DNA of 64,000 bases from a virus (taxonomy: Duplodnaviria; Caudoviricetes): positions 241,783 through 305,782 of the IMG/VR virus record IMGVR_UViG_3300033498_000048; one strand, given 5' to 3'. Numbering within the stretch: the stretch's first letter is position 1; each line of letters starts with the position of its first letter. This document shows positions 1 to 64,000 of this stretch, one piece after another. The position numbers and the translations under genes are program-made. Under the pieces are notes generated by a model that worked only from the letters and a program-made list of their open reading frames with translations, did no database searches and was not told the origin of the DNA.

Positions 1-392
1 CTAATCCTCTGAATCACATAATTAAAAGTTTCTTGCCTATTCAAATTTAATATCTCATAAAATATTGTTATGTCATATGCGTTTCCATCTGGTAATAAAA
101 CAACCGTAACATCCATTACCTTAATTCTAGGTTCAACTGCACCAATTAACCATTCAATTCTTGATTTTAATGTCGATGCAATTAATACAGATGGATTCTC
201 AAATAACAATTCTTTGATGTAATTCTTATATTTGCTATTGAATGGAACATCCCATATTTCCCATAAAAATATCGTGCGTAAGCTCCGTCTAATTGCTTCT
301 TCATTTATTTTCGTTGTTATGTCTCCAGTTAATGGGTGTATCGTCAATGATAAATCTACATCACGATATATTATTAAATCTGTGTTTTTCAT
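1..392 (-). CDS. gp25: Baseplate wedge subunit gp25 (3' end runs off window)
   Basis: Not in ORF track; translated by hand from ATG 392: MKNTDLIIYRDVDLSLTIHPLTGDITTKINEEAIRRSLRTIF...ELLFENPS...EPRIKVMDV, the typical gp25 pattern; CATAAATA upstream at 424-431. Confidence 0.8.
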   Translation of the reverse strand, partial: MKNTDLIIYRDVDLSLTIHPLTGDITTKINEEAIRRSLRTIFLWEIWDVPFNSKYKNYIKELLFENPSVLIASTLKSRIEWLIGAVEPRIKVMDVTVVLLPDGNAYDITIFYEILNLNRQETFNYVIQRI

Positions 393-423
393 TTGGCATT
401 ATCTGGTTGTTATACTAATTTCA

Positions 424-431
424 TATTTATG
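424..431 (-). promoter_or_regulatory. T4-type late promoter variant (CATAAATA) for gp25
   Basis: Plus-strand tatttatg 31 bp upstream of the gp25 start. Confidence 0.45.
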
Positions 432-502
432 TGAATATAGTTGTTGACTAGGTATTTAATATTTTGTTATACTATTGACATTCAAATAGACTAGCTTATC
501 AG

Positions 503-802
503 GTGGGTGTTATGACAACTTCAAAAGAATTTTTAAAAGCTATAAAAACCGAAATGAAAAAAAATGGTGGAGATGATTGGTCGGCAATAAACAAAGTAAG
601 TTCCACAGTAAAACGTGGAGAAGAAGATGATTGGGATATTGCTAGACTGGCAATTATAGGATTAACATCAACACAAGCAGCACAAAAAGCTAAAGCAGCA
701 GCAAAAAGAATTGAGAAGGAATTTAATTCAAAAGAAGTTCAAGGCTATTTAAAAGTAATGCACGGCTCAAAAGATTTTTATTCTAATAACGCTGTAGCTT
801 AA
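503..802 (+). CDS. Hypothetical protein
   Basis: 99-aa ORF with phage-like composition; probable start at downstream ATG (MTTSKEF); TTGACT...TATACT promoter-like pair upstream. Confidence 0.55.
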   Translation: MGVMTTSKEFLKAIKTEMKKNGGDDWSAINKVSSTVKRGEEDDWDIARLAIIGLTSTQAAQKAKAAAKRIEKEFNSKEVQGYLKVMHGSKDFYSNNAVA

Positions 803-873
803 AAAACCCGTCCGTCAGTGGCATCATAACTGGTAAAAAACAAGTAAAATAATAATTTTTAGGAGTAAACATC

Positions 874-1059
874 ATGTCAATATTCATACCATCCATAAAA
901 CACACAAACGGTTACATTGAGGTTTTTACAACAAAATATGGTGGGATGTTCTTTGACGACATAGTACACGCATCACTATATGTAAGCGACCATACCAATG
1001 AATTTTGGCATTGCACATCAAAAGGAGTGGCTAAAAATAGAGCAAACGAAACTATTTAA
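874..1059 (+). CDS. Hypothetical protein
   Basis: AGGAG RBS upstream of ATG; 61 aa. Confidence 0.55.
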   Translation: MSIFIPSIKHTNGYIEVFTTKYGGMFFDDIVHASLYVSDHTNEFWHCTSKGVAKNRANETI

Positions 1060-1098
1060 AGCATTTTTTATTGAAGTTTAACATAAAGGAAATGTATC

Positions 1099-1263
1099 GT
1101 GGAAACATTTGAATATGTTGAAGGCTTTTTAGCAGCTAAAAATGATTTAATGTATGGTAGCAACCCATATCAAGACCCCGTAAAAAAATTGTCGTGGTCT
1201 AAAGGTCATAACGACTTTAGAGTAAAACAAAAAACAACAAAGTCGAAGAAAATAGCAAAATAA
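1099..1263 (+). CDS. Small protein resembling ribosome modulation factor (RMF-like)
   Basis: Not in track; GTG start with AAAGGA RBS; VETFEYVEGFLAAKNDLMYGSNPYQDPVKKLSWSKGHNDFRVKQK..., matching the RMF-like G-F-x-A...NPY...W-x-x-G pattern. Confidence 0.45.
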   Translation: METFEYVEGFLAAKNDLMYGSNPYQDPVKKLSWSKGHNDFRVKQKTTKSKKIAK

Positions 1264-1341
1264 GCAAACTAGTGATAGGTTTGCTTATTTGAATGGAAAT
1301 TGTATTCTGTCTAATACCAATCAAGCACACATAGCTCAAAA

Positions 1342-1776
1342 TTAAGGGCAAACAGCTCTCAGGATTCTCATTTGACCCGCAAGAATCTTGGGCGCACCAT
1401 CTCCATTGGAAACTGTTTTTGAAGTTGTAAGAAATGAAATATAATACAGATTTCCTGCTGTTGCTGCATCGTGTAACCCAGCCCCGACAATAGTTCCCCA
1501 ATTTGCGGAAGGAACACCGAAAACCAATTCTTGTAGGTTGCTATATTCAAGGTTAGCTCCAGATGGACCCTGCCAACCATTTGATGCTAATATTTGAACC
1601 CTAGCATAGTTAGTTCCAACAGTTGATACTTCAACTCCTCCAGTACCATCAAGTGACGGAGTTGAGGTGAATAGTGAAACCCACAACGATGTTGGAGGAG
1701 TGAATACGGGGGTATTCTTTAATAAGTAGTCCATAGACTTCTGATAATAAAAATTTGATGTGGTACTAGATGGCAT
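1342..1776 (-). CDS. Virion / tail-associated structural protein
   Basis: LWVSLFTSTP...GTGGVEVS...YARV...SN...F...ANWGTIVGAGLHDAATAGNL motif typical of phage tail-associated proteins; late promoter upstream. Confidence 0.65.
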   Translation of the reverse strand: MPSSTTSNFYYQKSMDYLLKNTPVFTPPTSLWVSLFTSTPSLDGTGGVEVSTVGTNYARVQILASNGWQGPSGANLEYSNLQELVFGVPSANWGTIVGAGLHDAATAGNLYYISFLTTSKTVSNGDGAPKILAGQMRILRAVCP

Positions 1777-1809
1777 TTTTTTTCTCCGTCATTAATAATA
1801 GTATTACTA

Positions 1810-1817
1810 TATTTATA
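1810..1817 (-). promoter_or_regulatory. T4 late promoter TATAAATA
   Basis: Exact match on minus strand 33 bp upstream of ORF 1776. Confidence 0.7.
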
Positions 1818-2446
1818 CAAACATTGACACGTTATATTTAATATTTTGGAGGTCCGATACGAGTTATTTAACAGAGGAAAGTTTGGGTTTACATTTGCAT
1901 GAAATGTTCGGTGTAGACTTTATACACAACAGAATAGTACAAAAATCGACCTGATTATAGGAATGACGCATTAAACCTAATAATTGAATTTGATGGATAT
2001 AGACATTTTAATTCTACTGAAGTGATAACTTTAAAGATTCTGTATATGTGTAAATTTAGGTTACACTATAGTAGTAAAGTCATACTGGTATTAAAACGTT
2101 CTTTGAAAATACTTCATAGCTCATGTTGTCTGGAACAACATCTTTTGTTAATTGTGAATAGTATTTCACCGAGTTGTACACTTTATATACACTATTCCAT
2201 TTACAGTTACAACTTTCATGTTTTTACCATCAGCACCTTTAAACATTTTAGTCCGAACGCTATTATTTGTTGACATTTGTATTATCTCCACGTTTCGTTT
2301 TAAGATTGGAATTACATTGTAGTGCTTATTTTACACTAAACATTAAAACGATGTCAAATTTATTTTATCTAAATTAATGGACGTGTATCAAGTTCGGGTT
2401 TAATCACATGGAACAGTTATCACCCCTTTGGAAATATGGTGAAATC

Positions 2447-2638
2447 TCATACTTGTTTACCATAATCAACATATCGTTGTTCTAAGTCAGATTCCCAATC
2501 TTTAATTGTTTCAACAAGTAAAGAATTATGACTTCTTTTGATGTCACGTTTTGCACCGTCAATTGCTTTAATAAGACCAGATTGTCTACGTTTTTCTTGG
2601 GCTATCAAATTAGCAATTTGTTGTTTGTTAGTTGTCAT
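2447..2638 (-). CDS. Hypothetical coiled-coil protein
   Basis: 63-aa ORF in minus-strand run. Confidence 0.5.
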   Translation of the reverse strand: MTTNKQQIANLIAQEKRRQSGLIKAIDGAKRDIKRSHNSLLVETIKDWESDLEQRYVDYGKQV

Positions 2639-2694
2639 GTTGTTTCCAGGTATTGTAATTGATTCAAGTTATTGGAACATATAATAAAGTACCA

Positions 2695-2883
2695 CTACTC
2701 CTCGAAATATTCGTTTTTAACCACATTGTGGACCAATTGTCTGTTGATTGCACGTTCACGCTGCCTTGATAATAACTTATTAATGGAGCAATAGGCTTGC
2801 TGTGATAACGGTCTACGAGACCATAAATCACGCCCTTGATGTTGCGTTTTTTGATTTCTATGGTGTAATGTCCTAGCCATCAA
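2695..2883 (-). CDS. Hypothetical basic protein
   Basis: 62-aa ORF, GGAG upstream. Confidence 0.5.
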   Translation of the reverse strand: MMARTLHHRNQKTQHQGRDLWSRRPLSQQAYCSINKLLSRQRERAINRQLVHNVVKNEYFEE

Positions 2884-2946
2884 GTTTTCTCCTAAATTAT
2901 TCGTTTTTTGTCAATTATAATTTGGTATAATGAAGCGTGGTTTCCA

Positions 2947-4479
2947 TCATTTGATTCTTTCTATCAAATTGATATATTCGGTTGTTTTGTTACCAACTAC
3001 TAATCCCTTTGTTCTATTGTATAACAACGGCATTACTGGTTCTAAACATTCAATAAGGAATAAAAATAATCTAAAACAATCCGAACATACTTCATGGCTA
3101 TTATCACTCAAATTCCAAGGTTTGTTGTTATCTATGTAACAATTGATAATGGTAGCATTACCTAATATTATTTTTATTGCCTCAGAGTATTTTAATTCTG
3201 TGTATTTATCGAATATGATTTGTCTATCATTAATTATATGTTCATAAAACACAGTATCAGATATTTCTGATAATTGACTACCGAACTTATTATTTAATAA
3301 CGCAATTGTTCGACTACCAATATTAATTAACTTTCCAATTAATTCATTGTTTATTTTAACAACAAAATCATCATAAGTAAAGTCTATATCATTAATAGTA
3401 TCATCCAATTTATAAGCAAAATAAAAACGTAATAATTCTGGGTCATACTTATCACCGAATTTCTTCCCTGTAATAAAAGAGCCTTTTGATTTACTCATTT
3501 TATTTTTATTAACGGTTAAAAATCCATGCGTTGCTAATTTTGTTGGTAATCTATAATTATTACCTTTTAGTATAGCTACCCAAAATAATGCGTGAAAGTA
3601 AATAATATCTTTACCTATAAATTGGATCAACTCAGTCGACTCTTCTCTCCAATCATTTTTATAATCCAGTCCGATGCCATCAAGATATTCCTTATGGCTT
3701 GAAATATATGCTATAGGAGCGTCAAACCACACATAAAAACATTTATCCAAATCTGGAATATCAAATCCAAAATATGGTTTATCCCTAGTCAAGTCCCAAT
3801 CAAGTAATGGCTCATCAAACCATTCTAATAATTTATCTTTTAATTGATTACTAATCGCTTTACTATCAATAAACTCCAATAAGGTATCTCTGAACGATTC
3901 AATGTTTAAGAAACAATGACTACTTGATTTGTTGATAATACTATGAGTGCTTTCTTTGACTACAATCGGATTAATCAAATCAATAGCAGAATAAACACTT
4001 TGGCAGTTGTCGCAACCATCACCCCATTGTGAATGACTCCCACATTTTGGGCATATCCCCTTGACTTCTCTATCAGATAAAAACTTCTTATCATACTCAT
4101 CAAATAATTGTTTTACTTCTTTTTCTATGATATATCCGTTTGCTTTTAACGTATTGAAAAAGTCAATAGTTAATTTTTCATTTTCTTTAGAATTTGTACT
4201 AGAGAAAATATCAAAATTTACACCAAATTTTTCTAAATCAAATAAATGTTCATTTCTAATCTTATCAATATAATCAACTTCTGATAAGTTTTCGTTTTGA
4301 GAGCTGATAGTAATTGCTGTTCCATGTGAATCGGACGCACATATAAAATCAACTTCATATCCATCTAATCGTTTAGCTCTAACAAAAATATCCGATTGGA
4401 TATATTCCAGTAAATGACCCAAATGAATATCACCATTTGCATAAGGCAATGCGCTGGTTACAACTATTTTATTTTTCAT
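2947..4479 (-). CDS. metG: Methionyl-tRNA synthetase (class I; lacks C-terminal tRNA-binding appendix)
   Basis: VTSALPYANGDIHLGH (HIGH), zinc knuckle CPKC...CDNC, YVWFDAPIAY, FIGKDIIYFH, KMSKSKG, DNNKPW; probable start MKNKIVV at 4479 (track extends to 4497). Confidence 0.95.
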   Translation of the reverse strand: MKNKIVVTSALPYANGDIHLGHLLEYIQSDIFVRAKRLDGYEVDFICASDSHGTAITISSQNENLSEVDYIDKIRNEHLFDLEKFGVNFDIFSSTNSKENEKLTIDFFNTLKANGYIIEKEVKQLFDEYDKKFLSDREVKGICPKCGSHSQWGDGCDNCQSVYSAIDLINPIVVKESTHSIINKSSSHCFLNIESFRDTLLEFIDSKAISNQLKDKLLEWFDEPLLDWDLTRDKPYFGFDIPDLDKCFYVWFDAPIAYISSHKEYLDGIGLDYKNDWREESTELIQFIGKDIIYFHALFWVAILKGNNYRLPTKLATHGFLTVNKNKMSKSKGSFITGKKFGDKYDPELLRFYFAYKLDDTINDIDFTYDDFVVKINNELIGKLINIGSRTIALLNNKFGSQLSEISDTVFYEHIINDRQIIFDKYTELKYSEAIKIILGNATIINCYIDNNKPWNLSDNSHEVCSDCFRLFLFLIECLEPVMPLLYNRTKGLVVGNKTTEYINLIERIK

Positions 4480-4547
4480 ATCTCTTTGTCCAAACATTAA
4501 CTCGTTATTTATTGTTAATAATAGCTTTAAAAATTTGCATTATTAAG

Positions 4548-4976
4548 CTAAGACTTAATTAATTTATCAATTATATTGGTAAATTCTGATATTTTATTGT
4601 CACAGTCAGTTACCACAGCTTTTTTATAATCTTCCAATCTAGCCATTACTCCATTCAATAATTCAACATACTTTAACACACATTCTTCACGATTATCAAA
4701 CACATAAACTGGATTACCAGTACGACTCTTATATCCAGTGTTATCGAATGGAGCGTGTATGGTTTTTGTCAGTTTGTCATTTTTTAATACAACAAAGTGA
4801 CAAGAAGAATAATAAATAGTTTTTTTAGATAACGAATTATCTTGTATCAAAACTTGAACTGGTAAAACATTTCTTGCTGCATTTATGATACTTAAATCGG
4901 TTTTTCTATAATCACATATCCAAACCTTTTCACCAGTCATTTTTCCACTGGTAATGTCTTCAATTTTAATTTGCAT
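4548..4976 (-). CDS. Hypothetical protein
   Basis: 142-aa ORF in minus-strand operon. Confidence 0.6.
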   Translation of the reverse strand: MQIKIEDITSGKMTGEKVWICDYRKTDLSIINAARNVLPVQVLIQDNSLSKKTIYYSSCHFVVLKNDKLTKTIHAPFDNTGYKSRTGNPVYVFDNREECVLKYVELLNGVMARLEDYKKAVVTDCDNKISEFTNIIDKLIKS

Positions 4977-5117
4977 TATTTACCACCAACTTTGGAGTTT
5001 GGTTAGTTAGAGACTTAGCACATTTTGATATTAAATCAACAGGTGTATTTCCAACTAGCGAAATGTAATCACAAATCCAAATATATTTACCCTGCTTATG
5101 TGTTGTGGTATCGCACA

Positions 5118-5477
5118 TTATTTAGTCCTATTACGAAGTTGCTTTAACCTAATTACTTCTAATTCAGCTTGTTTGATTTTACTATCAAGATTTTTTACTT
5201 GTTTCCTTGCAAGTTTATAATCGCGCATAATGTCAATATATTCACTATACAATTTTGACATAGTATCACTCATATTACTGTGGAACGGGTCGATAACCAA
5301 TCTATGTTCAAGATGTAGGTCAATATCTTTGTTGGTGTTTTGGATGAGTTTTGATGCAACAGACCCATCTTTAATGGCAGCTTCATACAACCTATATGCA
5401 AATCTCAACAACATTGCTAGCTTTTTATCAACCGTTTCTACGGATGTAACTCCTCTAATGGTTTGGGCTTTACTCAT
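5118..5477 (-). CDS. Hypothetical coiled-coil protein
   Basis: 119 aa, AAGGA RBS. Confidence 0.6.
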   Translation of the reverse strand: MSKAQTIRGVTSVETVDKKLAMLLRFAYRLYEAAIKDGSVASKLIQNTNKDIDLHLEHRLVIDPFHSNMSDTMSKLYSEYIDIMRDYKLARKQVKNLDSKIKQAELEVIRLKQLRNRTK

Positions 5478-5495
5478 ATCATTATCCTTTTTGTG

Positions 5496-5837
5496 TTAGT
5501 CTTCAATGTTCCAATTATCAATAAAGTTTAATATTACCTTAACGAAGTCTTTAGTTTCATTGTATCTAAAACTCCGTGCTTTAATAGCGTACTTAATATC
5601 CCGTACTAAATTGCTTGCATTGTGTTGGACTTCTTCAAGTAATTCAATTCGCTTTTCAAGTTTAGTAACCTCAGTTTGCACTTGCTCGAAATCTTCTAAT
5701 TTACCCTCTAATTCTTCAATCAAAGTACATTTCAATTGGTCTGGCAAATCTGCGTATTTGATGATTTCATCTATAGTGAAATTTACTGGCACATAAGTTG
5801 TCATGTCTATCCTAATTTTAAATATTGCACATTGCAC
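5496..5837 (-). CDS. Hypothetical coiled-coil protein
   Basis: Acidic coiled-coil ORF; probable start at MTTYVPV. Confidence 0.55.
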   Translation of the reverse strand: MQCAIFKIRIDMTTYVPVNFTIDEIIKYADLPDQLKCTLIEELEGKLEDFEQVQTEVTKLEKRIELLEEVQHNASNLVRDIKYAIKARSFRYNETKDFVKVILNFIDNWNIED

Positions 5838-6034
5838 AATAACAGTTTTCCAATAGCAGTCAGTTCAATACTTCCGAATGGACCCCTAATAATATAACCT
5901 TCTAATTCAAGTTGTTTTGCTTGTTTTATTGGCATTGTATAGCACGGAATATTACCTCTTTCCATCCCAGCTATTTGTTTTTTAAGATTTTTTATTGCTG
6001 ATTCAGTTGCCATGTGATTGACACTCGACTTCAC
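5807..6034 (-). CDS. Hypothetical protein
   Basis: 75-aa ORF, tightly packed with neighbours. Confidence 0.5.
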   Translation of the reverse strand: MKSSVNHMATESAIKNLKKQIAGMERGNIPCYTMPIKQAKQLELEGYIIRGPFGSIELTAIGKLLLCNVQYLKLG

Positions 6035-6230
6035 ATTGTTGTGCTAAAAAATATCTCAATTCTGCTGCAATTTTATCAGCAGGATAACCAAGATTCCTTA
6101 GCCTGTTAAATTCGGTCATTGCTGCGTGTGAGTCTATTGCTTCATCTAGCATTGTTTCAATTAAAATTTCTTTATTCGACATTACTATAACTCCATTTAA
6201 AAATATACTTGGATTAAACCGTAGTACCAC
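6003..6230 (-). CDS. Hypothetical protein
   Basis: Probable start MSNKEIL with GGAG RBS. Confidence 0.5.
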   Translation of the reverse strand: MVLRFNPSIFLNGVIVMSNKEILIETMLDEAIDSHAAMTEFNRLRNLGYPADKIAAELRYFLAQQCEVECQSHGN

Positions 6231-6312
6231 CCACTTTCATCTTGACTTGCCACCTTAAACCCAGTTTAACAAGCTCTTTTTTAATTCTTCTAGTTCATAT
6301 TTTGACATTATA

Positions 6313-6531
6313 TTATCCAGTAACTAACCTTGACATATCAGAAACTATTGCGTTATTGCGAATAAAATCAATAACATTGAATCTTTCGTTTGTGTCGTTA
6401 AATTCCAATGCGTCTTTACGATTAAAAGTCCAGTAAACCTTTAAACATACAATACTTTTGACATATTTATAAACAGCACCACCAATTCCATGCTCGTCTT
6501 TCTCCAACACAGCATAACCTATAATTGCCAT
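6313..6531 (-). CDS. Hypothetical protein
   Basis: 72 aa, AAGGTG RBS. Confidence 0.5.
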   Translation of the reverse strand: MAIIGYAVLEKDEHGIGGAVYKYVKSIVCLKVYWTFNRKDALEFNDTNERFNVIDFIRNNAIVSDMSRLVTG

Positions 6532-6620
6532 CTTATCACCTTTATTATTGTTAGCGTTTCAATATTTGTGTACTATAACATGATATACAGTCTTAACGCA
6601 AGCTTTTATTTTCAAGTTAA

Positions 6621-6628
6621 TATAAATA
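6621..6628 (+). promoter_or_regulatory. T4 late promoter TATAAATA heading the 6665-8465 operon
   Basis: Exact match in divergent intergenic gap. Confidence 0.75.
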
Positions 6629-6664
6629 AATGTATCAATATGATTATTTTAAGGGGAACTACAA

Positions 6665-6838
6665 ATGGAAGGACAATGGCTTGGAGGTAAGGGTTCAACA
6701 ACTAGACCTATGCAAGTAAACCGACAACAGTTTGAAGATAACTGGAACAAGATTTTCAACAAGAAACTGGATAATGCGAATAAATTAATTCCAGTAAATG
6801 AAACCATAGTGGAGATTGTAACAAATGACACAGTATAA
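6665..6838 (+). CDS. Small conserved-looking phage protein
   Basis: Not in track; MEGQWLGGKGSTTRPMQVNRQQFEDNWNKIF..., 57 aa, AAGGGG RBS. Confidence 0.55.
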   Translation: MEGQWLGGKGSTTRPMQVNRQQFEDNWNKIFNKKLDNANKLIPVNETIVEIVTNDTV

Positions 6839-7076
6839 AACATTTAAATCCTTTTGTGAGTCTGTAACAGCGTTGCCTATCTATTTTCTATGTGAAAAGT
6901 GTAAAGAATCAGGTATTCAGGAGTCTGATGAATTTGATATGGAGACTAAAACCTCTAGGCAAGAATATATTACAAAGGGACAAGATAAAATATTTTTAAA
7001 GAAAGTTTGTTATGAATGCAAATCTGAAAGTGGTGTAGACGAGAATTATTTAAAAGGGATACAATATAGTGGTTAA
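6825..7076 (+). CDS. Zinc-ribbon-like protein with capsid-targeting-like leader
   Basis: N-term YKTFKSFCE; CEKC...CYEC pairs. Confidence 0.55.
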   Translation: MTQYKTFKSFCESVTALPIYFLCEKCKESGIQESDEFDMETKTSRQEYITKGQDKIFLKKVCYECKSESGVDENYLKGIQYSG

Positions 7077-7671
7077 TGTTAAAAACATTAGGGTAAAATC
7101 ATTTAATGAATATTTAATGGAAAACAGTCCAATAATTAGAACTGAGTTAGACAAAGAAATACATTCTAACACAGCAACAAGCCAATTAAATGATATTCCA
7201 ATTCCATCAATGAAAGATGCAAAAAGTGGAGATTATAAAAAAAGCAGAATTAAAATAAATGGACTAATCATTGATATTGAAAATCCGTATGGTTCAGTTA
7301 GAAAAGGCATTAGCTCAAATGGCGAATCGTGGGAAATTACGTTATCAGATAATTATGGTGAAATTAAGGGGTATGATGCTGCTGATGGAGATTATTTAGA
7401 TATTTTCATTCGTCCACATATGACACAAAAACAAGCAGATAATTTAAATGTCATTTATGTGATAGACCAATTGGATCCAACTACACATGGATTTGATGAA
7501 CATAAAGTCGTATTTGGGTATGAAACAATCGAGGAATCTAAACGTGCATATCTAGCCAATTATAAATCAAATTGGACTGGATTAGGATATATCACTCCAT
7601 TAACTATGACGATGTTTAAATATTGGATTAAAAATGAAGACTTAACACAACCATTAGTTTGGGGTAAATAA
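7069..7671 (+). CDS. Inorganic pyrophosphatase-like (InPase) domain protein, putative internal virion protein
   Basis: IDIENPYGSVRKG...W...NYGEIKG..AADGDYLDIF...VIDQ...FDEHKVVFGY...AYLANY is the polyvalent-protein InPase pattern; KSFNEYLME leader. Confidence 0.8.
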   Translation: MVNVKNIRVKSFNEYLMENSPIIRTELDKEIHSNTATSQLNDIPIPSMKDAKSGDYKKSRIKINGLIIDIENPYGSVRKGISSNGESWEITLSDNYGEIKGYDAADGDYLDIFIRPHMTQKQADNLNVIYVIDQLDPTTHGFDEHKVVFGYETIEESKRAYLANYKSNWTGLGYITPLTMTMFKYWIKNEDLTQPLVWGK

Positions 7672-8052
7672 ATGTTTAAATCATTCAATGACTTCATACG
7701 ATTAGAAGATACGAGCTTTCATTCAATAATGGCAAGGAACATAAAACCCACCAAACAAAAAACAGTTGATTTTGATGATATTAGCACTGGTTCAACCGTT
7801 AGATTAGTTGATATTGGAAATTACTTTTTATTAACTGGATTAGAAACACCTCCAGAAAATAGGGGTAAAGGTGGTGCTAAAAAAGTTATGCAACAGGCAA
7901 TTCAATATGCGATTGATAACGAAAAGAACATAGAATTATCGGTTATTCCTGACGATGATACAGACACTGAAACCTTAATAAAATTGTATTCTAGTTTTGG
8001 ATTTAGAAAAACAGGACAACCACATAACCATATGCGTTATATTACAATATGA
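7672..8052 (+). CDS. GNAT acetyltransferase, putative internal virion protein
   Basis: PPENRGKGGAKKVMQQAI (acetyl-CoA motif A), LIKLYSSFGF; MFKSFNDFIRLE leader. Confidence 0.8.
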   Translation: MFKSFNDFIRLEDTSFHSIMARNIKPTKQKTVDFDDISTGSTVRLVDIGNYFLLTGLETPPENRGKGGAKKVMQQAIQYAIDNEKNIELSVIPDDDTDTETLIKLYSSFGFRKTGQPHNHMRYITI

Positions 8053-8465
8053 AATCATTTAAAGAATATACAAACAATCCGATATTATATCACGGAACAA
8101 CATCAAACTTCGATTTTGATAAAGGTTTAATGGCAGGTGGAAATAAACAAACAACGTCCAACTTTAATGCCAGTAATGGTGAAATTTGGCTAACTTCAAA
8201 TAGGGAAGTTGCGTTTGAGTATGCTATGATTGCATGGAAAACACTACAAAACTTTTCATTAACGCCGATTTTGATACAAGTTGATATTGATGTTAGCTTA
8301 TCAGCAGACCAACCTATAGAACATGACCAAGTAGCGTTTTGTTTTGAATTAGATGTTATTCCAAAAAGTAAACTAAAGATGGTAAAGTTGACTCAAGCAG
8401 AATTAGCTAATTTCAAAAAACGATATGACCGAGAACTTAAAAATGGAAAATCAAAATTCAATTGA
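8049..8465 (+). CDS. ADP-ribosyltransferase-fold protein, putative internal virion protein
   Basis: ILYHGT...IWLTSNREVAFEYA pattern of ART-fold enzymes; MKSFKEY leader. Confidence 0.6.
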   Translation: MKSFKEYTNNPILYHGTTSNFDFDKGLMAGGNKQTTSNFNASNGEIWLTSNREVAFEYAMIAWKTLQNFSLTPILIQVDIDVSLSADQPIEHDQVAFCFELDVIPKSKLKMVKLTQAELANFKKRYDRELKNGKSKFN

Positions 8466-8520
8466 TTTTCGTATGGTGTTTGTGTTATAGTACATAAAAC
8501 ATCATACTAATCACAACATT

Positions 8521-8754
8521 ATGAAATCAAAACTAACCCAAGCTAAAGAATTATTTGACACAGGAAATTTGAATGGATGTTTAAAGATAGTTAAGACTTT
8601 TAGGTTAAGTTTAACTAAAGATGATTTGAAGGTGGTTTCCAGAACATATGAAATGCTGACAGGAAACCACAATTTTTACAATTCATTGGGCTTTGATGTG
8701 GACACTGAATTAGCTAAAGCTAACCAAATTTTGACCACAGTATTTAAATTGTGA
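8521..8754 (+). CDS. Hypothetical protein
   Basis: 77 aa downstream of TTGATT-N18-TATAGT promoter-like element. Confidence 0.55.
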   Translation: MKSKLTQAKELFDTGNLNGCLKIVKTFRLSLTKDDLKVVSRTYEMLTGNHNFYNSLGFDVDTELAKANQILTTVFKL

Positions 8755-8991
8755 TTATTTGTCAACTTTATTTTCAATGAACTTTTGTACAGCTTTAGGT
8801 GCGAATGCTGCTAATAAGAACCCAAATGTCAAATATAATCCAACATCTGAATTGCTAGTGATGTGAACAATCGACATTTTCAAGGTTAAATATCCGAAAA
8901 CGATTGATGCGATTAATGAAATAAACGACATCAGCCTCATTGAACTGTGGTTTCCGTTATCTTCTTGGAAGAATCCAATCTTTCTATACAT
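8755..8991 (-). CDS. Small two-TM membrane protein (holin-like)
   Basis: SSMRLMSF followed by two hydrophobic helices and a charged C-terminus. Confidence 0.55.
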   Translation of the reverse strand: MYRKIGFFQEDNGNHSSMRLMSFISLIASIVFGYLTLKMSIVHITSNSDVGLYLTFGFLLAAFAPKAVQKFIENKVDK

Positions 8992-9037
8992 AAATAGAGT
9001 TCCGTTAATATATTATATAATTTTATTATTTATTATA

Positions 9038-10237
9038 TTAACTATTTAACTTTTGAAAAAATTGCAACAAATCTTCTTGTAATACTGAACATGGAATAGG
9101 ATATTCAATATTATCAAGAAAATTGAGTTTAATATCTTGATTACAATCTGGTATAACTAAATCGAATAGTTTTCCAGCCAATACATAATCGAAATATTTA
9201 AATTCCAATGTATAATCAATCCTACCTTTACGCAATAGGGCATCATCTAACTTAGTGTGGAAGTTGCTAGTCATTATAACTATAACATCTTCTTTACTAT
9301 ACAATCCGTCCAACACATTCAATAGTGTAGATAAACTAACTGAATTGGTTAGACCAGCATTAGTTGAATTAATGTCCCGTTTTAATACACTATCACACAC
9401 GGCATCAATGTCTTCTAACAAAACAATTGAATCAGATGGAATATCAATAAACGCTGTAATAATTGACGAGTCAGTTAATGTTTTCAAATTGATTGAATAA
9501 ATTGATTTTTTATATAATGATGCTAATGCTAACACTAAACTCGTTTTACCAGTTCCAGGTGGACCAGTAAACAAATATCCCCTTTTATATAAAATTCCTC
9601 TATCTAAGTACCATTGTTTATTAATGTAGAAGTGTTCTATATCATCAAGCAACGATTGCTTATCATTATCTGGTAATACAATTGATTTAATATTGCGATA
9701 GTTCCTAGATGCAATTATTCGCCATTCAGTAACATATGTGTGTATTGAAACTTGATTTCGACTTTTAGTTAAAACAGCAGCAACGAAATCATCAACTATA
9801 TTTGGATCCCTACGAAATAGAAAATACATTGTTATATCTTCAGGAGCTTTAAACATTCCAGTAGTTCGATTCGCCAATACTTTATAAAACAAAACTGGAC
9901 GGTGTTTATACCAAAACCAATGTAACCCAGTTGAAAATGTAATATTACCAACATTTCCATGATAACCTGAAACATAATAATCATACAATTGAAGCCTTCT
10001 TGTATTAGATAGTAATCTATTTTTTTCAATCCACAAACAAATATCATCAAACATATCGGTATTATTCCTAACCAACACTTCAACAGATAAAAAGTAAATT
10101 ACCATTCGTTTTATTTGTGTTGGAATACCTTTTAACACATAAATCGCATATCCACATAGTGTAGCAACAACAGCACCAGAACTAAACATATTTGTTTGTA
10201 CTTGATAGACTATCCATTCATAAACTTGTATCACCAT
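9038..10237 (-). CDS. BCS1-like AAA+ ATPase with N-terminal TM anchor
   Basis: Hydrophobic N-term; WYLDRGILYKRGYLFTGPPGTGKTS (Walker A), IVLLEDID (Walker B), LSTLLNVLDG, LDDALLRKGRID. Confidence 0.9.
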   Translation of the reverse strand: MVIQVYEWIVYQVQTNMFSSGAVVATLCGYAIYVLKGIPTQIKRMVIYFLSVEVLVRNNTDMFDDICLWIEKNRLLSNTRRLQLYDYYVSGYHGNVGNITFSTGLHWFWYKHRPVLFYKVLANRTTGMFKAPEDITMYFLFRRDPNIVDDFVAAVLTKSRNQVSIHTYVTEWRIIASRNYRNIKSIVLPDNDKQSLLDDIEHFYINKQWYLDRGILYKRGYLFTGPPGTGKTSLVLALASLYKKSIYSINLKTLTDSSIITAFIDIPSDSIVLLEDIDAVCDSVLKRDINSTNAGLTNSVSLSTLLNVLDGLYSKEDVIVIMTSNFHTKLDDALLRKGRIDYTLEFKYFDYVLAGKLFDLVIPDCNQDIKLNFLDNIEYPIPCSVLQEDLLQFFQKLNS

Positions 10238-10791
10238 TAGTAATTCCGTTTCTTTATTTTAATAATATCAATATCATTACCACACGATACGATGTGATTT
10301 CCAGCTGCTAATATTGCCATTTTTAATTTATCATTTGTATTCAATTGTGTTTCAATATTTGTTAATACAAATAAAGCTCCTTCGGCAGTGATACCTCCAC
10401 TACCAATTGCAGTGTAGGGTGAATTTAGTTCACATACTGACCAATCATCTTGGATTTCAAATATCTTTGACCGATAACAAATTATATAGTTACCACAACG
10501 CCCTTTACTATCGTTTTCAGTATATTTGTGTAATTCCAAACACCTGCGAATTTCTGGAATTAAATCTTGTATCATATAATCAATTGGGTTGCCTCTTGTG
10601 TCTTTTGGTAGTTCTAAATGGTGGCTAATAATTTGTGTTGCTCTTAATGAACCCATAGAGCCTATTAACATTTTTCCTATTTTAAATACCTTTGAATGAA
10701 CTAAAGTTGACCCAACATGACCATTTGATATTAGTCGGTCTCCACCTAAATATAAGTGTGTTTTGTCCATTAATGCTGCTATACACGTCAT
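10237..10791 (-). CDS. HslV/proteasome-beta-like Ntn-hydrolase peptidase
   Basis: MTCIAA (Thr nucleophile after Met removal), LGGDR, SKVF, TAIGSGG. Confidence 0.8.
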   Translation of the reverse strand: MTCIAALMDKTHLYLGGDRLISNGHVGSTLVHSKVFKIGKMLIGSMGSLRATQIISHHLELPKDTRGNPIDYMIQDLIPEIRRCLELHKYTENDSKGRCGNYIICYRSKIFEIQDDWSVCELNSPYTAIGSGGITAEGALFVLTNIETQLNTNDKLKMAILAAGNHIVSCGNDIDIIKIKKRNY

Positions 10792-10820
10792 ATAATCTCC
10801 TTATAATTGTTTTAAAATAA

Positions 10821-10875
10821 TAGCACTTGGAACAGTCTTATAATTAACTAACTGTTCCAAGTGCTAACCTGTTGA
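10821..10875. repeat. Palindromic repeat family, single unit (locus 1)
   Basis: Perfect 16-bp IR tagcacttggaacagt (10821-10836) / actgttccaagtgcta (10851-10866), then acctgttga. Confidence 0.9.
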
Positions 10876-10878
10876 TAT

Positions 10879-12012
10879 TTACTTAATTAGTCCACGAATT
10901 AAAGATTCAAACTTACGAATTTCTAGCTTTCTCAAATAAGCTGGAATATCTGTAATAGCACCCTTTTGATATGCAAAAACTATTCCAGATAAGTTTTGAT
11001 TATCTTTCATTTTTAAGCCAAGTTCTTTTCCAGTTAATGTTTTAGTGTATTCAATAAGCGTGTCTAGTTTCTGTTGTAATCGCTTGTACGCTGTTTTTAT
11101 GGTTGAGTGTAGCACTGTATGCTCTTTGTACTTATCGAGCGATAGGAACGATTTGTGTGAGTTTGTACGCACTATTTCACACATTCTACGGAAATTGTCT
11201 TTATCTATTTGTGATTTTCGTTTGATGTATTCCTCATTTGATATGAATTTAGAAGTCCGCAACAGATTAATATTGTCGTATTGTGGACTCTTTATTTTCA
11301 ACCGATTAAAATTAGAATCACACGCAACATAACCTTCCATCTTAATTGGGTCAACCTCATTTAATTCCAATAAAATATCATTCAAGGTTGATTTTTTACC
11401 AGTTGCACATTCCCATGAAATACACAATTCACGTTTAGCACGTTCAATTGACACCTCTTTAAAAGTTTTAAGATTGCGAACACCAATAAGGGTAATGTTA
11501 GGTTCTGATACTTTAACCAAAAAGTCTTCTGATGGACGTTCCATTTCAAACATATAACAATGGTCTGTAAACTTTGGTAATTCGTATTTTTTCAACTTCC
11601 AAACTTTCCAGAAATAATCATTCATTGTAATATCTAAACCCTTAATTTGTCCAGACGCATCAGGCATACCTTTAGATGCTACATTCCATTTTCCATCATA
11701 CCAATACAATGTCATCAATGAACCATCTAACTTTTTCCAATATGTACAATCATCAAAATCGAAAGTTTGTTTTCCCATTGGATTATAATCACTAAACCTA
11801 GTAAACGGAAATGATACAACCTTCATTGTATTAGTATCAATTATTAATCCCCTACAATTATTAGTTATGTCATTCTTTGGTGTTTCCAATTGGTCATACA
11901 TCAATTGTACTAAATTTGGATATAATATATGTCTACGCATTTTTAATGAATATGTAGCAACTAATGTTTCCAATGAATTTTTAATAATGTAATCAATAAC
12001 GTTTAACATCAT
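10879..12012 (-). CDS. rnlA: RNA ligase, T4 Rnl1 family
   Basis: CRGLIID, FPFTRF, KKLDGSL (motif I KxDG), MFEM, EGYV, LKIKS. Confidence 0.85.
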   Translation of the reverse strand: MMLNVIDYIIKNSLETLVATYSLKMRRHILYPNLVQLMYDQLETPKNDITNNCRGLIIDTNTMKVVSFPFTRFSDYNPMGKQTFDFDDCTYWKKLDGSLMTLYWYDGKWNVASKGMPDASGQIKGLDITMNDYFWKVWKLKKYELPKFTDHCYMFEMERPSEDFLVKVSEPNITLIGVRNLKTFKEVSIERAKRELCISWECATGKKSTLNDILLELNEVDPIKMEGYVACDSNFNRLKIKSPQYDNINLLRTSKFISNEEYIKRKSQIDKDNFRRMCEIVRTNSHKSFLSLDKYKEHTVLHSTIKTAYKRLQQKLDTLIEYTKTLTGKELGLKMKDNQNLSGIVFAYQKGAITDIPAYLRKLEIRKFESLIRGLIK

Positions 12013-12184
12013 AACCTCGTTTAGTTTGTTTAGGAAGGAACAGCACCTAAGCTATTACAGTCTTTGTAAAATATCTCAATGCGTTTTTTATTTGCATAAT
12101 CATCTGCAACGTATAATAACAATACTACACACAAATTAGTTCTACCAACTCTTGTTTTCTATATACCACATAACACCTCTTTAA

Positions 12185-12409
12185 TTAAAGTCTTCTAAAG
12201 TTGGAACATTTAACTGCGTGTGTTCCATCCAAGTAATGCTTTAGAACTGGCTTCATTTTTTTAAATTCTAAATGACTACAATTCACAATACTATCAATAC
12301 AATTACAACACATTTCACCATCTGGAAAATACTCAGGTAGTGTTCTATCAATGTAATTACCATCTCCAATTGTTTGATTACCCTCAAACACAAATTTAAG
12401 TTTTCTCAT
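12185..12409 (-). CDS. Hypothetical Cys-rich protein
   Basis: 74 aa directly downstream of consensus early promoter. Confidence 0.55.
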   Translation of the reverse strand: MRKLKFVFEGNQTIGDGNYIDRTLPEYFPDGEMCCNCIDSIVNCSHLEFKKMKPVLKHYLDGTHAVKCSNFRRL

Positions 12410-12438
12410 AATGTAATTCCACGAATATCAATTTAGTA

Positions 12439-12467
12439 ATTATAAATGTACACACTAACAATGTCAA
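12439..12467 (-). promoter_or_regulatory. Consensus sigma70-type early promoter
   Basis: TTGACA-N17-TATAAT on minus strand; -35 box abuts the first repeat arm at 12468. Confidence 0.8.
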
Positions 12468-13046
12468 TCAATAAGTTAGCATTAAGTAATTAATAATAGC
12501 GTCCAAGTGCTATCTTATTGATATTATTAGTGTATGACTACTCCAACTAAATCAACGACTTAGCACTTGCATAGAGTATTAGTTATATAACCGTTCTAAA
12601 TGCTAACCTATTGATTTTGTTACATATCACCTAAAATATTAAGAATCAACAAGTTAGCACTTGTAGCCATTAGGTAATTAATAACACCATCCAAGTGCTA
12701 AGTCATTGATTTTGTATAATTGACAAGAATGTATGGATTTAACCGTAAATCAACAAGATAGCACTTGCAGCTTGGTATTAATTATATAACTGTTGCAAGT
12801 GCTAACTTATTGATTTTGTTATTGGCTATTAAAACAATTAAGAATCAAGTGGTTAGCACCTATTGGTATCAAGTGGTTACTATTGTCAATAAATTGAGTA
12901 AAATGACCTAGTAATTACAGTTACACTACAAACAATAGGTTAGCACTTGCAGTGTGTTATTAATTACTTAATGGCTACAAGTGCTAACTTATTGTTTTAT
13001 ATACAACACATAAACACACCTAAATCAATGACTTAGCACTTGGACG
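12468..13046. repeat. Palindromic repeat array (locus 2): five two-armed units plus two half-sites
   Basis: Units at 12468-12521, 12552-12614, 12646-12709, 12750-12813, 12932-12995; halves at 12845 and 13025; period about 85-105 bp. Confidence 0.95.
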
Positions 13047-13069
13047 GATTAGCTGAAATTGGTAAACAA

Positions 13070-13077
13070 CATAAATA
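13070..13077 (+). promoter_or_regulatory. Late promoter variant CATAAATA
   Basis: 30 bp upstream of ATG 13108. Confidence 0.5.
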
Positions 13078-13107
13078 CCATTTTAGTTAAATTAGGGGAT
13101 ACAGATT

Positions 13108-13687
13108 ATGTTACTAAGTTTTAATGAATATTTGTTATCTGAGGCATACATTAACCTGATAGGTGATGACGCTAAAAAACAAAACTACGTTGATGCTGTT
13201 TGGAATATGTTACAAATATCTTATGAGAGGATTGGTGGAATACATGATTATGGGTTTAAAGATAAACAGAATATGATTACCAATATAAATTTTTGGAAAT
13301 AGCTACTAAAGATGGTAAACCTGTAGCAGTTGCAATGTATAAAGATTCTGGAGGCAGAAAAAATTAGTTGCGTATGGAACTGATAAGTCCACAGTAGGAA
13401 AAGCAAAGATAGTTGATATTATTAAGGCAGATATGACCAGAAGTTATATGGAACTATCTGGTGCAACTGTGACAATATTAATGAATAACATTGAGTGGAA
13501 TCAATTGAAAGATTATACATTCACTCCAGAGCAAGCTGAAAAATTGCTAGGAAAGGATATTACACCAATAAGTCAACTACCATCAATTCCATAAGATGCG
13601 AAATTAACGTTGGCATTGTTTGAATATGGGTACATAAGAAAGATTGGTAGTGATTTACATTTTAAAGTTATGTTTGGTAAAATCTAG
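13108..13687 (+). pseudogene. Interrupted putative internal virion protein
   Basis: MLLSFNEYLLSE leader; adding one A at about 13299 and one in the A-run 13358-13363 gives a continuous reading (...FWK-IATKDGKPVAVAMYKDSGGRK-KLVAYGTD...YIRKIG...KVMFGKI) with one in-frame TAA at 13592. Confidence 0.65.
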
Positions 13688-14208
13688 CATCTGTCCGATG
13701 GTATATTCCAGTGTTTCATAAAAGTCTTTAATGATATTTAATACGGGTGAAATGTTACTAAACCTATGGTTTCCACCATTAAATACAATTGTTCTAAATG
13801 AATTGCTATATCTGTTGTTTGTAGTAATTGAATTAATTAACTCATCACCTAGGTTTAGTAATAAAAGACCAATTCCAGTTGATTTAAATTGGTCTTTATA
13901 AAATTGTATCTGGTATGCACAATTCAAACAAAGTAATATTAGGTTCAATTGCTGGATTTAACATAACAAATGGAATATCTAAAATATTACCTAATCTGTT
14001 TGCATAGAATCCCACCCATTGAAGTTCCGACCAACAAGTCGGGCTTCATGTCTATTATTGCAGATTCAAGCATTGTTGTAATGTGTTCTATGGAATTAGA
14101 ATAATCTATTGTAACTCCACAAACATCTCCAATAGCCATTAAAGACTTCACTTTATCGCTACTTTGGTCATAAAACGAACCATAGCCATGAATGTACATT
14201 ATTTTCAC
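13655..14208 (-). pseudogene. Frameshifted YqiA/UPF0227-type alpha/beta hydrolase (esterase)
   Basis: MYIHGYGS...VGTSMGG; removing one G at 14011-14013 gives GGFYANRLG...LNPAIEP; a second shift (13898-13945) leads to LLLLNLGDEL...GGNHRF in track ORF 13655-13948. Confidence 0.8.
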
Positions 14209-14260
14209 TTAAAACTCGATGTTAGTTGACATTTTAACTACCTTTATAATTTAAGTCAAA

Positions 14261-14452
14261 CTAAAAGTTTTTGTCTTGAACTTTAATGTTACCACTTTTT
14301 AATATCTGTAAAGCCTTTGTAGCATCACTAGATGTTTTGAAATGGAACTTTAAATTATCACGTTCAAATTCAATATTATTTTTATATTTCAATTCCCGTT
14401 CGGCATCAATAATGTTCCCTGGATTAGACAAATACAACCAATATTCATACAT
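14261..14452 (-). CDS. Hypothetical protein
   Basis: 63 aa, AAAGGAG RBS. Confidence 0.5.
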   Translation of the reverse strand: MYEYWLYLSNPGNIIDAERELKYKNNIEFERDNLKFHFKTSSDATKALQILKSGNIKVQDKNF

Positions 14453-14613
14453 TCATATTACTCCTTTAATTACTACGATTAATTTATCTGTGTATTTTGT
14501 TATTTCATTTTGTATTAAATATTCCCGCTGTTCGATGTTGGTACATCTTTCACAAATACTTAACACTTTACGAGTTAATTCATTTTTTAATGATTGCAAA
14601 TATTCAGTATCAT

Positions 14614-14988
14614 TCATAACCTTTTACCTTTTAATGCTATATACCTTTCCATGGACTGTTCCATATTCCTAATATGATTGAAGTAATTTAATCTATCCAA
14701 CCAAGATAGGCTATGTGAACTACATAGGAATAGCTCATGGGTGTGTGGGTTATTTCCGCGATATAACACACCAGAAGCTTCTCTAATATAAACTAATTCC
14801 ATATTAACCGAATTAATATCAAACCGAATACAGGGTGAGAACTCACCATTACAAACTCGAATCAAATACAATATGCTTAATATTATATTAGTGTTTTCAT
14901 CTGAACCAAATAATATTATGTTTCTATCCATATATTCAGATATGACTATTTGCATTACAACACACCATCCAAGAAAACAAATTTCCAA
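14614..14988 (-). CDS. Hypothetical protein
   Basis: Probable start MQIVISE. Confidence 0.5.
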   Translation of the reverse strand: MEICFLGWCVVMQIVISEYMDRNIILFGSDENTNIILSILYLIRVCNGEFSPCIRFDINSVNMELVYIREASGVLYRGNNPHTHELFLCSSHSLSWLDRLNYFNHIRNMEQSMERYIALKGKRL

Positions 14989-15413
14989 TTATATTTCTCT
15001 TTCTGATGCTTAATCATACTATCAACAATTGTATGGCTAAACTTTACACTTCCAGTGTCAATGCCAGTTGTTAAAATTACTAGGATTACATTGTTTGGAC
15101 GTGCTTGTTCTTGCATAGATGCGAACTTTAATCCAAGCATACTAATTGTTTTACCTATAGCATCATATAAAGCTGAAACACCACTTGGGTTATACATCAT
15201 ATCATTCAATATCAGTATTGGTGAATCCAATCTAAATACGACCTTTGAATTGAATGTCGCTAGAATATTTGGATGGTTGTTTTTAATGTATGCGTTATAT
15301 GTGTCAATTACATTTTGTTTTATTCCAATCATATTATCAGACTCGTCTAATATGAATGTAGTGTATGTAGAATCTTTCATGTTTGTGTTCCTTAATAGTG
15401 AAGTCGAAGTCAA
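14955..15413 (-). CDS. von Willebrand factor A-like domain protein (degenerate/short)
   Basis: FILDESDNM, SALYDAIGKTI, VILTTG, WKFVFL resemble the phage vWA family; MIDAS motif imperfect. Confidence 0.6.
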   Translation of the reverse strand: MTSTSLLRNTNMKDSTYTTFILDESDNMIGIKQNVIDTYNAYIKNNHPNILATFNSKVVFRLDSPILILNDMMYNPSGVSALYDAIGKTISMLGLKFASMQEQARPNNVILVILTTGIDTGSVKFSHTIVDSMIKHQKEKYNWKFVFLDGVL

Positions 15414-15421
15414 TATAAATA
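15414..15421 (+). promoter_or_regulatory. T4 late promoter TATAAATA
   Basis: Exact match 23 bp upstream of 15445. Confidence 0.7.
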
Positions 15422-15444
15422 ATTACATTTATAGGTATTAACTT

Positions 15445-15828
15445 ATGATGTTATTTGAACAATTTTTATATGAGAATGTTGGAAGTGTCAATCTGGCAAC
15501 TGACCTTTTTTATATGGCTAGAAACTCTGCTACCATTGCACACAAGCAACACTTAAATTCCAAATCTAGGTCAGAACACGAAGCACTCCAAGAATATTAT
15601 GATGGAATAATCACATTAACTGATAGGCTTATGGAATGTTTCATTCAAAGATTTGGTAGAATGTGCGACTCTCCAGAAACGATTGACTTTTTGTCTGTTG
15701 AGGGGTTTGCTAAATGGTTGGAAACATATCGCTACGATATTACGGATGTTCCACATATCCAAACTATTATAGATGAAATGCTCATTTTATGTGATTCGGT
15801 ATTATATAAGCTTAGATACCTAAATTGA
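15445..15828 (+). CDS. Ferritin/Dps-like four-helix protein (DUF5856-like) with capsid-targeting-like leader
   Basis: HKQHLNSKSRSEHEALQEYYDGIITLTDRLME...G; C-term LYKLRYL; MLFEQFLYE leader. Confidence 0.7.
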   Translation: MMLFEQFLYENVGSVNLATDLFYMARNSATIAHKQHLNSKSRSEHEALQEYYDGIITLTDRLMECFIQRFGRMCDSPETIDFLSVEGFAKWLETYRYDITDVPHIQTIIDEMLILCDSVLYKLRYLN

Positions 15829-16198
15829 GCCTATAAGCTAATTCATTATGCAATACCTTTTCAGTGTGCTGATTCAATGTTTGGGTTTCTAAAATCGCAT
15901 TGATGTGTGATTCTTCTAAGTCCTTTAATATTACATATTTAAGGGGTGAGTTTCCAGTTTTACCATACGTTCCCCATACGAAATATTCACGGATTTTATC
16001 GTGTGAGTCTGAATTAAATATATCAACGATTTTTGGCTTTTCATTGTTTACTGAACTTCTAATATAATCATTGCCACCGTCAATATAATACGACTCGCCA
16101 TTTTTATCTACATGGGATGCCACATCATGGCGATGGTGACTAATTAATCTAGTTCCATCTGGAGTAATCATTACAGTTAATAGTTTGTGTTTTTTCAT
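15812..16198 (-). CDS. Conserved phage hypothetical protein (paralog 1)
   Basis: ITPDGTRLISHHRHD...YYIDGGNDYIRSS...WGTYGKTG. Confidence 0.7.
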   Translation of the reverse strand: MKKHKLLTVMITPDGTRLISHHRHDVASHVDKNGESYYIDGGNDYIRSSVNNEKPKIVDIFNSDSHDKIREYFVWGTYGKTGNSPLKYVILKDLEESHINAILETQTLNQHTEKVLHNELAYRLNLGI

Positions 16199-16251
16199 AT
16201 TCTTAATCCACTCGTATTTTTATAAATTATTGTATATGCTTAGATACCTAC

Positions 16252-16569
16252 TCAAGTTAGGTTTTTCTTTCTATATTGCAATTCATCAACGAATACCTTT
16301 TTAATATGTTGTGGTAATGTTGTTTGTTTTTTTAAAACATCAATGATGTTTGATTCTTCCATATTCATTAATTGAGTGTATTTAGTTGGTACGATTCCAT
16401 ATCTTCCAATTTCACCACAAGAACACCACTTAAACCACTCTCGAATTTTACCGTGCGAGTTGGTATCAAAAACATCAATTAATGTAGCTGGAAAATCATT
16501 ATCGTCAATGTGCCTAACCATTTCATGTCGATGTTGACTAATTAACCTAGTACCATCTGGAGTAATCAT
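16252..16569 (-). CDS. Paralog 2 of 15812-16198 with internal deletion
   Basis: ITPDGTRLISQHRHE...SHGKIREWFKW...LMNMEESNI aligns with neighbour. Confidence 0.6.
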   Translation of the reverse strand: MITPDGTRLISQHRHEMVRHIDDNDFPATLIDVFDTNSHGKIREWFKWCSCGEIGRYGIVPTKYTQLMNMEESNIIDVLKKQTTLPQHIKKVFVDELQYRKKNLT

Positions 16570-16643
16570 TGTAAAAACCTTGTTCCCTTTAAGTAAGTGA
16601 TTTGTATATATTACAACATTTACAATGTTGTTGTCAATAGATG

Positions 16644-16651
16644 TATAAATA
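16644..16651 (+). promoter_or_regulatory. T4 late promoter TATAAATA
   Basis: Exact match upstream of RyR-domain gene and gp16. Confidence 0.7.
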
Positions 16652-16679
16652 CTATTTTAAAACAAGGTATGGAACTGCG

Positions 16680-17057
16680 ATGACAACAAAACAAAAACCT
16701 AAATTGACAATAGAAGAAGTTGCTAAATTAGCACGGAATATTAATCGTATGTATAGTGCTTCAATCAATGATGAAGTGCCAGAAATATGGGAACGTAGCA
16801 CTGAGGCTGAAAAGGAAAGTATGATTCGGGGTGTAAAGTTTCATTTAGCCAATGATTTTACTCCAGAAGAATCACACATGATATGGGTTAAACAAAAAAT
16901 TACAGATGGATGGTGTTATGATATGAATTATGATGCTGTATTAAAATTGAGTCCACATTTAATTCCATACAACCAATTACCAATTGAGCAAAGAGTTAAA
17001 GACCACATATTCAGAGGATTAGTAATTGGATTAAAACAATTTATTGACCTCGATTGA
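16680..17057 (+). CDS. RyR-domain protein
   Basis: SHMIWVKQKITDGWCY...LKLSPHLIPYNQLPIEQRVKD; start placed after the late promoter (track start 16641 overlaps it). Confidence 0.8.
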   Translation: MTTKQKPKLTIEEVAKLARNINRMYSASINDEVPEIWERSTEAEKESMIRGVKFHLANDFTPEESHMIWVKQKITDGWCYDMNYDAVLKLSPHLIPYNQLPIEQRVKDHIFRGLVIGLKQFIDLD

Positions 17058-17070
17058 ATGGTAAAATATA

Positions 17071-17571
17071 ATGCTTGACACAATATCAGAAACTATAGGA
17101 ACTGCGAGTGGAATAACACAAGAAGATATTGAAAAACATAGTAAAGATATGTCTGTATTCCACAAGGAAGTAACATCACAATTAAGACAGGAACAATATG
17201 AAGAAGATTATGATTATGTTCGTGATAATTTAAAGACTGCAATTGGATATGGAATGGATATGATTCCAGCAATAATTAGTTTAGCTAAAGATTCGGAGAA
17301 TGCTAGATGTTATGAAGTTGCTGCTGGATTGTTAAAATCTTTATCTGAAATCAATAAGGACTTATTAGCAGTATCTAAAGTTAATGCTCCAGCTAAACAA
17401 ACAGCTATAGGGTCTGAATTGGTAGGAATAGATAATTCCACAACACACAACCAAACTAACGTATTCGTGGGTACATCTGAGGACGTATTCGCAAAGATAT
17501 TTCAACAAAGAAATTTTGAAAAGGTGATAGATAATAATGATAATGAGCAATGTCCAACATCAAGTATTTGA
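17071..17571 (+). CDS. gp16: Terminase small subunit, T4-like gp16
   Basis: DYDYVRDNL...A..SENARCYEVAAGLLKSLSEINKDLL...TNVFVGTSEDV. Confidence 0.8.
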   Translation: MLDTISETIGTASGITQEDIEKHSKDMSVFHKEVTSQLRQEQYEEDYDYVRDNLKTAIGYGMDMIPAIISLAKDSENARCYEVAAGLLKSLSEINKDLLAVSKVNAPAKQTAIGSELVGIDNSTTHNQTNVFVGTSEDVFAKIFQQRNFEKVIDNNDNEQCPTSSI

Positions 17572-18427
17572 ACGAATTGAATTTAAGATTTGTATCTTAA
17601 TTGTATTCGCAATATGTTCGATACTTGTTAGTTACAATGTGGTACTAGGTGAAATTGAAGTAATGAATACATTTGCTACTACACAATGGCAAAAAGATTT
17701 CTTTAAAGGTGTATTCACTGCAATCGCTATAGTAACTCCAATAATAATTCCAGCAACAGTAATATTGAAAAAAGCTGGATTAAGTAGGTGGAAGTCAGTT
17801 GGAATTACATTATCAATATTATTAACAATATATGAATTTGTAGCAATAGACCATATTGTACTTAGAGCTGGTATGGATAATAGTAACACAACTAAAGAAA
17901 AATCTTTGACCCAAGCCACACTTAGCTCAAATTTAACACTATTGAAAACTACTGGACAATCAATACAAGTTAATGATAAACACACATCATTAGTATCATT
18001 ACAGGATAATTTAACTAAAGAAAAAACGTCATTGAAATCTTGTGGAAGGTTTAACCAATCTTGTAAGAGAATCCACAAATCAAAAATAGTAGAACTAACG
18101 AGTCAAATAAGTGCTAGGCAAGATGAAAACAAGCATATTGATGAAACTTCAACATTACAATTACAGCTTTTAAATGCTAATAATCAACTATTGGAAATAT
18201 CAAAGAAACAAGATGAAAAAGTCGTAGCTGCCTCTGGATTTAGAATGTTATATCCAAATGACCCAGATAAAGCATTATTTGTCCAACTTATTTTTTCACA
18301 CTTCGTGGCACTATTGATTACAATATTTAATACACTATCACTATTGGTTGTTGGAGGTGTCGCAGCATCATTAGGTGTTTTGAATCACAAAAAGACAGAT
18401 AAAATCATAGTTACAGGTAGAACGTAA
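17537..18427 (+). CDS. Multi-pass membrane protein with central coiled coil
   Basis: Three N-terminal hydrophobic segments, coiled coil, C-terminal TM. Confidence 0.6.
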   Translation: MIMSNVQHQVFERIEFKICILIVFAICSILVSYNVVLGEIEVMNTFATTQWQKDFFKGVFTAIAIVTPIIIPATVILKKAGLSRWKSVGITLSILLTIYEFVAIDHIVLRAGMDNSNTTKEKSLTQATLSSNLTLLKTTGQSIQVNDKHTSLVSLQDNLTKEKTSLKSCGRFNQSCKRIHKSKIVELTSQISARQDENKHIDETSTLQLQLLNANNQLLEISKKQDEKVVAASGFRMLYPNDPDKALFVQLIFSHFVALLITIFNTLSLLVVGGVAASLGVLNHKKTDKIIVTGRT

Positions 18428-18457
18428 CCTAATAAAATGGTACTGGATGATATATCA

Positions 18458-18769
18458 TCAATACCATCCAGTAATTGTTTTAGAGGTGTATAATTTTACA
18501 TCACAACCTTCTGGTAATGACATACCTATAAATTGAGTCTTGTTGAATGTGAATAAGATGTTGTTGAGTGTGTTTCTAATAGTATTGTCCCTATAACACA
18601 AGTAACCTATAGGTTTACCGTTAGATTCTTTGGAATATAAATATCCTTTCCTGATTGTGTATAAGACATTAATCAACTCTTTATCATTACTAGCATACAC
18701 TCTACCATTATAAACATTATAGAATTTATGATTTTTATCCAACATCTTATCAATTCGCATAGTCGCCAC
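18458..18769 (-). CDS. Hypothetical protein
   Basis: 103-aa ORF. Confidence 0.5.
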   Translation of the reverse strand: MATMRIDKMLDKNHKFYNVYNGRVYASNDKELINVLYTIRKGYLYSKESNGKPIGYLCYRDNTIRNTLNNILFTFNKTQFIGMSLPEGCDVKLYTSKTITGWY

Positions 18770-18775
18770 CTAAAA

Positions 18776-19033
18776 TTATCTTCTTGATTTACTCAACCTA
18801 ATCAATCGTTGTTGTAATAATGTTCCGCGTTCAACTGGTTTTTTGGTTAGTAAACATACTGTTCCAACCTCATCAATTTTGTATATGGTATAGTCTGGAG
18901 TAAAATAATGTCTATTGTACCCCTCCTTTGGAATTAAATCACCAACACAAACTGCTTTAAACTCAACGCCTTCACATTGTAAAATTCTCATTAGTGTTTC
19001 CAGTTGTTTTAAGATGTTGGGTATTATAAACAA
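18776..19033 (-). CDS. Hypothetical protein
   Basis: 85-aa ORF. Confidence 0.45.
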   Translation of the reverse strand: MFIIPNILKQLETLMRILQCEGVEFKAVCVGDLIPKEGYNRHYFTPDYTIYKIDEVGTVCLLTKKPVERGTLLQQRLIRLSKSRR

Positions 19034-20280
19034 GTTTGTATAGTGTTGTCAATGGTTAATTCTGATAATAATTTTTCTTTCATAATGTGGAGTGTCAGTC
19101 TACGTCCACCGTCCCTAGTCTCAATGTAAAAACTAATCAGTGGCATATTATCAGAGGCATTTTTAAAAAATATTCTAGGGTTCTTTGACTTGATGTTATC
19201 ATATTCAGCAATAATATTTAATTGATTCAATTTAATAAACAGATTCTTATATAGATATACACCAAAATTATTATCGTTAATGTGTACTTGGATTGTGTTT
19301 TTACAATTTCTAGTAGCAGCATTAATAATACCATTCGCTAATCCATAATGCCGTTCATAAGGGTTTAATGAATTAAATTTTGTCACTATTTCATTAAATA
19401 ATTGAGCATACCATGTAACTGTTTTTTCGTATTCGGTCATAATATCTTCTAAATAGATTCCAAATGAGTTCACTACTTTATGTGCAAAGATTTCGGACGT
19501 TCCAGCTTGTTCTAAGTTTTTGGTATTTCCGCATTTCAAACTAATATATAACTTTCTTGAATTGGACGACAATTCAATATCAGCTTTTATGTTTTTGTTT
19601 CCATTATAACCTATTGTTTTTATTTCAACATTGTTATCGTTATAAAATTGTGATATGTAACTTGTTTGTGCAAATTGGATTATAGCATTATATATTCCAG
19701 TAAGAATTACATGATTACCAATATTCACTAAGTTACATATTGCGATTTTATTCAATTTAACTTCACTAGATAAATGGAACTCGTTATATTGTAGTGTACA
19801 ATCATCAACTTGGTTATATTCCAATATTAATTGTTTTATAGTTTCAATTGTCAAGTTATACTTTAATAACTTAGCTATCATTGCAATTGTTAATAGTCCC
19901 TCGGCAATTTCACCTTTATTATATTGTCTTCCATTAATACTTGGTTTTCTAATACTTGATATTAAAACATATCCAATATCAACATCATAACAAATCGAAA
20001 CATAACATCTCCCATTAATTAATACAACATCACGACATATTATTTTAAATGTGTTTCCTTTTAATACATCTGTAATATGATTACCAAACTCATCAACCAT
20101 TTTAGTGTCACATTCAAACTCAAAAACCGTTTCGTTTATATTGCACAACTCAATGTAATAATCATATATGCTTACATTTGTGTCCCTATACTTTTTTGTG
20201 GCAGATAATCTAGCCATATCAACTCCTTTTATTAATAACTTCACTGGACTTATAGTAGTATCTAATATAGATATTGTCAA
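19024..20280 (-). CDS. Hypothetical protein, possible PD-(D/E)xK nuclease
   Basis: 418 aa; EIAEG helix and KADIELSSNSRKLYISLK resembling restriction-enzyme-like active sites. Confidence 0.45.
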   Translation of the reverse strand: MTISILDTTISPVKLLIKGVDMARLSATKKYRDTNVSIYDYYIELCNINETVFEFECDTKMVDEFGNHITDVLKGNTFKIICRDVVLINGRCYVSICYDVDIGYVLISSIRKPSINGRQYNKGEIAEGLLTIAMIAKLLKYNLTIETIKQLILEYNQVDDCTLQYNEFHLSSEVKLNKIAICNLVNIGNHVILTGIYNAIIQFAQTSYISQFYNDNNVEIKTIGYNGNKNIKADIELSSNSRKLYISLKCGNTKNLEQAGTSEIFAHKVVNSFGIYLEDIMTEYEKTVTWYAQLFNEIVTKFNSLNPYERHYGLANGIINAATRNCKNTIQVHINDNNFGVYLYKNLFIKLNQLNIIAEYDNIKSKNPRIFFKNASDNMPLISFYIETRDGGRRLTLHIMKEKLLSELTIDNTIQTCL

Positions 20281-20323
20281 TTAATAAATAGATATTAGCA
20301 ATTAAATAATAAATTAGGAGATA

Positions 20324-21115
20324 ATGGTGAAACTACCAATAGTAGAACACAGATTACATAGTATAACAGTACCATCATCTAAACAGGAAGTTAAGTTTAG
20401 GGCGTTTAGAGTTAAAGAACATAAGTTGTTACTAGAAGCATTAGAAATGCAAGATGGACAATCATTAATTAATACAATTGGAGTCATTGTAGAATCATGT
20501 ACTGTTCCACAATTAAATGTTAATACATTATCAATGTACGATATGGATTATATCTTTTTACACATTAGAGCTAAAAGTTTAGGTGAGATAGTTCCTGTAG
20601 AATATACTTGCATGGCTCAAACAAAGAAATTAGTGAAACAAGCTCCAGATTATACTGGAGAACCAATACATGAAACTGGAGCTTGCAATTCTAAAGTCAT
20701 TGTAAATTTAGACTTAAATGCTGTTGATGTTTATTATCCAATTGATTATGATAAAAAACGATTGATAATGATTAATGATACTATTGGAATTAAATTGAAA
20801 TGTCCATCATTTTATCAATTTAAAGAATTGGATAAGATTGACAATGTTAAATCATTATTTTCGGTAACTGAACGATTCATTTATGCTTGTGTTGATAGTA
20901 TATTCGATGGAGATAACGTTTCTGTTCCAGATATTGATTTCAATTTCAATGATATGGTTGAGTTTTTAGAAAATCTACCAACCGATATTATAGATGAAAT
21001 CAATTTGTTTTTTGATGAAATGCCATACACTGCATTAAAAATGAATATTGAATGTCCATATTGCAAAAACAAAGGAATGATAGAGGTTAAGGAACTTGAA
21101 GATTTTTTCGTTTAA
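20324..21115 (+). CDS. gp26: Baseplate hub assembly protein gp26
   Basis: KLP...VPSSKQEVKFRAFRVKEHKLLLEA...DMDYIFLHIRAKSLGE...CPYC...ELEDFF. Confidence 0.9.
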   Translation: MVKLPIVEHRLHSITVPSSKQEVKFRAFRVKEHKLLLEALEMQDGQSLINTIGVIVESCTVPQLNVNTLSMYDMDYIFLHIRAKSLGEIVPVEYTCMAQTKKLVKQAPDYTGEPIHETGACNSKVIVNLDLNAVDVYYPIDYDKKRLIMINDTIGIKLKCPSFYQFKELDKIDNVKSLFSVTERFIYACVDSIFDGDNVSVPDIDFNFNDMVEFLENLPTDIIDEINLFFDEMPYTALKMNIECPYCKNKGMIEVKELEDFFV

Positions 21116-21300
21116 TGGTTTCGGATGGTGAATTAATTGATTTATACAAAACAAACTTTCTAATTACAAAAAATCATGGAATTTCATTAACAGAAATTGA
21201 AAATATGATTCCCTACGAAAGAGAGATTTATATTATGATAATTTTAGATTACTTAGAACGCGAAAAACGCGCCCGTCAAAAACACCACATCACTGACTGA
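21115..21300 (+). CDS. gp51: Baseplate hub assembly catalyst gp51
   Basis: LYKTNFLI...HGISLTEIENMIPYEREIY; directly follows gp26. Confidence 0.9.
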   Translation: MVSDGELIDLYKTNFLITKNHGISLTEIENMIPYEREIYIMIILDYLEREKRARQKHHITD

Positions 21301-21310
21301 GTATAAATCA

Positions 21311-24300
21311 ATGTTAAAATCAATAGTAAATGCTGCTAAAAAAAACTTACCTTCAACTTTAGCAGCTACTGAAAAAATACAAAACCTCAATCCGAAACCA
21401 TTACTCAATAAACCCGAATCTAATGTAGAACCAAAAACAACACTATTATCTAAAATAACTGGAGGTCTTAAAGGAGATACCCATAAACGCATAATAGATG
21501 CGTCTAAACCAATTCCACAAACTGAATCCAGTGCTAGTAGTACAATCACACGAGTTCCAAATCCACAAAAAAGTGGTGTTCAGCAACCATTCGTAAAAGA
21601 GCAAGCTAGGGAAATGCTCCAAAATAAACGAAAACAACTTGCAAATGAAGTTAAAGAACGACATGATGCTGCCCATGAAAGGGCAATGAGACGGACAACA
21701 AAATCCGATTCCATATCTGTATCTGCTGAATCAAATTCGATAGGCTACTTGGAAGAAATTGCTAAAAATTTAAGGGACATTAAAAAGTTTTTATTCGATA
21801 AAGAAGATGATAGTTGCTCATGTAAAACAATCGGTGATAATATCATGGACAAATTCAAAAGAAATGAACCAGATAAATTGAGAAAGAAATCTCCATATCA
21901 AAAAACAATTAATAGGGTTAAAGATAAAGTTTTTAGTAAAAAAGACTCGTTTGGAAAAATGGCTAAAAAGTCCAGTTCTAAAATGGGGTCTTTATTTGAA
22001 AATGTCGGGAAAGCAAAAAAACTACCAAGTGCCAATTTAGCTAAAGGCGTAACATCAATTGCCACTAAGAGTCCAGTGTTGGGTACAGCAATGCAATCTG
22101 CAAAGGGGTTATTTTCTAGTGGAGGTGCTATTGCTAGAGCAGCTGGAACGATATTGAGATTATCAAGTCCTGCTATGGCTGTTGCAGCAGCTGGATATGC
22201 TGGATGGGAATTAGGCAAGTATATTAACAAATCAATCGAAGGAACTGATATTGGTAAAAAGAAAGATGATTTATTTGATAGTATTTTTGCTGGAATTGAT
22301 AAAGTCACAGATGGTCTAATTGGAGGTGGCTCTGAAATCGCTAAAGGTATGGAAGTCGTTCCATATAAACCAAAAAACAAACCCAGTGTTGTTCCAATAG
22401 CTAATCCACAACCAGTAGCTAGTACACCACCAATTGAACAAAACGAAGTACCTAACACAACACAAACTGAATCCATTAAAGTAACACCGATTGAGCAAAA
22501 TGGAATACAATCTACTGAACAAAATGAAACTCCAGTAGTAAAATCTACTAAAGAAGTGTATAGCTCGGCTAAAAGTTCTTTAGCAAATGTGATTAAGGGA
22601 GGTGAAAGTGGTAAAGAGGGTTATGATGCTTATAATCGTGGAACATCGGGGAATAAAGTTTTAGGTTCGGTTGGACATAGAGATTTACAAAGTATGTCCA
22701 TTGGTGAAGTTATGGCTGACCAAAAACGGAGCAAAGCTGACACTAAACGATTATTTGCTGTTGGTAAGTACCAATTAATTCCAGAAACATTACAATCTGG
22801 TGTAAAAGCCCTTGGAATGAGTTCCGATACCAAGTTCGATGCTGCAACCCAAGAGAAATTGTTTAGTGATTATTTACTAGACAAAAAAAGACCACAAATA
22901 TCATCATACATTAAAGATAAGGGAGGTTCAGCACAATCAGCACAAATAGCAGCAGCACAAGAATGGGCATCAATAGCTGACCCAAGAACTGGTAAAAGTT
23001 TTTATGATAAATCTGGAGGCAATCATTCATCTATATCGTCCGATAAGATATTAAGCTCAATGAATGCAGCCAAAACTAAGTATAAAGAATTTATAGCTAA
23101 GGGAATGTCAGATAACGAAGCTTATAGTAAAGCTGTTAATAGTACAATGACACAAGATGCTACTGGAGGTGGTACTGTCGCAGGTGGTGGAAACGATGTT
23201 ACAAAAAAGACAAGTCCAGATGTTACCACACTAACGAATAAAAGTAAACAAATAAATTCAGATATAAAAGCTCCAAAGCAAGGTGTAAGTCCAGTAACGA
23301 CTCAACTAACGAATAAAAGCAATAAAATAAAATCAAATAAAGGTGGATTTGATGTTATGTCTGCTGCACTAGGTTATACTGGAAACACATTAACAGGATT
23401 AACTGAAGCTGAAACCAGAGCGTTAGCTGCTGAAACACAAAGAACTGAATCACAGGGAAAAATAAGTGCTGAAAATGCAAATGGTTATATCGGAAAATAC
23501 CAATTTGGTTCTGAGGCATTAGCTGAGTCTGGGTTAGTTGATAAAGAAAAGGCTATCCAAGCAAAGAAAGCAGCTGGAAATAAAAACTGGTACAATCAAG
23601 GTGGACAAAAAGCTTTTTTAGAAAACGATGCTAATTGGACAATAGCTGGTGGGAAAAAAGCTTTTATGAGTAATTCAGACATACAAGATAAAGCATATTC
23701 AGTTTATACAAATAAAAACATAAAAGCTGGAATGAAATCTGGAGCAATATCAACTTCTGATTCTCCTGAAAAAATAGCAGCATACACAAAGGCAGCACAC
23801 TTAAAAGGTGTTGGTGGAGCTAATAAACTATTCAAACAAGGTGTAGATAGTCAAGATGGTAATGGAACAGGTGCGAAAAAATACGCAACCGATGGAACAA
23901 ATGCAATAAAAAACTTAGCTCCACTTGTCCAACAAACGCTTAATACTGGTGGGAAAGTTAGTCCAGTAAAACCTGTAGTATCAGATGGTGCTACACAAAT
24001 GGGAGATGCTACAACCTTTACAAAAAATACTAAGGCTAAAGTAACATCTCCAGATAGTCCTAAAAATGGAGGTACAGGTGCGCAAAATGTTGGTAACGTT
24101 TCAACTGCAAATTCAATGGGTTTACGAGTTAAGGGGCAACAAGCAGTTGATGGCGGAAACACTAAAGCTGGTACATTAGCAATGGCTAAAGTTCTACAAG
24201 ATAATGTTAGTGGAATTAAACAATTCACAGCATTTGATGATGGTTATCATCATAGTGCAAAGTATATGGGTGGTAATCCCAAAAAACATTCAGCTCATCA

Positions 24301-25645
24301 CGATGGACGTGCAATGGACTTTACACTACAAAATCCAACAAATGCTGCATACGCTAAAGCTGCTGGAGAAGTTAGGGGATTATTAGAAAAAAACAACATC
24401 AATGCTAAAGTTATAGATGAGGCAAACCATCCATCATCTAAAGCTACAGGGGCGCACATTCATGTCCAACTTGCTACAGATGAAGATGTTGCTAAGGCAC
24501 ACGCTTTATATTCTGGACAAGACCCTAGCACAGTTGGAAATAAGGGTGATAAGGGAGCAGTGGAAGCAGCGAAAAAAGGGGAGGACGTTGCTGGTGTCGC
24601 TAATAAGGCTATGAACGCTGATGCACTGGTAACAAATGCAAAAACGGTTACAAGTGATGATAAACTAGGTGAAACAAAAACTAAAAAGCCTAGTGGAACA
24701 TTAACTAAGACAAAGAATAAAAAGAGTGTAATTCCAGGAGGTATAACAAAGAACATAGACACCATAAGTCCAATAGGTGATATGTCAAATATGATTCCAG
24801 ACGATTTAGGTGAAATAGACACACAAATGGCAACAGTCGATTCTGAGCCAATTATTAACAATGTTACACAGGAAGGGTCTGTTACCGAAATTGCTGGTTC
24901 TACAAATGTATCAGACTTAATTGGTAATTCGTCAACATTAGGTATAGACCCAACATTAGGAACAATACAACATCCACTATTTGTTAAAACATTAGATGGT
25001 AAATCTGAACCATTAACAGAAAATGCAACATATAATGATTTAACACGGTCATTTAATCCAAGTCAAAATAACAATTCAGTGATTGGTAACATTACTAAAA
25101 TGTTTAGTGGAGATAGTAATTCAGTAATTGGTGATATTACTAAAATGATTGGGGGTATTGGAGATAGTAACACATTAATCAAATCTATTGGAAATGTAAT
25201 AACTGATACATCGAATCCATCATTAAATGGAATAACACGACCATTTTCACCTGAAAACAATAACATCTTTGAGAAGTCCAATTCAACAATAATAAACTCA
25301 GTTAATAAGCCTAGTAATGGATTATTATCTAATATTGTTGATGGAGATAGAATGGGTAGAGCTAATAAAATGGAATCACTATCAATTAATAATAGTTTAG
25401 AAAGAATAGACAAACCTAAAACGAGTGATATTGTTGGAAATGTGACATTTGAATCAGAAATGGAAAAATCTAAATCTGGTAATAACAAACCTATTGTAGT
25501 CCCAATTCCAATACAGCAACAGGTGTCTAGTGGACAACAAAATCCAACCACACAAGGACATTCAAAACCTCCGTTGATAGTTAGAACACAAGATAGTGCA
25601 ATACGAAGGTTGACCGATGGAATTTTAAGTTATGGATTAACCTGA
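21311..25645 (+). CDS. gp29-like hub/tape-measure protein with three peptidoglycan-hydrolase domains
   Basis: Position after gp26-gp51; lysozyme-like (GGESG..GYDAYN...AVGKYQLIPETL...QEKL), second lysozyme/SLT-like (TESQG...GYIGKYQFG), M15-like peptidase (SAHHDGRAMDF...HIHVQ). Confidence 0.8.
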   Translation: MLKSIVNAAKKNLPSTLAATEKIQNLNPKPLLNKPESNVEPKTTLLSKITGGLKGDTHKRIIDASKPIPQTESSASSTITRVPNPQKSGVQQPFVKEQAREMLQNKRKQLANEVKERHDAAHERAMRRTTKSDSISVSAESNSIGYLEEIAKNLRDIKKFLFDKEDDSCSCKTIGDNIMDKFKRNEPDKLRKKSPYQKTINRVKDKVFSKKDSFGKMAKKSSSKMGSLFENVGKAKKLPSANLAKGVTSIATKSPVLGTAMQSAKGLFSSGGAIARAAGTILRLSSPAMAVAAAGYAGWELGKYINKSIEGTDIGKKKDDLFDSIFAGIDKVTDGLIGGGSEIAKGMEVVPYKPKNKPSVVPIANPQPVASTPPIEQNEVPNTTQTESIKVTPIEQNGIQSTEQNETPVVKSTKEVYSSAKSSLANVIKGGESGKEGYDAYNRGTSGNKVLGSVGHRDLQSMSIGEVMADQKRSKADTKRLFAVGKYQLIPETLQSGVKALGMSSDTKFDAATQEKLFSDYLLDKKRPQISSYIKDKGGSAQSAQIAAAQEWASIADPRTGKSFYDKSGGNHSSISSDKILSSMNAAKTKYKEFIAKGMSDNEAYSKAVNSTMTQDATGGGTVAGGGNDVTKKTSPDVTTLTNKSKQINSDIKAPKQGVSPVTTQLTNKSNKIKSNKGGFDVMSAALGYTGNTLTGLTEAETRALAAETQRTESQGKISAENANGYIGKYQFGSEALAESGLVDKEKAIQAKKAAGNKNWYNQGGQKAFLENDANWTIAGGKKAFMSNSDIQDKAYSVYTNKNIKAGMKSGAISTSDSPEKIAAYTKAAHLKGVGGANKLFKQGVDSQDGNGTGAKKYATDGTNAIKNLAPLVQQTLNTGGKVSPVKPVVSDGATQMGDATTFTKNTKAKVTSPDSPKNGGTGAQNVGNVSTANSMGLRVKGQQAVDGGNTKAGTLAMAKVLQDNVSGIKQFTAFDDGYHHSAKYMGGNPKKHSAHHDGRAMDFTLQNPTNAAYAKAAGEVRGLLEKNNINAKVIDEANHPSSKATGAHIHVQLATDEDVAKAHALYSGQDPSTVGNKGDKGAVEAAKKGEDVAGVANKAMNADALVTNAKTVTSDDKLGETKTKKPSGTLTKTKNKKSVIPGGITKNIDTISPIGDMSNMIPDDLGEIDTQMATVDSEPIINNVTQEGSVTEIAGSTNVSDLIGNSSTLGIDPTLGTIQHPLFVKTLDGKSEPLTENATYNDLTRSFNPSQNNNSVIGNITKMFSGDSNSVIGDITKMIGGIGDSNTLIKSIGNVITDTSNPSLNGITRPFSPENNNIFEKSNSTIINSVNKPSNGLLSNIVDGDRMGRANKMESLSINNSLERIDKPKTSDIVGNVTFESEMEKSKSGNNKPIVVPIPIQQQVSSGQQNPTTQGHSKPPLIVRTQDSAIRRLTDGILSYGLT

Positions 25646-26016
25646 TTAACCCAATCAGTATTTCGTATATTGTGAATTGAAGATTGTAGGAGTGAGTATA
25701 ATTCAGTTGAAATATTATCATCTTGGATTTCACACACTCCTATAAAACTTAATATTGTGTACAGTATTCTAAACTCTTCAACGTCCAATAATATATCAAA
25801 CAATTTCAACACAGTATCTAATTCAAAGACATTAATTGAAATTATCACATTATTCAATAATAACCTTTCGTTTATTACATTTTTATCAATATATCTCCTA
25901 ATCATTTTTCGTATTATGAATAAGTGGTATATGTCTCGTTTACACGTTGCTTCAAACACCACACAATTCTTGGACATAATTGCAATCTGAAATAAGTTTT
26001 CCCGTACACTAGACAT
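25630..26016 (-). CDS. Conserved T4-like myovirus hypothetical protein
   Basis: IRKMIRRY...INERLLLNNVIISINVF pattern. Confidence 0.7.
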   Translation of the reverse strand: MSSVRENLFQIAIMSKNCVVFEATCKRDIYHLFIIRKMIRRYIDKNVINERLLLNNVIISINVFELDTVLKLFDILLDVEEFRILYTILSFIGVCEIQDDNISTELYSLLQSSIHNIRNTDWVNQVNP

Positions 26017-26382
26017 TTAATTTTTTGCTTTTGATTTAGGTTTTGTTATTGATTTCACTGCATCTATTGCAATATCTGACGTTGGCATTGTAATAATGTT
26101 ATTGTCTGCTAAAAAGTTCAATTTAGCATCATCATCCTCAACTATAGGTCGTGTTGTTACCTCAATTATTTCAACAGCATTGGACGTTGGTTGTTCATTA
26201 ATCTCAACAGCTTCAACAGTAACAGAATTGGACGTTGTTTGTATTAAATATGGACGATTTGGAACATATCCAACAACAGGGTTTGCAAGCCCCCTAATAC
26301 TAACTAGCAATTCACCAGTTTTTGGCAAAAACCATCCAAACTCACTTGGTAACGCATCTTTATGTGGTTTTCTTTGTAACAT
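26017..26382 (-). CDS. Hypothetical late protein
   Basis: 121 aa downstream of late promoter. Confidence 0.55.
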   Translation of the reverse strand: MLQRKPHKDALPSEFGWFLPKTGELLVSIRGLANPVVGYVPNRPYLIQTTSNSVTVEAVEINEQPTSNAVEIIEVTTRPIVEDDDAKLNFLADNNIITMPTSDIAIDAVKSITKPKSKAKN

Positions 26383-26419
26383 ATTTGTTTCCTATAGTAA
26401 TTGATTCATTATTAATGTA

Positions 26420-26427
26420 TATTTATA
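26420..26427 (-). promoter_or_regulatory. T4 late promoter TATAAATA
   Basis: Exact match on minus strand. Confidence 0.7.
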
Positions 26428-26485
26428 CAGTCACTTAATAGTATAAATTGACAACTCTACTAATAAATAATATAATATTTTATTT

Positions 26486-27562
26486 ATGGTTGGAAATGAT
26501 ATGGACCATGTTGATGTTAAATATGTTTTGCTATTAAGCTCAAGGTTAGATAGATTCAAAGAAAGTGGAAACAATGTTTATAATTTTAGGTGTCCATTTT
26601 GTGGTGATAGTAAAACCAACAAAGTTAAAGCAAGGGGGTACATATATCCCAATAATGGAAACTTGTCATATCGGTGTCACAATTGTGGATATTCAATAAA
26701 ACTACAAACATTCATCAAAGAGTTGGACATTGGATTATATACAGAATACAAACTTGAAAAGTTCGGCAATTTCAAAAGAATTATTACTAAGCCAGAGCCT
26801 ACAAGAATTGAGTTCAAACGTAGTGATAATCAATTAAGGTTGGAACGAAATATGATATTAACCGATTGTGTTGCAATATCAAATATTGGAGATACACATC
26901 CATTAAAACCAATTAAAGATTATGTTATTAACAGAAAAATACCTGAGAAGTATTACAGTCAAATATTCGCAACATCAAGCATTTCAAACATTTCTAAAAA
27001 AATTGAAAAGTATCAAAATATAATGTTCCCAGAATTTCCATCATTGGTTATTCCGTTTTATAGTGAAACTGGAATGATAGACTATATCCAATGTAGGAGG
27101 CTTGATGTTGTTGATGATGGATTAAGATATACTACATTTGAACTAGATAGTATCGCTATGAAAATATGGGGATTGAATAGTGTTAATTGGAACAATAGAA
27201 TTTATTTATTTGAGGGTCCAATTGATGCTATGTGTGTTGATAATGCGTTAGCAATGGCAGGTGTATCACAATCTATCGTATTAAGTTATTTATTATCTAA
27301 ACAACCAAACAAACATAACATTTGCATTTGCTACGATAGTGATTATAAAACAAATTCTGATATATTGCGGGAATTACATCGTAGAATTGACTCTGGATAT
27401 TCAGTAATCATTTATGATAAACAATTTATATGGAAAGATATTAATGCTGCTATTGAAAAGGGCAACTGGACACATAATGAAATCAAAGAATATTTAGAAA
27501 ATAGAACATTTAAAGGTATGAAAGCTAAACTTGAATTATCTAAACAATTAAATAGGAAATAA
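26486..27562 (+). CDS. gp61: DNA primase gp61
   Basis: NFRCPFCGDS...KARGY...CHNCG zinc finger; LVIPFY; YLFEGPIDAM TOPRIM; probable start 26501. Confidence 0.95.
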   Translation: MVGNDMDHVDVKYVLLLSSRLDRFKESGNNVYNFRCPFCGDSKTNKVKARGYIYPNNGNLSYRCHNCGYSIKLQTFIKELDIGLYTEYKLEKFGNFKRIITKPEPTRIEFKRSDNQLRLERNMILTDCVAISNIGDTHPLKPIKDYVINRKIPEKYYSQIFATSSISNISKKIEKYQNIMFPEFPSLVIPFYSETGMIDYIQCRRLDVVDDGLRYTTFELDSIAMKIWGLNSVNWNNRIYLFEGPIDAMCVDNALAMAGVSQSIVLSYLLSKQPNKHNICICYDSDYKTNSDILRELHRRIDSGYSVIIYDKQFIWKDINAAIEKGNWTHNEIKEYLENRTFKGMKAKLELSKQLNRK

Positions 27563-27619
27563 CAAGGGTGTTCACACATCAATAAAAATATTCCAAATGA
27601 TATGTGAACACCAGAATAA

Positions 27620-28648
27620 CTAATTAAATATCCGACTTGGACGATATTTGATACCATCAATACATATTGATATATTGACATTGCGAATCGAATCACAATT
27701 CAAGGTTGGAGTAATTGAAGTTGCCACAAGTATTTTATTACAACCTATTACTTTATAGTGATATTTTGAATTGTTAGTATATCTAATAGACCCATCTTTT
27801 AATTCTTTGTAATAGCCAATAGTATTTTCATCGCCAATTATTGAATATTTTACATCGTGTTTATTTGATGTACAAAATCCAATAATATCATATGTCGATA
27901 CATTACCATAATAACAAATGTCTTTTGCTAAATTAACAAATTTTAGTGGGTCTTTAATATCAGGTACAACAACGTTTGAATCCGTATATTCAATAACATT
28001 CGGCTTTGTGAGTATTAATATATCGCCATTTGATGATGCCTTATGTAGTTTGCCATCTTCAACAATTACAAATATGTAATACTTTTTAGGTGTAATTGTT
28101 AATTCCATAGTACGGTTGTGATAATTATCAGATTTACATTCTTCTCTAATAATATGAAATGCACCAAGATATTGTAATATCTTTTCACTAGAATCTACAT
28201 ATAACTTATTTACTGTTAAAACCGTATTTTTAGATGTGACTGAAATAGTTGTGGATTTAACTGCATTTAAATATGGCTCTGACCCCTCTGGTAACAGCAC
28301 TGGTTTACCTGAATCAAAAGACAATATACACCTACCCTGGATTGTGCCATTCTTGATGGAAGCGTTTTTAATCACTTCCATCATATTACCTGAATATATC
28401 TCAAATTCAAAGCCTCTTGGGTCCAAGACTCTCCAAACAACATTTGATGTTGTCCATCGGGATATATTGTCTCGTATGATATACCCATCTAACAATTCAT
28501 TTAAATAAGTGACACCTTCAGAAATTTCAGCCCAATTTAATCCAGTTGATTTTCGTTTTTGGAAAGCAGAATTATCTTCTTGATATGTCACATAAGCCAA
28601 ACCCGATGTTTCACGCATGGCTACGAATATTTCTTTTGGTATTTTCAT
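27620..28648 (-). CDS. Conserved jumbo-phage hypothetical protein
   Basis: 342 aa; WRVLDPRGFEFEI...I.NG.I.G.CI motif. Confidence 0.6.
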   Translation of the reverse strand: MKIPKEIFVAMRETSGLAYVTYQEDNSAFQKRKSTGLNWAEISEGVTYLNELLDGYIIRDNISRWTTSNVVWRVLDPRGFEFEIYSGNMMEVIKNASIKNGTIQGRCILSFDSGKPVLLPEGSEPYLNAVKSTTISVTSKNTVLTVNKLYVDSSEKILQYLGAFHIIREECKSDNYHNRTMELTITPKKYYIFVIVEDGKLHKASSNGDILILTKPNVIEYTDSNVVVPDIKDPLKFVNLAKDICYYGNVSTYDIIGFCTSNKHDVKYSIIGDENTIGYYKELKDGSIRYTNNSKYHYKVIGCNKILVATSITPTLNCDSIRNVNISICIDGIKYRPSRIFN

Positions 28649-28734
28649 AATATTAAATCCAGGATTGAGTTAAATTCATGCCAACACCAGCAATTTGAGG
28701 TTGGTGTGTCTGCATAATTGCTTTGTTTGATTAA

Positions 28735-29592
28735 TTACCATAAGCTATCTTTTAATATTTTAACTAATTGGTGTTTAACTAAATATTTGTAAGTTTTAGA
28801 CCTATTTGATTGTGTAATTAAATAGGTTTCCAGTATATCGGTTACAATAGCCTCTGGAATCCTTTGTAAGTCAATTAGTGTTTGATTCCGTTGTAACTTT
28901 ACAATTTCATCAATTGAACAACAAAATTCTTCAGGTTTATTTAAACCATACTCACGCCACACCTTAAGTTTTAATGCTGATATTGGTTTACACCTTTTAC
29001 CTTCAACCAAAAATACGTCATCATCAGATAAGAAGTTTGGTATTCCATCACTCGCATCGCCTTTTACAATATGCTCAAATAAATCATATTTACTATCCAC
29101 AACGTTAATAAAATCTTTTCGTTTTAATGAAAATTGTTTGATATTTGGATTGATGTTTTGTAATTGTAAGAAGTCGTTGTCCGATGATATGATTACAATA
29201 TCTTTAGTATTACCGTAAGCAATAGATAAGGTGGCAATTATATCGTCAGCCTCAGCTTTATTTATTTCAATTACTTTAAATGGAGACGACTCTTTAAATT
29301 CTTCTTTTAATTGGTTAAAATGTATAAAAAATGAATCCCAATCAAATGATGATTCTTGCCTAGCCTGTTTTCGATTTCGCTTATAATTTGGAAACACATT
29401 ATGTCGCCAGTATGAACGACTGTCCAAGCACAGTACAATTTCATCTGCTTGTTTTGATAATTTAGATTTCACACTAAGGATATAACTTAAGACTATGTGC
29501 CTTAATAAGTTCATATCAATTTCTTGTTTTGTTTTTGTCGAATAATCAATTGCAGAACTCATTGCAATTTGACTAAAATCAAATAATAGCAT
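28735..29592 (-). CDS. rnh: T4 RNase H (5'-3' exo/flap nuclease)
   Basis: LLFDFSQI, YWRHNVFPNYKRNR, EADDII, ISSDNDFLQL, KGDASDGIPN. Confidence 0.95.
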   Translation of the reverse strand: MLLFDFSQIAMSSAIDYSTKTKQEIDMNLLRHIVLSYILSVKSKLSKQADEIVLCLDSRSYWRHNVFPNYKRNRKQARQESSFDWDSFFIHFNQLKEEFKESSPFKVIEINKAEADDIIATLSIAYGNTKDIVIISSDNDFLQLQNINPNIKQFSLKRKDFINVVDSKYDLFEHIVKGDASDGIPNFLSDDDVFLVEGKRCKPISALKLKVWREYGLNKPEEFCCSIDEIVKLQRNQTLIDLQRIPEAIVTDILETYLITQSNRSKTYKYLVKHQLVKILKDSLW

Positions 29593-29777
29593 TTGTAAAT
29601 AACCTTATAATAGTTTATGTTGTATGTTCCATTGTAACAGCTACATTGTGTTTAGTCAAAATGATATTCTTAGCTTTAAACCAATAGAACTCTGGAACTT
29701 CTTTAAATCCATCACTTTTAGCTAAATTATATGCTGTTAATTTAATTTGCTCAACAAATGAGATTAATCCACATCGT

Positions 29778-30017
29778 TTACTCATCCATTACTTCCTGTA
29801 ACATTTTAATACCAGTTACCAATTTAAACTTCATAATTTCGTATTCACCTGGACTTAATTGTTTAGCATTTAATTCCAAATCAGTCAAGTTCAAATATAA
29901 TAAATCTAAATTGTATCTACTGTGATTTAATATCAATTCTGGATAACCATTCGTGTTACTTACAATCCACTTACTATGTAAAATGTTTAATAAATGTATA
30001 GTCCATAAATTTATCAT
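29778..30017 (-). CDS. Hypothetical protein
   Basis: 79-aa ORF. Confidence 0.45.
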   Translation of the reverse strand: MINLWTIHLLNILHSKWIVSNTNGYPELILNHSRYNLDLLYLNLTDLELNAKQLSPGEYEIMKFKLVTGIKMLQEVMDE

Positions 30018-30179
30018 TCACAATTCTATCTCGTCTTTATGTGCATATACCCGTTTTTTACCATCAATGGAAACTATTATATAATTTCCAGAACCATTAA
30101 ATGTTAATAACACCGTTACTGATTCACCTTGTTTAAATGTACCTTTAGTCCCATTTATTTCAACTAATACCTTTGCCAC
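30018..30179 (-). CDS. Small hypothetical protein
   Basis: Not in track; GTG start with AGGAG RBS; VAKVLVEINGTKGTFKQGESV..., 53 aa. Confidence 0.5.
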   Translation of the reverse strand: MAKVLVEINGTKGTFKQGESVTVLLTFNGSGNYIIVSIDGKKRVYAHKDEIEL

Positions 30180-30211
30180 TATTGCAGTCTCCTTAATTTT
30201 GTTATTTTATC

Positions 30212-30535
30212 CTAATTTAAAATCATTGATGGGTCTAAAAATGTACCATCATCATCTTCAACATCACAATACTCTGCTGGCATTATTATCACAAGGATTG
30301 TAGTATCGTGAATTATCTTTTCAAGTGGAATTTTAATAAATTGTTTATTTAGTATTGCTTGTTCCAATAGTTGTATCACTTTATGCCTATGTGATGTTGG
30401 AACATCATCTAAACTGGTTAAAATCTCATGAATCAATATCGGTTTCGATGTGTTCCAATATTTTAACCAAATCAAGATTACTAACATACAACAACAAATT
30501 ATTAAAGGTGGATTAGCTATTATCATATTCAACAT
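30212..30535 (-). CDS. Hypothetical protein with N-terminal TM
   Basis: 107 aa. Confidence 0.5.
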   Translation of the reverse strand: MLNMIIANPPLIICCCMLVILIWLKYWNTSKPILIHEILTSLDDVPTSHRHKVIQLLEQAILNKQFIKIPLEKIIHDTTILVIIMPAEYCDVEDDDGTFLDPSMILN

Positions 30536-30959
30536 AAGTAACGTCCTTTAAATGCTTATCTATTAATGTTGATATGTATCTCCAATCACCACCACCTAAG
30601 CCAGCTCCAATTTTCGGAATACCAATTCGCATATTTCCAAATTCTTTAGCAACAGCGATTAAACAATTCTCAATTGCAGTATAATTCGTTTTGGAGTGTT
30701 TTCCATTCCAATGATATTGTGTATAACAATTTACAATTGTTAATTCATGTTTATCTATATTTGCTAATGAATATGACCCCAACTTGGACTTATCACCTTT
30801 AATGGTTTTACAATCAGCTCGGTATGCTTTTGGAAACTCATTTTTTATTGTCAATGCAATTCCAGCCCCAAAATTACAAAAACAATTACATCCATGTAAT
30901 ATGACATCAAATTGTTTTTGTTTCGCTAATGTAATTAAATTCCCTTTGATAGTTTTCAT
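30513..30959 (-). CDS. Macrodomain (ADP-ribose-binding/hydrolase) protein
   Basis: IKGNL, HGCNCFCNFGAGIA, NCYTQY, PKIGAGLGGGDW. Confidence 0.9.
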   Translation of the reverse strand: MKTIKGNLITLAKQKQFDVILHGCNCFCNFGAGIALTIKNEFPKAYRADCKTIKGDKSKLGSYSLANIDKHELTIVNCYTQYHWNGKHSKTNYTAIENCLIAVAKEFGNMRIGIPKIGAGLGGGDWRYISTLIDKHLKDVTYVEYDNS

Positions 30960-31040
30960 TTTTAATGTTCACTCCCATTGATAATTCGTATTAAACGTAG
31001 ACAAGTAATAATCTATTTGCATTATATTCTCCATAGGTTA

Positions 31041-32435
31041 TTAACTTAAAATTGTACCTTGTTTGATTCCTAGTTCAATGGCTAACACTTCATCAAGAGT
31101 ATTGGCTTTGTTTTTATCGGGTCTTGATTCATCCCATCTAGGATGTAATAGTCCATATCCATCCTTTGACACTGATATACCAGAACATTCAACTTGTAAT
31201 ATGGTATCAATTAAGGAATCCATTTCATTAGTTATTTGTGTCATTAATTTTTCATTAATACCTGCTGCTGCTGCAACTAATTTACCATCTTCAGTTTCAA
31301 CTATAACAGAACTAATAACGTGTTCATTTTTAGTTCCCTTTGTTCCATATTTAAAACCTTTGATTTTCATATCAACAACAAAATCAAGTTTGAATTTAAT
31401 TTGATACGATGGTTTTCCATCTTTCCAAGCACCTGACAACCCTTTTAATATTGTACCTTCTTTCCCACTAGAAATCTTGTCTTGGAAATCAGCATTAGCT
31501 TCTTCCAACGATTTAACAACTTTTGAGTCAACTAATTTCAACTTAGGTGAATTTACTCTTGTTACAATGTCAGACAAAAGTTCAAATCGTTCTGAATAAG
31601 GTGTGGAACTATATGTCTTGTCATATTCGTCTAAAGTTATAATATCCCAACAAACATATACGATTTTAGATTGGGCATCTGAAATAGACATTCCATATTC
31701 TAATTCAAATTCAGAAATCTCTTTTACAACTGAAATTCCAGATGTAATCTTTTTATTAATTGAAATCACACTTGCAATTATTCCATTTGAAGTGTAACGT
31801 GAAATCCCTTCGATTATCAATTCACCATTAAGCACGATGTTATCAACAAACTTTGTTAAAAAATCGAATTGATTGCCTATTAGGGTTTCTTCGCCTCCAC
31901 GACTTTCAATCAATACATCGTTAGGTGTTACAATACAATTTCCATATCGTCCATCTATTTTCTCTTGACTGACAGCTCCTTGTTTGTCGTTTTTAATAAG
32001 GTTTAGAATCTTTTTAACATTGTATGGAATTGCACCCATATATGGAGTTTCTTCTATTAAATCTTTCCAAACCTTATTTACTATTGATACACCAACACCA
32101 CATTTCAAATCACCTTTAATAATCAATTCCAGCACCTGAGCATCGTCTGAACTAACAGATGCTAATAGTGTGTGAAGATGTGCTAGTGCTTCATTTCCAG
32201 TCTTTTGTCTTGAACTTAAAACATTTAATTCAGACATAGCATATTTTAATGAAATTGGATTAGTTAAGGTTCCAGCAACATATTCTGGAACCTTTCTAAT
32301 ATAAAACTTAATCCGTGGACTTAAGGCTAAATAAACAACTTCTTTAAGTAGCTCATTATTAACTTCAAGCTGAACCCTAGCAAGTTTTTTCTTAATTGAA
32401 CTTATCGACTTTAACTCTTTAAATATTTGTAACAT
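31041..32435 (-). CDS. gp30: ATP-dependent DNA ligase gp30
   Basis: QEKIDGRY (KxDG), LNGEL, EGTILK, IKFK, LHPRW, RPDK. Confidence 0.95.
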   Translation of the reverse strand: MLQIFKELKSISSIKKKLARVQLEVNNELLKEVVYLALSPRIKFYIRKVPEYVAGTLTNPISLKYAMSELNVLSSRQKTGNEALAHLHTLLASVSSDDAQVLELIIKGDLKCGVGVSIVNKVWKDLIEETPYMGAIPYNVKKILNLIKNDKQGAVSQEKIDGRYGNCIVTPNDVLIESRGGEETLIGNQFDFLTKFVDNIVLNGELIIEGISRYTSNGIIASVISINKKITSGISVVKEISEFELEYGMSISDAQSKIVYVCWDIITLDEYDKTYSSTPYSERFELLSDIVTRVNSPKLKLVDSKVVKSLEEANADFQDKISSGKEGTILKGLSGAWKDGKPSYQIKFKLDFVVDMKIKGFKYGTKGTKNEHVISSVIVETEDGKLVAAAAGINEKLMTQITNEMDSLIDTILQVECSGISVSKDGYGLLHPRWDESRPDKNKANTLDEVLAIELGIKQGTILS

Positions 32436-32591
32436 ATTATTATCCTTTATTGTAAAATCTAACTCTTTTGTGTGAGTCTAACCATCTACATACAAACTTC
32501 CAGAAATACCAGATGTATGCTTCTTTAATTTCCTGCATATTTACTTCGACAAAGAAGATGAATGTTTGTTACTGTTTTCCATTATGATTAC

Positions 32592-32963
32592 CTAATTTAA
32601 ATGTTGTTGTTGTGTTAATAAGATTATTTCACATTTGATGACTTTATATCTTAGGCTCGTAAACATATCAACGGATTGCCTAGCCAACTTAGCAGTTTGA
32701 CTAATCGACTCTAATATTACATTACCACTAAGCTTGTGGACTACACAATATAAATTTCTAGCTAATATGGTTGGAGTTTTGTGTTGGTTGTTCCATGATT
32801 TATATTCAATTGGTATGAATAATTGTAATCCAACCTTAACAACATTGCTCGTATGTGCAAAACACGTTTTTTTATGTTTTGATATTGAATTTAATATTGG
32901 GTATGAAACTTCATTCAATGCACAATAACACTGTATAGGGTCTATATATTGTTTTAATTCCAT
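32592..32963 (-). CDS. Hypothetical protein
   Basis: Start moved to MELKQY because the track start (33026) lies in the -35 box of a consensus promoter. Confidence 0.5.
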   Translation of the reverse strand: MELKQYIDPIQCYCALNEVSYPILNSISKHKKTCFAHTSNVVKVGLQLFIPIEYKSWNNQHKTPTILARNLYCVVHKLSGNVILESISQTAKLARQSVDMFTSLRYKVIKCEIILLTQQQHLN

Positions 32964-32997
32964 TTCAAATCCTAAAATACTATTATGTAAATGGTGT

Positions 32998-33026
32998 ATT
33001 ATAATAGCACAATGTACAAATGTCAA
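32998..33026 (-). promoter_or_regulatory. Consensus sigma70-type early promoter
   Basis: TTGACA-N17-TATAAT, 33 bp from repeat array. Confidence 0.8.
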
Positions 33027-33059
33027 AATATATTTTTAACACATCAAGTCGTGGAAGAA

Positions 33060-33339
33060 TCAATAAGTTAGCCCTTACAGGTGTTGGTTAATTAGTAAAC
33101 GGTTCCAAGTGCTAGCTTGTTGATATTGTTAATGTTTATTATACTCAATTATATCAATAAGTTAGCACTTGGAACGTGGTATTAGATATATAACCGATGC
33201 AAGTGCTAAGTCATTGATTCTTAATAATTGACAGTAAAAATTTAGCACTTATGGAGTGGCATTAGTTACATAACTGTTCCAAGTGCTAACCTGTTGACAT
33301 TATTAGGACACAATCATTACCAGTTAAATCAATAAGTTA
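33060..33339. repeat. Palindromic repeat array (locus 3)
   Basis: Units 33060-33123, 33154-33217, about 33242-33297; half-site 33329. Confidence 0.95.
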
Positions 33340-33362
33340 TAGCATTGTAGCAAGTATTTGGT

Positions 33363-33962
33363 TCACATATTCCAAGCATCTTTATTAGTACCACCTTTCC
33401 ATCGTTGGGTTGGAAGAAATGCAACTATTTCAAATGATTCATCTGGAATATTAACAAACTTTGATTTTATGTGGTCGAGTCTATATGAATGTAGTGCGTG
33501 TTCAAAGAATTTAACTTCTGACATTTTTCTTAAAATTGACCACGATAATGATTTTTTTGCTTTTAGGTTTATGATAGCCATTAATGCCTTGGCTCTAATG
33601 ACTGGAGCTAAATAATGGAAATTTAGTCCAACCATAATAGGTACACCTTGTTTAGATGTGTATGCTCCACATGGAATAACTAAAGGTAATGTGTCGTATA
33701 TGTTTAGTTTGTCTTTCCATTTTGGGTCATATTGAAACAAAACCATATCCCCTGGATTAAACTTATTAGTAACTAAATTACTATCTTGTAATAGCCTAGG
33801 TAAACGAACACTCTTATAGTTTTTTGATATGAAATTCCTAAACCAGTCCATCGACTCATCCGTATTTCTTTTCTGTTTAGTTGGATTCAAATCAAAAAAC
33901 TTTTGTTCTAACCGTTTAACTAAATCAATTTCTGTTCCTGTTGTGTTTTTTATATTTGCCAT
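33363..33962 (-). CDS. gp2: DNA end protector protein gp2
   Basis: SMDWF, GDMVLFQYDPKWK...YDTLPLVI...GLNFHYL...R...HSY...LPTQRW. Confidence 0.9.
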   Translation of the reverse strand: MANIKNTTGTEIDLVKRLEQKFFDLNPTKQKRNTDESMDWFRNFISKNYKSVRLPRLLQDSNLVTNKFNPGDMVLFQYDPKWKDKLNIYDTLPLVIPCGAYTSKQGVPIMVGLNFHYLAPVIRAKALMAIINLKAKKSLSWSILRKMSEVKFFEHALHSYRLDHIKSKFVNIPDESFEIVAFLPTQRWKGGTNKDAWNM

Positions 33963-33976
33963 GATGTTAAAAAATG

Positions 33977-34004
33977 TTGACGTTTAAAAAAATGTGTGTA
34001 TACT
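33977..34004 (+). promoter_or_regulatory. Early promoter (extended -10)
   Basis: TTGACG-N16-TATACT with TGTG upstream of -10. Confidence 0.6.
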
Positions 34005-34045
34005 GAAGTCCACAATTAAGTAAACCACATAACAGAAGATAAATC

Positions 34046-34342
34046 ATGTACTATAAATTTACAAATCCTACTAAAAAACACACATTGATAATTGAAGCTA
34101 AATCTAAACTACAAGCCATGGCAAAAGCTGAATCACATGGCGAGGTATTTGAATCAACAAGTGAAGTGTGTGATTATGATTGTAGTTCTACTGACACAAT
34201 AGGTTTTGAATATGTGGATGGATTTATTGAAGAAGTCCATTCTAACAAACCAAAATTGCGTGATTTTATAATAAAAGGTTATTGTGAAACTGTATCACTA
34301 ATTCCATTAAACGGTACACGCATATACACTGAAAAACTTTAA
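34046..34342 (+). CDS. Hypothetical protein
   Basis: 98 aa after early promoter. Confidence 0.55.
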   Translation: MYYKFTNPTKKHTLIIEAKSKLQAMAKAESHGEVFESTSEVCDYDCSSTDTIGFEYVDGFIEEVHSNKPKLRDFIIKGYCETVSLIPLNGTRIYTEKL

Positions 34343-34393
34343 TTGGTCCAATAAAATAGGGAGCTACTATATTGACTTAGTAGCTCCCATTTA

Positions 34394-35350
34394 TTATATT
34401 TCAATTGGACCAACAACTTCTGGTTTATACATACTACCTTCTGGTCCATAAGCAACAATATCATAAACCTTGTCTTTTGTTCCATAAAATTCCCAATATG
34501 CCGAGCTATCGGGAACAATTTTATGTGTTTTTCCATCTGGTAATTCTCGAATCAATACTACACTTGCTGGACTGTATGGGTGTGTACTATCTTTTGCAAT
34601 TCCAGATAACATCTCATTATATGCTGATAGCGTGTATATGGTATTAACACAACTTAATCCCACGTCAAAATCGAACATAACCACGTCTTTAAACAACGAA
34701 GTTGAATTAGCTATAGTAGCATCAAGACTCTTACCAATATGGCAATAGGGGCGATTTAACGCAGCTATTTGTGCAATATTGATGGTATTGTCTTCAATCA
34801 ATATTCCATTTAGGTAAACTGAAAACTTATTAGTTGTTGGATTTAACGTAAGAGCAATGTGATACCATGTGTTGTCTAATAAATTCACAATTGAGGTAAT
34901 TGATAAATCACCATAAATTAAATTTGTTAGTCTACAAAATATTGTATTATAATTGGTGTCTTTAATTATATCAATTGAGTTTTGTATTCCATTGGAATCT
35001 GATGTCAATGAAAATAAACAATATTGATAATCCCTAGATGATATGTCTTTACTATTAAACCAAAACATGATAGTAATTCCAGTTGAATTGATGTTATTTA
35101 ACAAATTATTAGTTGGAATTGTTAAATAACTATTAATAGATTTTTCTAAAAATAATCCACCGAATTGTGTATTCGCATTGCTTTTAGGAATTGTAGTTAA
35201 TGTTGCGTCATGTCCGTTAAAACCTTCATCCATGATATTAGTTGATAAGTCCCCTTGCAATCGGTAAAAAACAACAGGCTTATTAACCAAAACCTGTTGT
35301 TTTACTGGACTACAATTCCTAGCAAAAGGACTTTGTGTTAGTTGTATCAT
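34394..35350 (-). CDS. LamG/concanavalin-A-like domain virion protein
   Basis: ITIMFWFN...NTWYHIALT...SVYLNG...IGKS...FKDV. Confidence 0.8.
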   Translation of the reverse strand: MIQLTQSPFARNCSPVKQQVLVNKPVVFYRLQGDLSTNIMDEGFNGHDATLTTIPKSNANTQFGGLFLEKSINSYLTIPTNNLLNNINSTGITIMFWFNSKDISSRDYQYCLFSLTSDSNGIQNSIDIIKDTNYNTIFCRLTNLIYGDLSITSIVNLLDNTWYHIALTLNPTTNKFSVYLNGILIEDNTINIAQIAALNRPYCHIGKSLDATIANSTSLFKDVVMFDFDVGLSCVNTIYTLSAYNEMLSGIAKDSTHPYSPASVVLIRELPDGKTHKIVPDSSAYWEFYGTKDKVYDIVAYGPEGSMYKPEVVGPIEI

Positions 35351-35827
35351 TTAAACATCTTTCACGAAATCTTCTATCCAATCTAGTCCTAAGCTTGGAT
35401 AATTCACTTCTATATTCTTTTTAATTAAACTTAAAGTTTCTCCTGATTTAGTTAATTTTTTAACATCCTTTTTTGCAGCATTTAATAACTTATAGTTTAC
35501 TCCACCATTGTAGCTGTTTACAATTTCTTTTAATGATTGTTCCATTCTATTTTTTATAGATTTAGTACAGTTTTTTTGGTGTTTAATAATTGTTTGTTGT
35601 AGTGATTTTAGTTGTGTTATACACATATCATCAACGCGATTTGGATATGTTAAAAAATATCCAAATCGCCCTTGCTCACTATCAAATAAAAATAACACCA
35701 ATTCAACCGATGTTAGTGTTTCAGTGTTTAGGATTGATATTATGGAACGGCATGACATTCCTGTTTTTATATAAGTTTTCATGTAACCCAAGGATTCGAT
35801 TAATTGTGGAACTAGACTTACATCCAA
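35351..35827 (-). CDS. Hypothetical protein, paralog of 36511-36822
   Basis: ETLTSVELVLFLFD...F.YFL..P...DD..I.QLK.LQQT.IK.Q.NCT shared. Confidence 0.65.
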   Translation of the reverse strand: MDVSLVPQLIESLGYMKTYIKTGMSCRSIISILNTETLTSVELVLFLFDSEQGRFGYFLTYPNRVDDMCITQLKSLQQTIIKHQKNCTKSIKNRMEQSLKEIVNSYNGGVNYKLLNAAKKDVKKLTKSGETLSLIKKNIEVNYPSLGLDWIEDFVKDV

Positions 35828-35862
35828 TATAAACCATGTAAGTCTTTAGTTGAGTTATTGTG

Positions 35863-36159
35863 TTATTTAATTACCGTTGATATAGCTCGCTCAAAAGCTG
35901 ATTTGAAATTATCAAAATTGTCTAAAAACTCTTTAGTTTTACCTTTATCTGGCTTTCCATTTGAATAGAAATGTAATGAATCAGATGATGGAATACTATC
36001 GAATATGTCAACTTGGTTAATTGATGTTAATGATATTAAGTAATCAAAAAACGGTTGTACCATATCGTCCGTAAGTTGTGAATCTATTTTATCCCAACTG
36101 TTACGAATCCAATTAGAAATGTGGTCAAAGTCTGATAGTTGTGGATTATCTGTTGTCAT
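35863..36159 (-). CDS. Hypothetical acidic protein
   Basis: 98 aa, GAGG RBS. Confidence 0.55.
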   Translation of the reverse strand: MTTDNPQLSDFDHISNWIRNSWDKIDSQLTDDMVQPFFDYLISLTSINQVDIFDSIPSSDSLHFYSNGKPDKGKTKEFLDNFDNFKSAFERAISTVIK

Positions 36160-36182
36160 GTTTAAGTCCTCATTGTTTATTA

Positions 36183-36414
36183 TTAAAGCGTGTGTTGTAT
36201 CGCAGTTAATTTTGAAATATCATAGTCGATATAATCTTTGTTACTTCCAAGGTAAAGTTTACTCACTCCAGCACCTATCAACCTCGCATACACTTTTAAT
36301 ACAGATTTTTCGTCTCCGTTTGTTGGGATATACACGTTTAACCATGAGTTTTTCAATCACAAGATTTCCAATAGAAGGTTGGTGATTGATAACAACTGTG
36401 TCATTGCGTTTCAT
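36183..36414 (-). pseudogene. Possible frameshifted small gene
   Basis: MKRNDTVVINHQ...RVY; removing one C of CCC (about 36326) extends it to PTNGDEKSVLKVYARLIGAG...QHTL. Confidence 0.35.
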
Positions 36415-36510
36415 AATAAATTCTCACTTTGTGTCGATTTTCGATGGAACAAATTATAATGATATTCAAAACTAAAGTCAAACTATTTATTATAAACAAG
36501 TCTAACAAAA

Positions 36511-36822
36511 TTAGGTGTTATAGTTAGATTCAATTTCAGCTAAGGCTTTTTTCATTTGCCGTTTAATTGCAGGAGTGCAATTTGGTTGATATTTGATAAC
36601 AGTTTGTTGTAATACTTTTAATTGTTCTATTACTTTGTCATCGGTAATATCAGGATTCACTAAAAAGTATTCAAATTGTCCTGAAGCATCATCAAATAAG
36701 AATGAATCCAACTCACCTGTTGATAAAGTTTCAGATTTTAGTATTGAATTTATCTTTTCAACTGACATTCCAGGTTTTATAATGGTTTCAGATTCACTTA
36801 AGAATTGTCCAAATGTTTTCAT
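36511..36822 (-). CDS. Putative internal virion protein
   Basis: MKTFGQFLSES leader closely resembles T4 IP capsid-targeting sequences. Confidence 0.7.
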   Translation of the reverse strand: MKTFGQFLSESETIIKPGMSVEKINSILKSETLSTGELDSFLFDDASGQFEYFLVNPDITDDKVIEQLKVLQQTVIKYQPNCTPAIKRQMKKALAEIESNYNT

Positions 36823-36831
36823 GTTTATTCC

Positions 36832-37533
36832 TTATTTGTTATAAAATGGGTTATCGTCAATTTCACTTAAAGGGTTTTCTTTAAGCATACTTTTAACCAT
36901 GTCTAATATCTTTGTATCCAAATGGTTTTTTAACCAAGGGTTAGATGTCATATTTATAGACGAGTCAACATTCATATCCATCAACTTTTGTATTTTTTTA
37001 TTGGCTTCTTGTCCCAATTCGTTAATGATAACATCGTCTAACTTTTTAACACCTTGATAAATTGCATTAGAAATATCATTAAACGAATCAGCTCGTGATA
37101 ACCAAGACATTCTTCTTGAAAATTCACGTTCAGCTTTCCCAGTTTCAGTGTTAATAGACCATTGTGGAACTGAACCATTATTTATTCTACGCAATATTTC
37201 AACTCGGTCTTTTTGAACTTTAACAGCGTTTTCCCATATTGTTGGATAATCACGTCTTAATTCAGATATATCATCTTGTTGGACTAATGCAATAATAGCT
37301 TGCATTTTATCGAAAATTATTTTATCAATTTCAACCTTTTCAGGTGATTCTTGATATATGTCTTGTTTTATTTTATTGATTTTTTTATGTAAACTGGGAT
37401 TACCTCCAGCTAAGATGTTTCCATCATGGTCAACATATATTGACCCACCTCTGCCCATTCGTTTCCAAGTTCCACCAGATAATGCCTTTTGGTCAGCCTC
37501 TGACAAAACCATAAAATCTTTAATGCTTATCAT
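36832..37533 (-). CDS. Putative internal virion protein
   Basis: MISIKDFMVLSEA leader; GTW...GSIYVDHDGNILAG motif. Confidence 0.6.
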   Translation of the reverse strand: MISIKDFMVLSEADQKALSGGTWKRMGRGGSIYVDHDGNILAGGNPSLHKKINKIKQDIYQESPEKVEIDKIIFDKMQAIIALVQQDDISELRRDYPTIWENAVKVQKDRVEILRRINNGSVPQWSINTETGKAEREFSRRMSWLSRADSFNDISNAIYQGVKKLDDVIINELGQEANKKIQKLMDMNVDSSINMTSNPWLKNHLDTKILDMVKSMLKENPLSEIDDNPFYNK

Positions 37534-37668
37534 ATTAATTTATCCTATATTATGGTTGGTTTTGTTGTATTTATTATATTTGAATACTAGGCTATAGAGT
37601 CATTTATTACTAATGGTCCAGTTTCTTTTCGTATCATCATGGACATTAGATTCAACTTAGATACGACT

Positions 37669-37742
37669 CATCTTATGTCCAGTGTGTTATATTAAGTTTA
37701 GTATAAATACAAGAAATCAAATAACACACTGGACATAAGATG
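37669..37742 (+). promoter_or_regulatory. 22-bp perfect inverted repeat sequestering RBS/ATG with late promoter in the loop
   Basis: catcttatgtccagtgtgttat (37669-37690) / ataacacactggacataagatg (37721-37742); TATAAATA at 37702-37709. Confidence 0.8.
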
Positions 37743-38543
37743 GCAAAATTAATAAACGACAAGTATTACACTCCATTAGAATTGGCTCAATATTGTATAG
37801 ATAAAACGCATCAAATTATAGGGAATAAAAATATCACTGAATATATTGAACCATCAGCTGGAAATGGGTCATTTAGTTTATTATTACCTGATTGTATTGC
37901 ATTTGATATTGAACCTGAGCATCCATCAATTATCAAACAAGACTTTTTAATGATTGATATACCACATAAATCTGGACGATGTGTTATTGGGAATCCTCCA
38001 TTTGGAAAAAACAATTTATTATATAGGAGGTTTTGTGATAAAAGCTTTAATATTGCTGATTATGTTGCTTACATTTTACCTATCAGTCAATATAATAACA
38101 GAAATCTAATTTACAAATTTGATTTAATTTATAGTGAAAAGCTTAATCAGGTGTTGTTTAGTTCGGCTAAACAAGTTCCAGTTTGTTTTAACATTTATAA
38201 AAGACCATTAAGTGGAATTTACAATAAACGTCCTAAATTATACCACAAATATATTAAGTTTATATATAAAACTAGGCACTCGAACGAAATCATCAATGAT
38301 TTTGATGTGATAATATGTGCATGGGGGAGTAATGTTGGTAAACCAATAACAGATTTAAATGCTCCTAGATGGACATCAAGTATGTACATTAAATTTATTG
38401 ATGGACTAGATACTTCAATTAAAAGCAAACTAATAGAATCAATATCAAATGTTGATTGGAAACTCAAATATAGTATGCCTAGAAATGGGTCAATATCATA
38501 TTGGCATATTTATAATTATCTAAATGAAATTGTTAAGGAGTAA
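37740..38543 (+). CDS. N6-adenine DNA methyltransferase
   Basis: DKYYTP, IEPSAGNGSF (motif I), VIGNPPFG (motif IV). Confidence 0.85.
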   Translation: MAKLINDKYYTPLELAQYCIDKTHQIIGNKNITEYIEPSAGNGSFSLLLPDCIAFDIEPEHPSIIKQDFLMIDIPHKSGRCVIGNPPFGKNNLLYRRFCDKSFNIADYVAYILPISQYNNRNLIYKFDLIYSEKLNQVLFSSAKQVPVCFNIYKRPLSGIYNKRPKLYHKYIKFIYKTRHSNEIINDFDVIICAWGSNVGKPITDLNAPRWTSSMYIKFIDGLDTSIKSKLIESISNVDWKLKYSMPRNGSISYWHIYNYLNEIVKE

Positions 38544-38549
38544 CATTAT

Positions 38550-39038
38550 ATGGCTAAAAGAAAAACAGCACAAGATAAAGAAGCTGAATACCAAAACAAC
38601 CCTTGGATGTTTAATAATGAACCGTTCAATGATTGCAAACAATATGCTGGATTTGTTTATGAAATAATAGACTTAGAAACCAGTAAACGCTATATTGGAA
38701 AAAAGTTTTTTTGGAGTATGAAACGGGTTCCAGGTAGAAAAAACCGAATCACTGTAGAATCTACATGGAGAGAATATTATAGTTCCAGTGTTGAGATTAA
38801 GGCACTGGTTAAAGAATTTGGAAAAGCTAGATTTAAGCGAACCATATTATCAATACACGAATTAGAAAGGGATGTTAATTATGAAGAAACAAGGCAATTA
38901 TATACTAAAAAGGTATTATCAGAAGTGAATGGTGATGGTGAATTGGTTTATTATAATGGAAACATTGAAGGTAAACGATTTTCTAATCTTTGTATTGGAA
39001 TAGAAAATCGTAGTTTATTTGCAATGGAAGCAATTTAA
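38550..39038 (+). CDS. GIY-YIG family nuclease
   Basis: GFVYEIID...RYIGKK...W..YYSSS...RTIL...E...YYNGNI. Confidence 0.8.
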   Translation: MAKRKTAQDKEAEYQNNPWMFNNEPFNDCKQYAGFVYEIIDLETSKRYIGKKFFWSMKRVPGRKNRITVESTWREYYSSSVEIKALVKEFGKARFKRTILSIHELERDVNYEETRQLYTKKVLSEVNGDGELVYYNGNIEGKRFSNLCIGIENRSLFAMEAI

Positions 39039-39052
39039 TAAAGTTTTTATTA

Positions 39053-39289
39053 TTAGTCCACAATAAAAGATATGTTATCATAGCCACTAAAATGGTGTAA
39101 CTTTGGAAACACCGAAATGGTAAACCAACAACCAAACTCAAAGTAGTCGTTCATCATTTTGTCTTTAGAACACCCAAATTTATTCTTTACATTAACACCA
39201 GTTGATAAATCCAAACTCGTAGAGGTAAATTCGCACCCATTACTAGAAGTGTGTTGGATAACAATTATTGATTTTATAGATGTGGACAT
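39053..39289 (-). CDS. Hypothetical early protein
   Basis: AAGGA RBS, consensus promoter upstream. Confidence 0.55.
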   Translation of the reverse strand: MSTSIKSIIVIQHTSSNGCEFTSTSLDLSTGVNVKNKFGCSKDKMMNDYFEFGCWFTISVFPKLHHFSGYDNISFIVD

Positions 39290-39321
39290 AATGATTCCTT
39301 TAAGTTCTCAATGATGGTTAT

Positions 39322-39350
39322 ACTATAATGTGTTGGAGTTATAATGTCAA
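39322..39350 (-). promoter_or_regulatory. sigma70-type early promoter
   Basis: TTGACA-N17-TATAGT; -35 box abuts repeat arm at 39351. Confidence 0.75.
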
Positions 39351-39589
39351 TCAATATGTTAGCATTTGCAACGGTTAAGTAACTAACACATTCATTGATT
39401 GTGTTGTCATAAATACTTGCTGTAATAGAATCAATGAGTTAGCACTTGGAGCTATTACATAATTAATAACAATGTCCAAGTGCTAACTCATTGATAGTTA
39501 TACTATTCACATCAATTATGAAAAATCAATGGGTTAGCACTTGGAACTATCATATAATTACTAACACGCTGCAAGTGCTAACTTATTGA
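39351..39589. repeat. Palindromic repeat array (locus 4)
   Basis: Half-site 39351; units 39431-39494, 39526-39589. Confidence 0.95.
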
Positions 39590-39593
39590 TAGG

Positions 39594-40277
39594 TCAACCA
39601 ACACCAATAAGGTTTTGAACTGGGTCAATGATTACTAATTCCTTTGTGCTTGGACGTATCATAAAATTATCACTATGTAAATCACTCATAAAGTTTTTAA
39701 ACAAAGGCTCGATTAATCGCAAAGCTTTTATTAAATTATCATCTGTAATTCTGGATTTAAGTTTCAAACGTCTAGTTGGGTTTGCAAATTGTTGTCTAAT
39801 ATCAAGATACAAGTCATTTAAGTTTCTGTAGCTATTAAATGGGTCAAAAAAACCCAATGATTTAAACATATTCCATACAAATTTAGCATCTTCATGGAAT
39901 AACGGCATTAAACGTTCTACTACCATGACCAGCATATATTTTTCTTGTGTTGGTTGTATCAATGTTCTATATTTTAAAAAGTCAATATCATCTTCTGTTA
40001 ATTCTGAATTGTCATACATCTTATAGGTATAAACTTTTGGAAAATATGGATTATTTTCGTGATTAACACACAATCTTAAAAATTGAACAGAAGCATCATT
40101 CTCACCTGTTACATTAACAACCTTTATAATCTTGTTAGCATCTTTAGTGTGAGCATATACCAAGGCTTGAACTCCAGACCCTAATAGCTTTTTATCTTTC
40201 ATTATACCATTGAATTTTGTATCAGATTTAGGGAGTTGTAATTTAACTTCCCTAATATAGTTTTGATAGGACAACAT
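39594..40277 (-). CDS. Ser/Thr-type protein kinase, putative internal virion protein
   Basis: LLGSGVQALVY (Gly loop), IIKV, PYFPKVY, VVERL, DLHSDNFM, VIIDP; MLSYQNYIRE leader; CATAAATA at 40375-40382 (minus). Confidence 0.85.
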   Translation of the reverse strand: MLSYQNYIREVKLQLPKSDTKFNGIMKDKKLLGSGVQALVYAHTKDANKIIKVVNVTGENDASVQFLRLCVNHENNPYFPKVYTYKMYDNSELTEDDIDFLKYRTLIQPTQEKYMLVMVVERLMPLFHEDAKFVWNMFKSLGFFDPFNSYRNLNDLYLDIRQQFANPTRRLKLKSRITDDNLIKALRLIEPLFKNFMSDLHSDNFMIRPSTKELVIIDPVQNLIGVG

Positions 40278-40298
40278 TTATTATCTCCATGTAGTAGT

Positions 40299-40651
40299 GA
40301 GTTAGCACTTGCGATAGGTATATAATTAACAACACTGTTTCCAAGTGCTAACTCGTTGATTTAATTATAGTAAATATTTATGGTAATGGAATAAATAGGT
40401 TAGCACTTGGAACGGTTATACAATTAACTAACACCTGCAAGTGCTAACCTATTGATTCTTAGTAATTGACAATGATTGTAACTTAACCAACTATCAATGA
40501 CTTAGCACTTAGACACATTAGGTAATTACTAACAATGCCCAAGTGCTAACGCATTGATTTAATTGAGTTTAGTGAATGTTATTATAATCAACAAGTTAGC
40601 ACTTGGAACGGTTATATAATTAAGACCACACTGCAAGTGCTAACTTATTGA
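40299..40651. repeat. Palindromic repeat array (locus 5), four units
   Basis: Units ending 40359, 40455, 40557, 40651. Confidence 0.95.
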
Positions 40652-40685
40652 TTCTTATACACAACTTTACATAATAAGGAACAAA

Positions 40686-40835
40686 ATGAACATAATATAT
40701 TTAATGTGGGTTATTCACAATGTAATTATTCATCCATTAATGATGCTTATGTCTGTTAGTAAGGCTAACGCATTACACGATGCGAATGCAATTTGGGCTT
40801 TTAAATTGAACACGAAGGTAATCAACGATGCTTAA
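40686..40835 (+). CDS. Small hypothetical protein
   Basis: Not in track; AAGGA RBS; MNIIYLMWVIHNVIIHPLMM..., 49 aa. Confidence 0.5.
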   Translation: MNIIYLMWVIHNVIIHPLMMLMSVSKANALHDANAIWAFKLNTKVINDA

Positions 40836-41453
40836 CTTTAAACAGTTTTGTTTATTAGAATCTACATTAAGTGATAATGAAATTATTGAATTGGGAAACC
40901 GAATAAGAAATACTTTTAAAACAAATGATGTTGAAATGAACTATAATTTATTATCAACATTCATATCTTAATATTGGAAATAGATGTCCAAGTTTTTTCA
41001 TTAAACACTAAGAAAAAAGTTGTGAAAACTAATGTCACATTTGGAAATGTTCAAATTGAAAATCAATCATCGCTGAGTGAAAAACGATTTATTGAATTGG
41101 CTGGAATGGTAACTGATTTATTGAGTAAGTTTCAATGTGAATATAAAAAGGCATTATCTGGAAAATTAAAATTCGTATTCAAACCATCATCCGAACAAAA
41201 GGCAAAAGCAACTTACAAATCAGAGCTTGATGAAATATGGATAAGCAATTCAACAGAAACTTTAAAATTATTTACAAAAGAGTTATATGGATTGCCAAAT
41301 TGGTTTAATTCAAGTTACATAACATCTAAGTATTCGGTTAGTGCTGGATTCGCAGATGAAGAAAATTGGGCTGAATGTTTCGCAATTGCTTTCTTTGGTC
41401 AATCAATTCATCCCAGATTATACAAATTGGCAAAATGTAATAAACAAATTTAA
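40828..41453 (+). pseudogene. Interrupted internal-protein gene with zincin-like remnant
   Basis: MLNFKQFCLLE leader ORF stops at 40971; downstream frame (40974-41453) has ATY...DEIWI and S.Y...EENWAECFA but no HExxH. Confidence 0.5.
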
Positions 41454-41477
41454 AATAGGCTTAGGTTGTTTCTACGT

Positions 41478-41710
41478 CCAAGTGCTAATTCATTGTCAAT
41501 TACTATAATCAACAAGTTAGCACTTACAGCTTGGTCTTAATTATATAACTGTTCCAAGTGCTAAGTCATTGATAGTTAGTAATTGACATAAATAGTAACT
41601 TAACCAACTATCAATGACTTAGCACTTGGTCATTGTTAGTAATTACCTAATGTGTCTAAGTGCTAACACATTGATTTAATTGAGTATAATATTAACAAGT
41701 TAGCACTTAG
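41478..41710. repeat. Palindromic repeat array (locus 6)
   Basis: Half 41478; units 41509-41572, 41611-41674; half 41692. Confidence 0.95.
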
Positions 41711-41762
41711 ACGATGTTAATGATTATGGTGTATTGAACAAATCTCGACATACGCAATAGAA

Positions 41763-42221
41763 TCATTGTTTGCGTTTTTTAATACCTAAATCATATTCAT
41801 TCATAATTTGGAAAGTAAAGTTGTGTAATCTAGCCCATTCGATAGCTGCTTTCCACTTATCCTGATTTACTTGCCATGTAATACATTCATTAATAAAAGT
41901 TGTTTGTCGTTTACGTCCTTTAACTGGAGGTATAGTTTGGTCATGTGGTTTAATTTCAATAATAATGTCTTTTAATGAACCATCTTTCATTTTCACTTTA
42001 ATAAAGAAGTCTGGAAAATACCTTCTTAATTTCTTATCAGCTTGACTATAATATTGTATTGCTTGAATTTCACTACCCCATAATTCAACAGATGGATTCA
42101 TATCACACCAACGCATAAACTTAGTTTCCCATGAACTCCTAGATATAACATTGGTACTGTCTCCAACATATTTCTCTTTGTTTTTAACCACATATTTAAT
42201 TGGTGTCGGAAATCTTTTCAT
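41763..42221 (-). CDS. gp4: Head completion nuclease gp4 (TnsA-like)
   Basis: KNKEKYVGD..N..SRSSWE.KFM.WCD.NP....WGSE...RRYFPDF...IEIKP...NQDKW. Confidence 0.95.
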   Translation of the reverse strand: MKRFPTPIKYVVKNKEKYVGDSTNVISRSSWETKFMRWCDMNPSVELWGSEIQAIQYYSQADKKLRRYFPDFFIKVKMKDGSLKDIIIEIKPHDQTIPPVKGRKRQTTFINECITWQVNQDKWKAAIEWARLHNFTFQIMNEYDLGIKKRKQ

Positions 42222-42265
42222 TTGTATTACATTTATAAATATAATATTTATGTGAGATTAATACT

Positions 42266-43078
42266 ATGTCAATATTAGATGTATTTGATTCTGCTGTTAG
42301 TTCTGTAGCTAATACGGTTTTAAAATCAGTAACATCATTTGAAATTGGAAAATCATTTGGAATTCTTAAATATCCAGCCACAGTTGGGGAAGGTGTTTTT
42401 CCATCATGTATTCAATTTCAAGAATATAAACGGAGCAGTCCAATGGAAAGCTTACCTTGGACTACAATTTATATGTATATGCCTGAAAAGGTATCTAATC
42501 CATCACAAATTTCATGGGAAGGAAATGACACATTAGCAGCAAGTCAAATGAAAAAAATGAATGATGGGCAGTTTACCAGTGCTGCTGGGGCGTGGGCTTC
42601 AAGTTCTATTGCACAAATATTAAATGAAAAGGCTAGTATGTTGGGTACAGATTTGGACACTGTATTAGGTGCTGGTGGAAATATGATACAGAATCCATAT
42701 TTAACTATGATGTTTAAGGGTGTAGACCAACGTGATTTTTCATTTGAATTTAAGTTGTTTCCACATTCTAGGTCTGAGTGTGATAATATTCACAATATCG
42801 TAACTGCATTTAGGGCTGCTGCATATCCAACTGGAAATTCAAATGATGCGTTATTAGGTTATCCTAGCGAATTTGAAATCCAATATCTATTTAACGGACA
42901 ACAAAATAAATGGTTAAATAAGTTCAAACGAAGTGTAATAACTAATGTGGATGTAGATTATACAGGTTCAGGTGGATGGACAGTTACACGAGATGGTTTT
43001 CCATCAGAAATATCACTGACAATAGAATTTAAAGAAATGCAAGTATTAACATCATCTGATATACAAGCAGGATATTAA
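42266..43078 (+). CDS. gp48: Baseplate tail-tube cap gp48
   Basis: NPYLTMMFKGVDQRDFSFEFKLFP...YPSEF...KFKRSVITNVDVDY...LTIEFKE. Confidence 0.9.
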   Translation: MSILDVFDSAVSSVANTVLKSVTSFEIGKSFGILKYPATVGEGVFPSCIQFQEYKRSSPMESLPWTTIYMYMPEKVSNPSQISWEGNDTLAASQMKKMNDGQFTSAAGAWASSSIAQILNEKASMLGTDLDTVLGAGGNMIQNPYLTMMFKGVDQRDFSFEFKLFPHSRSECDNIHNIVTAFRAAAYPTGNSNDALLGYPSEFEIQYLFNGQQNKWLNKFKRSVITNVDVDYTGSGGWTVTRDGFPSEISLTIEFKEMQVLTSSDIQAGY

Positions 43079-43642
43079 ATGGGAATGTTTAATAAGTTTG
43101 AAAGATACAAATACACATTAGATGGAATAATAACAAATGTTACTAATATTGGAATGTCAATATTAATTGATACAGTTAGAAATGTAGACAATCGTTTTGC
43201 ATTTCAAAAGTATGTAATGTCTGAAAATGAGATTCCAGAAAGTATTAGTGAAAAAATGTATGGTGATGCTAAGTATTATTGGACTATATTGGTTGTAAAT
43301 GATATTATCAATCCATTTCACGATTTACCATTAGACTCAGAAACATTGATTGATTACATTAAAGACAAATATGTTGATATATATGAAATCCACCATTATA
43401 TTAATATGTCAGACAATTCATTGGTTGATGATTATAATACTGATATTATTAGAAATAGTAATGACCCGATACCAGATACCATTCGAGCAATTACTAATTA
43501 TGAATATGAATATGAATTAAATGAAAGTAAAAGGAACATTAAAATTGTTAATCCAGTATTTATAAAGGACTTTACCTATTCATATATGAAAGCATTGGAC
43601 ACAAAAATAGAATCTACAATTCAAGAGGAAGACATATTATGA
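43079..43642 (+). CDS. gp53: Baseplate wedge subunit gp53
   Basis: PESISEKMYGDAKYYWTILVVNDIINP...IHHY...TNYEYE..LNE.KR.IK. Confidence 0.9.
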   Translation: MGMFNKFERYKYTLDGIITNVTNIGMSILIDTVRNVDNRFAFQKYVMSENEIPESISEKMYGDAKYYWTILVVNDIINPFHDLPLDSETLIDYIKDKYVDIYEIHHYINMSDNSLVDDYNTDIIRNSNDPIPDTIRAITNYEYEYELNESKRNIKIVNPVFIKDFTYSYMKALDTKIESTIQEEDIL

Positions 43643-44883
43643 TTAGTGACAAGGGTATATTACCAACAGACTTATCACAATTTCAAGTGACGATTAATGG
43701 AAAAGATGTATCACAAGCTATTAGTGGAGTTATAATCTATCAAGATGTTTTATCTCCTATATGGACTTGTGAATTGCAAGTTGCTGATACCAACAATTTA
43801 ATTATGAATGTTCCAATAGCTCCAGGTTCAACTATTGAAATTGAAATAGAATCTAATCAGGGATTCTCATTAAATGGTAGTAAATCTTATGAGTTTGTGG
43901 TATTTGGAATTAATGATAAAAAGTTTATTAATTCAAAGTTCCAAACCTATATGGTTAGTGGTGTTAGTCCAGAAATAATAAAGAATCAATCTATTAGGGT
44001 AAAAAAATCATATCAAGCACAAAGTCCAACCGACATTGCAACAAACATCATTAAGAACTCATTAGGAGCATCATTAGAAGTTGATTCAAGTGAAAATACA
44101 ATAACCACAATTGTATCTAATTTAAGTCCATTTACTGCTGTTAATAAAATGTGTAAAGTTGCCTTGTGTAATGGAGCAGCCGATATGATATTATTCCAAA
44201 TTGATACTGGAAAATTCGCCATGAAAAGTATCGAAAAAATGTATTCAGATACAGATTCTGGGGTTACTTTTATATTAAAACCTGCTGGAATAAAAGACAA
44301 TTCTGGTAATTCCACCACTGATTTGACATTAAGTATCGTTGATTATAATATGGAACATTTCAATGCTATGAGTAGTTTGGGTAGTGGAATGTTTGGTAAT
44401 AAAACCGTTTCATTTGATTTTATGTCTAAAGCATTTACTTCAAAAACGTTTAAATATGGTGATGATAATAAGCAGGACAATTCAAAAAAGTCTTGGGATA
44501 GTGAAACCTTTGAATCTCCAAATTCTAACATCACGTTTGTTCCTAAACACACCAATCTCCATACCGATGATACAGCTTTTACATCAATGGACAAATGGGT
44601 TGGGTCAAGGAAAAGTTCAATAATGAAGCTTGAGCAAGATAGGTTAATATTGCAAGTTCCAGGTGCTGTTAAGGCGTGGGAATTGATAGGTAAATCGTTT
44701 AATGTAGATATGCCATCACAACAATCTATGTCCGATGGAGAAGACTTAGACCTATATTATAAGGGTGCTTACCTATGTATAGCAATAGCTCATTTTTATG
44801 GTAAACATGGAGCATGGGTAAATATTGCTGGTGTTAAAAAGAGATTAGAAAAGTCAATGAATAGTAGCTTTTCTATTAGTTAG
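43639..44883 (+). CDS. Baseplate hub protein (gp27-like)
   Basis: Position after gp53; IYQDVLSP.WTCELQVADTNNLI..VPI; VPG...IG...NV; Y.G.YL..AI.H. Confidence 0.65.
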   Translation: MISDKGILPTDLSQFQVTINGKDVSQAISGVIIYQDVLSPIWTCELQVADTNNLIMNVPIAPGSTIEIEIESNQGFSLNGSKSYEFVVFGINDKKFINSKFQTYMVSGVSPEIIKNQSIRVKKSYQAQSPTDIATNIIKNSLGASLEVDSSENTITTIVSNLSPFTAVNKMCKVALCNGAADMILFQIDTGKFAMKSIEKMYSDTDSGVTFILKPAGIKDNSGNSTTDLTLSIVDYNMEHFNAMSSLGSGMFGNKTVSFDFMSKAFTSKTFKYGDDNKQDNSKKSWDSETFESPNSNITFVPKHTNLHTDDTAFTSMDKWVGSRKSSIMKLEQDRLILQVPGAVKAWELIGKSFNVDMPSQQSMSDGEDLDLYYKGAYLCIAIAHFYGKHGAWVNIAGVKKRLEKSMNSSFSIS

Positions 44884-44905
44884 TAAATTTATTTCCAAGA
44901 CAATT

Positions 44906-45613
44906 ATGCCAACCTTAGATACATCTTTAAAATATGAACGTGATGCTGCTTTACAAATTCATGGAAAAACAGCTTCTATTACACAAAATGGTTTACCAGT
45001 TACCAATGTTACCAATTTTGTTAATCTATTATCAATGGGGTTAGCCAAATCTAATAAATATTTTGTTGAATTTAGATTACCGAAGGGTTTTAGTGAATCA
45101 GCATTTAGTCCAGGTGTCAATGCCGAAAGTGCTTCAACACACATTAGAGCAGTTGAAAACATATTAAATAACAATAACACTATTGGATTAATGTGTCACA
45201 CTCTAAGTATGCCAGCTAGAGCCTTAGAATCATATTCACACAAACAATTAGTTTCACCATATAAAGTTCCAAAGGGAATTGAAGAATATGAACCAGTTAC
45301 GTTTAGCCTATATTCAAGTAGTGACTTAAACACCAGACATTATTTTGACGTGTGGCAGTCAACAGTTGTTAATGTTGGAAGTAATACCTTAAATTATTAT
45401 GATGAGTATGTTTCAGATGTGAACATTTATCTAATTGATGATGAAGGTAAATACTCTCCATATTTTATCACACTGTTCGAGGCATGGCCCATGAATATCG
45501 GTGAACTCCCATTATCTTATTCATCTAACAATACATTCCAAACAGTTACCGTTACATTAGCTTACAAACACTGGAAATCATCATTCGACACCACTAAAAT
45601 GGGTACTTTCTAA
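44906..45613 (+). CDS. gp54: Baseplate tail-tube initiator gp54 (tube-fold)
   Basis: GLAKSNKY, LMC..LSMP, VTFSLY...RHYF..WQ, YYDEYV, L.EAWP..IGE..LSY, VTLAYK.W. Confidence 0.85.
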   Translation: MPTLDTSLKYERDAALQIHGKTASITQNGLPVTNVTNFVNLLSMGLAKSNKYFVEFRLPKGFSESAFSPGVNAESASTHIRAVENILNNNNTIGLMCHTLSMPARALESYSHKQLVSPYKVPKGIEEYEPVTFSLYSSSDLNTRHYFDVWQSTVVNVGSNTLNYYDEYVSDVNIYLIDDEGKYSPYFITLFEAWPMNIGELPLSYSSNNTFQTVTVTLAYKHWKSSFDTTKMGTF

Positions 45614-45622
45614 AATATGTGT

Positions 45623-45795
45623 CCAAATGCTAACTCATTGATTCTAGTGAATATGTGTTTAAACAACCAAATGGTATGGGAATCAATAGGTTAGCATTTA
45701 CAACCATTAGGTAATTACTAACCCGTACCAAGTGCTAACGCTTTGATTTAATTGATAATAATATACACTAATAATATCAATTGGTTAGCACTTGG
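45623..45795. repeat. Palindromic repeat array (locus 7)
   Basis: Half 45623; unit 45683-45746; half 45777. Confidence 0.9.
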
Positions 45796-45823
45796 TACGG
45801 TTAGTTAATTAGTACACACGTTA

Positions 45824-46072
45824 TTAATCGGTAATATCAGAACATTGTGATGCGAAACAAGGTTGAATATCTCCAACAGAATAATACTTTACTGTATTGT
45901 GTGTAATAATCTGAGTTTTAGTTTCTTCTGGACTTTTACCATACAACCTAACAAACATATCAAATGGATAAAACATTACCATATCAACTACATGAAAATT
46001 ACCTGTAAATTGAGCCTTACCAATAGCCGAATCATCTAATACCAAATACCTTTTGTTTTTTCTGAAATACAT
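45824..46072 (-). CDS. Hypothetical protein
   Basis: 82 aa. Confidence 0.5.
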   Translation of the reverse strand: MYFRKNKRYLVLDDSAIGKAQFTGNFHVVDMVMFYPFDMFVRLYGKSPEETKTQIITHNTVKYYSVGDIQPCFASQCSDITD

Positions 46073-46084
46073 GATTATTCCTGA

Positions 46085-46468
46085 TTAATTGAAAATGTTA
46101 CCAATCACTTTAACTTTCTTTTTTGCTAAACTATATAGATTTTTTGGGTCATATGCAACAAAATCACTTTGTAAAAAGTAACCACATCTATCATTGTCCC
46201 AAACAATAGTTTTATTTAATTCTCCGTATGGAGTTTTAGCTTCCACAATATCATTTTCGTATATTGGATTCTTATCAACATCAAGTTTCCCAATATACTT
46301 ACAAACAGTTTTTAATAATACTTGTTCCGTTGTTATTTTTAAGTTTTCAAGCTTAATTAGAACACATTTACTATCATCGTTTAATACTGGATATACACCA
46401 ATACCATATACCCAACTTCCAGTTTTACAACTAATTGCCTTTACTTCATCTATTGTTTTTCTTATCAT
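46085..46468 (-). CDS. YopX-family protein
   Basis: G.WVYG...TVCKYIGKLDVDKNPIYENDIV...KVIGNIF. Confidence 0.8.
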   Translation of the reverse strand: MIRKTIDEVKAISCKTGSWVYGIGVYPVLNDDSKCVLIKLENLKITTEQVLLKTVCKYIGKLDVDKNPIYENDIVEAKTPYGELNKTIVWDNDRCGYFLQSDFVAYDPKNLYSLAKKKVKVIGNIFN

Positions 46469-46498
46469 ATTAACCTTTAAGTTGGTAGGTTGTTAGAC

Positions 46499-46903
46499 TC
46501 AGCTCTGTAATTTGTAATGAACAGGTGCAAGTTTCTTTCCCATTCTTAATTCACTATCCCAGCCTTTAATAATAGGTGTTAAAACAATTCTTGTGTTCGA
46601 TTTATTAATATGTTTAACGCTATTGATATACATTGGACACGATTCAAGCCTTTTATGTGAAATAATATCTTCAATGATACAACTATCATTATTAACAGAA
46701 ACAACTAGCCTATATAAAGTAGTAACATAAAGCACATATAGTTTTTCACCTAGTCCAGACGTAAATTCAGACAATGGTAGCTTAATGAAATCGTGTTGTG
46801 GACACAATTCTAATATTTCAAATACCATATTCAATTGACTTTGAGTTGTTTCATCTAAAAAGTCATATTGGATTATCGTTCTATTGGTTTTAGTAACTTT
46901 CAT
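46499..46903 (-). CDS. Hypothetical protein, weak RelE/HigB-like resemblance
   Basis: LYVLYVTTLYRLVVS...IIEDIISH. Confidence 0.4.
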   Translation of the reverse strand: MKVTKTNRTIIQYDFLDETTQSQLNMVFEILELCPQHDFIKLPLSEFTSGLGEKLYVLYVTTLYRLVVSVNNDSCIIEDIISHKRLESCPMYINSVKHINKSNTRIVLTPIIKGWDSELRMGKKLAPVHYKLQS

Positions 46904-47436
46904 CTAATTTTCCTGTCTTTAATTACAACAACATCTTGATATACCTGTAATATTGGCACTAATGCCGTTTGTGTAAAATTGTGTAATTCATCGGTATCAT
47001 ATTTTCTATGGAGCGTTTCGATTGCATATTCATAGAATTTATCTTCCAATAGGAGTGCTGTATTATCACAACCTTTACGAGTAGTAATATTGGTTACAAT
47101 ATCATACTTTAACAGTATAGGAATTTCAAGTAACCTTTCAGATTTAATAACTTTAAACTGTTTACCAACTTTCCAACCAATAACATAATGCACAATCAAT
47201 AAATCTACATTACTCCCTTTAGGTGATACTTTTTTGTGGGTAACATATTTTGTTTGGACATCAATTCCATTAGACCAATCTACAATTAACTGTGAAACTT
47301 TTATTACACTGTTGTTGATAGCCCATACAACATATGCCTTATCAGCATTCATAACATCTGATATAGTTCTTCCGACATACTTACCAAAAACAAACTTCTC
47401 GTCTGGGAAATCAAATCTTTGTCTCACGATATTCAC
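46900..47436 (-). CDS. Protein with exodeoxyribonuclease-X C-terminal-like (DUF3820) motif
   Basis: FVFGKYVGRTISDV...AYVVWA. Confidence 0.6.
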   Translation of the reverse strand: MNIVRQRFDFPDEKFVFGKYVGRTISDVMNADKAYVVWAINNSVIKVSQLIVDWSNGIDVQTKYVTHKKVSPKGSNVDLLIVHYVIGWKVGKQFKVIKSERLLEIPILLKYDIVTNITTRKGCDNTALLLEDKFYEYAIETLHRKYDTDELHNFTQTALVPILQVYQDVVVIKDRKIR

Positions 47437-47458
47437 CTAACCTAAAAATGTATGAGGC

Positions 47459-47488
47459 ATTATAGTTTAAGTTGCAACTCAGTGTCAA
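47459..47488 (-). promoter_or_regulatory. sigma70-type early promoter
   Basis: TTGACA-N18-TATAAT. Confidence 0.65.
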
Positions 47489-47490
47489 TA

Positions 47491-47498
47491 CATAAATA
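47491..47498 (+). promoter_or_regulatory. Late promoter variant CATAAATA
   Basis: 28 bp upstream of 47527. Confidence 0.5.
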
Positions 47499-47526
47499 AA
47501 AATATACCAAAACTAAAGATATTTTT

Positions 47527-49695
47527 ATGTACTTACCACCATCAGCAAAATCTACGAATTTTAAATGGGAATCACAAATTCTAAGTTCAATTGATAATGA
47601 CCCACTTGACAACCTAGTTACATTATCAATGCCATGTGAATCAATATATGATGAAAAAGGTCATACAATTACCATAGTGAATAGCGATTACCCTCCAGTA
47701 ATCAATATTGGAAACAGTCGAGATGGAACAGGCTGCTTGAGTTTAATTGGTGATGGTGTGAATACCAATTCAACATATTGTTATTTAATTGGAAATGAAT
47801 TTTTAATTGATGATAGTGTAAATTCTTGTATTGAGTTTTGGACAAAGTTTAATGCTATTCCAGCTAACACTAAACTAATATCAAATCAGAGTGGTGATTA
47901 TACCAATTGGAGTGTAGAAGTAAATGGAACAAACAATATTCAATTAGTATGTGGTAATTCAACTGGTAATACTCAAATTGTTATATTCGATTCAAATACA
48001 TTAGAATTAAATATCTGGAAACACCACGCCTTTATTAAAATAGACAAAGCATGGAAATACTTTTTAAATGGAATTGAACAACGATATTCACAATATACGA
48101 TTAATATGGGATATGTTCCAGTATTACAATCAAATGTTGTATTGAATATGAATTTCAATTCAAAGATTTCTGATGATAGTGGAAAAGCAATAACTGTAAT
48201 AGGTAACTCACAATTATCAACTTCAATAAAAAAGTATGGGAATAGTTCATTGTTTCTAAATGGAGGATATATCACAACACAATCAATGGACATAGTTCAA
48301 AATGAGGACTTTACATTAGAGTTTTGGGTATATCCATTAAACATTTCAAGCAATACAGCATTAATAATGGGGATTGGAAATAGAAGTGGGGTAATGTTTA
48401 ATTCAGGTGGAAATATACTTTGGTTAGGTGAAGACATTACAACAACTGGAACATTGATTATTAATAGCTGGAATCATATTGCAATATCTAGGACAACCAA
48501 CATAATAACACTGTTTTTAAATGGGAATGCAATTGGTACTGGAACATCAACCCAAGCACAAAGCTTAAATTCATTTGGAAACAATGTGTATGGTCAACAA
48601 TTAAATGGTTATTTAGATGATGTTAGGATAACGAGAGGACTTGGTAAATACAATACTAATTTCACACCAATAGAACTTCAATATCCAGTAACTAGCACAT
48701 ATAGATTAAATATTGGAAAACCAAGTCCAACATATACGGTAAAGTATGTGACATTGGGTTTAAATATGGAAGGTGTTGATGGTTCAACATCAATTATTGA
48801 CTCAACTGGAAAAACAATTTCAGTTGCAGGAAACACTAACATCAAAACAAGTAAATTTAAATATGGAACAAGCTCTGTTTATTTTGATGGTAGTGGCGAT
48901 TATTTATTTGCTGATAATAAAGGAATAGCTGCATTTGGATTAAACACATTCACAGTTGAAGTATGGGTGTATTTACTATCATATGGTGGAGGTGGGTATA
49001 GTGACTATTCTGGTACAATATTTGATTCAAGAACTTCTGGTGGTGATACTGGTGGATTATTAGTAATAACAACAACATCTGGCACACTTATATTGCATAG
49101 TATAGCAACAGGTACAATTGTATTACCATTAAACACATGGGTCCATATTGCAGTTTCTAGGGATAGTGGTTATATTAGAACATTCGTAAATGGAATTAAA
49201 GATATTGAAATAACAAACACAACAAATTATACTGGAGATATGGTTACTATTGGTAATGTTGTTGATGGGAGAACTAATAACACCTATTTAAAGTTCTATG
49301 GGTATATGGATAATTTATTTGTTTTTTCTGGTATTGGTAAATACACTTCTAATTTCACTCCAACTGAGCCTATTGAGTATTTTAGACCTTTAATGTATTT
49401 GGATGATATTAGAATAACAATCAATTCAAATAGATATTTAACTAACTTTAGTTTAGATGATTCAAAAAGGTATTTATTTACAAAATCTGGAATTGTGTAT
49501 GATAAATCTGGTATTCCATCGAAACGGTTAATTCGATTGTATAATAGAAAAACTGGCAATCTTGTTAATGAAACCTTTAGTGATGAAATGACTGGAATGT
49601 GGTCATTAACTACACCATATCCAGACACTCACTTTGTAGTAGCCCATGATAATACTGGAGCAATTAATACCAGTATCATTATTGACCGTGTTTAA
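47527..49695 (+). CDS. Tail fibre / receptor-binding protein with three LamG-like domains
   Basis: Repeated F(T/C).EFW, W.H.A..R......F.NG, YLDD.RIT; SS(L/V)(F/Y)...G motifs. Confidence 0.85.
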   Translation: MYLPPSAKSTNFKWESQILSSIDNDPLDNLVTLSMPCESIYDEKGHTITIVNSDYPPVINIGNSRDGTGCLSLIGDGVNTNSTYCYLIGNEFLIDDSVNSCIEFWTKFNAIPANTKLISNQSGDYTNWSVEVNGTNNIQLVCGNSTGNTQIVIFDSNTLELNIWKHHAFIKIDKAWKYFLNGIEQRYSQYTINMGYVPVLQSNVVLNMNFNSKISDDSGKAITVIGNSQLSTSIKKYGNSSLFLNGGYITTQSMDIVQNEDFTLEFWVYPLNISSNTALIMGIGNRSGVMFNSGGNILWLGEDITTTGTLIINSWNHIAISRTTNIITLFLNGNAIGTGTSTQAQSLNSFGNNVYGQQLNGYLDDVRITRGLGKYNTNFTPIELQYPVTSTYRLNIGKPSPTYTVKYVTLGLNMEGVDGSTSIIDSTGKTISVAGNTNIKTSKFKYGTSSVYFDGSGDYLFADNKGIAAFGLNTFTVEVWVYLLSYGGGGYSDYSGTIFDSRTSGGDTGGLLVITTTSGTLILHSIATGTIVLPLNTWVHIAVSRDSGYIRTFVNGIKDIEITNTTNYTGDMVTIGNVVDGRTNNTYLKFYGYMDNLFVFSGIGKYTSNFTPTEPIEYFRPLMYLDDIRITINSNRYLTNFSLDDSKRYLFTKSGIVYDKSGIPSKRLIRLYNRKTGNLVNETFSDEMTGMWSLTTPYPDTHFVVAHDNTGAINTSIIIDRV

Positions 49696-49711
49696 GCTTA
49701 CCTTACACAAA

Positions 49712-49923
49712 TCAATAGGTTAGCACTTACAGGTGTTAGTTAATTAGTACCAGTGTCCAAGTGCTAACTCATTGATAATTCAAACAACAGACACAACTTG
49801 GCTTGTGTGATAGTGGATATTAAACTGCTAACTTAGTCTTTCAGTATAATTGACAAGAATCAACAGGTTAGCACTTGGAACAGTTATATAACTAAGACCA
49901 GTCTGCAAGTGCTAACTCATTGA
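49712..49923. repeat. Palindromic repeat array (locus 8)
   Basis: Units 49712-49775 and 49860-49923 with a degenerate site between. Confidence 0.95.
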
Positions 49924-49953
49924 TTCGTAATAATTGACAATATTGTTACACGA

Positions 49954-50751
49954 TTAACCAACACACTTTGGAACGATACAATTAGGAGTTAATTTTAGGA
50001 TTTTTACATACTCGGCTATCAACAAATTGAAGTGGAACGTGTCTAAATTGCGTTCCAAGTGGTCATACAGCGTGAAAAAATTACTTGCCATACTAACGTT
50101 GAGCTTTAGGTTTAACGAGTCATTAACAAGCGTTAATGCTGTTTGTGGAGATGTTGTAACGATGTTGTTGGATTGATTTTTAATTCCAAGTGTGTGTACA
50201 AAAATCAATCCAATTATATTAAACAATGCAACTAATAATTGAGTTCTATGTAAACCCTTAATATTGTGGTCATCATACACATCTGAAAAATATGCAAATT
50301 GTAACCAATTTAAATTACCCACCATCCAATCTATTTGAACTATAGAATCATTGTTATATTGTGGAAAACTAGAAAATATTGTTCCAGTTGTTATTTTCTT
50401 TAGGTTGATATTAATCAATTTTGAACTTGAGTTAATAACATCAGACATTTCAATTAATATTGCTTTAAGTCTTAATTGTGATTCATTTGACGTTCTTGCT
50501 CTATTATTTAACTTTTCAATTCGTTTGTATAGTTTGGTTGGATTGATGTTTAGCTTAATTGGACATAATATCGTTTCAGATATACCTAAATCAATATCTC
50601 CAGATTCTGCTTTTTTACCAGTAGAACCTAATGGAATAAAGTTAAAATTAACAATAGGAAAAATCCTATTTAATTCACAAACATATTCGTTAATGGTTGG
50701 AGATATTAATTCCAGTTTAATTGGTGGTGTGTTGTATGTGTGACCACCCAT
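49954..50751 (-). CDS. Pol-beta-superfamily nucleotidyltransferase
   Basis: LGSTGKKAESGDIDLG (GS...DxD), VQIDWMVG. Confidence 0.75.
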   Translation of the reverse strand: MGGHTYNTPPIKLELISPTINEYVCELNRIFPIVNFNFIPLGSTGKKAESGDIDLGISETILCPIKLNINPTKLYKRIEKLNNRARTSNESQLRLKAILIEMSDVINSSSKLININLKKITTGTIFSSFPQYNNDSIVQIDWMVGNLNWLQFAYFSDVYDDHNIKGLHRTQLLVALFNIIGLIFVHTLGIKNQSNNIVTTSPQTALTLVNDSLNLKLNVSMASNFFTLYDHLERNLDTFHFNLLIAEYVKILKLTPNCIVPKCVG

Positions 50752-50972
50752 AATTATTCACCTTGTTTCTTAGGTAAACGGTTTGTTCCAATGAATATCA
50801 AAATATCAATCAATGTGTAAATTAATATACCAGATACCATATTGGATAGTTCTTTAATTGATTGCGATAACAAAAAACAAAATAATATTGTCAATACTAC
50901 TAATGATATTTCTTTTTTATAAGTAATTTCCATAATTTATATAACTCTCGTAAAATATTGTTGAATCAATGT

Positions 50973-51554
50973 TCAATTCATTGTAGATTTAATATATTTT
51001 TTTGATTCAATCCACTGTTTAGTTGTCAAATCAAAAACATGAGGAACAGATTTTATTAGTACCAACGAGTGGGTACTAATAATCACTTGATTGTTTTCAG
51101 ATGCAAGTTTTAATTCTCTAGCCAATTTATATTGATTTGATAAACACAATGCTGATTCTGGTTCATCTAATAATATAACTGAATTTTCAACTGTATTTAC
51201 TATATCAACTGTAAATTGTTTTAATATTTCACCATGAGACTTCCACCTAGATAATAGTGCATTTTTTACACCAATTCCAATATCAGTACCATCTGGACTT
51301 GAATACAATTGTGCATTTTTTGTCCTAGGGTTCATCGTTTCTGTATCAAAATAATATGATTTAACGCTATTACCATCACTATTTAAAACATAGTTGATAT
51401 ATCGTTTATCATGTCGCGATAATAAGTCTAATAAAGAACTTTTACCAGTTCCCTGTCCACCGACAAATACAACCAAGTCTTGTAATTTAATGTTCAAATT
51501 GACTGGAAGACTTCGATATGGAGCTATGATTGACACCTCACTTAGAAAAATCAT
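50973..51554 (-). CDS. ABC-type (AAA_21/SMC-like) ATPase
   Basis: GGQGTGKS, SHGE signature, LLDEPESAL, ISTHS. Confidence 0.9.
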   Translation of the reverse strand: MIFLSEVSIIAPYRSLPVNLNIKLQDLVVFVGGQGTGKSSLLDLLSRHDKRYINYVLNSDGNSVKSYYFDTETMNPRTKNAQLYSSPDGTDIGIGVKNALLSRWKSHGEILKQFTVDIVNTVENSVILLDEPESALCLSNQYKLARELKLASENNQVIISTHSLVLIKSVPHVFDLTTKQWIESKKYIKSTMN

Positions 51555-51904
51555 TTTACTATCCTCAAATGTGGTCGTTTCTTTGTTTTTTGTGGTTCTA
51601 TTGGTAAATCGTTAGGTTTGAAGTGTAATCCAATATCTGGATTATCTTTATCATAAATTGCTAAGACATCTTTATTAATATCAAATTCCAAATCATAATG
51701 TTTACGATTAAATGATACTCCTATTTTGACCAATCCATCGTTGAAATTGACATACCCAACAGCATGGTCTGATAAGTTTAATGTGATATTACCATTATCA
51801 GAAAGGTAATTCAAATACGGAGGACAATTTGAACATACAATATGTGGAGTCAATTTATGTTTAATACAATACAAATACATACCTTCAACTAAAACATTTT
51901 TCAT
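51551..51904 (-). CDS. sspB: SspB-like ClpXP specificity-enhancing factor
   Basis: Y.YC...LTPHIV...GNITLNLSDHAV...VLAIY.KDN..IGL.F and C-terminal RPHLRIVK (cf. E. coli RPALRVVK). Confidence 0.85.
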   Translation of the reverse strand: MKNVLVEGMYLYCIKHKLTPHIVCSNCPPYLNYLSDNGNITLNLSDHAVGYVNFNDGLVKIGVSFNRKHYDLEFDINKDVLAIYDKDNPDIGLHFKPNDLPIEPQKTKKRPHLRIVK

Positions 51905-51920
51905 TACAATACCATCCTTA

Positions 51921-52464
51921 TTATCGTTTCATATAAATTACTACTCTAACATCGTCTTCATGGACAACTTCATTATCATCCACATACGAGCTAATCCCAT
52001 TAATTACACTATAGGCTTCTCCTGGAATACCATCATTCATATTGGTATCAATTTTGAATCCATATTTACCATACAGTTTAAATAGTCCACCATCTCCATC
52101 ACGGAATGCGAAACAATCTAATCGTTTTGCTCCATTCTCGATTGCACTTTGCATTATAGCATTTCCAGACGAACCCTGTGAACTGAATACTGATACCAAT
52201 TCATTACCATGTAAAGCATATCCAGAGCTATTGTTATCACCTAAATAACATTCCATCTCATTATACTCACGCACTGAATATATTGTTAGTGTGTCCAATC
52301 CTTTTCAGCATCACCCCTAGCAATATCATTGGACTTTATCTTACTAATTGCAGTGGCAAATGTCCTACCATCGGTTTTGTTAAAACTATCTCCACTCGTT
52401 AAAGCTTGTCCTTTTTTAAGTTCCATATCAGCAAAGTCTCTTTAATGTATTCAGAAAAACTCAT
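51921..52464 (-). pseudogene. Frameshifted GNAT-like internal-protein gene
   Basis: MSFSEYIKE leader at 52464; two one-base shortfalls (about 52440 and about 52302) link it to the track ORF with ELVSVFS...AIENGAKRLDCF...LYGKYGF. Confidence 0.6.
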
Positions 52465-52476
52465 ATAGTTCATTTA

Positions 52477-53145
52477 TTACATTCCATTTGATTGTTCATA
52501 TTGGTATATCACATCAAGTACCTTGGACAATATACACTTTGTTGATATGAAATCATTGTTAGATTTCATATACAATCGCTTATTCACTTCTATCATAATA
52601 GACATGACAGCAATATTATTTATATACTGTGTTGGAATGATACTTCCAGAATATGGGACATTAATTCCAATAGTGTAATTTGAATCAAGCAATACCCCAA
52701 CAACATCACAAACTAATTCTGGAGGTGTTTGATTAGTTGTTCCAATACGAATATCTGGCGAATTATTATCTCCAGTAAATGAGTGACAATCTACAACAAC
52801 AACGATTGGAAAATAACATAATGCCTTTGCTACAAGTTTGTTTAATTCATTGTGCCATTTGTTGTAAATGTTTTCGATAATCCAATCTTTATCAACGACT
52901 TCAATTGGATTATCATTAGCACCCTTTGTATAACAAATTCCATGTCCATCCTTGTATAGTGGCTCTATATCATCTGGGAAACGTTCAACATCACATACGA
53001 ATCTTGAAACATCTTGGACCATAAGGTCAGCACCTTCGTGATGGAATAATAACTGTGTTGACCAGTCGGTTAATGCGTCAATATCACTTGATTCAATGTT
53101 TCGTCCCAATGTATTTACACCTGAATGTGGAATGTGTAATATCAT
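52477..53145 (-). CDS. N-formylglutamate amidohydrolase-family protein
   Basis: ILHIPHSG, SRFVCDVER, VVDCHSF, PDIRIG, NVPYSG, IMIEVNKRLY; start moved to MILHIP. Confidence 0.85.
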   Translation of the reverse strand: MILHIPHSGVNTLGRNIESSDIDALTDWSTQLLFHHEGADLMVQDVSRFVCDVERFPDDIEPLYKDGHGICYTKGANDNPIEVVDKDWIIENIYNKWHNELNKLVAKALCYFPIVVVVDCHSFTGDNNSPDIRIGTTNQTPPELVCDVVGVLLDSNYTIGINVPYSGSIIPTQYINNIAVMSIMIEVNKRLYMKSNNDFISTKCILSKVLDVIYQYEQSNGM

Positions 53146-53155
53146 ATCATTAATC

Positions 53156-53389
53156 CTATTTTGTGGTTGGAATGTTAATACAGCATAATCCATATATGAA
53201 ACCAAACAGTTCACAATACGAATCGACTGGATGTATAAACTTATTACTATTGCGTAGCTGATACAACCAAACAATAAATCCTATAACTAATATGTATTGT
53301 AATGTTAATATTATTAATATTGTTACAACTAAACATATAAAACAATTAATTAAAATTTCTTTTGATACTTTGAATTTAGGTTTTATCAT
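53156..53389 (-). CDS. Small membrane protein
   Basis: Long hydrophobic segment. Confidence 0.45.
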   Translation of the reverse strand: MIKPKFKVSKEILINCFICLVVTILIILTLQYILVIGFIVWLYQLRNSNKFIHPVDSYCELFGFIYGLCCINIPTTK

Positions 53390-53573
53390 ATGATTCCAAT
53401 GTTTTTAAGTATTCAGTAGCAAACTGAATCTGCTCATAGCAATATTCAATGTATGCTTCAATTGCTTGTTGACTAGCCGATTCATTAAACTCTGTAAAGT
53501 CGCCAAACCCATCTCCTACAAATAGAATACCATTTTCGCTTTTTTGTATTGAGTTAATCCAATTGGTTATCAT
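53376..53573 (-). CDS. Hypothetical acidic protein
   Basis: 65 aa, coupled to neighbours. Confidence 0.5.
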   Translation of the reverse strand: MITNWINSIQKSENGILFVGDGFGDFTEFNESASQQAIEAYIEYCYEQIQFATEYLKTLESYDKT

Positions 53574-55075
53574 ATAATGTCCCTCGATAGTTTTAATAAA
53601 GTATCATTAATTGGTTGTGTGTCGTCTGGGAGCCAGTTTCTTATGCGACCAACTGCGATATTGAGTTTTTGTAACGTGTTAATGTCCTTAAAATACAAAT
53701 GAATTGTACCCTTCATGTATATTTTGACTGTAAAATGTTTTGATTCCATTTTTATGCCAGCAAAAAAGTTATTAGCTTTAATCGAATTTACAATTCCATT
53801 AGTTAAATCTGGAATATTGCCTAGCAATCTGTCTAGTACCATATCAACATCATTGAGTGTGGATTCCCCGTGATAATCAAAATCTAATTTGTTATTATAA
53901 CTCAATTTTACAATATTTGGTAATACAACTCGCCTTTTCGTGAATATTGGTTTATCGGTAGTTTTATTCCATCCAATTTCACCAACAACTGTTTTAGTAT
54001 TACTTTTCCAACCTTCATAATGATTTCTATTATCTGGATAATACTTTGTGAACGTATCAAATATATCCAATAACGTGTGATTAAAAATTGCAATTGAATT
54101 ATCAAGTAATTCTTGTAAGAAGTACCTAATATTGTGTTCTGTAAATTCAAGTTTTGATATGTTGGTTCGTTTCTTTTCAAACTCACTCCTAACTGCACCA
54201 GTCATCAATTTTGAAAACTCTGAAACAGTCCACACGCCACCCCATGCAGAATCACGCAACGAGTCTAACTCGCTATTCAATTCTCGTTTAATATCATATT
54301 GTATTTCATATGCTGGAGATTTATATTGCGATGTTATCATTAAAGATTTGTAATATGTTGCTTTAGCTTTAGCAATACAAGCTTCCCTAGCCGAATTGAC
54401 TGCTAAGTTGTAATAGTTGACTAATTCAGATATTCTTGATTGTTTTATTGCTAATTGGTTTTGTAAGCTTGAATCCATTGCAGAATATTCAGGCTTAGAT
54501 TCTGATAATGAACTCAAATCAAAGAAGTCTTCAGCATAATTAGCAACTTTAACTAAATGTATTAACACAACTTCAACATCTGTAGAACGTTCACTATCGG
54601 TAAACGCATTTTCAATGTATTCAATTGTGTTTGTTGGATTAGATTCAATGATTGAAATTAATAACTTCCGTTCTTTTGAATATGGGTTTCGTATAGATTC
54701 CGCGTTTAATAATGCAATGACTTGTCCAGAATAAATCAAATTATACGCTCGCAATACATGATTAACCCCAACACTAAATGGAGGATTCATAACAATACAA
54801 TCATATAAAGTTGGACTCGAAAAATTCATAAAATCAAAACCAACGACATTACAACCCATTCCCCTTAATGAGTTTTGTAATACTGGTTCAATTTCTATAC
54901 AATCTATTGTTATTGTGTAATTGTTATATCTTTTAAATTCCTTTATTGCTTTAACAAGATTACCTGACCCAGCACTTGGTTCCAATATCGTTTTAGACTG
55001 TGGTTGTATTAGTTTAGCCATCTTTGTAGCTAACCAATCTGGAGTTGGGTAAAATTCAGTATCATTAATCGACAT
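53570..55075 (-). CDS. Adenine methyltransferase with DUF4942-like C-terminal domain
   Basis: EFYPTP, ILEPSAGSG, IVMNPPF, ALLNAESIRNP; C-term HYEGWKSN, YMKGTIHLYF. Confidence 0.85.
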   Translation of the reverse strand: MSINDTEFYPTPDWLATKMAKLIQPQSKTILEPSAGSGNLVKAIKEFKRYNNYTITIDCIEIEPVLQNSLRGMGCNVVGFDFMNFSSPTLYDCIVMNPPFSVGVNHVLRAYNLIYSGQVIALLNAESIRNPYSKERKLLISIIESNPTNTIEYIENAFTDSERSTDVEVVLIHLVKVANYAEDFFDLSSLSESKPEYSAMDSSLQNQLAIKQSRISELVNYYNLAVNSAREACIAKAKATYYKSLMITSQYKSPAYEIQYDIKRELNSELDSLRDSAWGGVWTVSEFSKLMTGAVRSEFEKKRTNISKLEFTEHNIRYFLQELLDNSIAIFNHTLLDIFDTFTKYYPDNRNHYEGWKSNTKTVVGEIGWNKTTDKPIFTKRRVVLPNIVKLSYNNKLDFDYHGESTLNDVDMVLDRLLGNIPDLTNGIVNSIKANNFFAGIKMESKHFTVKIYMKGTIHLYFKDINTLQKLNIAVGRIRNWLPDDTQPINDTLLKLSRDII

Positions 55076-55114
55076 TTGTGTTTCTCGGATAGTTGACTTG
55101 GTTGTTCCAATAAA

Positions 55115-55225
55115 TCAATAAGTTAGCACTTGGAACAGTTATATAACTAATACATCCATGTAAGTGCTAACTTATTGATTTAATTGATAATGATTACAAT
55201 GTAACAAAATCAATAAGTTAGCATT
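55115..55225. repeat. Palindromic repeat array (locus 9)
   Basis: Unit 55115-55178; half-site 55210. Confidence 0.9.
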
Positions 55226-55226
55226 G

Positions 55227-55436
55227 TTATTGTCCAGAAGAACTGACAACATTTACCTTAACGTTTGGAAAATTAACACTGCAATATTTTTCTGCATCAA
55301 CAGCATAGAAGGTCATTATTAAGTTAGTATTATTAGTTGGAATTGAGTCAGGTAGATTTGTTTTAACATAAACTTTACCTGACTTAGATTTTTCAGTGTC
55401 TTTAATTATTGTTATTTCAATCACATTAATACTCAT
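55227..55436 (-). CDS. Hypothetical protein
   Basis: 69 aa. Confidence 0.5.
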   Translation of the reverse strand: MSINVIEITIIKDTEKSKSGKVYVKTNLPDSIPTNNTNLIMTFYAVDAEKYCSVNFPNVKVNVVSSSGQ

Positions 55437-55483
55437 TTAAGTTCACCTTTGTGTTAATTAAAAACTGTATTTTATATTGAATC

Positions 55484-56119
55484 TTAACCAGTTGTCAATA
55501 CATTTTTTACTATTTTTTGAGTTCTCCAATGTTTGTCATTAATAGCCACATGGTTGTTTCTAACGAACTTAGCAACACAGTCTTTAAAACTGTTGTAGTT
55601 AAATCCGTCTGCTAATCGAATGACATATCCCTCGTTTACCGTAAAGTCCATATTTGATTCAATGTCTCTAATTTTCTTAATATTGAATATACCATCATAT
55701 AAGATTGGAACTGATTCAATATTAAATAACTGAAACCACTCCAATGTTTCATCCCAACTTAAGCAATTGTTTTTGTCGTTCCAAATTGATATTCCGTTAA
55801 TATATGAACTTAAGTTGTTATAGTGAATTGAATGCTTTGCATACAAATTCTCAAAACAAACACGCCAATCTGTTGGTATGTCTTGTTGAAAACTTGCACA
55901 ATGTTTTTTAGCCCAATTCCTACTCTCGTGATTTTGCGAATCTAAGCTTCTAGCATGAAAGTAGTTTTTGTATGTTGTATTATTTTCACCGTCCATCTTC
56001 AATGTAACAATTACTCTTTTATTTTCAAAACTATCAACACTTTGCAGCACTTTATCATCACTACTGACTCCAAGACTCCAAGGTAGGTGGAAAGTTCTTG
56101 GATATTTAACTAATTTCAT
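55484..56119 (-). CDS. RNA ligase, Rnl2-like adenylyltransferase domain
   Basis: KYPRTFHLPWS, LKMDGEN (motif I), FENL, EGYVIR, AKFVR. Confidence 0.85.
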   Translation of the reverse strand: MKLVKYPRTFHLPWSLGVSSDDKVLQSVDSFENKRVIVTLKMDGENNTTYKNYFHARSLDSQNHESRNWAKKHCASFQQDIPTDWRVCFENLYAKHSIHYNNLSSYINGISIWNDKNNCLSWDETLEWFQLFNIESVPILYDGIFNIKKIRDIESNMDFTVNEGYVIRLADGFNYNSFKDCVAKFVRNNHVAINDKHWRTQKIVKNVLTTG

Positions 56120-56448
56120 ATTATCTCCATTAAATTTATTTGATTGTTTGGAATGACAATTAACGATTTGATGTATTTAATTAGTTTGTTTTTTGTTTCT
56201 GTAGACTTGAAATACATTGTATTATCATAACCCGTAACAAGTAAGAATCCAATCAACTCAGTGTCAATGAATATGAATACACCATCTTTGTAATCATAGG
56301 CTTTTAGTTTACCCTTTGAGTCATTTACTGTTAAGTTTATTCCAAGTGATTTGATTAACCTATTGACATTGAATCGGTCAGACGTTTTAGTTTTATGGAC
56401 TGAATCAATTGTAGCTTGTTTTATTTTCATATTCAATATATTCCTCAT
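56116..56448 (-). CDS. Hypothetical protein
   Basis: 110 aa. Confidence 0.5.
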   Translation of the reverse strand: MRNILNMKIKQATIDSVHKTKTSDRFNVNRLIKSLGINLTVNDSKGKLKAYDYKDGVFIFIDTELIGFLLVTGYDNTMYFKSTETKNKLIKYIKSLIVIPNNQINLMEII

Positions 56449-56770
56449 AGATTTTATTCATATCTAAATTTGACCCACTAAAATGGAATACCGTTAATGA
56501 CAATTTGAATTTACCATAAACGAATATCTTTGGAACAAATTTATACCTAAAATTTTTAAAACCAGTTCCACGTCTTTTCATTGAATATGGGACTTTGACT
56601 TTTGAATATACAATTCCCATATCATTTGTACCAACAATTAAAACCAAATCTTGGGCTATTTGTATTTGTGGATTTCGACTAAATCTAGTTTCAAATCTAC
56701 CTTGTTTAAAATTCCAAACAATACTCTCAAATCGTTTCTCAATACTAAACGATGTAAACTTATCTTTCAT
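56405..56770 (-). CDS. Hypothetical protein
   Basis: 121 aa. Confidence 0.5.
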   Translation of the reverse strand: MKDKFTSFSIEKRFESIVWNFKQGRFETRFSRNPQIQIAQDLVLIVGTNDMGIVYSKVKVPYSMKRRGTGFKNFRYKFVPKIFVYGKFKLSLTVFHFSGSNLDMNKIYEEYIEYENKTSYN

Positions 56771-57311
56771 AATATACCCTCAATTCGTTCCACATTTCAT
56801 TGATTAATTTAATGTCAATTCCAATTGGCATACAATCACAAAATTTATCAAACTTATTTTGTTTTACATAACTCCTAGCTAATGTTGCTGATATTGACTC
56901 TATTCCAATTGTATCGTTTCTATAACCACAATTTACAACCTGTATATCTTCATATTGATATTCAATCCCATTATACTTATTAATCAATTCTTTCAATTGA
57001 ATTAATCTATCTCCTCCAACAACCAAAATCACACTTGAATATTCTGTATTTAATAATTTTAATATGGTTATAATTGTTGGACATTCAATAGATGTTTGCT
57101 TAAAGCCAATGTGATTAAACATATTAGTTAAATAATACAACTTTCTTAATATCGGTAGTGGATTATTCACATTTATAGTATGTGATACCCAAGCTTGATA
57201 TTGAATATTTTGTTTAATTGAAATTGCTATAGCTGAATTGAATAACAATTGATGTCCAATTGTTGGAGGATTATACCTTCCATAAGTAATAACTATTTCA
57301 CTCTGATTCAT
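56760..57311 (-). CDS. HxGH-family cytidylyl/nucleotidyltransferase
   Basis: ITYGRYNPPTIGHQLL, NPL, VVGGDR, SATLAR. Confidence 0.85.
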   Translation of the reverse strand: MNQSEIVITYGRYNPPTIGHQLLFNSAIAISIKQNIQYQAWVSHTINVNNPLPILRKLYYLTNMFNHIGFKQTSIECPTIITILKLLNTEYSSVILVVGGDRLIQLKELINKYNGIEYQYEDIQVVNCGYRNDTIGIESISATLARSYVKQNKFDKFCDCMPIGIDIKLINEMWNELRVYYER

Positions 57312-57579
57312 ATCGTTTTAAAAAAGCATTAATATCATTAATAGCAGTTTTGAATTGATTGTCAGTCACTATCCCTCCAAATGTGAATAATCCACTTTCA
57401 CGAAGGCATGAGAACAATATGTGGAAATTTAATAAGTAATTGCCACTGAATAAGAATATCATATCCTTGTTTGTTGAATCTATTATACCATATAATATTT
57501 TTTCATATTCAATCCTATCTTGTTTGGATATTGTATAGAAGTGTTGTTTTAATTTTAAAAGTGCTTGATTGAGTTCCAT
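57298..57579 (-). CDS. Hypothetical protein
   Basis: 93 aa. Confidence 0.5.
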   Translation of the reverse strand: MELNQALLKLKQHFYTISKQDRIEYEKILYGIIDSTNKDMIFLFSGNYLLNFHILFSCLRESGLFTFGGIVTDNQFKTAINDINAFLKRYESE

Positions 57580-57597
57580 AATGTGTCTCCAAACGTT

Positions 57598-58266
57598 TTA
57601 ATATTGAAATTCAGTAATATTGTTTGATGAAATTACCATACTAATTAAATCATCATCTTCAATGAATGTTGGATATAAGGTTAGTTGTCCAGATTCAAAC
57701 ATTGAATTTGATATTGTTCGCAATCGTTCTAATTTAATTGTAATATTAGTCCTATCAATTGTGGTTAAGTTTGCAATATCACTTAAGTTTGGTAATCTAT
57801 TTTCTATCAAGCATTCAGCAATGTACAATCCTCTAATACAATGCCTTTGTTTACTTGGATTCTTATCATAATATCTAAGGTCTCGTTTTACTAAACCCAA
57901 GTACCCTTTGATGTTTTTATAGGTTCTACACAAAAACATTGCATTATCGAACTTTCCACTTAACAACACAACATCTGATAATATGTGTCCATCACCAGAT
58001 AATAGGTTAGAATAAAATTGCCTTTCTGTCATCCAAATATATTGATGATTTGAATCGGTATCATCAAATTGCCATGTGTGTATATTTGGACAATACACTC
58101 CAATAGTTTTACATCGTTCAATTATAATGTCGTGTTTTAGAACACGAATTATGTCAATGTCGGACTCGTTAGTTGCTAATCCATGTAATTGTGAACCAAA
58201 TAAGTATTCATCAAACTCTAATAAGCATAAAGCTGTATGTTGTTTTCTAGTAATTTTAATATTCAT
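57598..58266 (-). CDS. Pol-beta-like nucleotidyltransferase (RlaP/NrdC.11-like)
   Basis: LFGSQLHGLATNESDIDII; C-term HCIRGLY.A..L. Confidence 0.8.
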   Translation of the reverse strand: MNIKITRKQHTALCLLEFDEYLFGSQLHGLATNESDIDIIRVLKHDIIIERCKTIGVYCPNIHTWQFDDTDSNHQYIWMTERQFYSNLLSGDGHILSDVVLLSGKFDNAMFLCRTYKNIKGYLGLVKRDLRYYDKNPSKQRHCIRGLYIAECLIENRLPNLSDIANLTTIDRTNITIKLERLRTISNSMFESGQLTLYPTFIEDDDLISMVISSNNITEFQY

Positions 58267-58544
58267 TTTTTGATTAGATTAAACTTACCTAATGTTTTGT
58301 AATTGGTAATCATTGGTGCTGTTATTAAATCTAAATATTGTTCACTTAACAATCTGTGTATTAAAGCATAGTAAATTTCCAACTCAAATGAGGATAACTC
58401 TGGATTAAGTTTATCATCCACTTTAGCATCATTATAATATGAACGTTGAAATGAATTGAATGAACCATTTGCATTTCTAAAAATTGTGATTAAATAATCG
58501 ACCATCGAAAACACTGTTTGTCCAACATACAACATAATTTCCAC
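58263..58544 (-). CDS. Hypothetical protein
   Basis: 93 aa. Confidence 0.45.
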   Translation of the reverse strand: MEIMLYVGQTVFSMVDYLITIFRNANGSFNSFQRSYYNDAKVDDKLNPELSSFELEIYYALIHRLLSEQYLDLITAPMITNYKTLGKFNLIKK

Positions 58545-58616
58545 CCACTGTAATTTAATATTTTTGTATTATAGTTACTCAAATTTGTAATGTCAAGTAG
58601 TAAATACAATATACAA

Positions 58617-58624
58617 TATAAATA
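58617..58624 (+). promoter_or_regulatory. T4 late promoter TATAAATA heading the structural operon
   Basis: Exact match 30 bp upstream of 58655. Confidence 0.75.
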
Positions 58625-58654
58625 CTTTATTTAACAAATTATTAAGGTTATATT

Positions 58655-59680
58655 ATGCCAGAACCAACATTAATCCACCATGACTATACGATAATTGAAT
58701 CTGTACCTGAAAGTCCAATGGTATTAATTCAATTAGGTGTTGGTCAACAGGGTCCACCTGGAAAAGATGGAACGAATGGCACAAACGGAACAGATGGAAT
58801 CAATGGAACTAACGGTACAAATGGAACAGACGGGAAAGATGGAATTAATGGTACGGATAGCATATTCACAGATACGAAGCCAGTTAGTATTTCAGTTGGT
58901 GGCATACAAACTGGAACGGTAATTGCAAATAAAAACGCACTTGAAATATTTGAAATGATGTTGTTTCCAGAATTGTTTGGTTCGATTGTTAATCCAACGT
59001 TAATATTTACTTTTAATGTTCCAATACTCCAAGAAGTTGGAACAATATTAAATTCTATTAGTTTTGTTAGTGTGTTTAATCGTGGTTCAATTACCCCACA
59101 ATATGGAAGTGAAAGTCAATATAGGTCTGGACTCCCAATCTCATTTGAATATCAAGGTTCTGGATTACAAACAATAAACACCACTGAATTAACTATAACA
59201 CAAAGCTTACCGAGTTATGTTGTCCAAATAGATAAACAAGGCTGGACAGCAAAAGTTAATTATTCAGGTGGAATACAACCAAAAGGTAGCAATGGAACAA
59301 ATTACAATACACCGTTACCTAGTGGAAACATATTAAGTAGTGAATTGGTTATATATGGGGTATATCCTGTTTTTGCTTCCGTGATTAATATTAACTCAGC
59401 AACAAAGCTTTCATTGAGTAGACACGGAAGCATTATATACACCGATATGCAAGCTGAGACTATTAGTGCTAAACAACATATACAAGTTCCAGTATTGTAT
59501 GGAACAGTTACTTCATTATCGCAATATAATACGTTATCAGGAAAGTACGATATTATTGATTTAAATACATTTAGTCTTAACACAATTACAAAAACAATAA
59601 ATAATATTTTAGTTGATTACAATCAATATACACATAATGGTCCAACAATCTCTATTAGAACTTTAAAATGGAGCTTTTAA
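58655..59680 (+). CDS. Virion structural protein with collagen-like G-X-Y stretch
   Basis: GQQGPPGKDGTNGTNGTDGINGTNGTNGTDGKDGINGTD. Confidence 0.75.
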   Translation: MPEPTLIHHDYTIIESVPESPMVLIQLGVGQQGPPGKDGTNGTNGTDGINGTNGTNGTDGKDGINGTDSIFTDTKPVSISVGGIQTGTVIANKNALEIFEMMLFPELFGSIVNPTLIFTFNVPILQEVGTILNSISFVSVFNRGSITPQYGSESQYRSGLPISFEYQGSGLQTINTTELTITQSLPSYVVQIDKQGWTAKVNYSGGIQPKGSNGTNYNTPLPSGNILSSELVIYGVYPVFASVININSATKLSLSRHGSIIYTDMQAETISAKQHIQVPVLYGTVTSLSQYNTLSGKYDIIDLNTFSLNTITKTINNILVDYNQYTHNGPTISIRTLKWSF

Positions 59681-59685
59681 TTTAA

Positions 59686-60228
59686 ATGAGAAGTCGTGGA
59701 TTATTAAATGTATCAGCAAATTTTGAACCTGGAATAGCAGATTCGTTAGATGCTAGGTTGCGAGTTAATACAATATCTGATTTGATACATCCAGATACTT
59801 ATGGCATTTTATGTTATGTTGGTATGATTGTTTCTGTGAATGCAGATACAATTGATAATAATGGAATATACAGATTAACAACACTTCCATATACCGATAT
59901 ATCAAATTGGGAAAAGTATGGTGGAATACAATCATATCAAAGAATACAATCAAAACAAATTCCAATTACAGAAACAGTTTTGATTGATGATTCTGAGGTA
60001 AATGCAATTGATGCTATGTGGAATGTAACAATTACATCTTCACTGTCCCAATTGAGAATGACTATTGCAATATCCAATAATGAATATTCAATATATTCAG
60101 TTTTAGGTGATTGGAAGTTACAATGTACAATCTATGCAGATATTGTAAATGATAAAATATCATTATTCGCAACAAATAATACAAATGATGTGTTGACTGT
60201 TTCAGCTTTACTTATTAGTTCTTTTTAA
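59686..60228 (+). CDS. Virion structural protein
   Basis: SANFE...LDARL.V...DL...YVGMIVSV...NNGIY.L..LPYT...W motif of phage fibre/baseplate proteins. Confidence 0.65.
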   Translation: MRSRGLLNVSANFEPGIADSLDARLRVNTISDLIHPDTYGILCYVGMIVSVNADTIDNNGIYRLTTLPYTDISNWEKYGGIQSYQRIQSKQIPITETVLIDDSEVNAIDAMWNVTITSSLSQLRMTIAISNNEYSIYSVLGDWKLQCTIYADIVNDKISLFATNNTNDVLTVSALLISSF

Positions 60229-60240
60229 TTCGAGGGTAAC

Positions 60241-61287
60241 ATGGCTATAGTGCAAAAAATGTTTGGTGTACAAAAAGGTGTAATGATTGATGGGACAATT
60301 GCACTAACCACAACAATTGGAATTCCATCTGGTAATGATTATAATATATTAGGTATCGGTTCATACGCATTTGATAGTTCCAATGGATTATCATACCAAA
60401 AAATAACAGACACTAATAGTAGTGCAGATTGGGTTACAATTGCAACAACAGCAGATATTACAAATGCTATGGCTTCAATTGTCCACGTTTCACCTTGGTT
60501 AGAAAATGCACTGGTTTATGATTCAACATATACAACTTTACCAACTACAACTCCTGGAGATATTATCACCTTAACAACAGGTGAAGATGTAGTTAATGAT
60601 TCGCGTGTAATATTTTCAGCATTAACAACTGATAAAGGTGTTTATAAATATGACCAATTAAATGGTGTATTCATTCCAGTTAATATTGGTTCAAGTTCAA
60701 ATGGATATAGAATTTTAGTTCCATTAACGTGGTCATCTGGAACATCAACTTTTGTATCTGGTAATCCTAAAACATATTTGAATCTTGGAAATAATACTTG
60801 GGTCTTAGATGATGATGTTGTTAGAACTGTCTTATCATCTTTAACTTCAACTAATTATATTTCAACTACTGATACTACTCAAGAAGCATTTTCCAAATTA
60901 GATTTAACACTAGCGGGAATTGCAGCTAAAACTGTATTAAACTCTGTTGATACCGTTACAACTATTACCAATTGTGCTTCATTCTTAACATCACAATATA
61001 AACGAGTAACGTTAATAGTCGAAGCTATATTAGCCTCAGACCCTACAAAATTTGATACGTTTTATGTCGATGTTACTCACGATGGAATTAATACTGGTGG
61101 AGCAGTTAATATTAATGAAAGTGGTCGATATAATGACCAATTAGGTTTTTCTACTGAATCCCTTACTGGAATCACTTATTCATTCACTTTAACTGGAACT
61201 GGTCTATCACAATCAGTTAATTTTAATGTTTCAGCTACAGTTCCAGTTAATGTTAGAGTAATTAAAACCAATTTATTAACACACTAA
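60241..61287 (+). CDS. Virion structural protein
   Basis: Thr/Ser-rich 348 aa in late operon. Confidence 0.65.
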   Translation: MAIVQKMFGVQKGVMIDGTIALTTTIGIPSGNDYNILGIGSYAFDSSNGLSYQKITDTNSSADWVTIATTADITNAMASIVHVSPWLENALVYDSTYTTLPTTTPGDIITLTTGEDVVNDSRVIFSALTTDKGVYKYDQLNGVFIPVNIGSSSNGYRILVPLTWSSGTSTFVSGNPKTYLNLGNNTWVLDDDVVRTVLSSLTSTNYISTTDTTQEAFSKLDLTLAGIAAKTVLNSVDTVTTITNCASFLTSQYKRVTLIVEAILASDPTKFDTFYVDVTHDGINTGGAVNINESGRYNDQLGFSTESLTGITYSFTLTGTGLSQSVNFNVSATVPVNVRVIKTNLLTH

Positions 61288-61293
61288 TATATC

Positions 61294-61794
61294 ATGGCTG
61301 TTAATACTAAACGATTTATTAACTCACTCGTATATCGTGGAACTTTTAATTCATTAAATCAAATTAATGCAATTACTAATCCAATTGCTGGAGATACTGC
61401 CGACCTTGATGTTGGTAATAATTATCCATCTATTAGATATACATACGATACCCAAGATGGATGGCATCAACAATCAACATCAATAATCAACTTTGCACTT
61501 AATCCTGCTCCAATCGTAGGCAGTGTTCCATCAATTGTCGGAACACTTCTACTCCAACCTGGAGTCTATTTACCCAAAGCAGATTTTGGTTGTGGTGTCC
61601 CAACCGATGTTCCAACACTAGAAATTAGAACTAACGATGGGACAATATTAACATCATTAGGTGGTGTTCCTAGTGGGTTATCGTGGAAAACTGCTAGTCA
61701 ATCGTTTACTTTAAATGTAGACACTAACATTTTTTTAGTTTTATATGCTGATAAACCTACTGCTATTAGCTTTATCAGAGGCTTTAAAACCTAA
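61294..61794 (+). CDS. Virion structural protein
   Basis: YRGTFNSL...NPIAGDTADLD...YTYD...W. Confidence 0.6.
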   Translation: MAVNTKRFINSLVYRGTFNSLNQINAITNPIAGDTADLDVGNNYPSIRYTYDTQDGWHQQSTSIINFALNPAPIVGSVPSIVGTLLLQPGVYLPKADFGCGVPTDVPTLEIRTNDGTILTSLGGVPSGLSWKTASQSFTLNVDTNIFLVLYADKPTAISFIRGFKT

Positions 61795-61811
61795 TATTAG
61801 GGGAATTTAAT

Positions 61812-63563
61812 ATGTATGCTGAATATGCTTACAAATCAAACGCAAATCTTAATGACATCTATGAAGATATTAAGAAAATATTAACAGGAACTACAGATAA
61901 ATTAACATTGTCTCCAAGTTGTGATGGTGTTAAAACCACAATCAACACTGCCTATAATGTCGCTGGGTGGACTTTTATGTCCTCTCCAAAATCATTCGAT
62001 GAAGTTTCAAATCAATCAACAATCGGTTATCCATCAACATCTTATGGATTATTCTATAGTCCAACCCTTAATATGTTTTTATCAAACTATTCTAGTTCAA
62101 CATATAGGTCAACCGATTCAATTACATGGACAGCGTGTAATACATTGTCTAGTGTGCCATATAACGCATATGCCGATAATGGAGTTGTGTGTTTTGCCAC
62201 TTACCAATCTTCAAATGCTGGATGGTGGTCATCTGATGGAATCACATGGACAGCTCCAACATCACAACCAACTGGGTCACAGTGGTATTGTATTGCAGCC
62301 GTTCAAAATGGGCTGTTTGTAATCGCGGGTAATTCTTGGACGTGTGCTACGAGTGTCAACAACGGTGTTACTTGGGTAAACAAGCCATTGTCTAGTTATA
62401 CTGGTGCTACAGGTGTGGCATACTCAATCGCGTGTGGTAACGGCAAAATAATGGTAGTTGGCTCAACAAGTATATCTGCTATCTCAGCAGACAATGGTGC
62501 AACTTGGACAACAAAATCTGTTCCAACAACATTTCACCAAGTTGTATATGGAAATGGAATGTTCCTTGCTATGTCTAGCAGTTCAACAACAGCCTGTATA
62601 TATGAGGATTCAGCAAATGCTTGGACAACTATATCACTTCCATTCACATACCAATCTGGAACCAAATTAATATTTGATAGTACCAATAGCATTTTTATTG
62701 CTACAATTAATACCACAATACTAGCATTCTCAGCAGATGGTAGAACATGGTTGACAAAAGCATTTACAAGCACTTTTGAAAATGGGTCAATGACAACTAA
62801 GTTAGGTGTGTTATATTGTCTATATGGTGGTGGAAATAGAATTACCAAGTATCTGTGTAATTATATGAGTGGAGCATTTAGGTCTTCAAACTTATTAACT
62901 AACACATACAAATATATGCACATTGACCTTGGAAATGGAGCTGGAACTAGAGTCATAATGAGGGGATTTGAAACATTGGAAAATGGTTCGTGGACAAATA
63001 TGATGTATAGTTCAGATAACCTTTCACTAAACCAACAGATTGATTTAACATATGGAGGAATGATTTACATTAGTGCATCTAATCGACATTGTGCTATGTA
63101 TTCGTACAAGCCTAATTCAACAACGTGGGGTAGTTCTAATGGTCAAGGCTGGACAGCAATATACGAATATACTCGTGATGATTTATGGAATGATGAATCA
63201 TATCCAACACATTTATGGGTAAATGGTACTTTCCATGCAAATGCAATATATGTTAGTAGACTTAAAACTGGTATCGGAGTAGATTCAATTTCAAGTAATG
63301 CTTCATTAACGCTAGTATCTGATTATGCGATTACAAAACCGTTATTAGATAGTTCTGGAACAGGTTTAGCACAATCTATGCGTGAAATGAGGGTATATTC
63401 AAATAGTTATACAACGTATTTAGTTAATGGTGGAAAGGTTCTAGGTGATGTTTGGGAAACAACAAATGGTTATGGTGTAAATCTACAAGAAGCTATAGTT
63501 GGATTAAAAACATATGTTGTATGGGCTAATAGCTCATATAGATACTTATACCCAAAAGGTTAA
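61812..63563 (+). CDS. Tail fibre/receptor-binding protein with BNR/Asp-box-like propeller repeats
   Basis: Repeats STDSITWT, SSDGITWT, SVNNGVTWV, SADNGATWT, SADGRTW. Confidence 0.8.
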   Translation: MYAEYAYKSNANLNDIYEDIKKILTGTTDKLTLSPSCDGVKTTINTAYNVAGWTFMSSPKSFDEVSNQSTIGYPSTSYGLFYSPTLNMFLSNYSSSTYRSTDSITWTACNTLSSVPYNAYADNGVVCFATYQSSNAGWWSSDGITWTAPTSQPTGSQWYCIAAVQNGLFVIAGNSWTCATSVNNGVTWVNKPLSSYTGATGVAYSIACGNGKIMVVGSTSISAISADNGATWTTKSVPTTFHQVVYGNGMFLAMSSSSTTACIYEDSANAWTTISLPFTYQSGTKLIFDSTNSIFIATINTTILAFSADGRTWLTKAFTSTFENGSMTTKLGVLYCLYGGGNRITKYLCNYMSGAFRSSNLLTNTYKYMHIDLGNGAGTRVIMRGFETLENGSWTNMMYSSDNLSLNQQIDLTYGGMIYISASNRHCAMYSYKPNSTTWGSSNGQGWTAIYEYTRDDLWNDESYPTHLWVNGTFHANAIYVSRLKTGIGVDSISSNASLTLVSDYAITKPLLDSSGTGLAQSMREMRVYSNSYTTYLVNGGKVLGDVWETTNGYGVNLQEAIVGLKTYVVWANSSYRYLYPKG

Positions 63564-63569
63564 AATGTC

Positions 63570-64000
63570 ATGTTTGTTCCTATTGTCCATAGATTGGTAT
63601 CATCATTTGAGAATGATGTATTCAAAGCTATTGTTAATAGGAACGTATCATCATTTGAGTTGAGTCCAGTTGAATATGGAATTATTAATGAAAGGATAGT
63701 ATCACACACAAATGTCGAGCTAAGTAATAGATTTAATCAAACTAACACTAGATTGGTATCATCATTTGAGAATGATGTATTCAAAGCTATTGTTAATAGG
63801 AACGTATCATCATTTGAGTTGAGTCCAGTTGAATATGGAATTATTAATGAAAGGATAGTATCACACACAAATGTCGAGCTAAGTAATAGATTTAATCAAA
63901 CTAACACTAGATTGGTATCATCATTTGAGAATGATGTATTCAAAGCTATTGTTAATAGGAACGTATCATCATTTGAGTTGAGTCCAGTTGAATATGGAAT
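63570..64000 (+). CDS. Repeat-containing protein (open to window end)
   Basis: ATG 63570; MFVPIVH then 53-aa repeat RLVSSFENDVFKAIVNRNVSSFELSPVEYGIINERIVSHTNVELSNRFNQTNT with no stop. Confidence 0.6.
   Translation, partial: MFVPIVHRLVSSFENDVFKAIVNRNVSSFELSPVEYGIINERIVSHTNVELSNRFNQTNTRLVSSFENDVFKAIVNRNVSSFELSPVEYGIINERIVSHTNVELSNRFNQTNTRLVSSFENDVFKAIVNRNVSSFELSPVEYG
63590..64000 (+). repeat. Perfect 159-bp tandem repeat (at least 2.6 copies)
   Basis: Unit starts tagattggtatcatc at 63590, 63749 and 63908; identical by eye. Confidence 0.95.

What the first reader, a model, noticed from the sequence alone, without database searches (positions are those of the whole stretch)
40478..41685. Repeat cores are flipped between otherwise identical flanks
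Seen: the units at 40494 and 41611 share an identical 33-bp left flank (gtaacttaaccaactatcaatgacttagcactt; 40478-40510 and 41595-41627) and 27/28 identical right-flank bases. Their 30-bp cores are reverse complements: agacacattaggtaattactaacaatgccc versus ggtcattgttagtaattacctaatgtgtct (29/30). A second pair (40588 and 41509) shares the left flank tataatcaacaagttagcactt and its cores are again inverted (26/30). Inference: cores invert between the arms, by recombination, cruciform resolution or template switching (flip-flop), so the elements are dynamically active rather than passive copies.
Basis: partly seen in the sequence, partly recalled or inferred. Interest (0 to 1): 0.88.

Follow-up and report, generated by a model that had tools for sequence, protein, structure and literature searches.

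The report
Flipped loop in phage palindrome repeat
Two copies of a 68-bp mirror-image repeat in an uncultured giant T4-like phage have the same flanks but carry their 30-bp middle in opposite orientations; this is a known copying or recombination accident at hairpin-forming DNA that has recurred in this repeat family, and nothing shows that it is an active switch.

Summary
The main observation is real. Units at 40502-40549 (U3) and 41619-41666 (U3') share direct flanks (33/33 left, 27/28 right). Their 30-bp cores match 29/30 only as reverse complements. The breakpoints lie inside the perfect 9-bp inverted arms TTAGCACTT/AAGTGCTAA.

The second pair (40596/41517) is weak. Its shared flank is mostly the family's conserved arm. 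The 41517 core is closer to units elsewhere in the genome, and one of those gives a second good flip.

The units belong to a family of about 92 intergenic 68-bp dyad elements in a 306-kb T4-like jumbo phage. Genome-wide, the polarity of the core is independent of the polarity of the flanks (16 concordant against 13 discordant among the 30 most flank-similar pairs). Flips have therefore recurred.

I found no serine or tyrosine recombinase and no Y1 transposase in the genome. A 30-bp segment is also too short for a classical invertase.

The best reading is sporadic inversion of a hairpin loop between inverted repeats, by template switching or arm-to-arm recombination. This is the same kind of event as chloroplast small inversions and template-switch loop inversions. 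This scan reported the same phenomenon earlier in a Goslar-like jumbo phage (e1-213069).

Active flip-flop could not be tested, because only k=31 contigs of the source run are available.

The parts
40492..40559 (.). Unit U3: outer arm, 9-bp arm 40502-40510 (TTAGCACTT), polar 30-bp core 40511-40540 in '+' orientation, 9-bp arm 40541-40549 (AAGTGCTAA), outer arm
41609..41676 (.). Unit U3': same arms (41619-41627, 41658-41666); core 41628-41657 is the reverse complement of the U3 core (29/30)
40478..40510 (+). Left flank F of U3, identical (33/33) and in direct orientation to 41595-41627
40541..40568 (+). Right arm plus flank G of U3, 27/28 identical and in direct orientation to 41658-41685
40385..40625 (+). 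Left array segment (U2, spacer with outward TTGACA, U3, TAATTGAGT spacer, left arm of U4). It is collinear as a direct repeat with 41502-41730.
   Evidence: alignment A1; D2, 150 nt
41502..41730 (+). Right array segment (U4', spacer, U3', shortened spacer, lone left arm at 41700-41708). It is a direct copy of the left array with its two full cores inverted.
40586..40653 (.). Unit U4, core 40605-40634 in '+' orientation, of the commonest core subtype
41507..41574 (.). Unit U4', core 41526-41555 in '-' orientation. Its best partners are genome units 117960 and 117865 (28/30 as reverse complement). Against 117960 the outer arms match 19/20 in direct register, which makes a second well-supported flip.
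40686..41453 (+). Cassette of three small ORFs (49, 47 and 159 aa, no informative family) bracketed by the two arrays
40292..40457 (.). Units U1 (arms 40302-40310 and 40343-40351, 32-nt core) and U2 (arms 40400-40408 and 40439-40447) of the left array

Best explanation
The window is the last 64 kb of a 306-kb, 31% G+C, T4-like jumbo phage assembled from a microbial-mat metagenome. The genome carries about 92 intergenic copies of a 68-bp dyad element. Each has an outer arm AATCAA-N4, an inner arm TTAGCACTT, a conserved but polar 30-bp core, and then the mirror-image arms.

The array right of the small-ORF cassette (41502-41730) is a direct copy of the array left of it (40385-40625). Inside that copy, the core of U3' has been inverted between its own 9-bp inverted arms.

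I read this as a sporadic mutational event of the 'small inversion at a hairpin' type, also called inverted-repeat spacer inversion. On single-stranded DNA at a replication or recombination intermediate the arms pair. Either a double template switch of the polymerase or a reciprocal exchange between the arms then re-copies or re-joins the loop in the opposite sense, leaving the flanks untouched.

The element's conserved parts are nearly symmetric, and core orientation shows no significant link to gene direction. Flips are therefore probably tolerated and have accumulated, so core polarity is now random with respect to the flanks across the family.

Shown: the flip, its breakpoints within the arms, its recurrence, the hairpin potential, and that searches for known recombinase families found none. 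Inferred: the molecular route (template switch or recombination) and the neutrality of the flips.
For: Flip and breakpoints. Flanks are direct at 45/50 against inverted at 18/50. The core is 29/30 as reverse complement against 16/30 direct. The N4 bases stay unswapped.

Direct collinearity of the two arrays over about 230 nt.

Second flip (genome unit 117960 against U4'): outer arms 19/20 direct against 13/20 inverted; core 28/30 as reverse complement.

Genome-wide uncoupling of core and flank polarity:
- Among the 30 most flank-similar pairs with firm core orientation, 16 are concordant and 13 discordant.
- Among pairs with core identity of at least 26/30 and informative flanks, 7 are concordant and 11 discordant.
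- The TAATTGAG/T flank module lies 6 times on the 5' side of the core and 9 times on the 3' side. The outward TAATTGACA module lies 12 and 15 times.

Other evidence:
- Cores are polar and conserved, with 34 '+' and 36 '-'.
- Each unit folds as single-stranded DNA into a hairpin with a 7+9 to 11-bp stem and a loop of about 26-30 nt, at -11 to -16 kcal/mol, z -3.5 to -7.7.
- No Resolvase, Phage_integrase or Y1_Tnp match in the 100%-complete genome.
- Core orientation against transcription in co-directional gaps is 28 against 18, not significant.
- Known precedent: loop inversion by template switching (PMC8794818), and plastid small inversions of 4-50 bp at hairpins (PMC12371153).
Against: No direct observation of the event or of intermediates. 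No orthologous locus from a relative could be fetched to polarise the change, that is, to say which copy flipped and when.

The variable arm positions show no covariation. Template switching has therefore not been 'perfecting' the outer palindrome, and stem pairing is limited to the conserved blocks.

The 91-nt block F-U3-G is 98% identical, while the sequence to its left is only about 75-79% identical. At least one recent gene-conversion or duplication event is therefore superimposed, and the flip could have been part of that event rather than a separate event in place.

Nearby near-identical cores are more often inverted than direct (7 against 4 local pairs). This hints at fold-back conversion between neighbouring units rather than self-inversion.
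Confidence: 0.6

Rival explanations
1. Inverted (antiparallel) gene conversion or modular shuffling between different units. All units share the same mutually inverted arms, so a donor unit can align with a recipient in either sense. A short conversion tract ending in the arms then transplants a core in flipped orientation. For U3', the donor would be U3 itself, paired fold-back across the 1.1-kb cassette.
For: Cores follow a mirror order across the cassette: U3(+) U4(+) ... U4'(-) U3'(-). This is what a fold-back alignment of the two arrays predicts (I2/I3, 15). The U4' core is not a flipped U2 core (21/30), although U4' occupies the position homologous to U2. Several other near-identical inverted core pairs are close neighbours: genome 38308/38593, 126963/127056, 179800/180087, and window 12654/12940. 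Facing arms of adjacent units also form 26/27 palindromes (I15). T4-type phages are known to recombine at repeated intergenic cassettes (PMC2839356, PMC4122927).
Against: Homology in the inverted sense is only 9 perfect bp (about 19 bp with mismatches), which is short for strand-exchange proteins. For U3/U3', flanks and core are equally young (98%), which a single duplication plus a flip in place explains with fewer steps. The outcome cannot be told apart from self-inversion with present data.
Confidence: 0.22
2. Active flip-flop: the cores switch orientation at appreciable frequency during each infection. This could be driven by a dedicated protein or by very frequent cruciform processing, so every locus would be a mixed population.
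For: Core polarity is random with respect to flanks and genes, as expected at equilibrium of a fast process. The arms and the 30-bp spacing are extremely conserved, so a protein probably recognises them.
Against: Two assemblies give one orientation per locus and agree base for base over 36974-45453. No serine or tyrosine recombinase or Y1 transposase was found. A 30-bp segment between 9-bp sites is far below the size that known invertases can synapse in cis (established knowledge of Hin/Gin/Fim-type systems). Flipped pairs also carry point differences, so the flips are old enough to have diverged.
Confidence: 0.1
3. Assembly artefact: the two loci share 33- and 28-nt flanks, so a de Bruijn assembler placed or oriented a core wrongly.
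For: Logan k=31 contigs break inside these units. Because the shared flank (33 nt) exceeds k, they cannot link a locus to a core orientation.
Against: Both the flank-to-core-A and the flank-to-core-B junctions exist in the data, so two orientations behind the same flank are real whichever locus holds which. The whole repeated block (91 nt) is shorter than the k=141 of the MEGAHIT contig, which is identical to the window here. Discordant pairs recur all over the genome.
Confidence: 0.03
4. Whole-unit inverted duplication: the 68-bp palindromic unit was copied in reverse, and the flanks only look direct because the arms are palindromic.
For: This explains the second pair (40596/41517) about as well as a core flip does. 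The reverse complement of the left flank of U4' fits the right flank of U4, and most of the 'shared' flank is the conserved arm.
Against: For U3/U3', the direct identity extends 14 nt beyond the left outer arm and 9 nt beyond the right one. The asymmetric N4 bases are in direct register. The inverted flank alignment is at background level (18/50 against a mean of 25).
Confidence: 0.03

Closest known systems
Small inversions at hairpins in plastid non-coding DNA (Kelchner & Wendel 1996; Kim & Lee 2005; Catalano et al. 2009, as reviewed in PMC12371153)
   Same: A segment of 4-50 bp, bounded exactly by short inverted repeats that can form a stem, is found in either orientation with the flanks unchanged. 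The event is recurrent (homoplasious), occurs in AT-rich intergenic DNA, and needs no dedicated recombinase.
   Different: Here the comparison is between paralogous copies within one phage genome, not between orthologous loci of species. The loop is itself a conserved, polar, presumably protein-bound sequence. The hairpins belong to one large repeat family of about 92 copies.
Template-switch mutations and quasipalindrome events in replication, including loop inversion (Loytynoja & Goldman 2017, PMC5453318; Monttinen & Loytynoja 2022, PMC8794818)
   Same: The predicted footprint is the same: a cluster of changes that is exactly the reverse complement of the loop, bounded by the stem arms.
   Different: The loops reported there are mostly 4-8 nt, whereas this one is 30 nt. 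The companion signature, compensatory 'perfecting' of the stem, is not seen at the variable arm positions here.
PeSL / PmSL cassettes of T4-type phages (Arbiol et al. 2010, PMC2839356; Comeau et al. 2014, PMC4122927)
   Same: Both are repeated intergenic cassettes in a T4-like genome. They bracket small accessory ORFs and act as points of recombination and modular shuffling. Here, direct repeats of an array bracket a three-ORF cassette.
   Different: No sigma-70 promoter plus terminator stem-loop could be shown in the unit (one search found no terminator-like sites, and promoter-like sites were not above the shuffled expectation). The element is a 68-bp dyad with a fixed 30-bp spacer. Core inversion has not, to my knowledge, been described for PeSLs.
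Site-specific invertible segments (Hin/Gin/Cin, fimS, Bacteroides invertons, shufflons)
   Same: A segment flanked by inverted repeats is found in two orientations. The core may carry a TATAAT-like hexamer.
   Different: Those segments are about 100 bp to several kb long, need a recombinase (usually encoded nearby), and are mixed within one population. Here the segment is 30 bp, no recombinase family was found, and the assemblies show a single orientation per locus.
Loop flips in terminator hairpins of a Goslar-like jumbo phage
   Same: Paralogous hairpins in a jumbo phage carry the same loop in opposite orientations. That finding was also read as inversion of an inverted-repeat spacer.
   Different: It concerns a different phage lineage and a different element (a terminator hairpin with a 15-nt loop). 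I did not re-test that finding.

Membership tests
Hairpin-associated small inversion / inverted-repeat spacer inversion | The inverted segment is bounded on both sides by a pair of inverted repeats, and the breakpoints lie inside them | tested here: met
   The core is inverted (29/30). The perfect 9-bp arms flank it. The asymmetric N4 bases just outside the arms are not swapped.
Hairpin-associated small inversion / inverted-repeat spacer inversion | The sequence outside the repeats stays in its original orientation | tested here: met
   Flanks are 45/50 direct against 18/50 inverted. The arrays are collinear over about 230 nt.
Hairpin-associated small inversion / inverted-repeat spacer inversion | Small size (a few bp to about 50 bp) and stem-loop potential of the single strand | tested here: met
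   The core is 30 bp (at most 48 bp with arms). Single-stranded DNA hairpins form at -11 to -16 kcal/mol, z -3.5 to -7.7.
Hairpin-associated small inversion / inverted-repeat spacer inversion | Recurrent, independent occurrence | tested here: met
   A second clear case exists (genome 117960 against 41517). Core polarity is independent of flank polarity genome-wide.
Programmed invertible element (inverton / flip-flop switch) | Both orientations coexist at one locus in one population | not testable with these tools
   Only k=31 Logan contigs of the source run are served. The shared flank (33 nt) is longer than k, and contigs drop rare variants.
Programmed invertible element (inverton / flip-flop switch) | A dedicated serine or tyrosine recombinase | tested here: not met
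   PF00239 and PF00589 gave no match in the complete 305,782-bp genome, while the controls did match. A host enzyme cannot be excluded.
Programmed invertible element (inverton / flip-flop switch) | A segment long enough for synapsis of the two sites in cis (about 100 bp or more in known systems) | tested here: not met
   The sites are 30 bp apart. The threshold comes from established knowledge, not from a tool.
PeSL cassette of T4-type phages | A strong sigma-70-type early promoter combined with a terminator stem-loop | tested here: not met
   No terminator-like sites were found. Promoter-like sites number 20 against 17.6 expected. Only some units (N4 = TGAC) give a 10/12 match.
PeSL cassette of T4-type phages | Repeated between small accessory ORFs and marking recombination joints | tested here: met
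   All units are intergenic. Direct array copies bracket the cassette 40686-41453.
REP/BIME-type elements mobilised by a RAYT or Y1 transposase | A cognate Y1 (HUH) transposase | tested here: not met
   PF01797 gave no match in the genome.
Terminal-hairpin flip/flop of parvovirus type | The hairpins lie at the ends of a linear replicon and are inverted by hairpin transfer | tested here: not met
   The units are internal and dispersed over about 30 intergenic sites. The record has direct terminal repeats, i.e. a circular assembly.

The most novel reading that the evidence does not exclude
The 68-bp elements could be sites of frequent, protein-assisted micro-inversion or fold-back conversion during infection. 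A complex bound to the TTAGCACTT arms and the polar core would extrude or bend the unit. The 30-bp core, which in many units carries a TATAAT-like hexamer, would then be re-oriented at measurable frequency. This would give a phage population with mixed regulatory polarity at dozens of sites and no known recombinase family.
Probability: 0.08. Interest if true: 0.8.

Novelty: new member of a known kind. Interest (0 to 1): 0.36.

Why it matters
The flip is a clean natural example of inversion of a long (30-bp) hairpin loop in a phage genome. With about 92 paralogous copies, the family offers an internal record of how often such events happen.

The result also constrains the function of the still unexplained repeat. 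Whatever reads the conserved polar core, its orientation relative to the flanking modules and to neighbouring genes appears not to matter much. That argues against the unit being a simple directional promoter or terminator. It fits a roughly symmetric protein-docking or recombination-joint role.

There is also a practical warning: k-mer assemblies and annotation by similarity can mis-handle these arrays.

The finding does not by itself reveal a new mechanism.

Tried and rejected
1. Reads. The only holder of the stretch is the probable source run, kept as Logan k=31 contigs, plus two copies of one freshwater data set with short contigs about 97% alike. The 'opposite strands' joints all have full phage depth (21-24x). 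They are cross-mapping from other arrays of the same genome, not minority flips. The contigs cannot link a locus to an orientation, so nothing can be said about low-level switching.

2. An X2/X3 contig that joins 40472 to 40587 with 15 other letters might mean a relative lacks U3. It could equally come from another array, so I did not use it.

3. Relatives:
- The exact-pattern scan of IMG/VR found nothing.
- The scan of JGI metagenome contigs gave 28 loci, none with the outer arms or core consensus of this family.
- The protein-based locus search in IMG/VR found nothing.
- No phage record matches by megablast.

4. Covariation. The variable arm positions (-3..0 against 49..52) pair no more often than shuffled controls. 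I dropped the idea that template switching keeps perfecting the outer stem.

5. Rfam gave only sub-threshold matches to microRNA-precursor families, i.e. to a generic hairpin shape.

6. A large inversion between arms of different units cannot give the observed pattern. It would flip both cores or invert the spacers, and the spacers here are direct (reasoned).

7. Core orientation as a promoter direction. There is no significant link with gene direction in co-directional gaps (28 against 18). The apparent excess of cores 'pointing at gene starts' comes from the larger number of divergent than convergent gaps.

Full report
CONTEXT

The window is G000:C1:241783-305782, the last 64 kb of a 305,782-bp virus record with direct terminal repeats, rated 100% complete. 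G+C is 31%.

The genes are T4-like:
- gp4 head completion protein at 41763-42221 (-)
- gp48-like and gp53-like baseplate proteins at 42266-43642
- a T7 gp0.7-like kinase at 39594-40277 (-)
- a GIY-YIG SegE-like endonuclease at 38550-39038
- a methionyl-tRNA synthetase at 2947-4497

No phage record is close. The best gp4 match is 57%.

THE REPEAT FAMILY

The 9-mer TTAGCACTT occurs 38 times in the window, against 0.64 expected. Genome-wide there are 92 units of the form TTAGCACTT-N(27-32)-AAGTGCTAA, allowing one mismatch per arm. Of these, 81 have exactly 30 nt between the arms.

Conservation spans 68 bp. The layout is AATCAA, four variable bases (N4), TTAGCACTT, a 30-bp core, and then the mirror image.

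The core is conserved but polar, with consensus close to GGAAC-r-GTTATATAATTAATACCAC-nn-TGy. Its mean identity to its own reverse complement is only 12.5/30. It occurs 34 times in one orientation and 36 times in the other, with 11 ambiguous.

All units are intergenic and often stand in arrays with a period of about 95 bp.

The flanks carry two recurrent modules. One is an outward-facing TAATTGACA. The other is TAATTGAG/T directly after the outer arm.

Earlier agents of this scan described the family and noted that the arms fit the IHF consensus and resemble CIRCE half-sites. The IHF fit is visible in the profile; the CIRCE resemblance rests on the published CIRCE consensus. I did not pursue the binding protein.

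CHECK OF THE OBSERVATION

Pair 1 is exactly as described.
- U3 has arms at 40502-40510 and 40541-40549.
- U3' has arms at 41619-41627 and 41658-41666.
- They share 33/33 bases on the left (40478-40510 = 41595-41627) and 27/28 on the right.
- Their cores match 16/30 directly and 29/30 as reverse complements.

In the inverted sense the flanks are at or below background (18/50, against a background mean of 25.3, sd 4.1). In the direct sense they score 45/50, which ties for the highest value seen among 3,240 pairs in either alignment sense. Only 5 pairs in the genome reach 29/30 as reverse complements.

The N4 bases are asymmetric and stay in direct register: TGAC on the left, CGCA or CACA on the right. 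The non-complementary C/C at positions 0 and 49 is also unchanged. The inverted segment therefore ends inside the perfect 9-bp arms. A whole-unit inversion is excluded for this pair.

Pair 2 (40596/41517) has the stated numbers but is not specific.
- Eighteen of the 22 shared flank bases are the family's conserved arm.
- The inverted flank alignment fits about as well.
- The 41517 core is more similar (28/30) to genome units 117865 and 117960 than to 40596 (26/30).

Even so, 41517 is flipped relative to 117960. Their outer arms match 19/20 in direct register against 13/20 inverted. The right flank matches 17/30 against 9/30. The cores match 28/30 only as reverse complements.

LOCAL ANATOMY

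A direct alignment shows that 41502-41730 is collinear with 40385-40625. The order is unit, spacer with TTGACA, unit, TAATTGAGT, then the left arm of the next unit. On the right side that last unit is truncated to a lone arm at 41700-41708.

The cassette of three small ORFs (40686-41453) is thus bracketed by direct copies of an array. This is the layout described for PeSL-bracketed cassettes in T4-type phages (PMC2839356, PMC4122927).

Identity is uneven: 98% over the 91-nt block flank-U3-flank, and about 75-79% to its left. A recent conversion or duplication is therefore superimposed on an older one. Within the direct copy, both full cores are inverted relative to their positional counterparts.

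IS FLIPPING GENERAL?

Yes, on an evolutionary scale.
- Among the 30 unit pairs with the most similar two-sided flanks (39-45/50), 29 have firm core orientations. Of these, 16 are concordant and 13 discordant.
- Among pairs with near-identical cores (at least 26/30) and informative flanks, 7 are concordant and 11 discordant.
- The TAATTGAG/T module lies on the 5' side of the core 6 times and on the 3' side 9 times. The outward TAATTGACA module lies 12 and 15 times.

Core polarity is therefore statistically independent of flank polarity. These pairs are not independent events, so I cannot give a count. One event cannot explain the pattern, however.

MECHANISM

Each unit folds as single-stranded DNA into a hairpin with a 7-bp outer stem, a 9-11-bp inner stem and a loop of about 26-30 nt, at -11 to -16 kcal/mol.

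The genome gave no match to serine recombinases, tyrosine recombinases or Y1 transposases. The Endonuclease VII search was uninformative because the controls did not ring.

A 30-bp segment between 9-bp sites is too short for cis synapsis by known invertases (established knowledge).

The footprint is a reverse-complemented loop bounded by stem arms, with flanks untouched. This is the footprint described for template-switch loop inversions (PMC8794818) and for the 4-50-bp small inversions at hairpins in plastid DNA (PMC12371153). I therefore commit to sporadic inverted-repeat-mediated inversion, by template switching or arm-to-arm exchange, as the most likely origin.

A close rival is antiparallel gene conversion between different units, including fold-back pairing of the two arrays across the cassette. 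Three observations favour it:
- the mirror order of the cores, U3(+) U4(+) ... U4'(-) U3'(-);
- the excess of inverted over direct near-identical cores among close neighbours (7 against 4);
- 26/27-bp palindromes between facing arms of adjacent units (I15).

Present data cannot separate the two routes.

Variable arm positions show no covariation. Selection or templated correction for pairing is therefore limited to the conserved blocks.

FUNCTIONAL CONSEQUENCE

In gaps between co-directional genes, cores point with transcription 28 times and against it 18 times, which is not significant.

No terminator-like sites were found, and promoter-like sites are no more frequent than in shuffles. Some units with N4 = TGAC give ATGACT-18-TATAAT.

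Orientation therefore looks largely neutral, which explains why flips persist.

ACTIVE FLIP-FLOP?

This could not be tested.
- The only run holding the stretch is kept as k=31 contigs. The shared flank (33 nt) is longer than k, and contigs drop rare variants.
- All strand-switch joints have full phage depth, so they are cross-mapping from other arrays.
- A 305,617-bp MEGAHIT k141 contig in ENA is identical to the window over 36974-45453. The repeated block (91 nt) is shorter than 141, so a mis-join at these loci is unlikely and the majority orientation per locus is single.

RELATIVES

No relative carrying the element could be fetched. The orthologous-locus test remains open.

VERDICT

The stated second pair is weak, but another flip replaces it. 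The interpretation 'cores invert between the arms' is supported as an evolutionary, recurrent process. 'Dynamically active' is not supported.

This is a new instance of a known kind of mutation in an uncharacterised repeat family. This scan had already reported the same phenomenon in another jumbo phage (e1-213069).

Noticed in passing
genome positions 38308/38593 and 179800/180087; window 12654/12940: Three arrays each hold two units with near-identical cores (29/30, 29/30 and 26/30) in opposite orientation. The units are spaced 285-287 bp, about three array periods. This recurrent convergent arrangement may reflect fold-back conversion between neighbouring units.
   Followed up: partly
window 41554-41580 and 41603-41629: The facing arms of adjacent units U4' and U3' form a 27-nt palindrome (26/27) around the 22-nt spacer. 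The arrays are therefore chains of overlapping palindromes, and spacers could in principle flip as well as cores.
   Followed up: no
whole genome, compared with L030 (ENA ERZ27248453 k141_602491): A second assembly of what is probably the same sample is 305,617 bp against 305,782 bp. The 165-bp difference was not located and could be a difference in repeat-array copy number or in terminal overlap.
   Followed up: no
L004, L007, L010, L011, L016, L021 (metagenome contigs, 37-42% G+C): An unrelated recurrent element has TTAGCACTT-N30-AAGTGCTAA half-sites bracketing a TTGACT...TATTAAT promoter-like core, with conserved flanks (tttcttatta ... tatattctta). It looks like an operator-flanked promoter in some low-G+C organisms.
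   Followed up: no
window 40090-41866, runs X2/X3 (freshwater metagenome): Short contigs (151 nt, depth 2-7) match the kinase gene, the small-ORF cassette and gp4 with 1-5 differences each. A close relative of this mat phage therefore occurs in a freshwater data set, which is filed twice.
   Followed up: partly
window 38550-39038 and 39594-40277: A GIY-YIG SegE-like homing endonuclease gene and a T7 gp0.7-like protein kinase gene lie in the accessory island next to the arrays. The kinase gene is itself bracketed by arrays.
   Followed up: no
window 2947-4497 (-): A full-length methionyl-tRNA synthetase gene (PF09334, E 6e-125) is encoded by the phage.
   Followed up: no
genome 37636 (minus strand): A third copy of the U3 left-flank module (GTAACTTAACCAAC plus outer arm, 32/33) sits beside a unit with a different core. 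This flank is therefore a reusable spacer module, not something unique to the U3 pair.
   Followed up: partly

Follow-up and report, generated by a model that had tools for sequence, protein, structure and literature searches.

The stretch of DNA analysed here (the window, 64 kb) is the final part of a 305,782-bp record of a complete virus, which has terminal repeats and a G+C content of 31%. On the minus strand of the window, an open reading frame (ORF) of 117 codons plus a TGA stop occupies positions 51551..51904, begins with ATG and encodes a product ending in KKRPHLRIVK, as given in the preliminary description; it is identified as SspB-like from the ORF list together with matches to SspB profiles and PDB sequences, an AlphaFold model and Foldseek comparisons. 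A ribosome-binding site (AAGGA, read from the sequence at 51915-51919 of the same strand) lies 10 nt upstream of the ATG, and the stop codon of the preceding gene (51921-51923) is found 16 nt before the start. At the other end, the TGA (51551-51553) overlaps the ATG (51552-51554) of an ORF for a 193-residue, minimal ABC-type ATPase (50973..51554, minus strand; Pfam AAA_15/AAA_21). The plus strand reads tcat at 51551-51554, i.e. ATGA on the minus strand, and the 4-bp overlap claimed earlier is therefore real. Scanning the region for promoters returned 39 matches against 40.7 expected from shuffled sequences, i.e. no better than the shuffles, and a scan for terminators returned none.

The product is organized as a folded substrate-binding domain with the SspB fold (residues 1-98; 51611..51904, minus strand), delimited by pLDDT values of 93-98 and by the rmsd of the Foldseek superpositions, the N-terminal helix of which (residues 1-15; 51860..51904, minus strand; DSSP helix 2-15) forms the predicted dimer interface in a homodimer model. 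It is followed by a disordered tether of 17 residues (residues 96-112; 51569..51619, minus strand), with pLDDT of 51-63 and no secondary structure, and, at the extreme C-terminus, by RPHLRIVK (residues 110-117; 51554..51577, minus strand), a putative ClpX-binding (XB) tail, which aligns with RPALRVVK of Escherichia coli SspB.

The SspB core pattern that had been noticed in the sequence alone is recovered by independent searches, far above chance. With phmmer, SspB chains were the only PDB sequences matched, the full-length E. coli protein (8et3_Y, from entry 8ET3) giving E=3.6e-7 in two pieces, namely the core (residues 5-98 against 13-107) and the tail (RPHLRIVK against RPALRVVK). Profiles of the SspB family, which had been proposed as a check on the understanding that the lack of any match would refute the idea, match as well in Pfam, PHROGs and NCBIfam: Pfam SspB (PF04386) gives 17.2 bits and E=5e-3, its gathering score of 27 not being reached; PHROG 8945, ‘stringent starvation protein SspB-like’, gives E=1.3e-6 over residues 3-90; and nine NCBIfam models (PRK11798) of the ‘ClpXP protease specificity-enhancing factor’ match, the best being NF008769 (E=6.1e-10) with 39.2 bits against an equivalog cut-off of 135. 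All of the profile matches lie below the curated cut-offs and, therefore, the protein is not an equivalog of bacterial SspB. Conversely, a profile built from the phage protein and seven relatives recovers 1,932 SspB-family proteins, the named bacterial ones at about 1e-35. PADLOC returned no match for the SspB-like protein.

The structural comparison points the same way. The AlphaFold2 model, computed without templates from an SspB-rich alignment of 42 rows, has a pLDDT of 88.6, with 93-98 in the core and the last ~20 residues disordered. Its 13 best PDB matches in Foldseek are all SspB of E. coli or Haemophilus influenzae (TM 0.69-0.80), the superpositions on 1OU8, 1OX9, 1YFN and 8ET3 having an rmsd of 1.7-2.8 Å over ~100 residues, and 14 viral models in BFVD have the same fold at E<=1e-3. 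SspB-alpha of alphaproteobacteria (Caulobacter; 2QAS, 2QAZ) shares the overall fold and the adaptor role, but is more distant from the phage protein (Foldseek E ~1e-2, TM 0.55-0.60, 12-14% identity). The family invariants P20, L42, N43 and F65 are kept, as is the AIY strand. The phage protein is thus a true, although very divergent, SspB homologue of the beta/gammaproteobacterial type.

How isolated the sequence is becomes apparent from the search for relatives. When 1.84 billion representative proteins were searched exhaustively with HMMER, one close relative appeared, P0002, a protein of 126 aa that is 56% identical, ends in KKRHLKLVK and is found on two small metagenome contigs. The further relatives are few and show ~30% identity; they are encoded on phage-like contigs and match Pfam SspB themselves; to every relative other than P0002 the identity is 25-32%. 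The matches P0003 and P0008 are long repetitive proteins and were set aside as spurious. Neither megablast with the 3-kb region nor tblastn with the SspB-like protein gave a match among 50,697 phage records, from which the phage's own genome was perhaps excluded; a word-indexed protein search returned the query itself alone, and a pattern scan of viral contigs returned no relative. At 117 aa, the protein is the shortest among 124 relatives, the median length of which is 170. In a quick tree, it shares with P0002 a very long stem that cannot be placed in any bacterial clade, whereas the copy of Pseudomonas phage pf16 groups with gammaproteobacterial SspB and that of a Ralstonia phage falls inside Burkholderiales, so that these last two copies look host-derived.

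With respect to bacterial SspB (E. coli, H. influenzae; PF04386; 1OX9, 1OU8, 1YFN, 8ET3), the phage protein has the same fold (TM 0.7-0.8), a predicted dimer through the N-terminal helix, a disordered tether and a C-terminal XB motif. On the other hand, it is only 24-26% identical, has 117 residues instead of 165 and a tether of 17 residues against 57 in the Salmonella protein, is without the first 8 residues and the V-x-V-P loop, replaces the R15/D23 pair by E/K and R75 by S, and is encoded by a phage gene with no sspA adjacent to it. Several positions that are nearly invariant in bacterial SspB are changed, namely R64S (R75 in E. coli), ARF to VSF, VP to FD and YARENG to YDKDNP. In the place of the V-x-V-P loop there is a C-x-N-C segment common to the phage protein and P0002; it corresponds to residues 24-27 (51826-51835, minus strand), within VCSNCPPY in the former and ICMNCPEY in the latter, the two cysteines being conserved in both. 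The conserved parts of SspB are the dimer interface and the groove that binds the ssrA peptide (PMC9963277), and changes at family-conserved positions therefore imply that the peptide specificity may be altered. Recognition of ssrA itself may have been lost.

The predicted dimer interface is also modified. When two copies of the protein were modelled together, the median score was 0.56 against 0.00 for the best control, a value that may reflect the model's memory of the SspB dimers that have been solved; of the proteins with solved structures, 20 of the 30 that are pairs and 1 of the 23 that are single chains attain that mark. Contacts agreed completely (100%) between homodimer runs, with a partner pLDDT of at least 79. 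In the model, the interface comprises residues 1, 4-5, 7-9, 11-12 and 15 together with 90-92, with residues 7 and 15 touching across the subunits. The score is best taken as a measure of likeness of the predicted complex to solved SspB dimers rather than as proof of dimerization. Positions 7, 11 and 15 correspond to R15, E19 and D23 of E. coli SspB, and R/E/D is the combination found in 117 of the 124 relatives; E7/L11/K15 occurs in the phage protein and P0002 only. The E7/K15 pair would represent a compensated swap of charges, which would disfavour the formation of mixed dimers with the SspB of the host.

At the C-terminus, in turn, it is conservation that prevails. LRIVK (residues 113-117) fits the XB type, L-[RK]-[VIL]-[VI]-K, at the extreme end of the chain and after a disordered linker, and its L113 and V116 align with L161 and V164 of the E. 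coli protein, which are said to be the main ClpX-contacting residues (work attributed to Wah, 2003, and Park, 2007). An end of this type is present in 113 of the 124 relatives, e.g. HLKVVK and RLKIVK, and, among the 968 ORFs of at least 50 aa in the phage, only in the SspB-like protein and in one ORF of 55 aa. Between the phage protein and P0002 the tail is retained (HLKLVK in the latter) and the tether differs in both length and sequence, which argues for selection acting on the tail. The intact ClpX-binding tail of the preliminary description therefore holds at the level of the motif and its conservation. From the last column of the core to the XB pentapeptide, the tether measures 17 residues, fewer than in any other member of the family sample, the median being 66 in the 113 relatives with such an end and bacterial-type sequences ranging from 31 to 79. 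Other phage and phage-like copies also tend to have short tethers (24 residues in pf16 and NCTB, 29 in Ralstonia phage FLC4-3B), and in some phage SspB-like proteins (Xanthomonas phage RTH11, P0004, P0005) the XB-type end is missing altogether.

Phage SspB-like genes have already been published and annotated, in phages of Erwinia, Xanthomonas, Aeromonas and Pseudomonas among others, and the gene under study is a new, minimal and divergent example of them. The protein gp18 of the T4-like Pseudomonas phage pf16 (PMC5587285, 2017) is likewise short (128 aa, with a 24-residue tether and the tail KKPTLRVVK), and a deletion in its disordered region was pointed out by the authors (PMC5587285). However, gp18 is close to the SspB of its host and keeps the R/E/D interface, whereas the protein described here is far more diverged. 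Among jumbo phages, SspB-like proteins are represented by gp039 of Erwinia phage RAY, published as such in 2023 (PMC10299810), gp38 of Erwinia phage AH06, gp94 of Ralstonia phage FLC4-3B, the protein of Xanthomonas phage RTH11 and the members of PHROG 8945. They come from large phages of Proteobacteria, have the SspB fold, most of them with an XB-type end, belong mostly to nucleus-forming (chimallivirus) or other jumbo lineages and are often longer or provided with extra regions. The present protein differs in being encoded by a T4-like jumbo phage and in its minimal architecture, and tblastn with its sequence finds none of them. A search of the literature found no functional test of any phage SspB-like protein.

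The ATPase encoded immediately downstream has intact Walker A, signature, Walker B and H-loop motifs, and resembles only the ATPase heads of the defence proteins AriA, PtuA, GajA and OLD (PADLOC E down to 1e-14), with no effector domain attached. It is a member of a small family of ~190-200 aa proteins, with about 28 homologues of 190-218 aa found on phage-like contigs. A role as a decoy or in anti-defence is conceivable. The adjacency of an SspB-like gene and this ATPase recurs only beside the gene for P0002, where the ATPase is 63% identical, and is absent from 4 other contexts of the ATPase and from 3 other contexts of SspB-like genes; the idea of a module made of SspB and an ABC-type ATPase was, for this reason, rejected. 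The ATPase is probably context rather than a functional partner, and the 4-bp overlap is best read as the dense gene packing of phages, with no special functional meaning.

The virus is a T4-like jumbo phage; the record contains genes for a T4-type baseplate and tail, DNA and RNA ligases, a methionyl-tRNA synthetase and 17 tRNAs. ClpP, the zinc finger of ClpX and tmRNA were searched for in the phage genome and all found absent; weak matches to tmRNA were rejected, being located inside the cluster of 17 tRNA genes. With none of these encoded by the phage, the ClpXP of the host is the target to be considered, and the earlier proposal that the phage acts on host ClpXP remains the natural reading for a complete jumbo phage that carries neither ClpX nor ClpP of its own. 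The purposes suggested with it as examples, i.e. the degradation of defence proteins or the clearance of stalled-ribosome products, are guesses. As to the host, a gamma- or betaproteobacterium had been suggested. The beta/gamma type of the protein (Foldseek E ~1e-7, against 1e-2 for the alpha type) lends this weak support; the tree cannot place the gene. According to PMC7804408, the sspB gene occurs in most Proteobacteria and in no other group. The nearest cultured relatives of the phage, as judged from the baseplate wedge protein (~40% identity), mostly infect Proteobacteria (Stenotrophomonas, Variovorax, Xanthomonas, Acidovorax, Rhizobium and Methylophilales), with a few Synechococcus phages. 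Taken together, the distribution of sspB, the type of the protein and the hosts of the baseplate relatives, three weak lines, make a proteobacterial host plausible. In a search of sequencing runs, the whole stretch was found in one run only, a microbial-mat metagenome that is possibly the source sample, and small shares of it in four freshwater runs; no RNA run is among those found.

The function of SspB in bacteria is established (PMC9963277), and it offers the frame in which the phage protein can be considered. With a probability that we would put at about 60%, the latter is a dimeric adaptor, the tails of which tether it to host ClpX while a peptide-bearing client is presented to the pore. 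In such a mechanism, the protein would homodimerize through the N-terminal helices, the two tails would dock on the N-terminal zinc-binding domains of the host ClpX hexamer, and the folded domains would hold the short peptide of the client above the ClpX pore, allowing ClpXP to degrade the client at a lower concentration, as happens with bacterial SspB. The peptide could be the host ssrA tag, in which case truncated proteins would be cleared during infection, or it could be a different one chosen by the phage, a possibility raised by the changes at several family-conserved positions of the core. With its charge-swapped interface, the phage protein would not mix with host SspB, and a tether of 17 residues would bring the client unusually near to ClpX.

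The same features could also be those of a competitor or anti-adaptor, the tail of which would dock on the ClpX N-domains with no productive delivery, so that host SspB and other substrates or adaptors that depend on these domains would be blocked and phage proteins protected from ClpXP. An intact XB tail is what such an inhibitor would need; a tether of 17 residues, where the median is 66, could preclude a correct placement above the pore; the substitutions of family-conserved core residues and an interface that would avoid mixed dimers with host SspB are in keeping with it too, and competitive inhibition is what the authors of the pf16 study proposed for the phage SspB (PMC5587285). However, a bare tail would suffice for simple competition, whereas the phage protein maintains the whole folded peptide-binding domain, dimeric in the model, with L42-N43, P20, F65 and the AIY strand, which a pure competitor does not need and which favours the adaptor. 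Furthermore, substrate-free SspB binds ClpX weakly (PMC9963277), so that an empty adaptor would make a poor blocker. On balance, competition appears a rather unlikely explanation, if the best of the alternatives.

Less probable still, and quite doubtful in our opinion, is that the SspB fold has been reused away from ClpX, e.g. as a peptide-binding chaperone or as a regulator that sequesters a host protein, and that the tail is an inherited relic. Extreme divergence, with 25-32% identity to all relatives but one, a groove that appears remodelled and the existence of SspB-like proteins with no XB-type end in RTH11, P0004 and P0005 would be compatible with such a change of use. It is difficult to reconcile with the tail being, in the comparison with P0002, the best-conserved element outside the core, next to a tether that varies freely, and with its location at the very end of the chain, which 113 of 124 relatives share; one would not expect a relic to retain L-[RK]-[ILV]-V-K in a phage gene that is AT-rich and evolves fast. 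Finally, a decaying or non-functional remnant of a gene acquired from a host, which a single close relative among 1.84 billion representatives and the shortest protein of the family might bring to mind, is very improbable given the intact frame, the good ribosome-binding site, the confident and compact AlphaFold model, and P0002, which at 56% identity keeps the length class, the fold determinants, the interface substitutions and the tail, a sign of purifying selection.

Within the adaptor reading, a more daring version can be put forward only tentatively, as it seems to us unlikely in its full form: the SspB copies of phages, with the present one at the extreme, would be orthogonal adaptors that combine an insulated interface, a minimal tether and a remodelled groove for a degron chosen by the phage. 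If this were true, host ClpXP would be retargeted during infection to particular host proteins, e.g. those with defence or regulatory functions. Little is understood of how large phages deal with the proteolysis of the host, and SspB-like genes recur in many jumbo phages. Being the most stripped-down version found here, i.e. a core, a 17-residue tether and a tail, the protein is a convenient minimal construct with which delivery to or block of ClpXP, the identity of the recognized peptide and the insulation from the host adaptor could be addressed. For the 306-kb phage itself, the gene adds weak evidence for a proteobacterial host, and it opens no new category alone.

Other genes of the window deserve a brief mention. 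On the minus strand, as are all those that follow, 2947-4497 encodes the phage methionyl-tRNA synthetase, which is ~41% identical to the enzymes of Escherichia, Acinetobacter and Pseudomonas phages. No Pfam or PHROG profile matches the 265-aa protein encoded at 49954-50751; its ESM Atlas structure places it in a large family, restricted to viruses, the fold of which is that of polymerase-beta-like nucleotidyltransferases (TM 0.92-0.95 to viral clusters), and a G-S-x(9)-D-x-D motif is found close to its N-terminus. The upstream neighbour of the SspB-like gene (51921-52298, 125 aa) has phrog_2563, of unknown function, as its sole match (E=5e-10); a Q/R-x-x-G-x-A-like stretch in it recalls GNAT acetyltransferases, with no Pfam match in support. 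The minus-strand block of the SspB-like gene also includes an auxiliary metabolic gene of an unusual kind, for a protein of the N-formylglutamate amidohydrolase family (52477-53274; PF05013, E=2e-35). A 501-aa protein (53570-55075) is made of an N-terminal DNA-methyltransferase domain and DUF4942 (PF13708, E=2e-32; phrog_32703). Of the sigma-70-like matches in the region, the best (TTGACA-18-TAAAAT, 55498-55469) is situated upstream of this last gene.

The survey of phage collections also brought up some annotations that call for attention. Two sspB matches, in AGRM01000002.1 and CAKLQH020000054.1, are not phage genes, each of them being part of a normal sspA-sspB operon; the former record is a contig of a Salmonella chromosome and the latter is bacterial DNA labelled ‘Acinetobacter phage MD-2021a’. 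In phage NCTB (LT598654.1), the SspB-like gene at ~1440-1850 appears to be mis-annotated, a single continuous frame of 136 aa ending in KKPTLSVVK spanning two coding sequences annotated as hypothetical (locus 1320-1505, 1570-1917).
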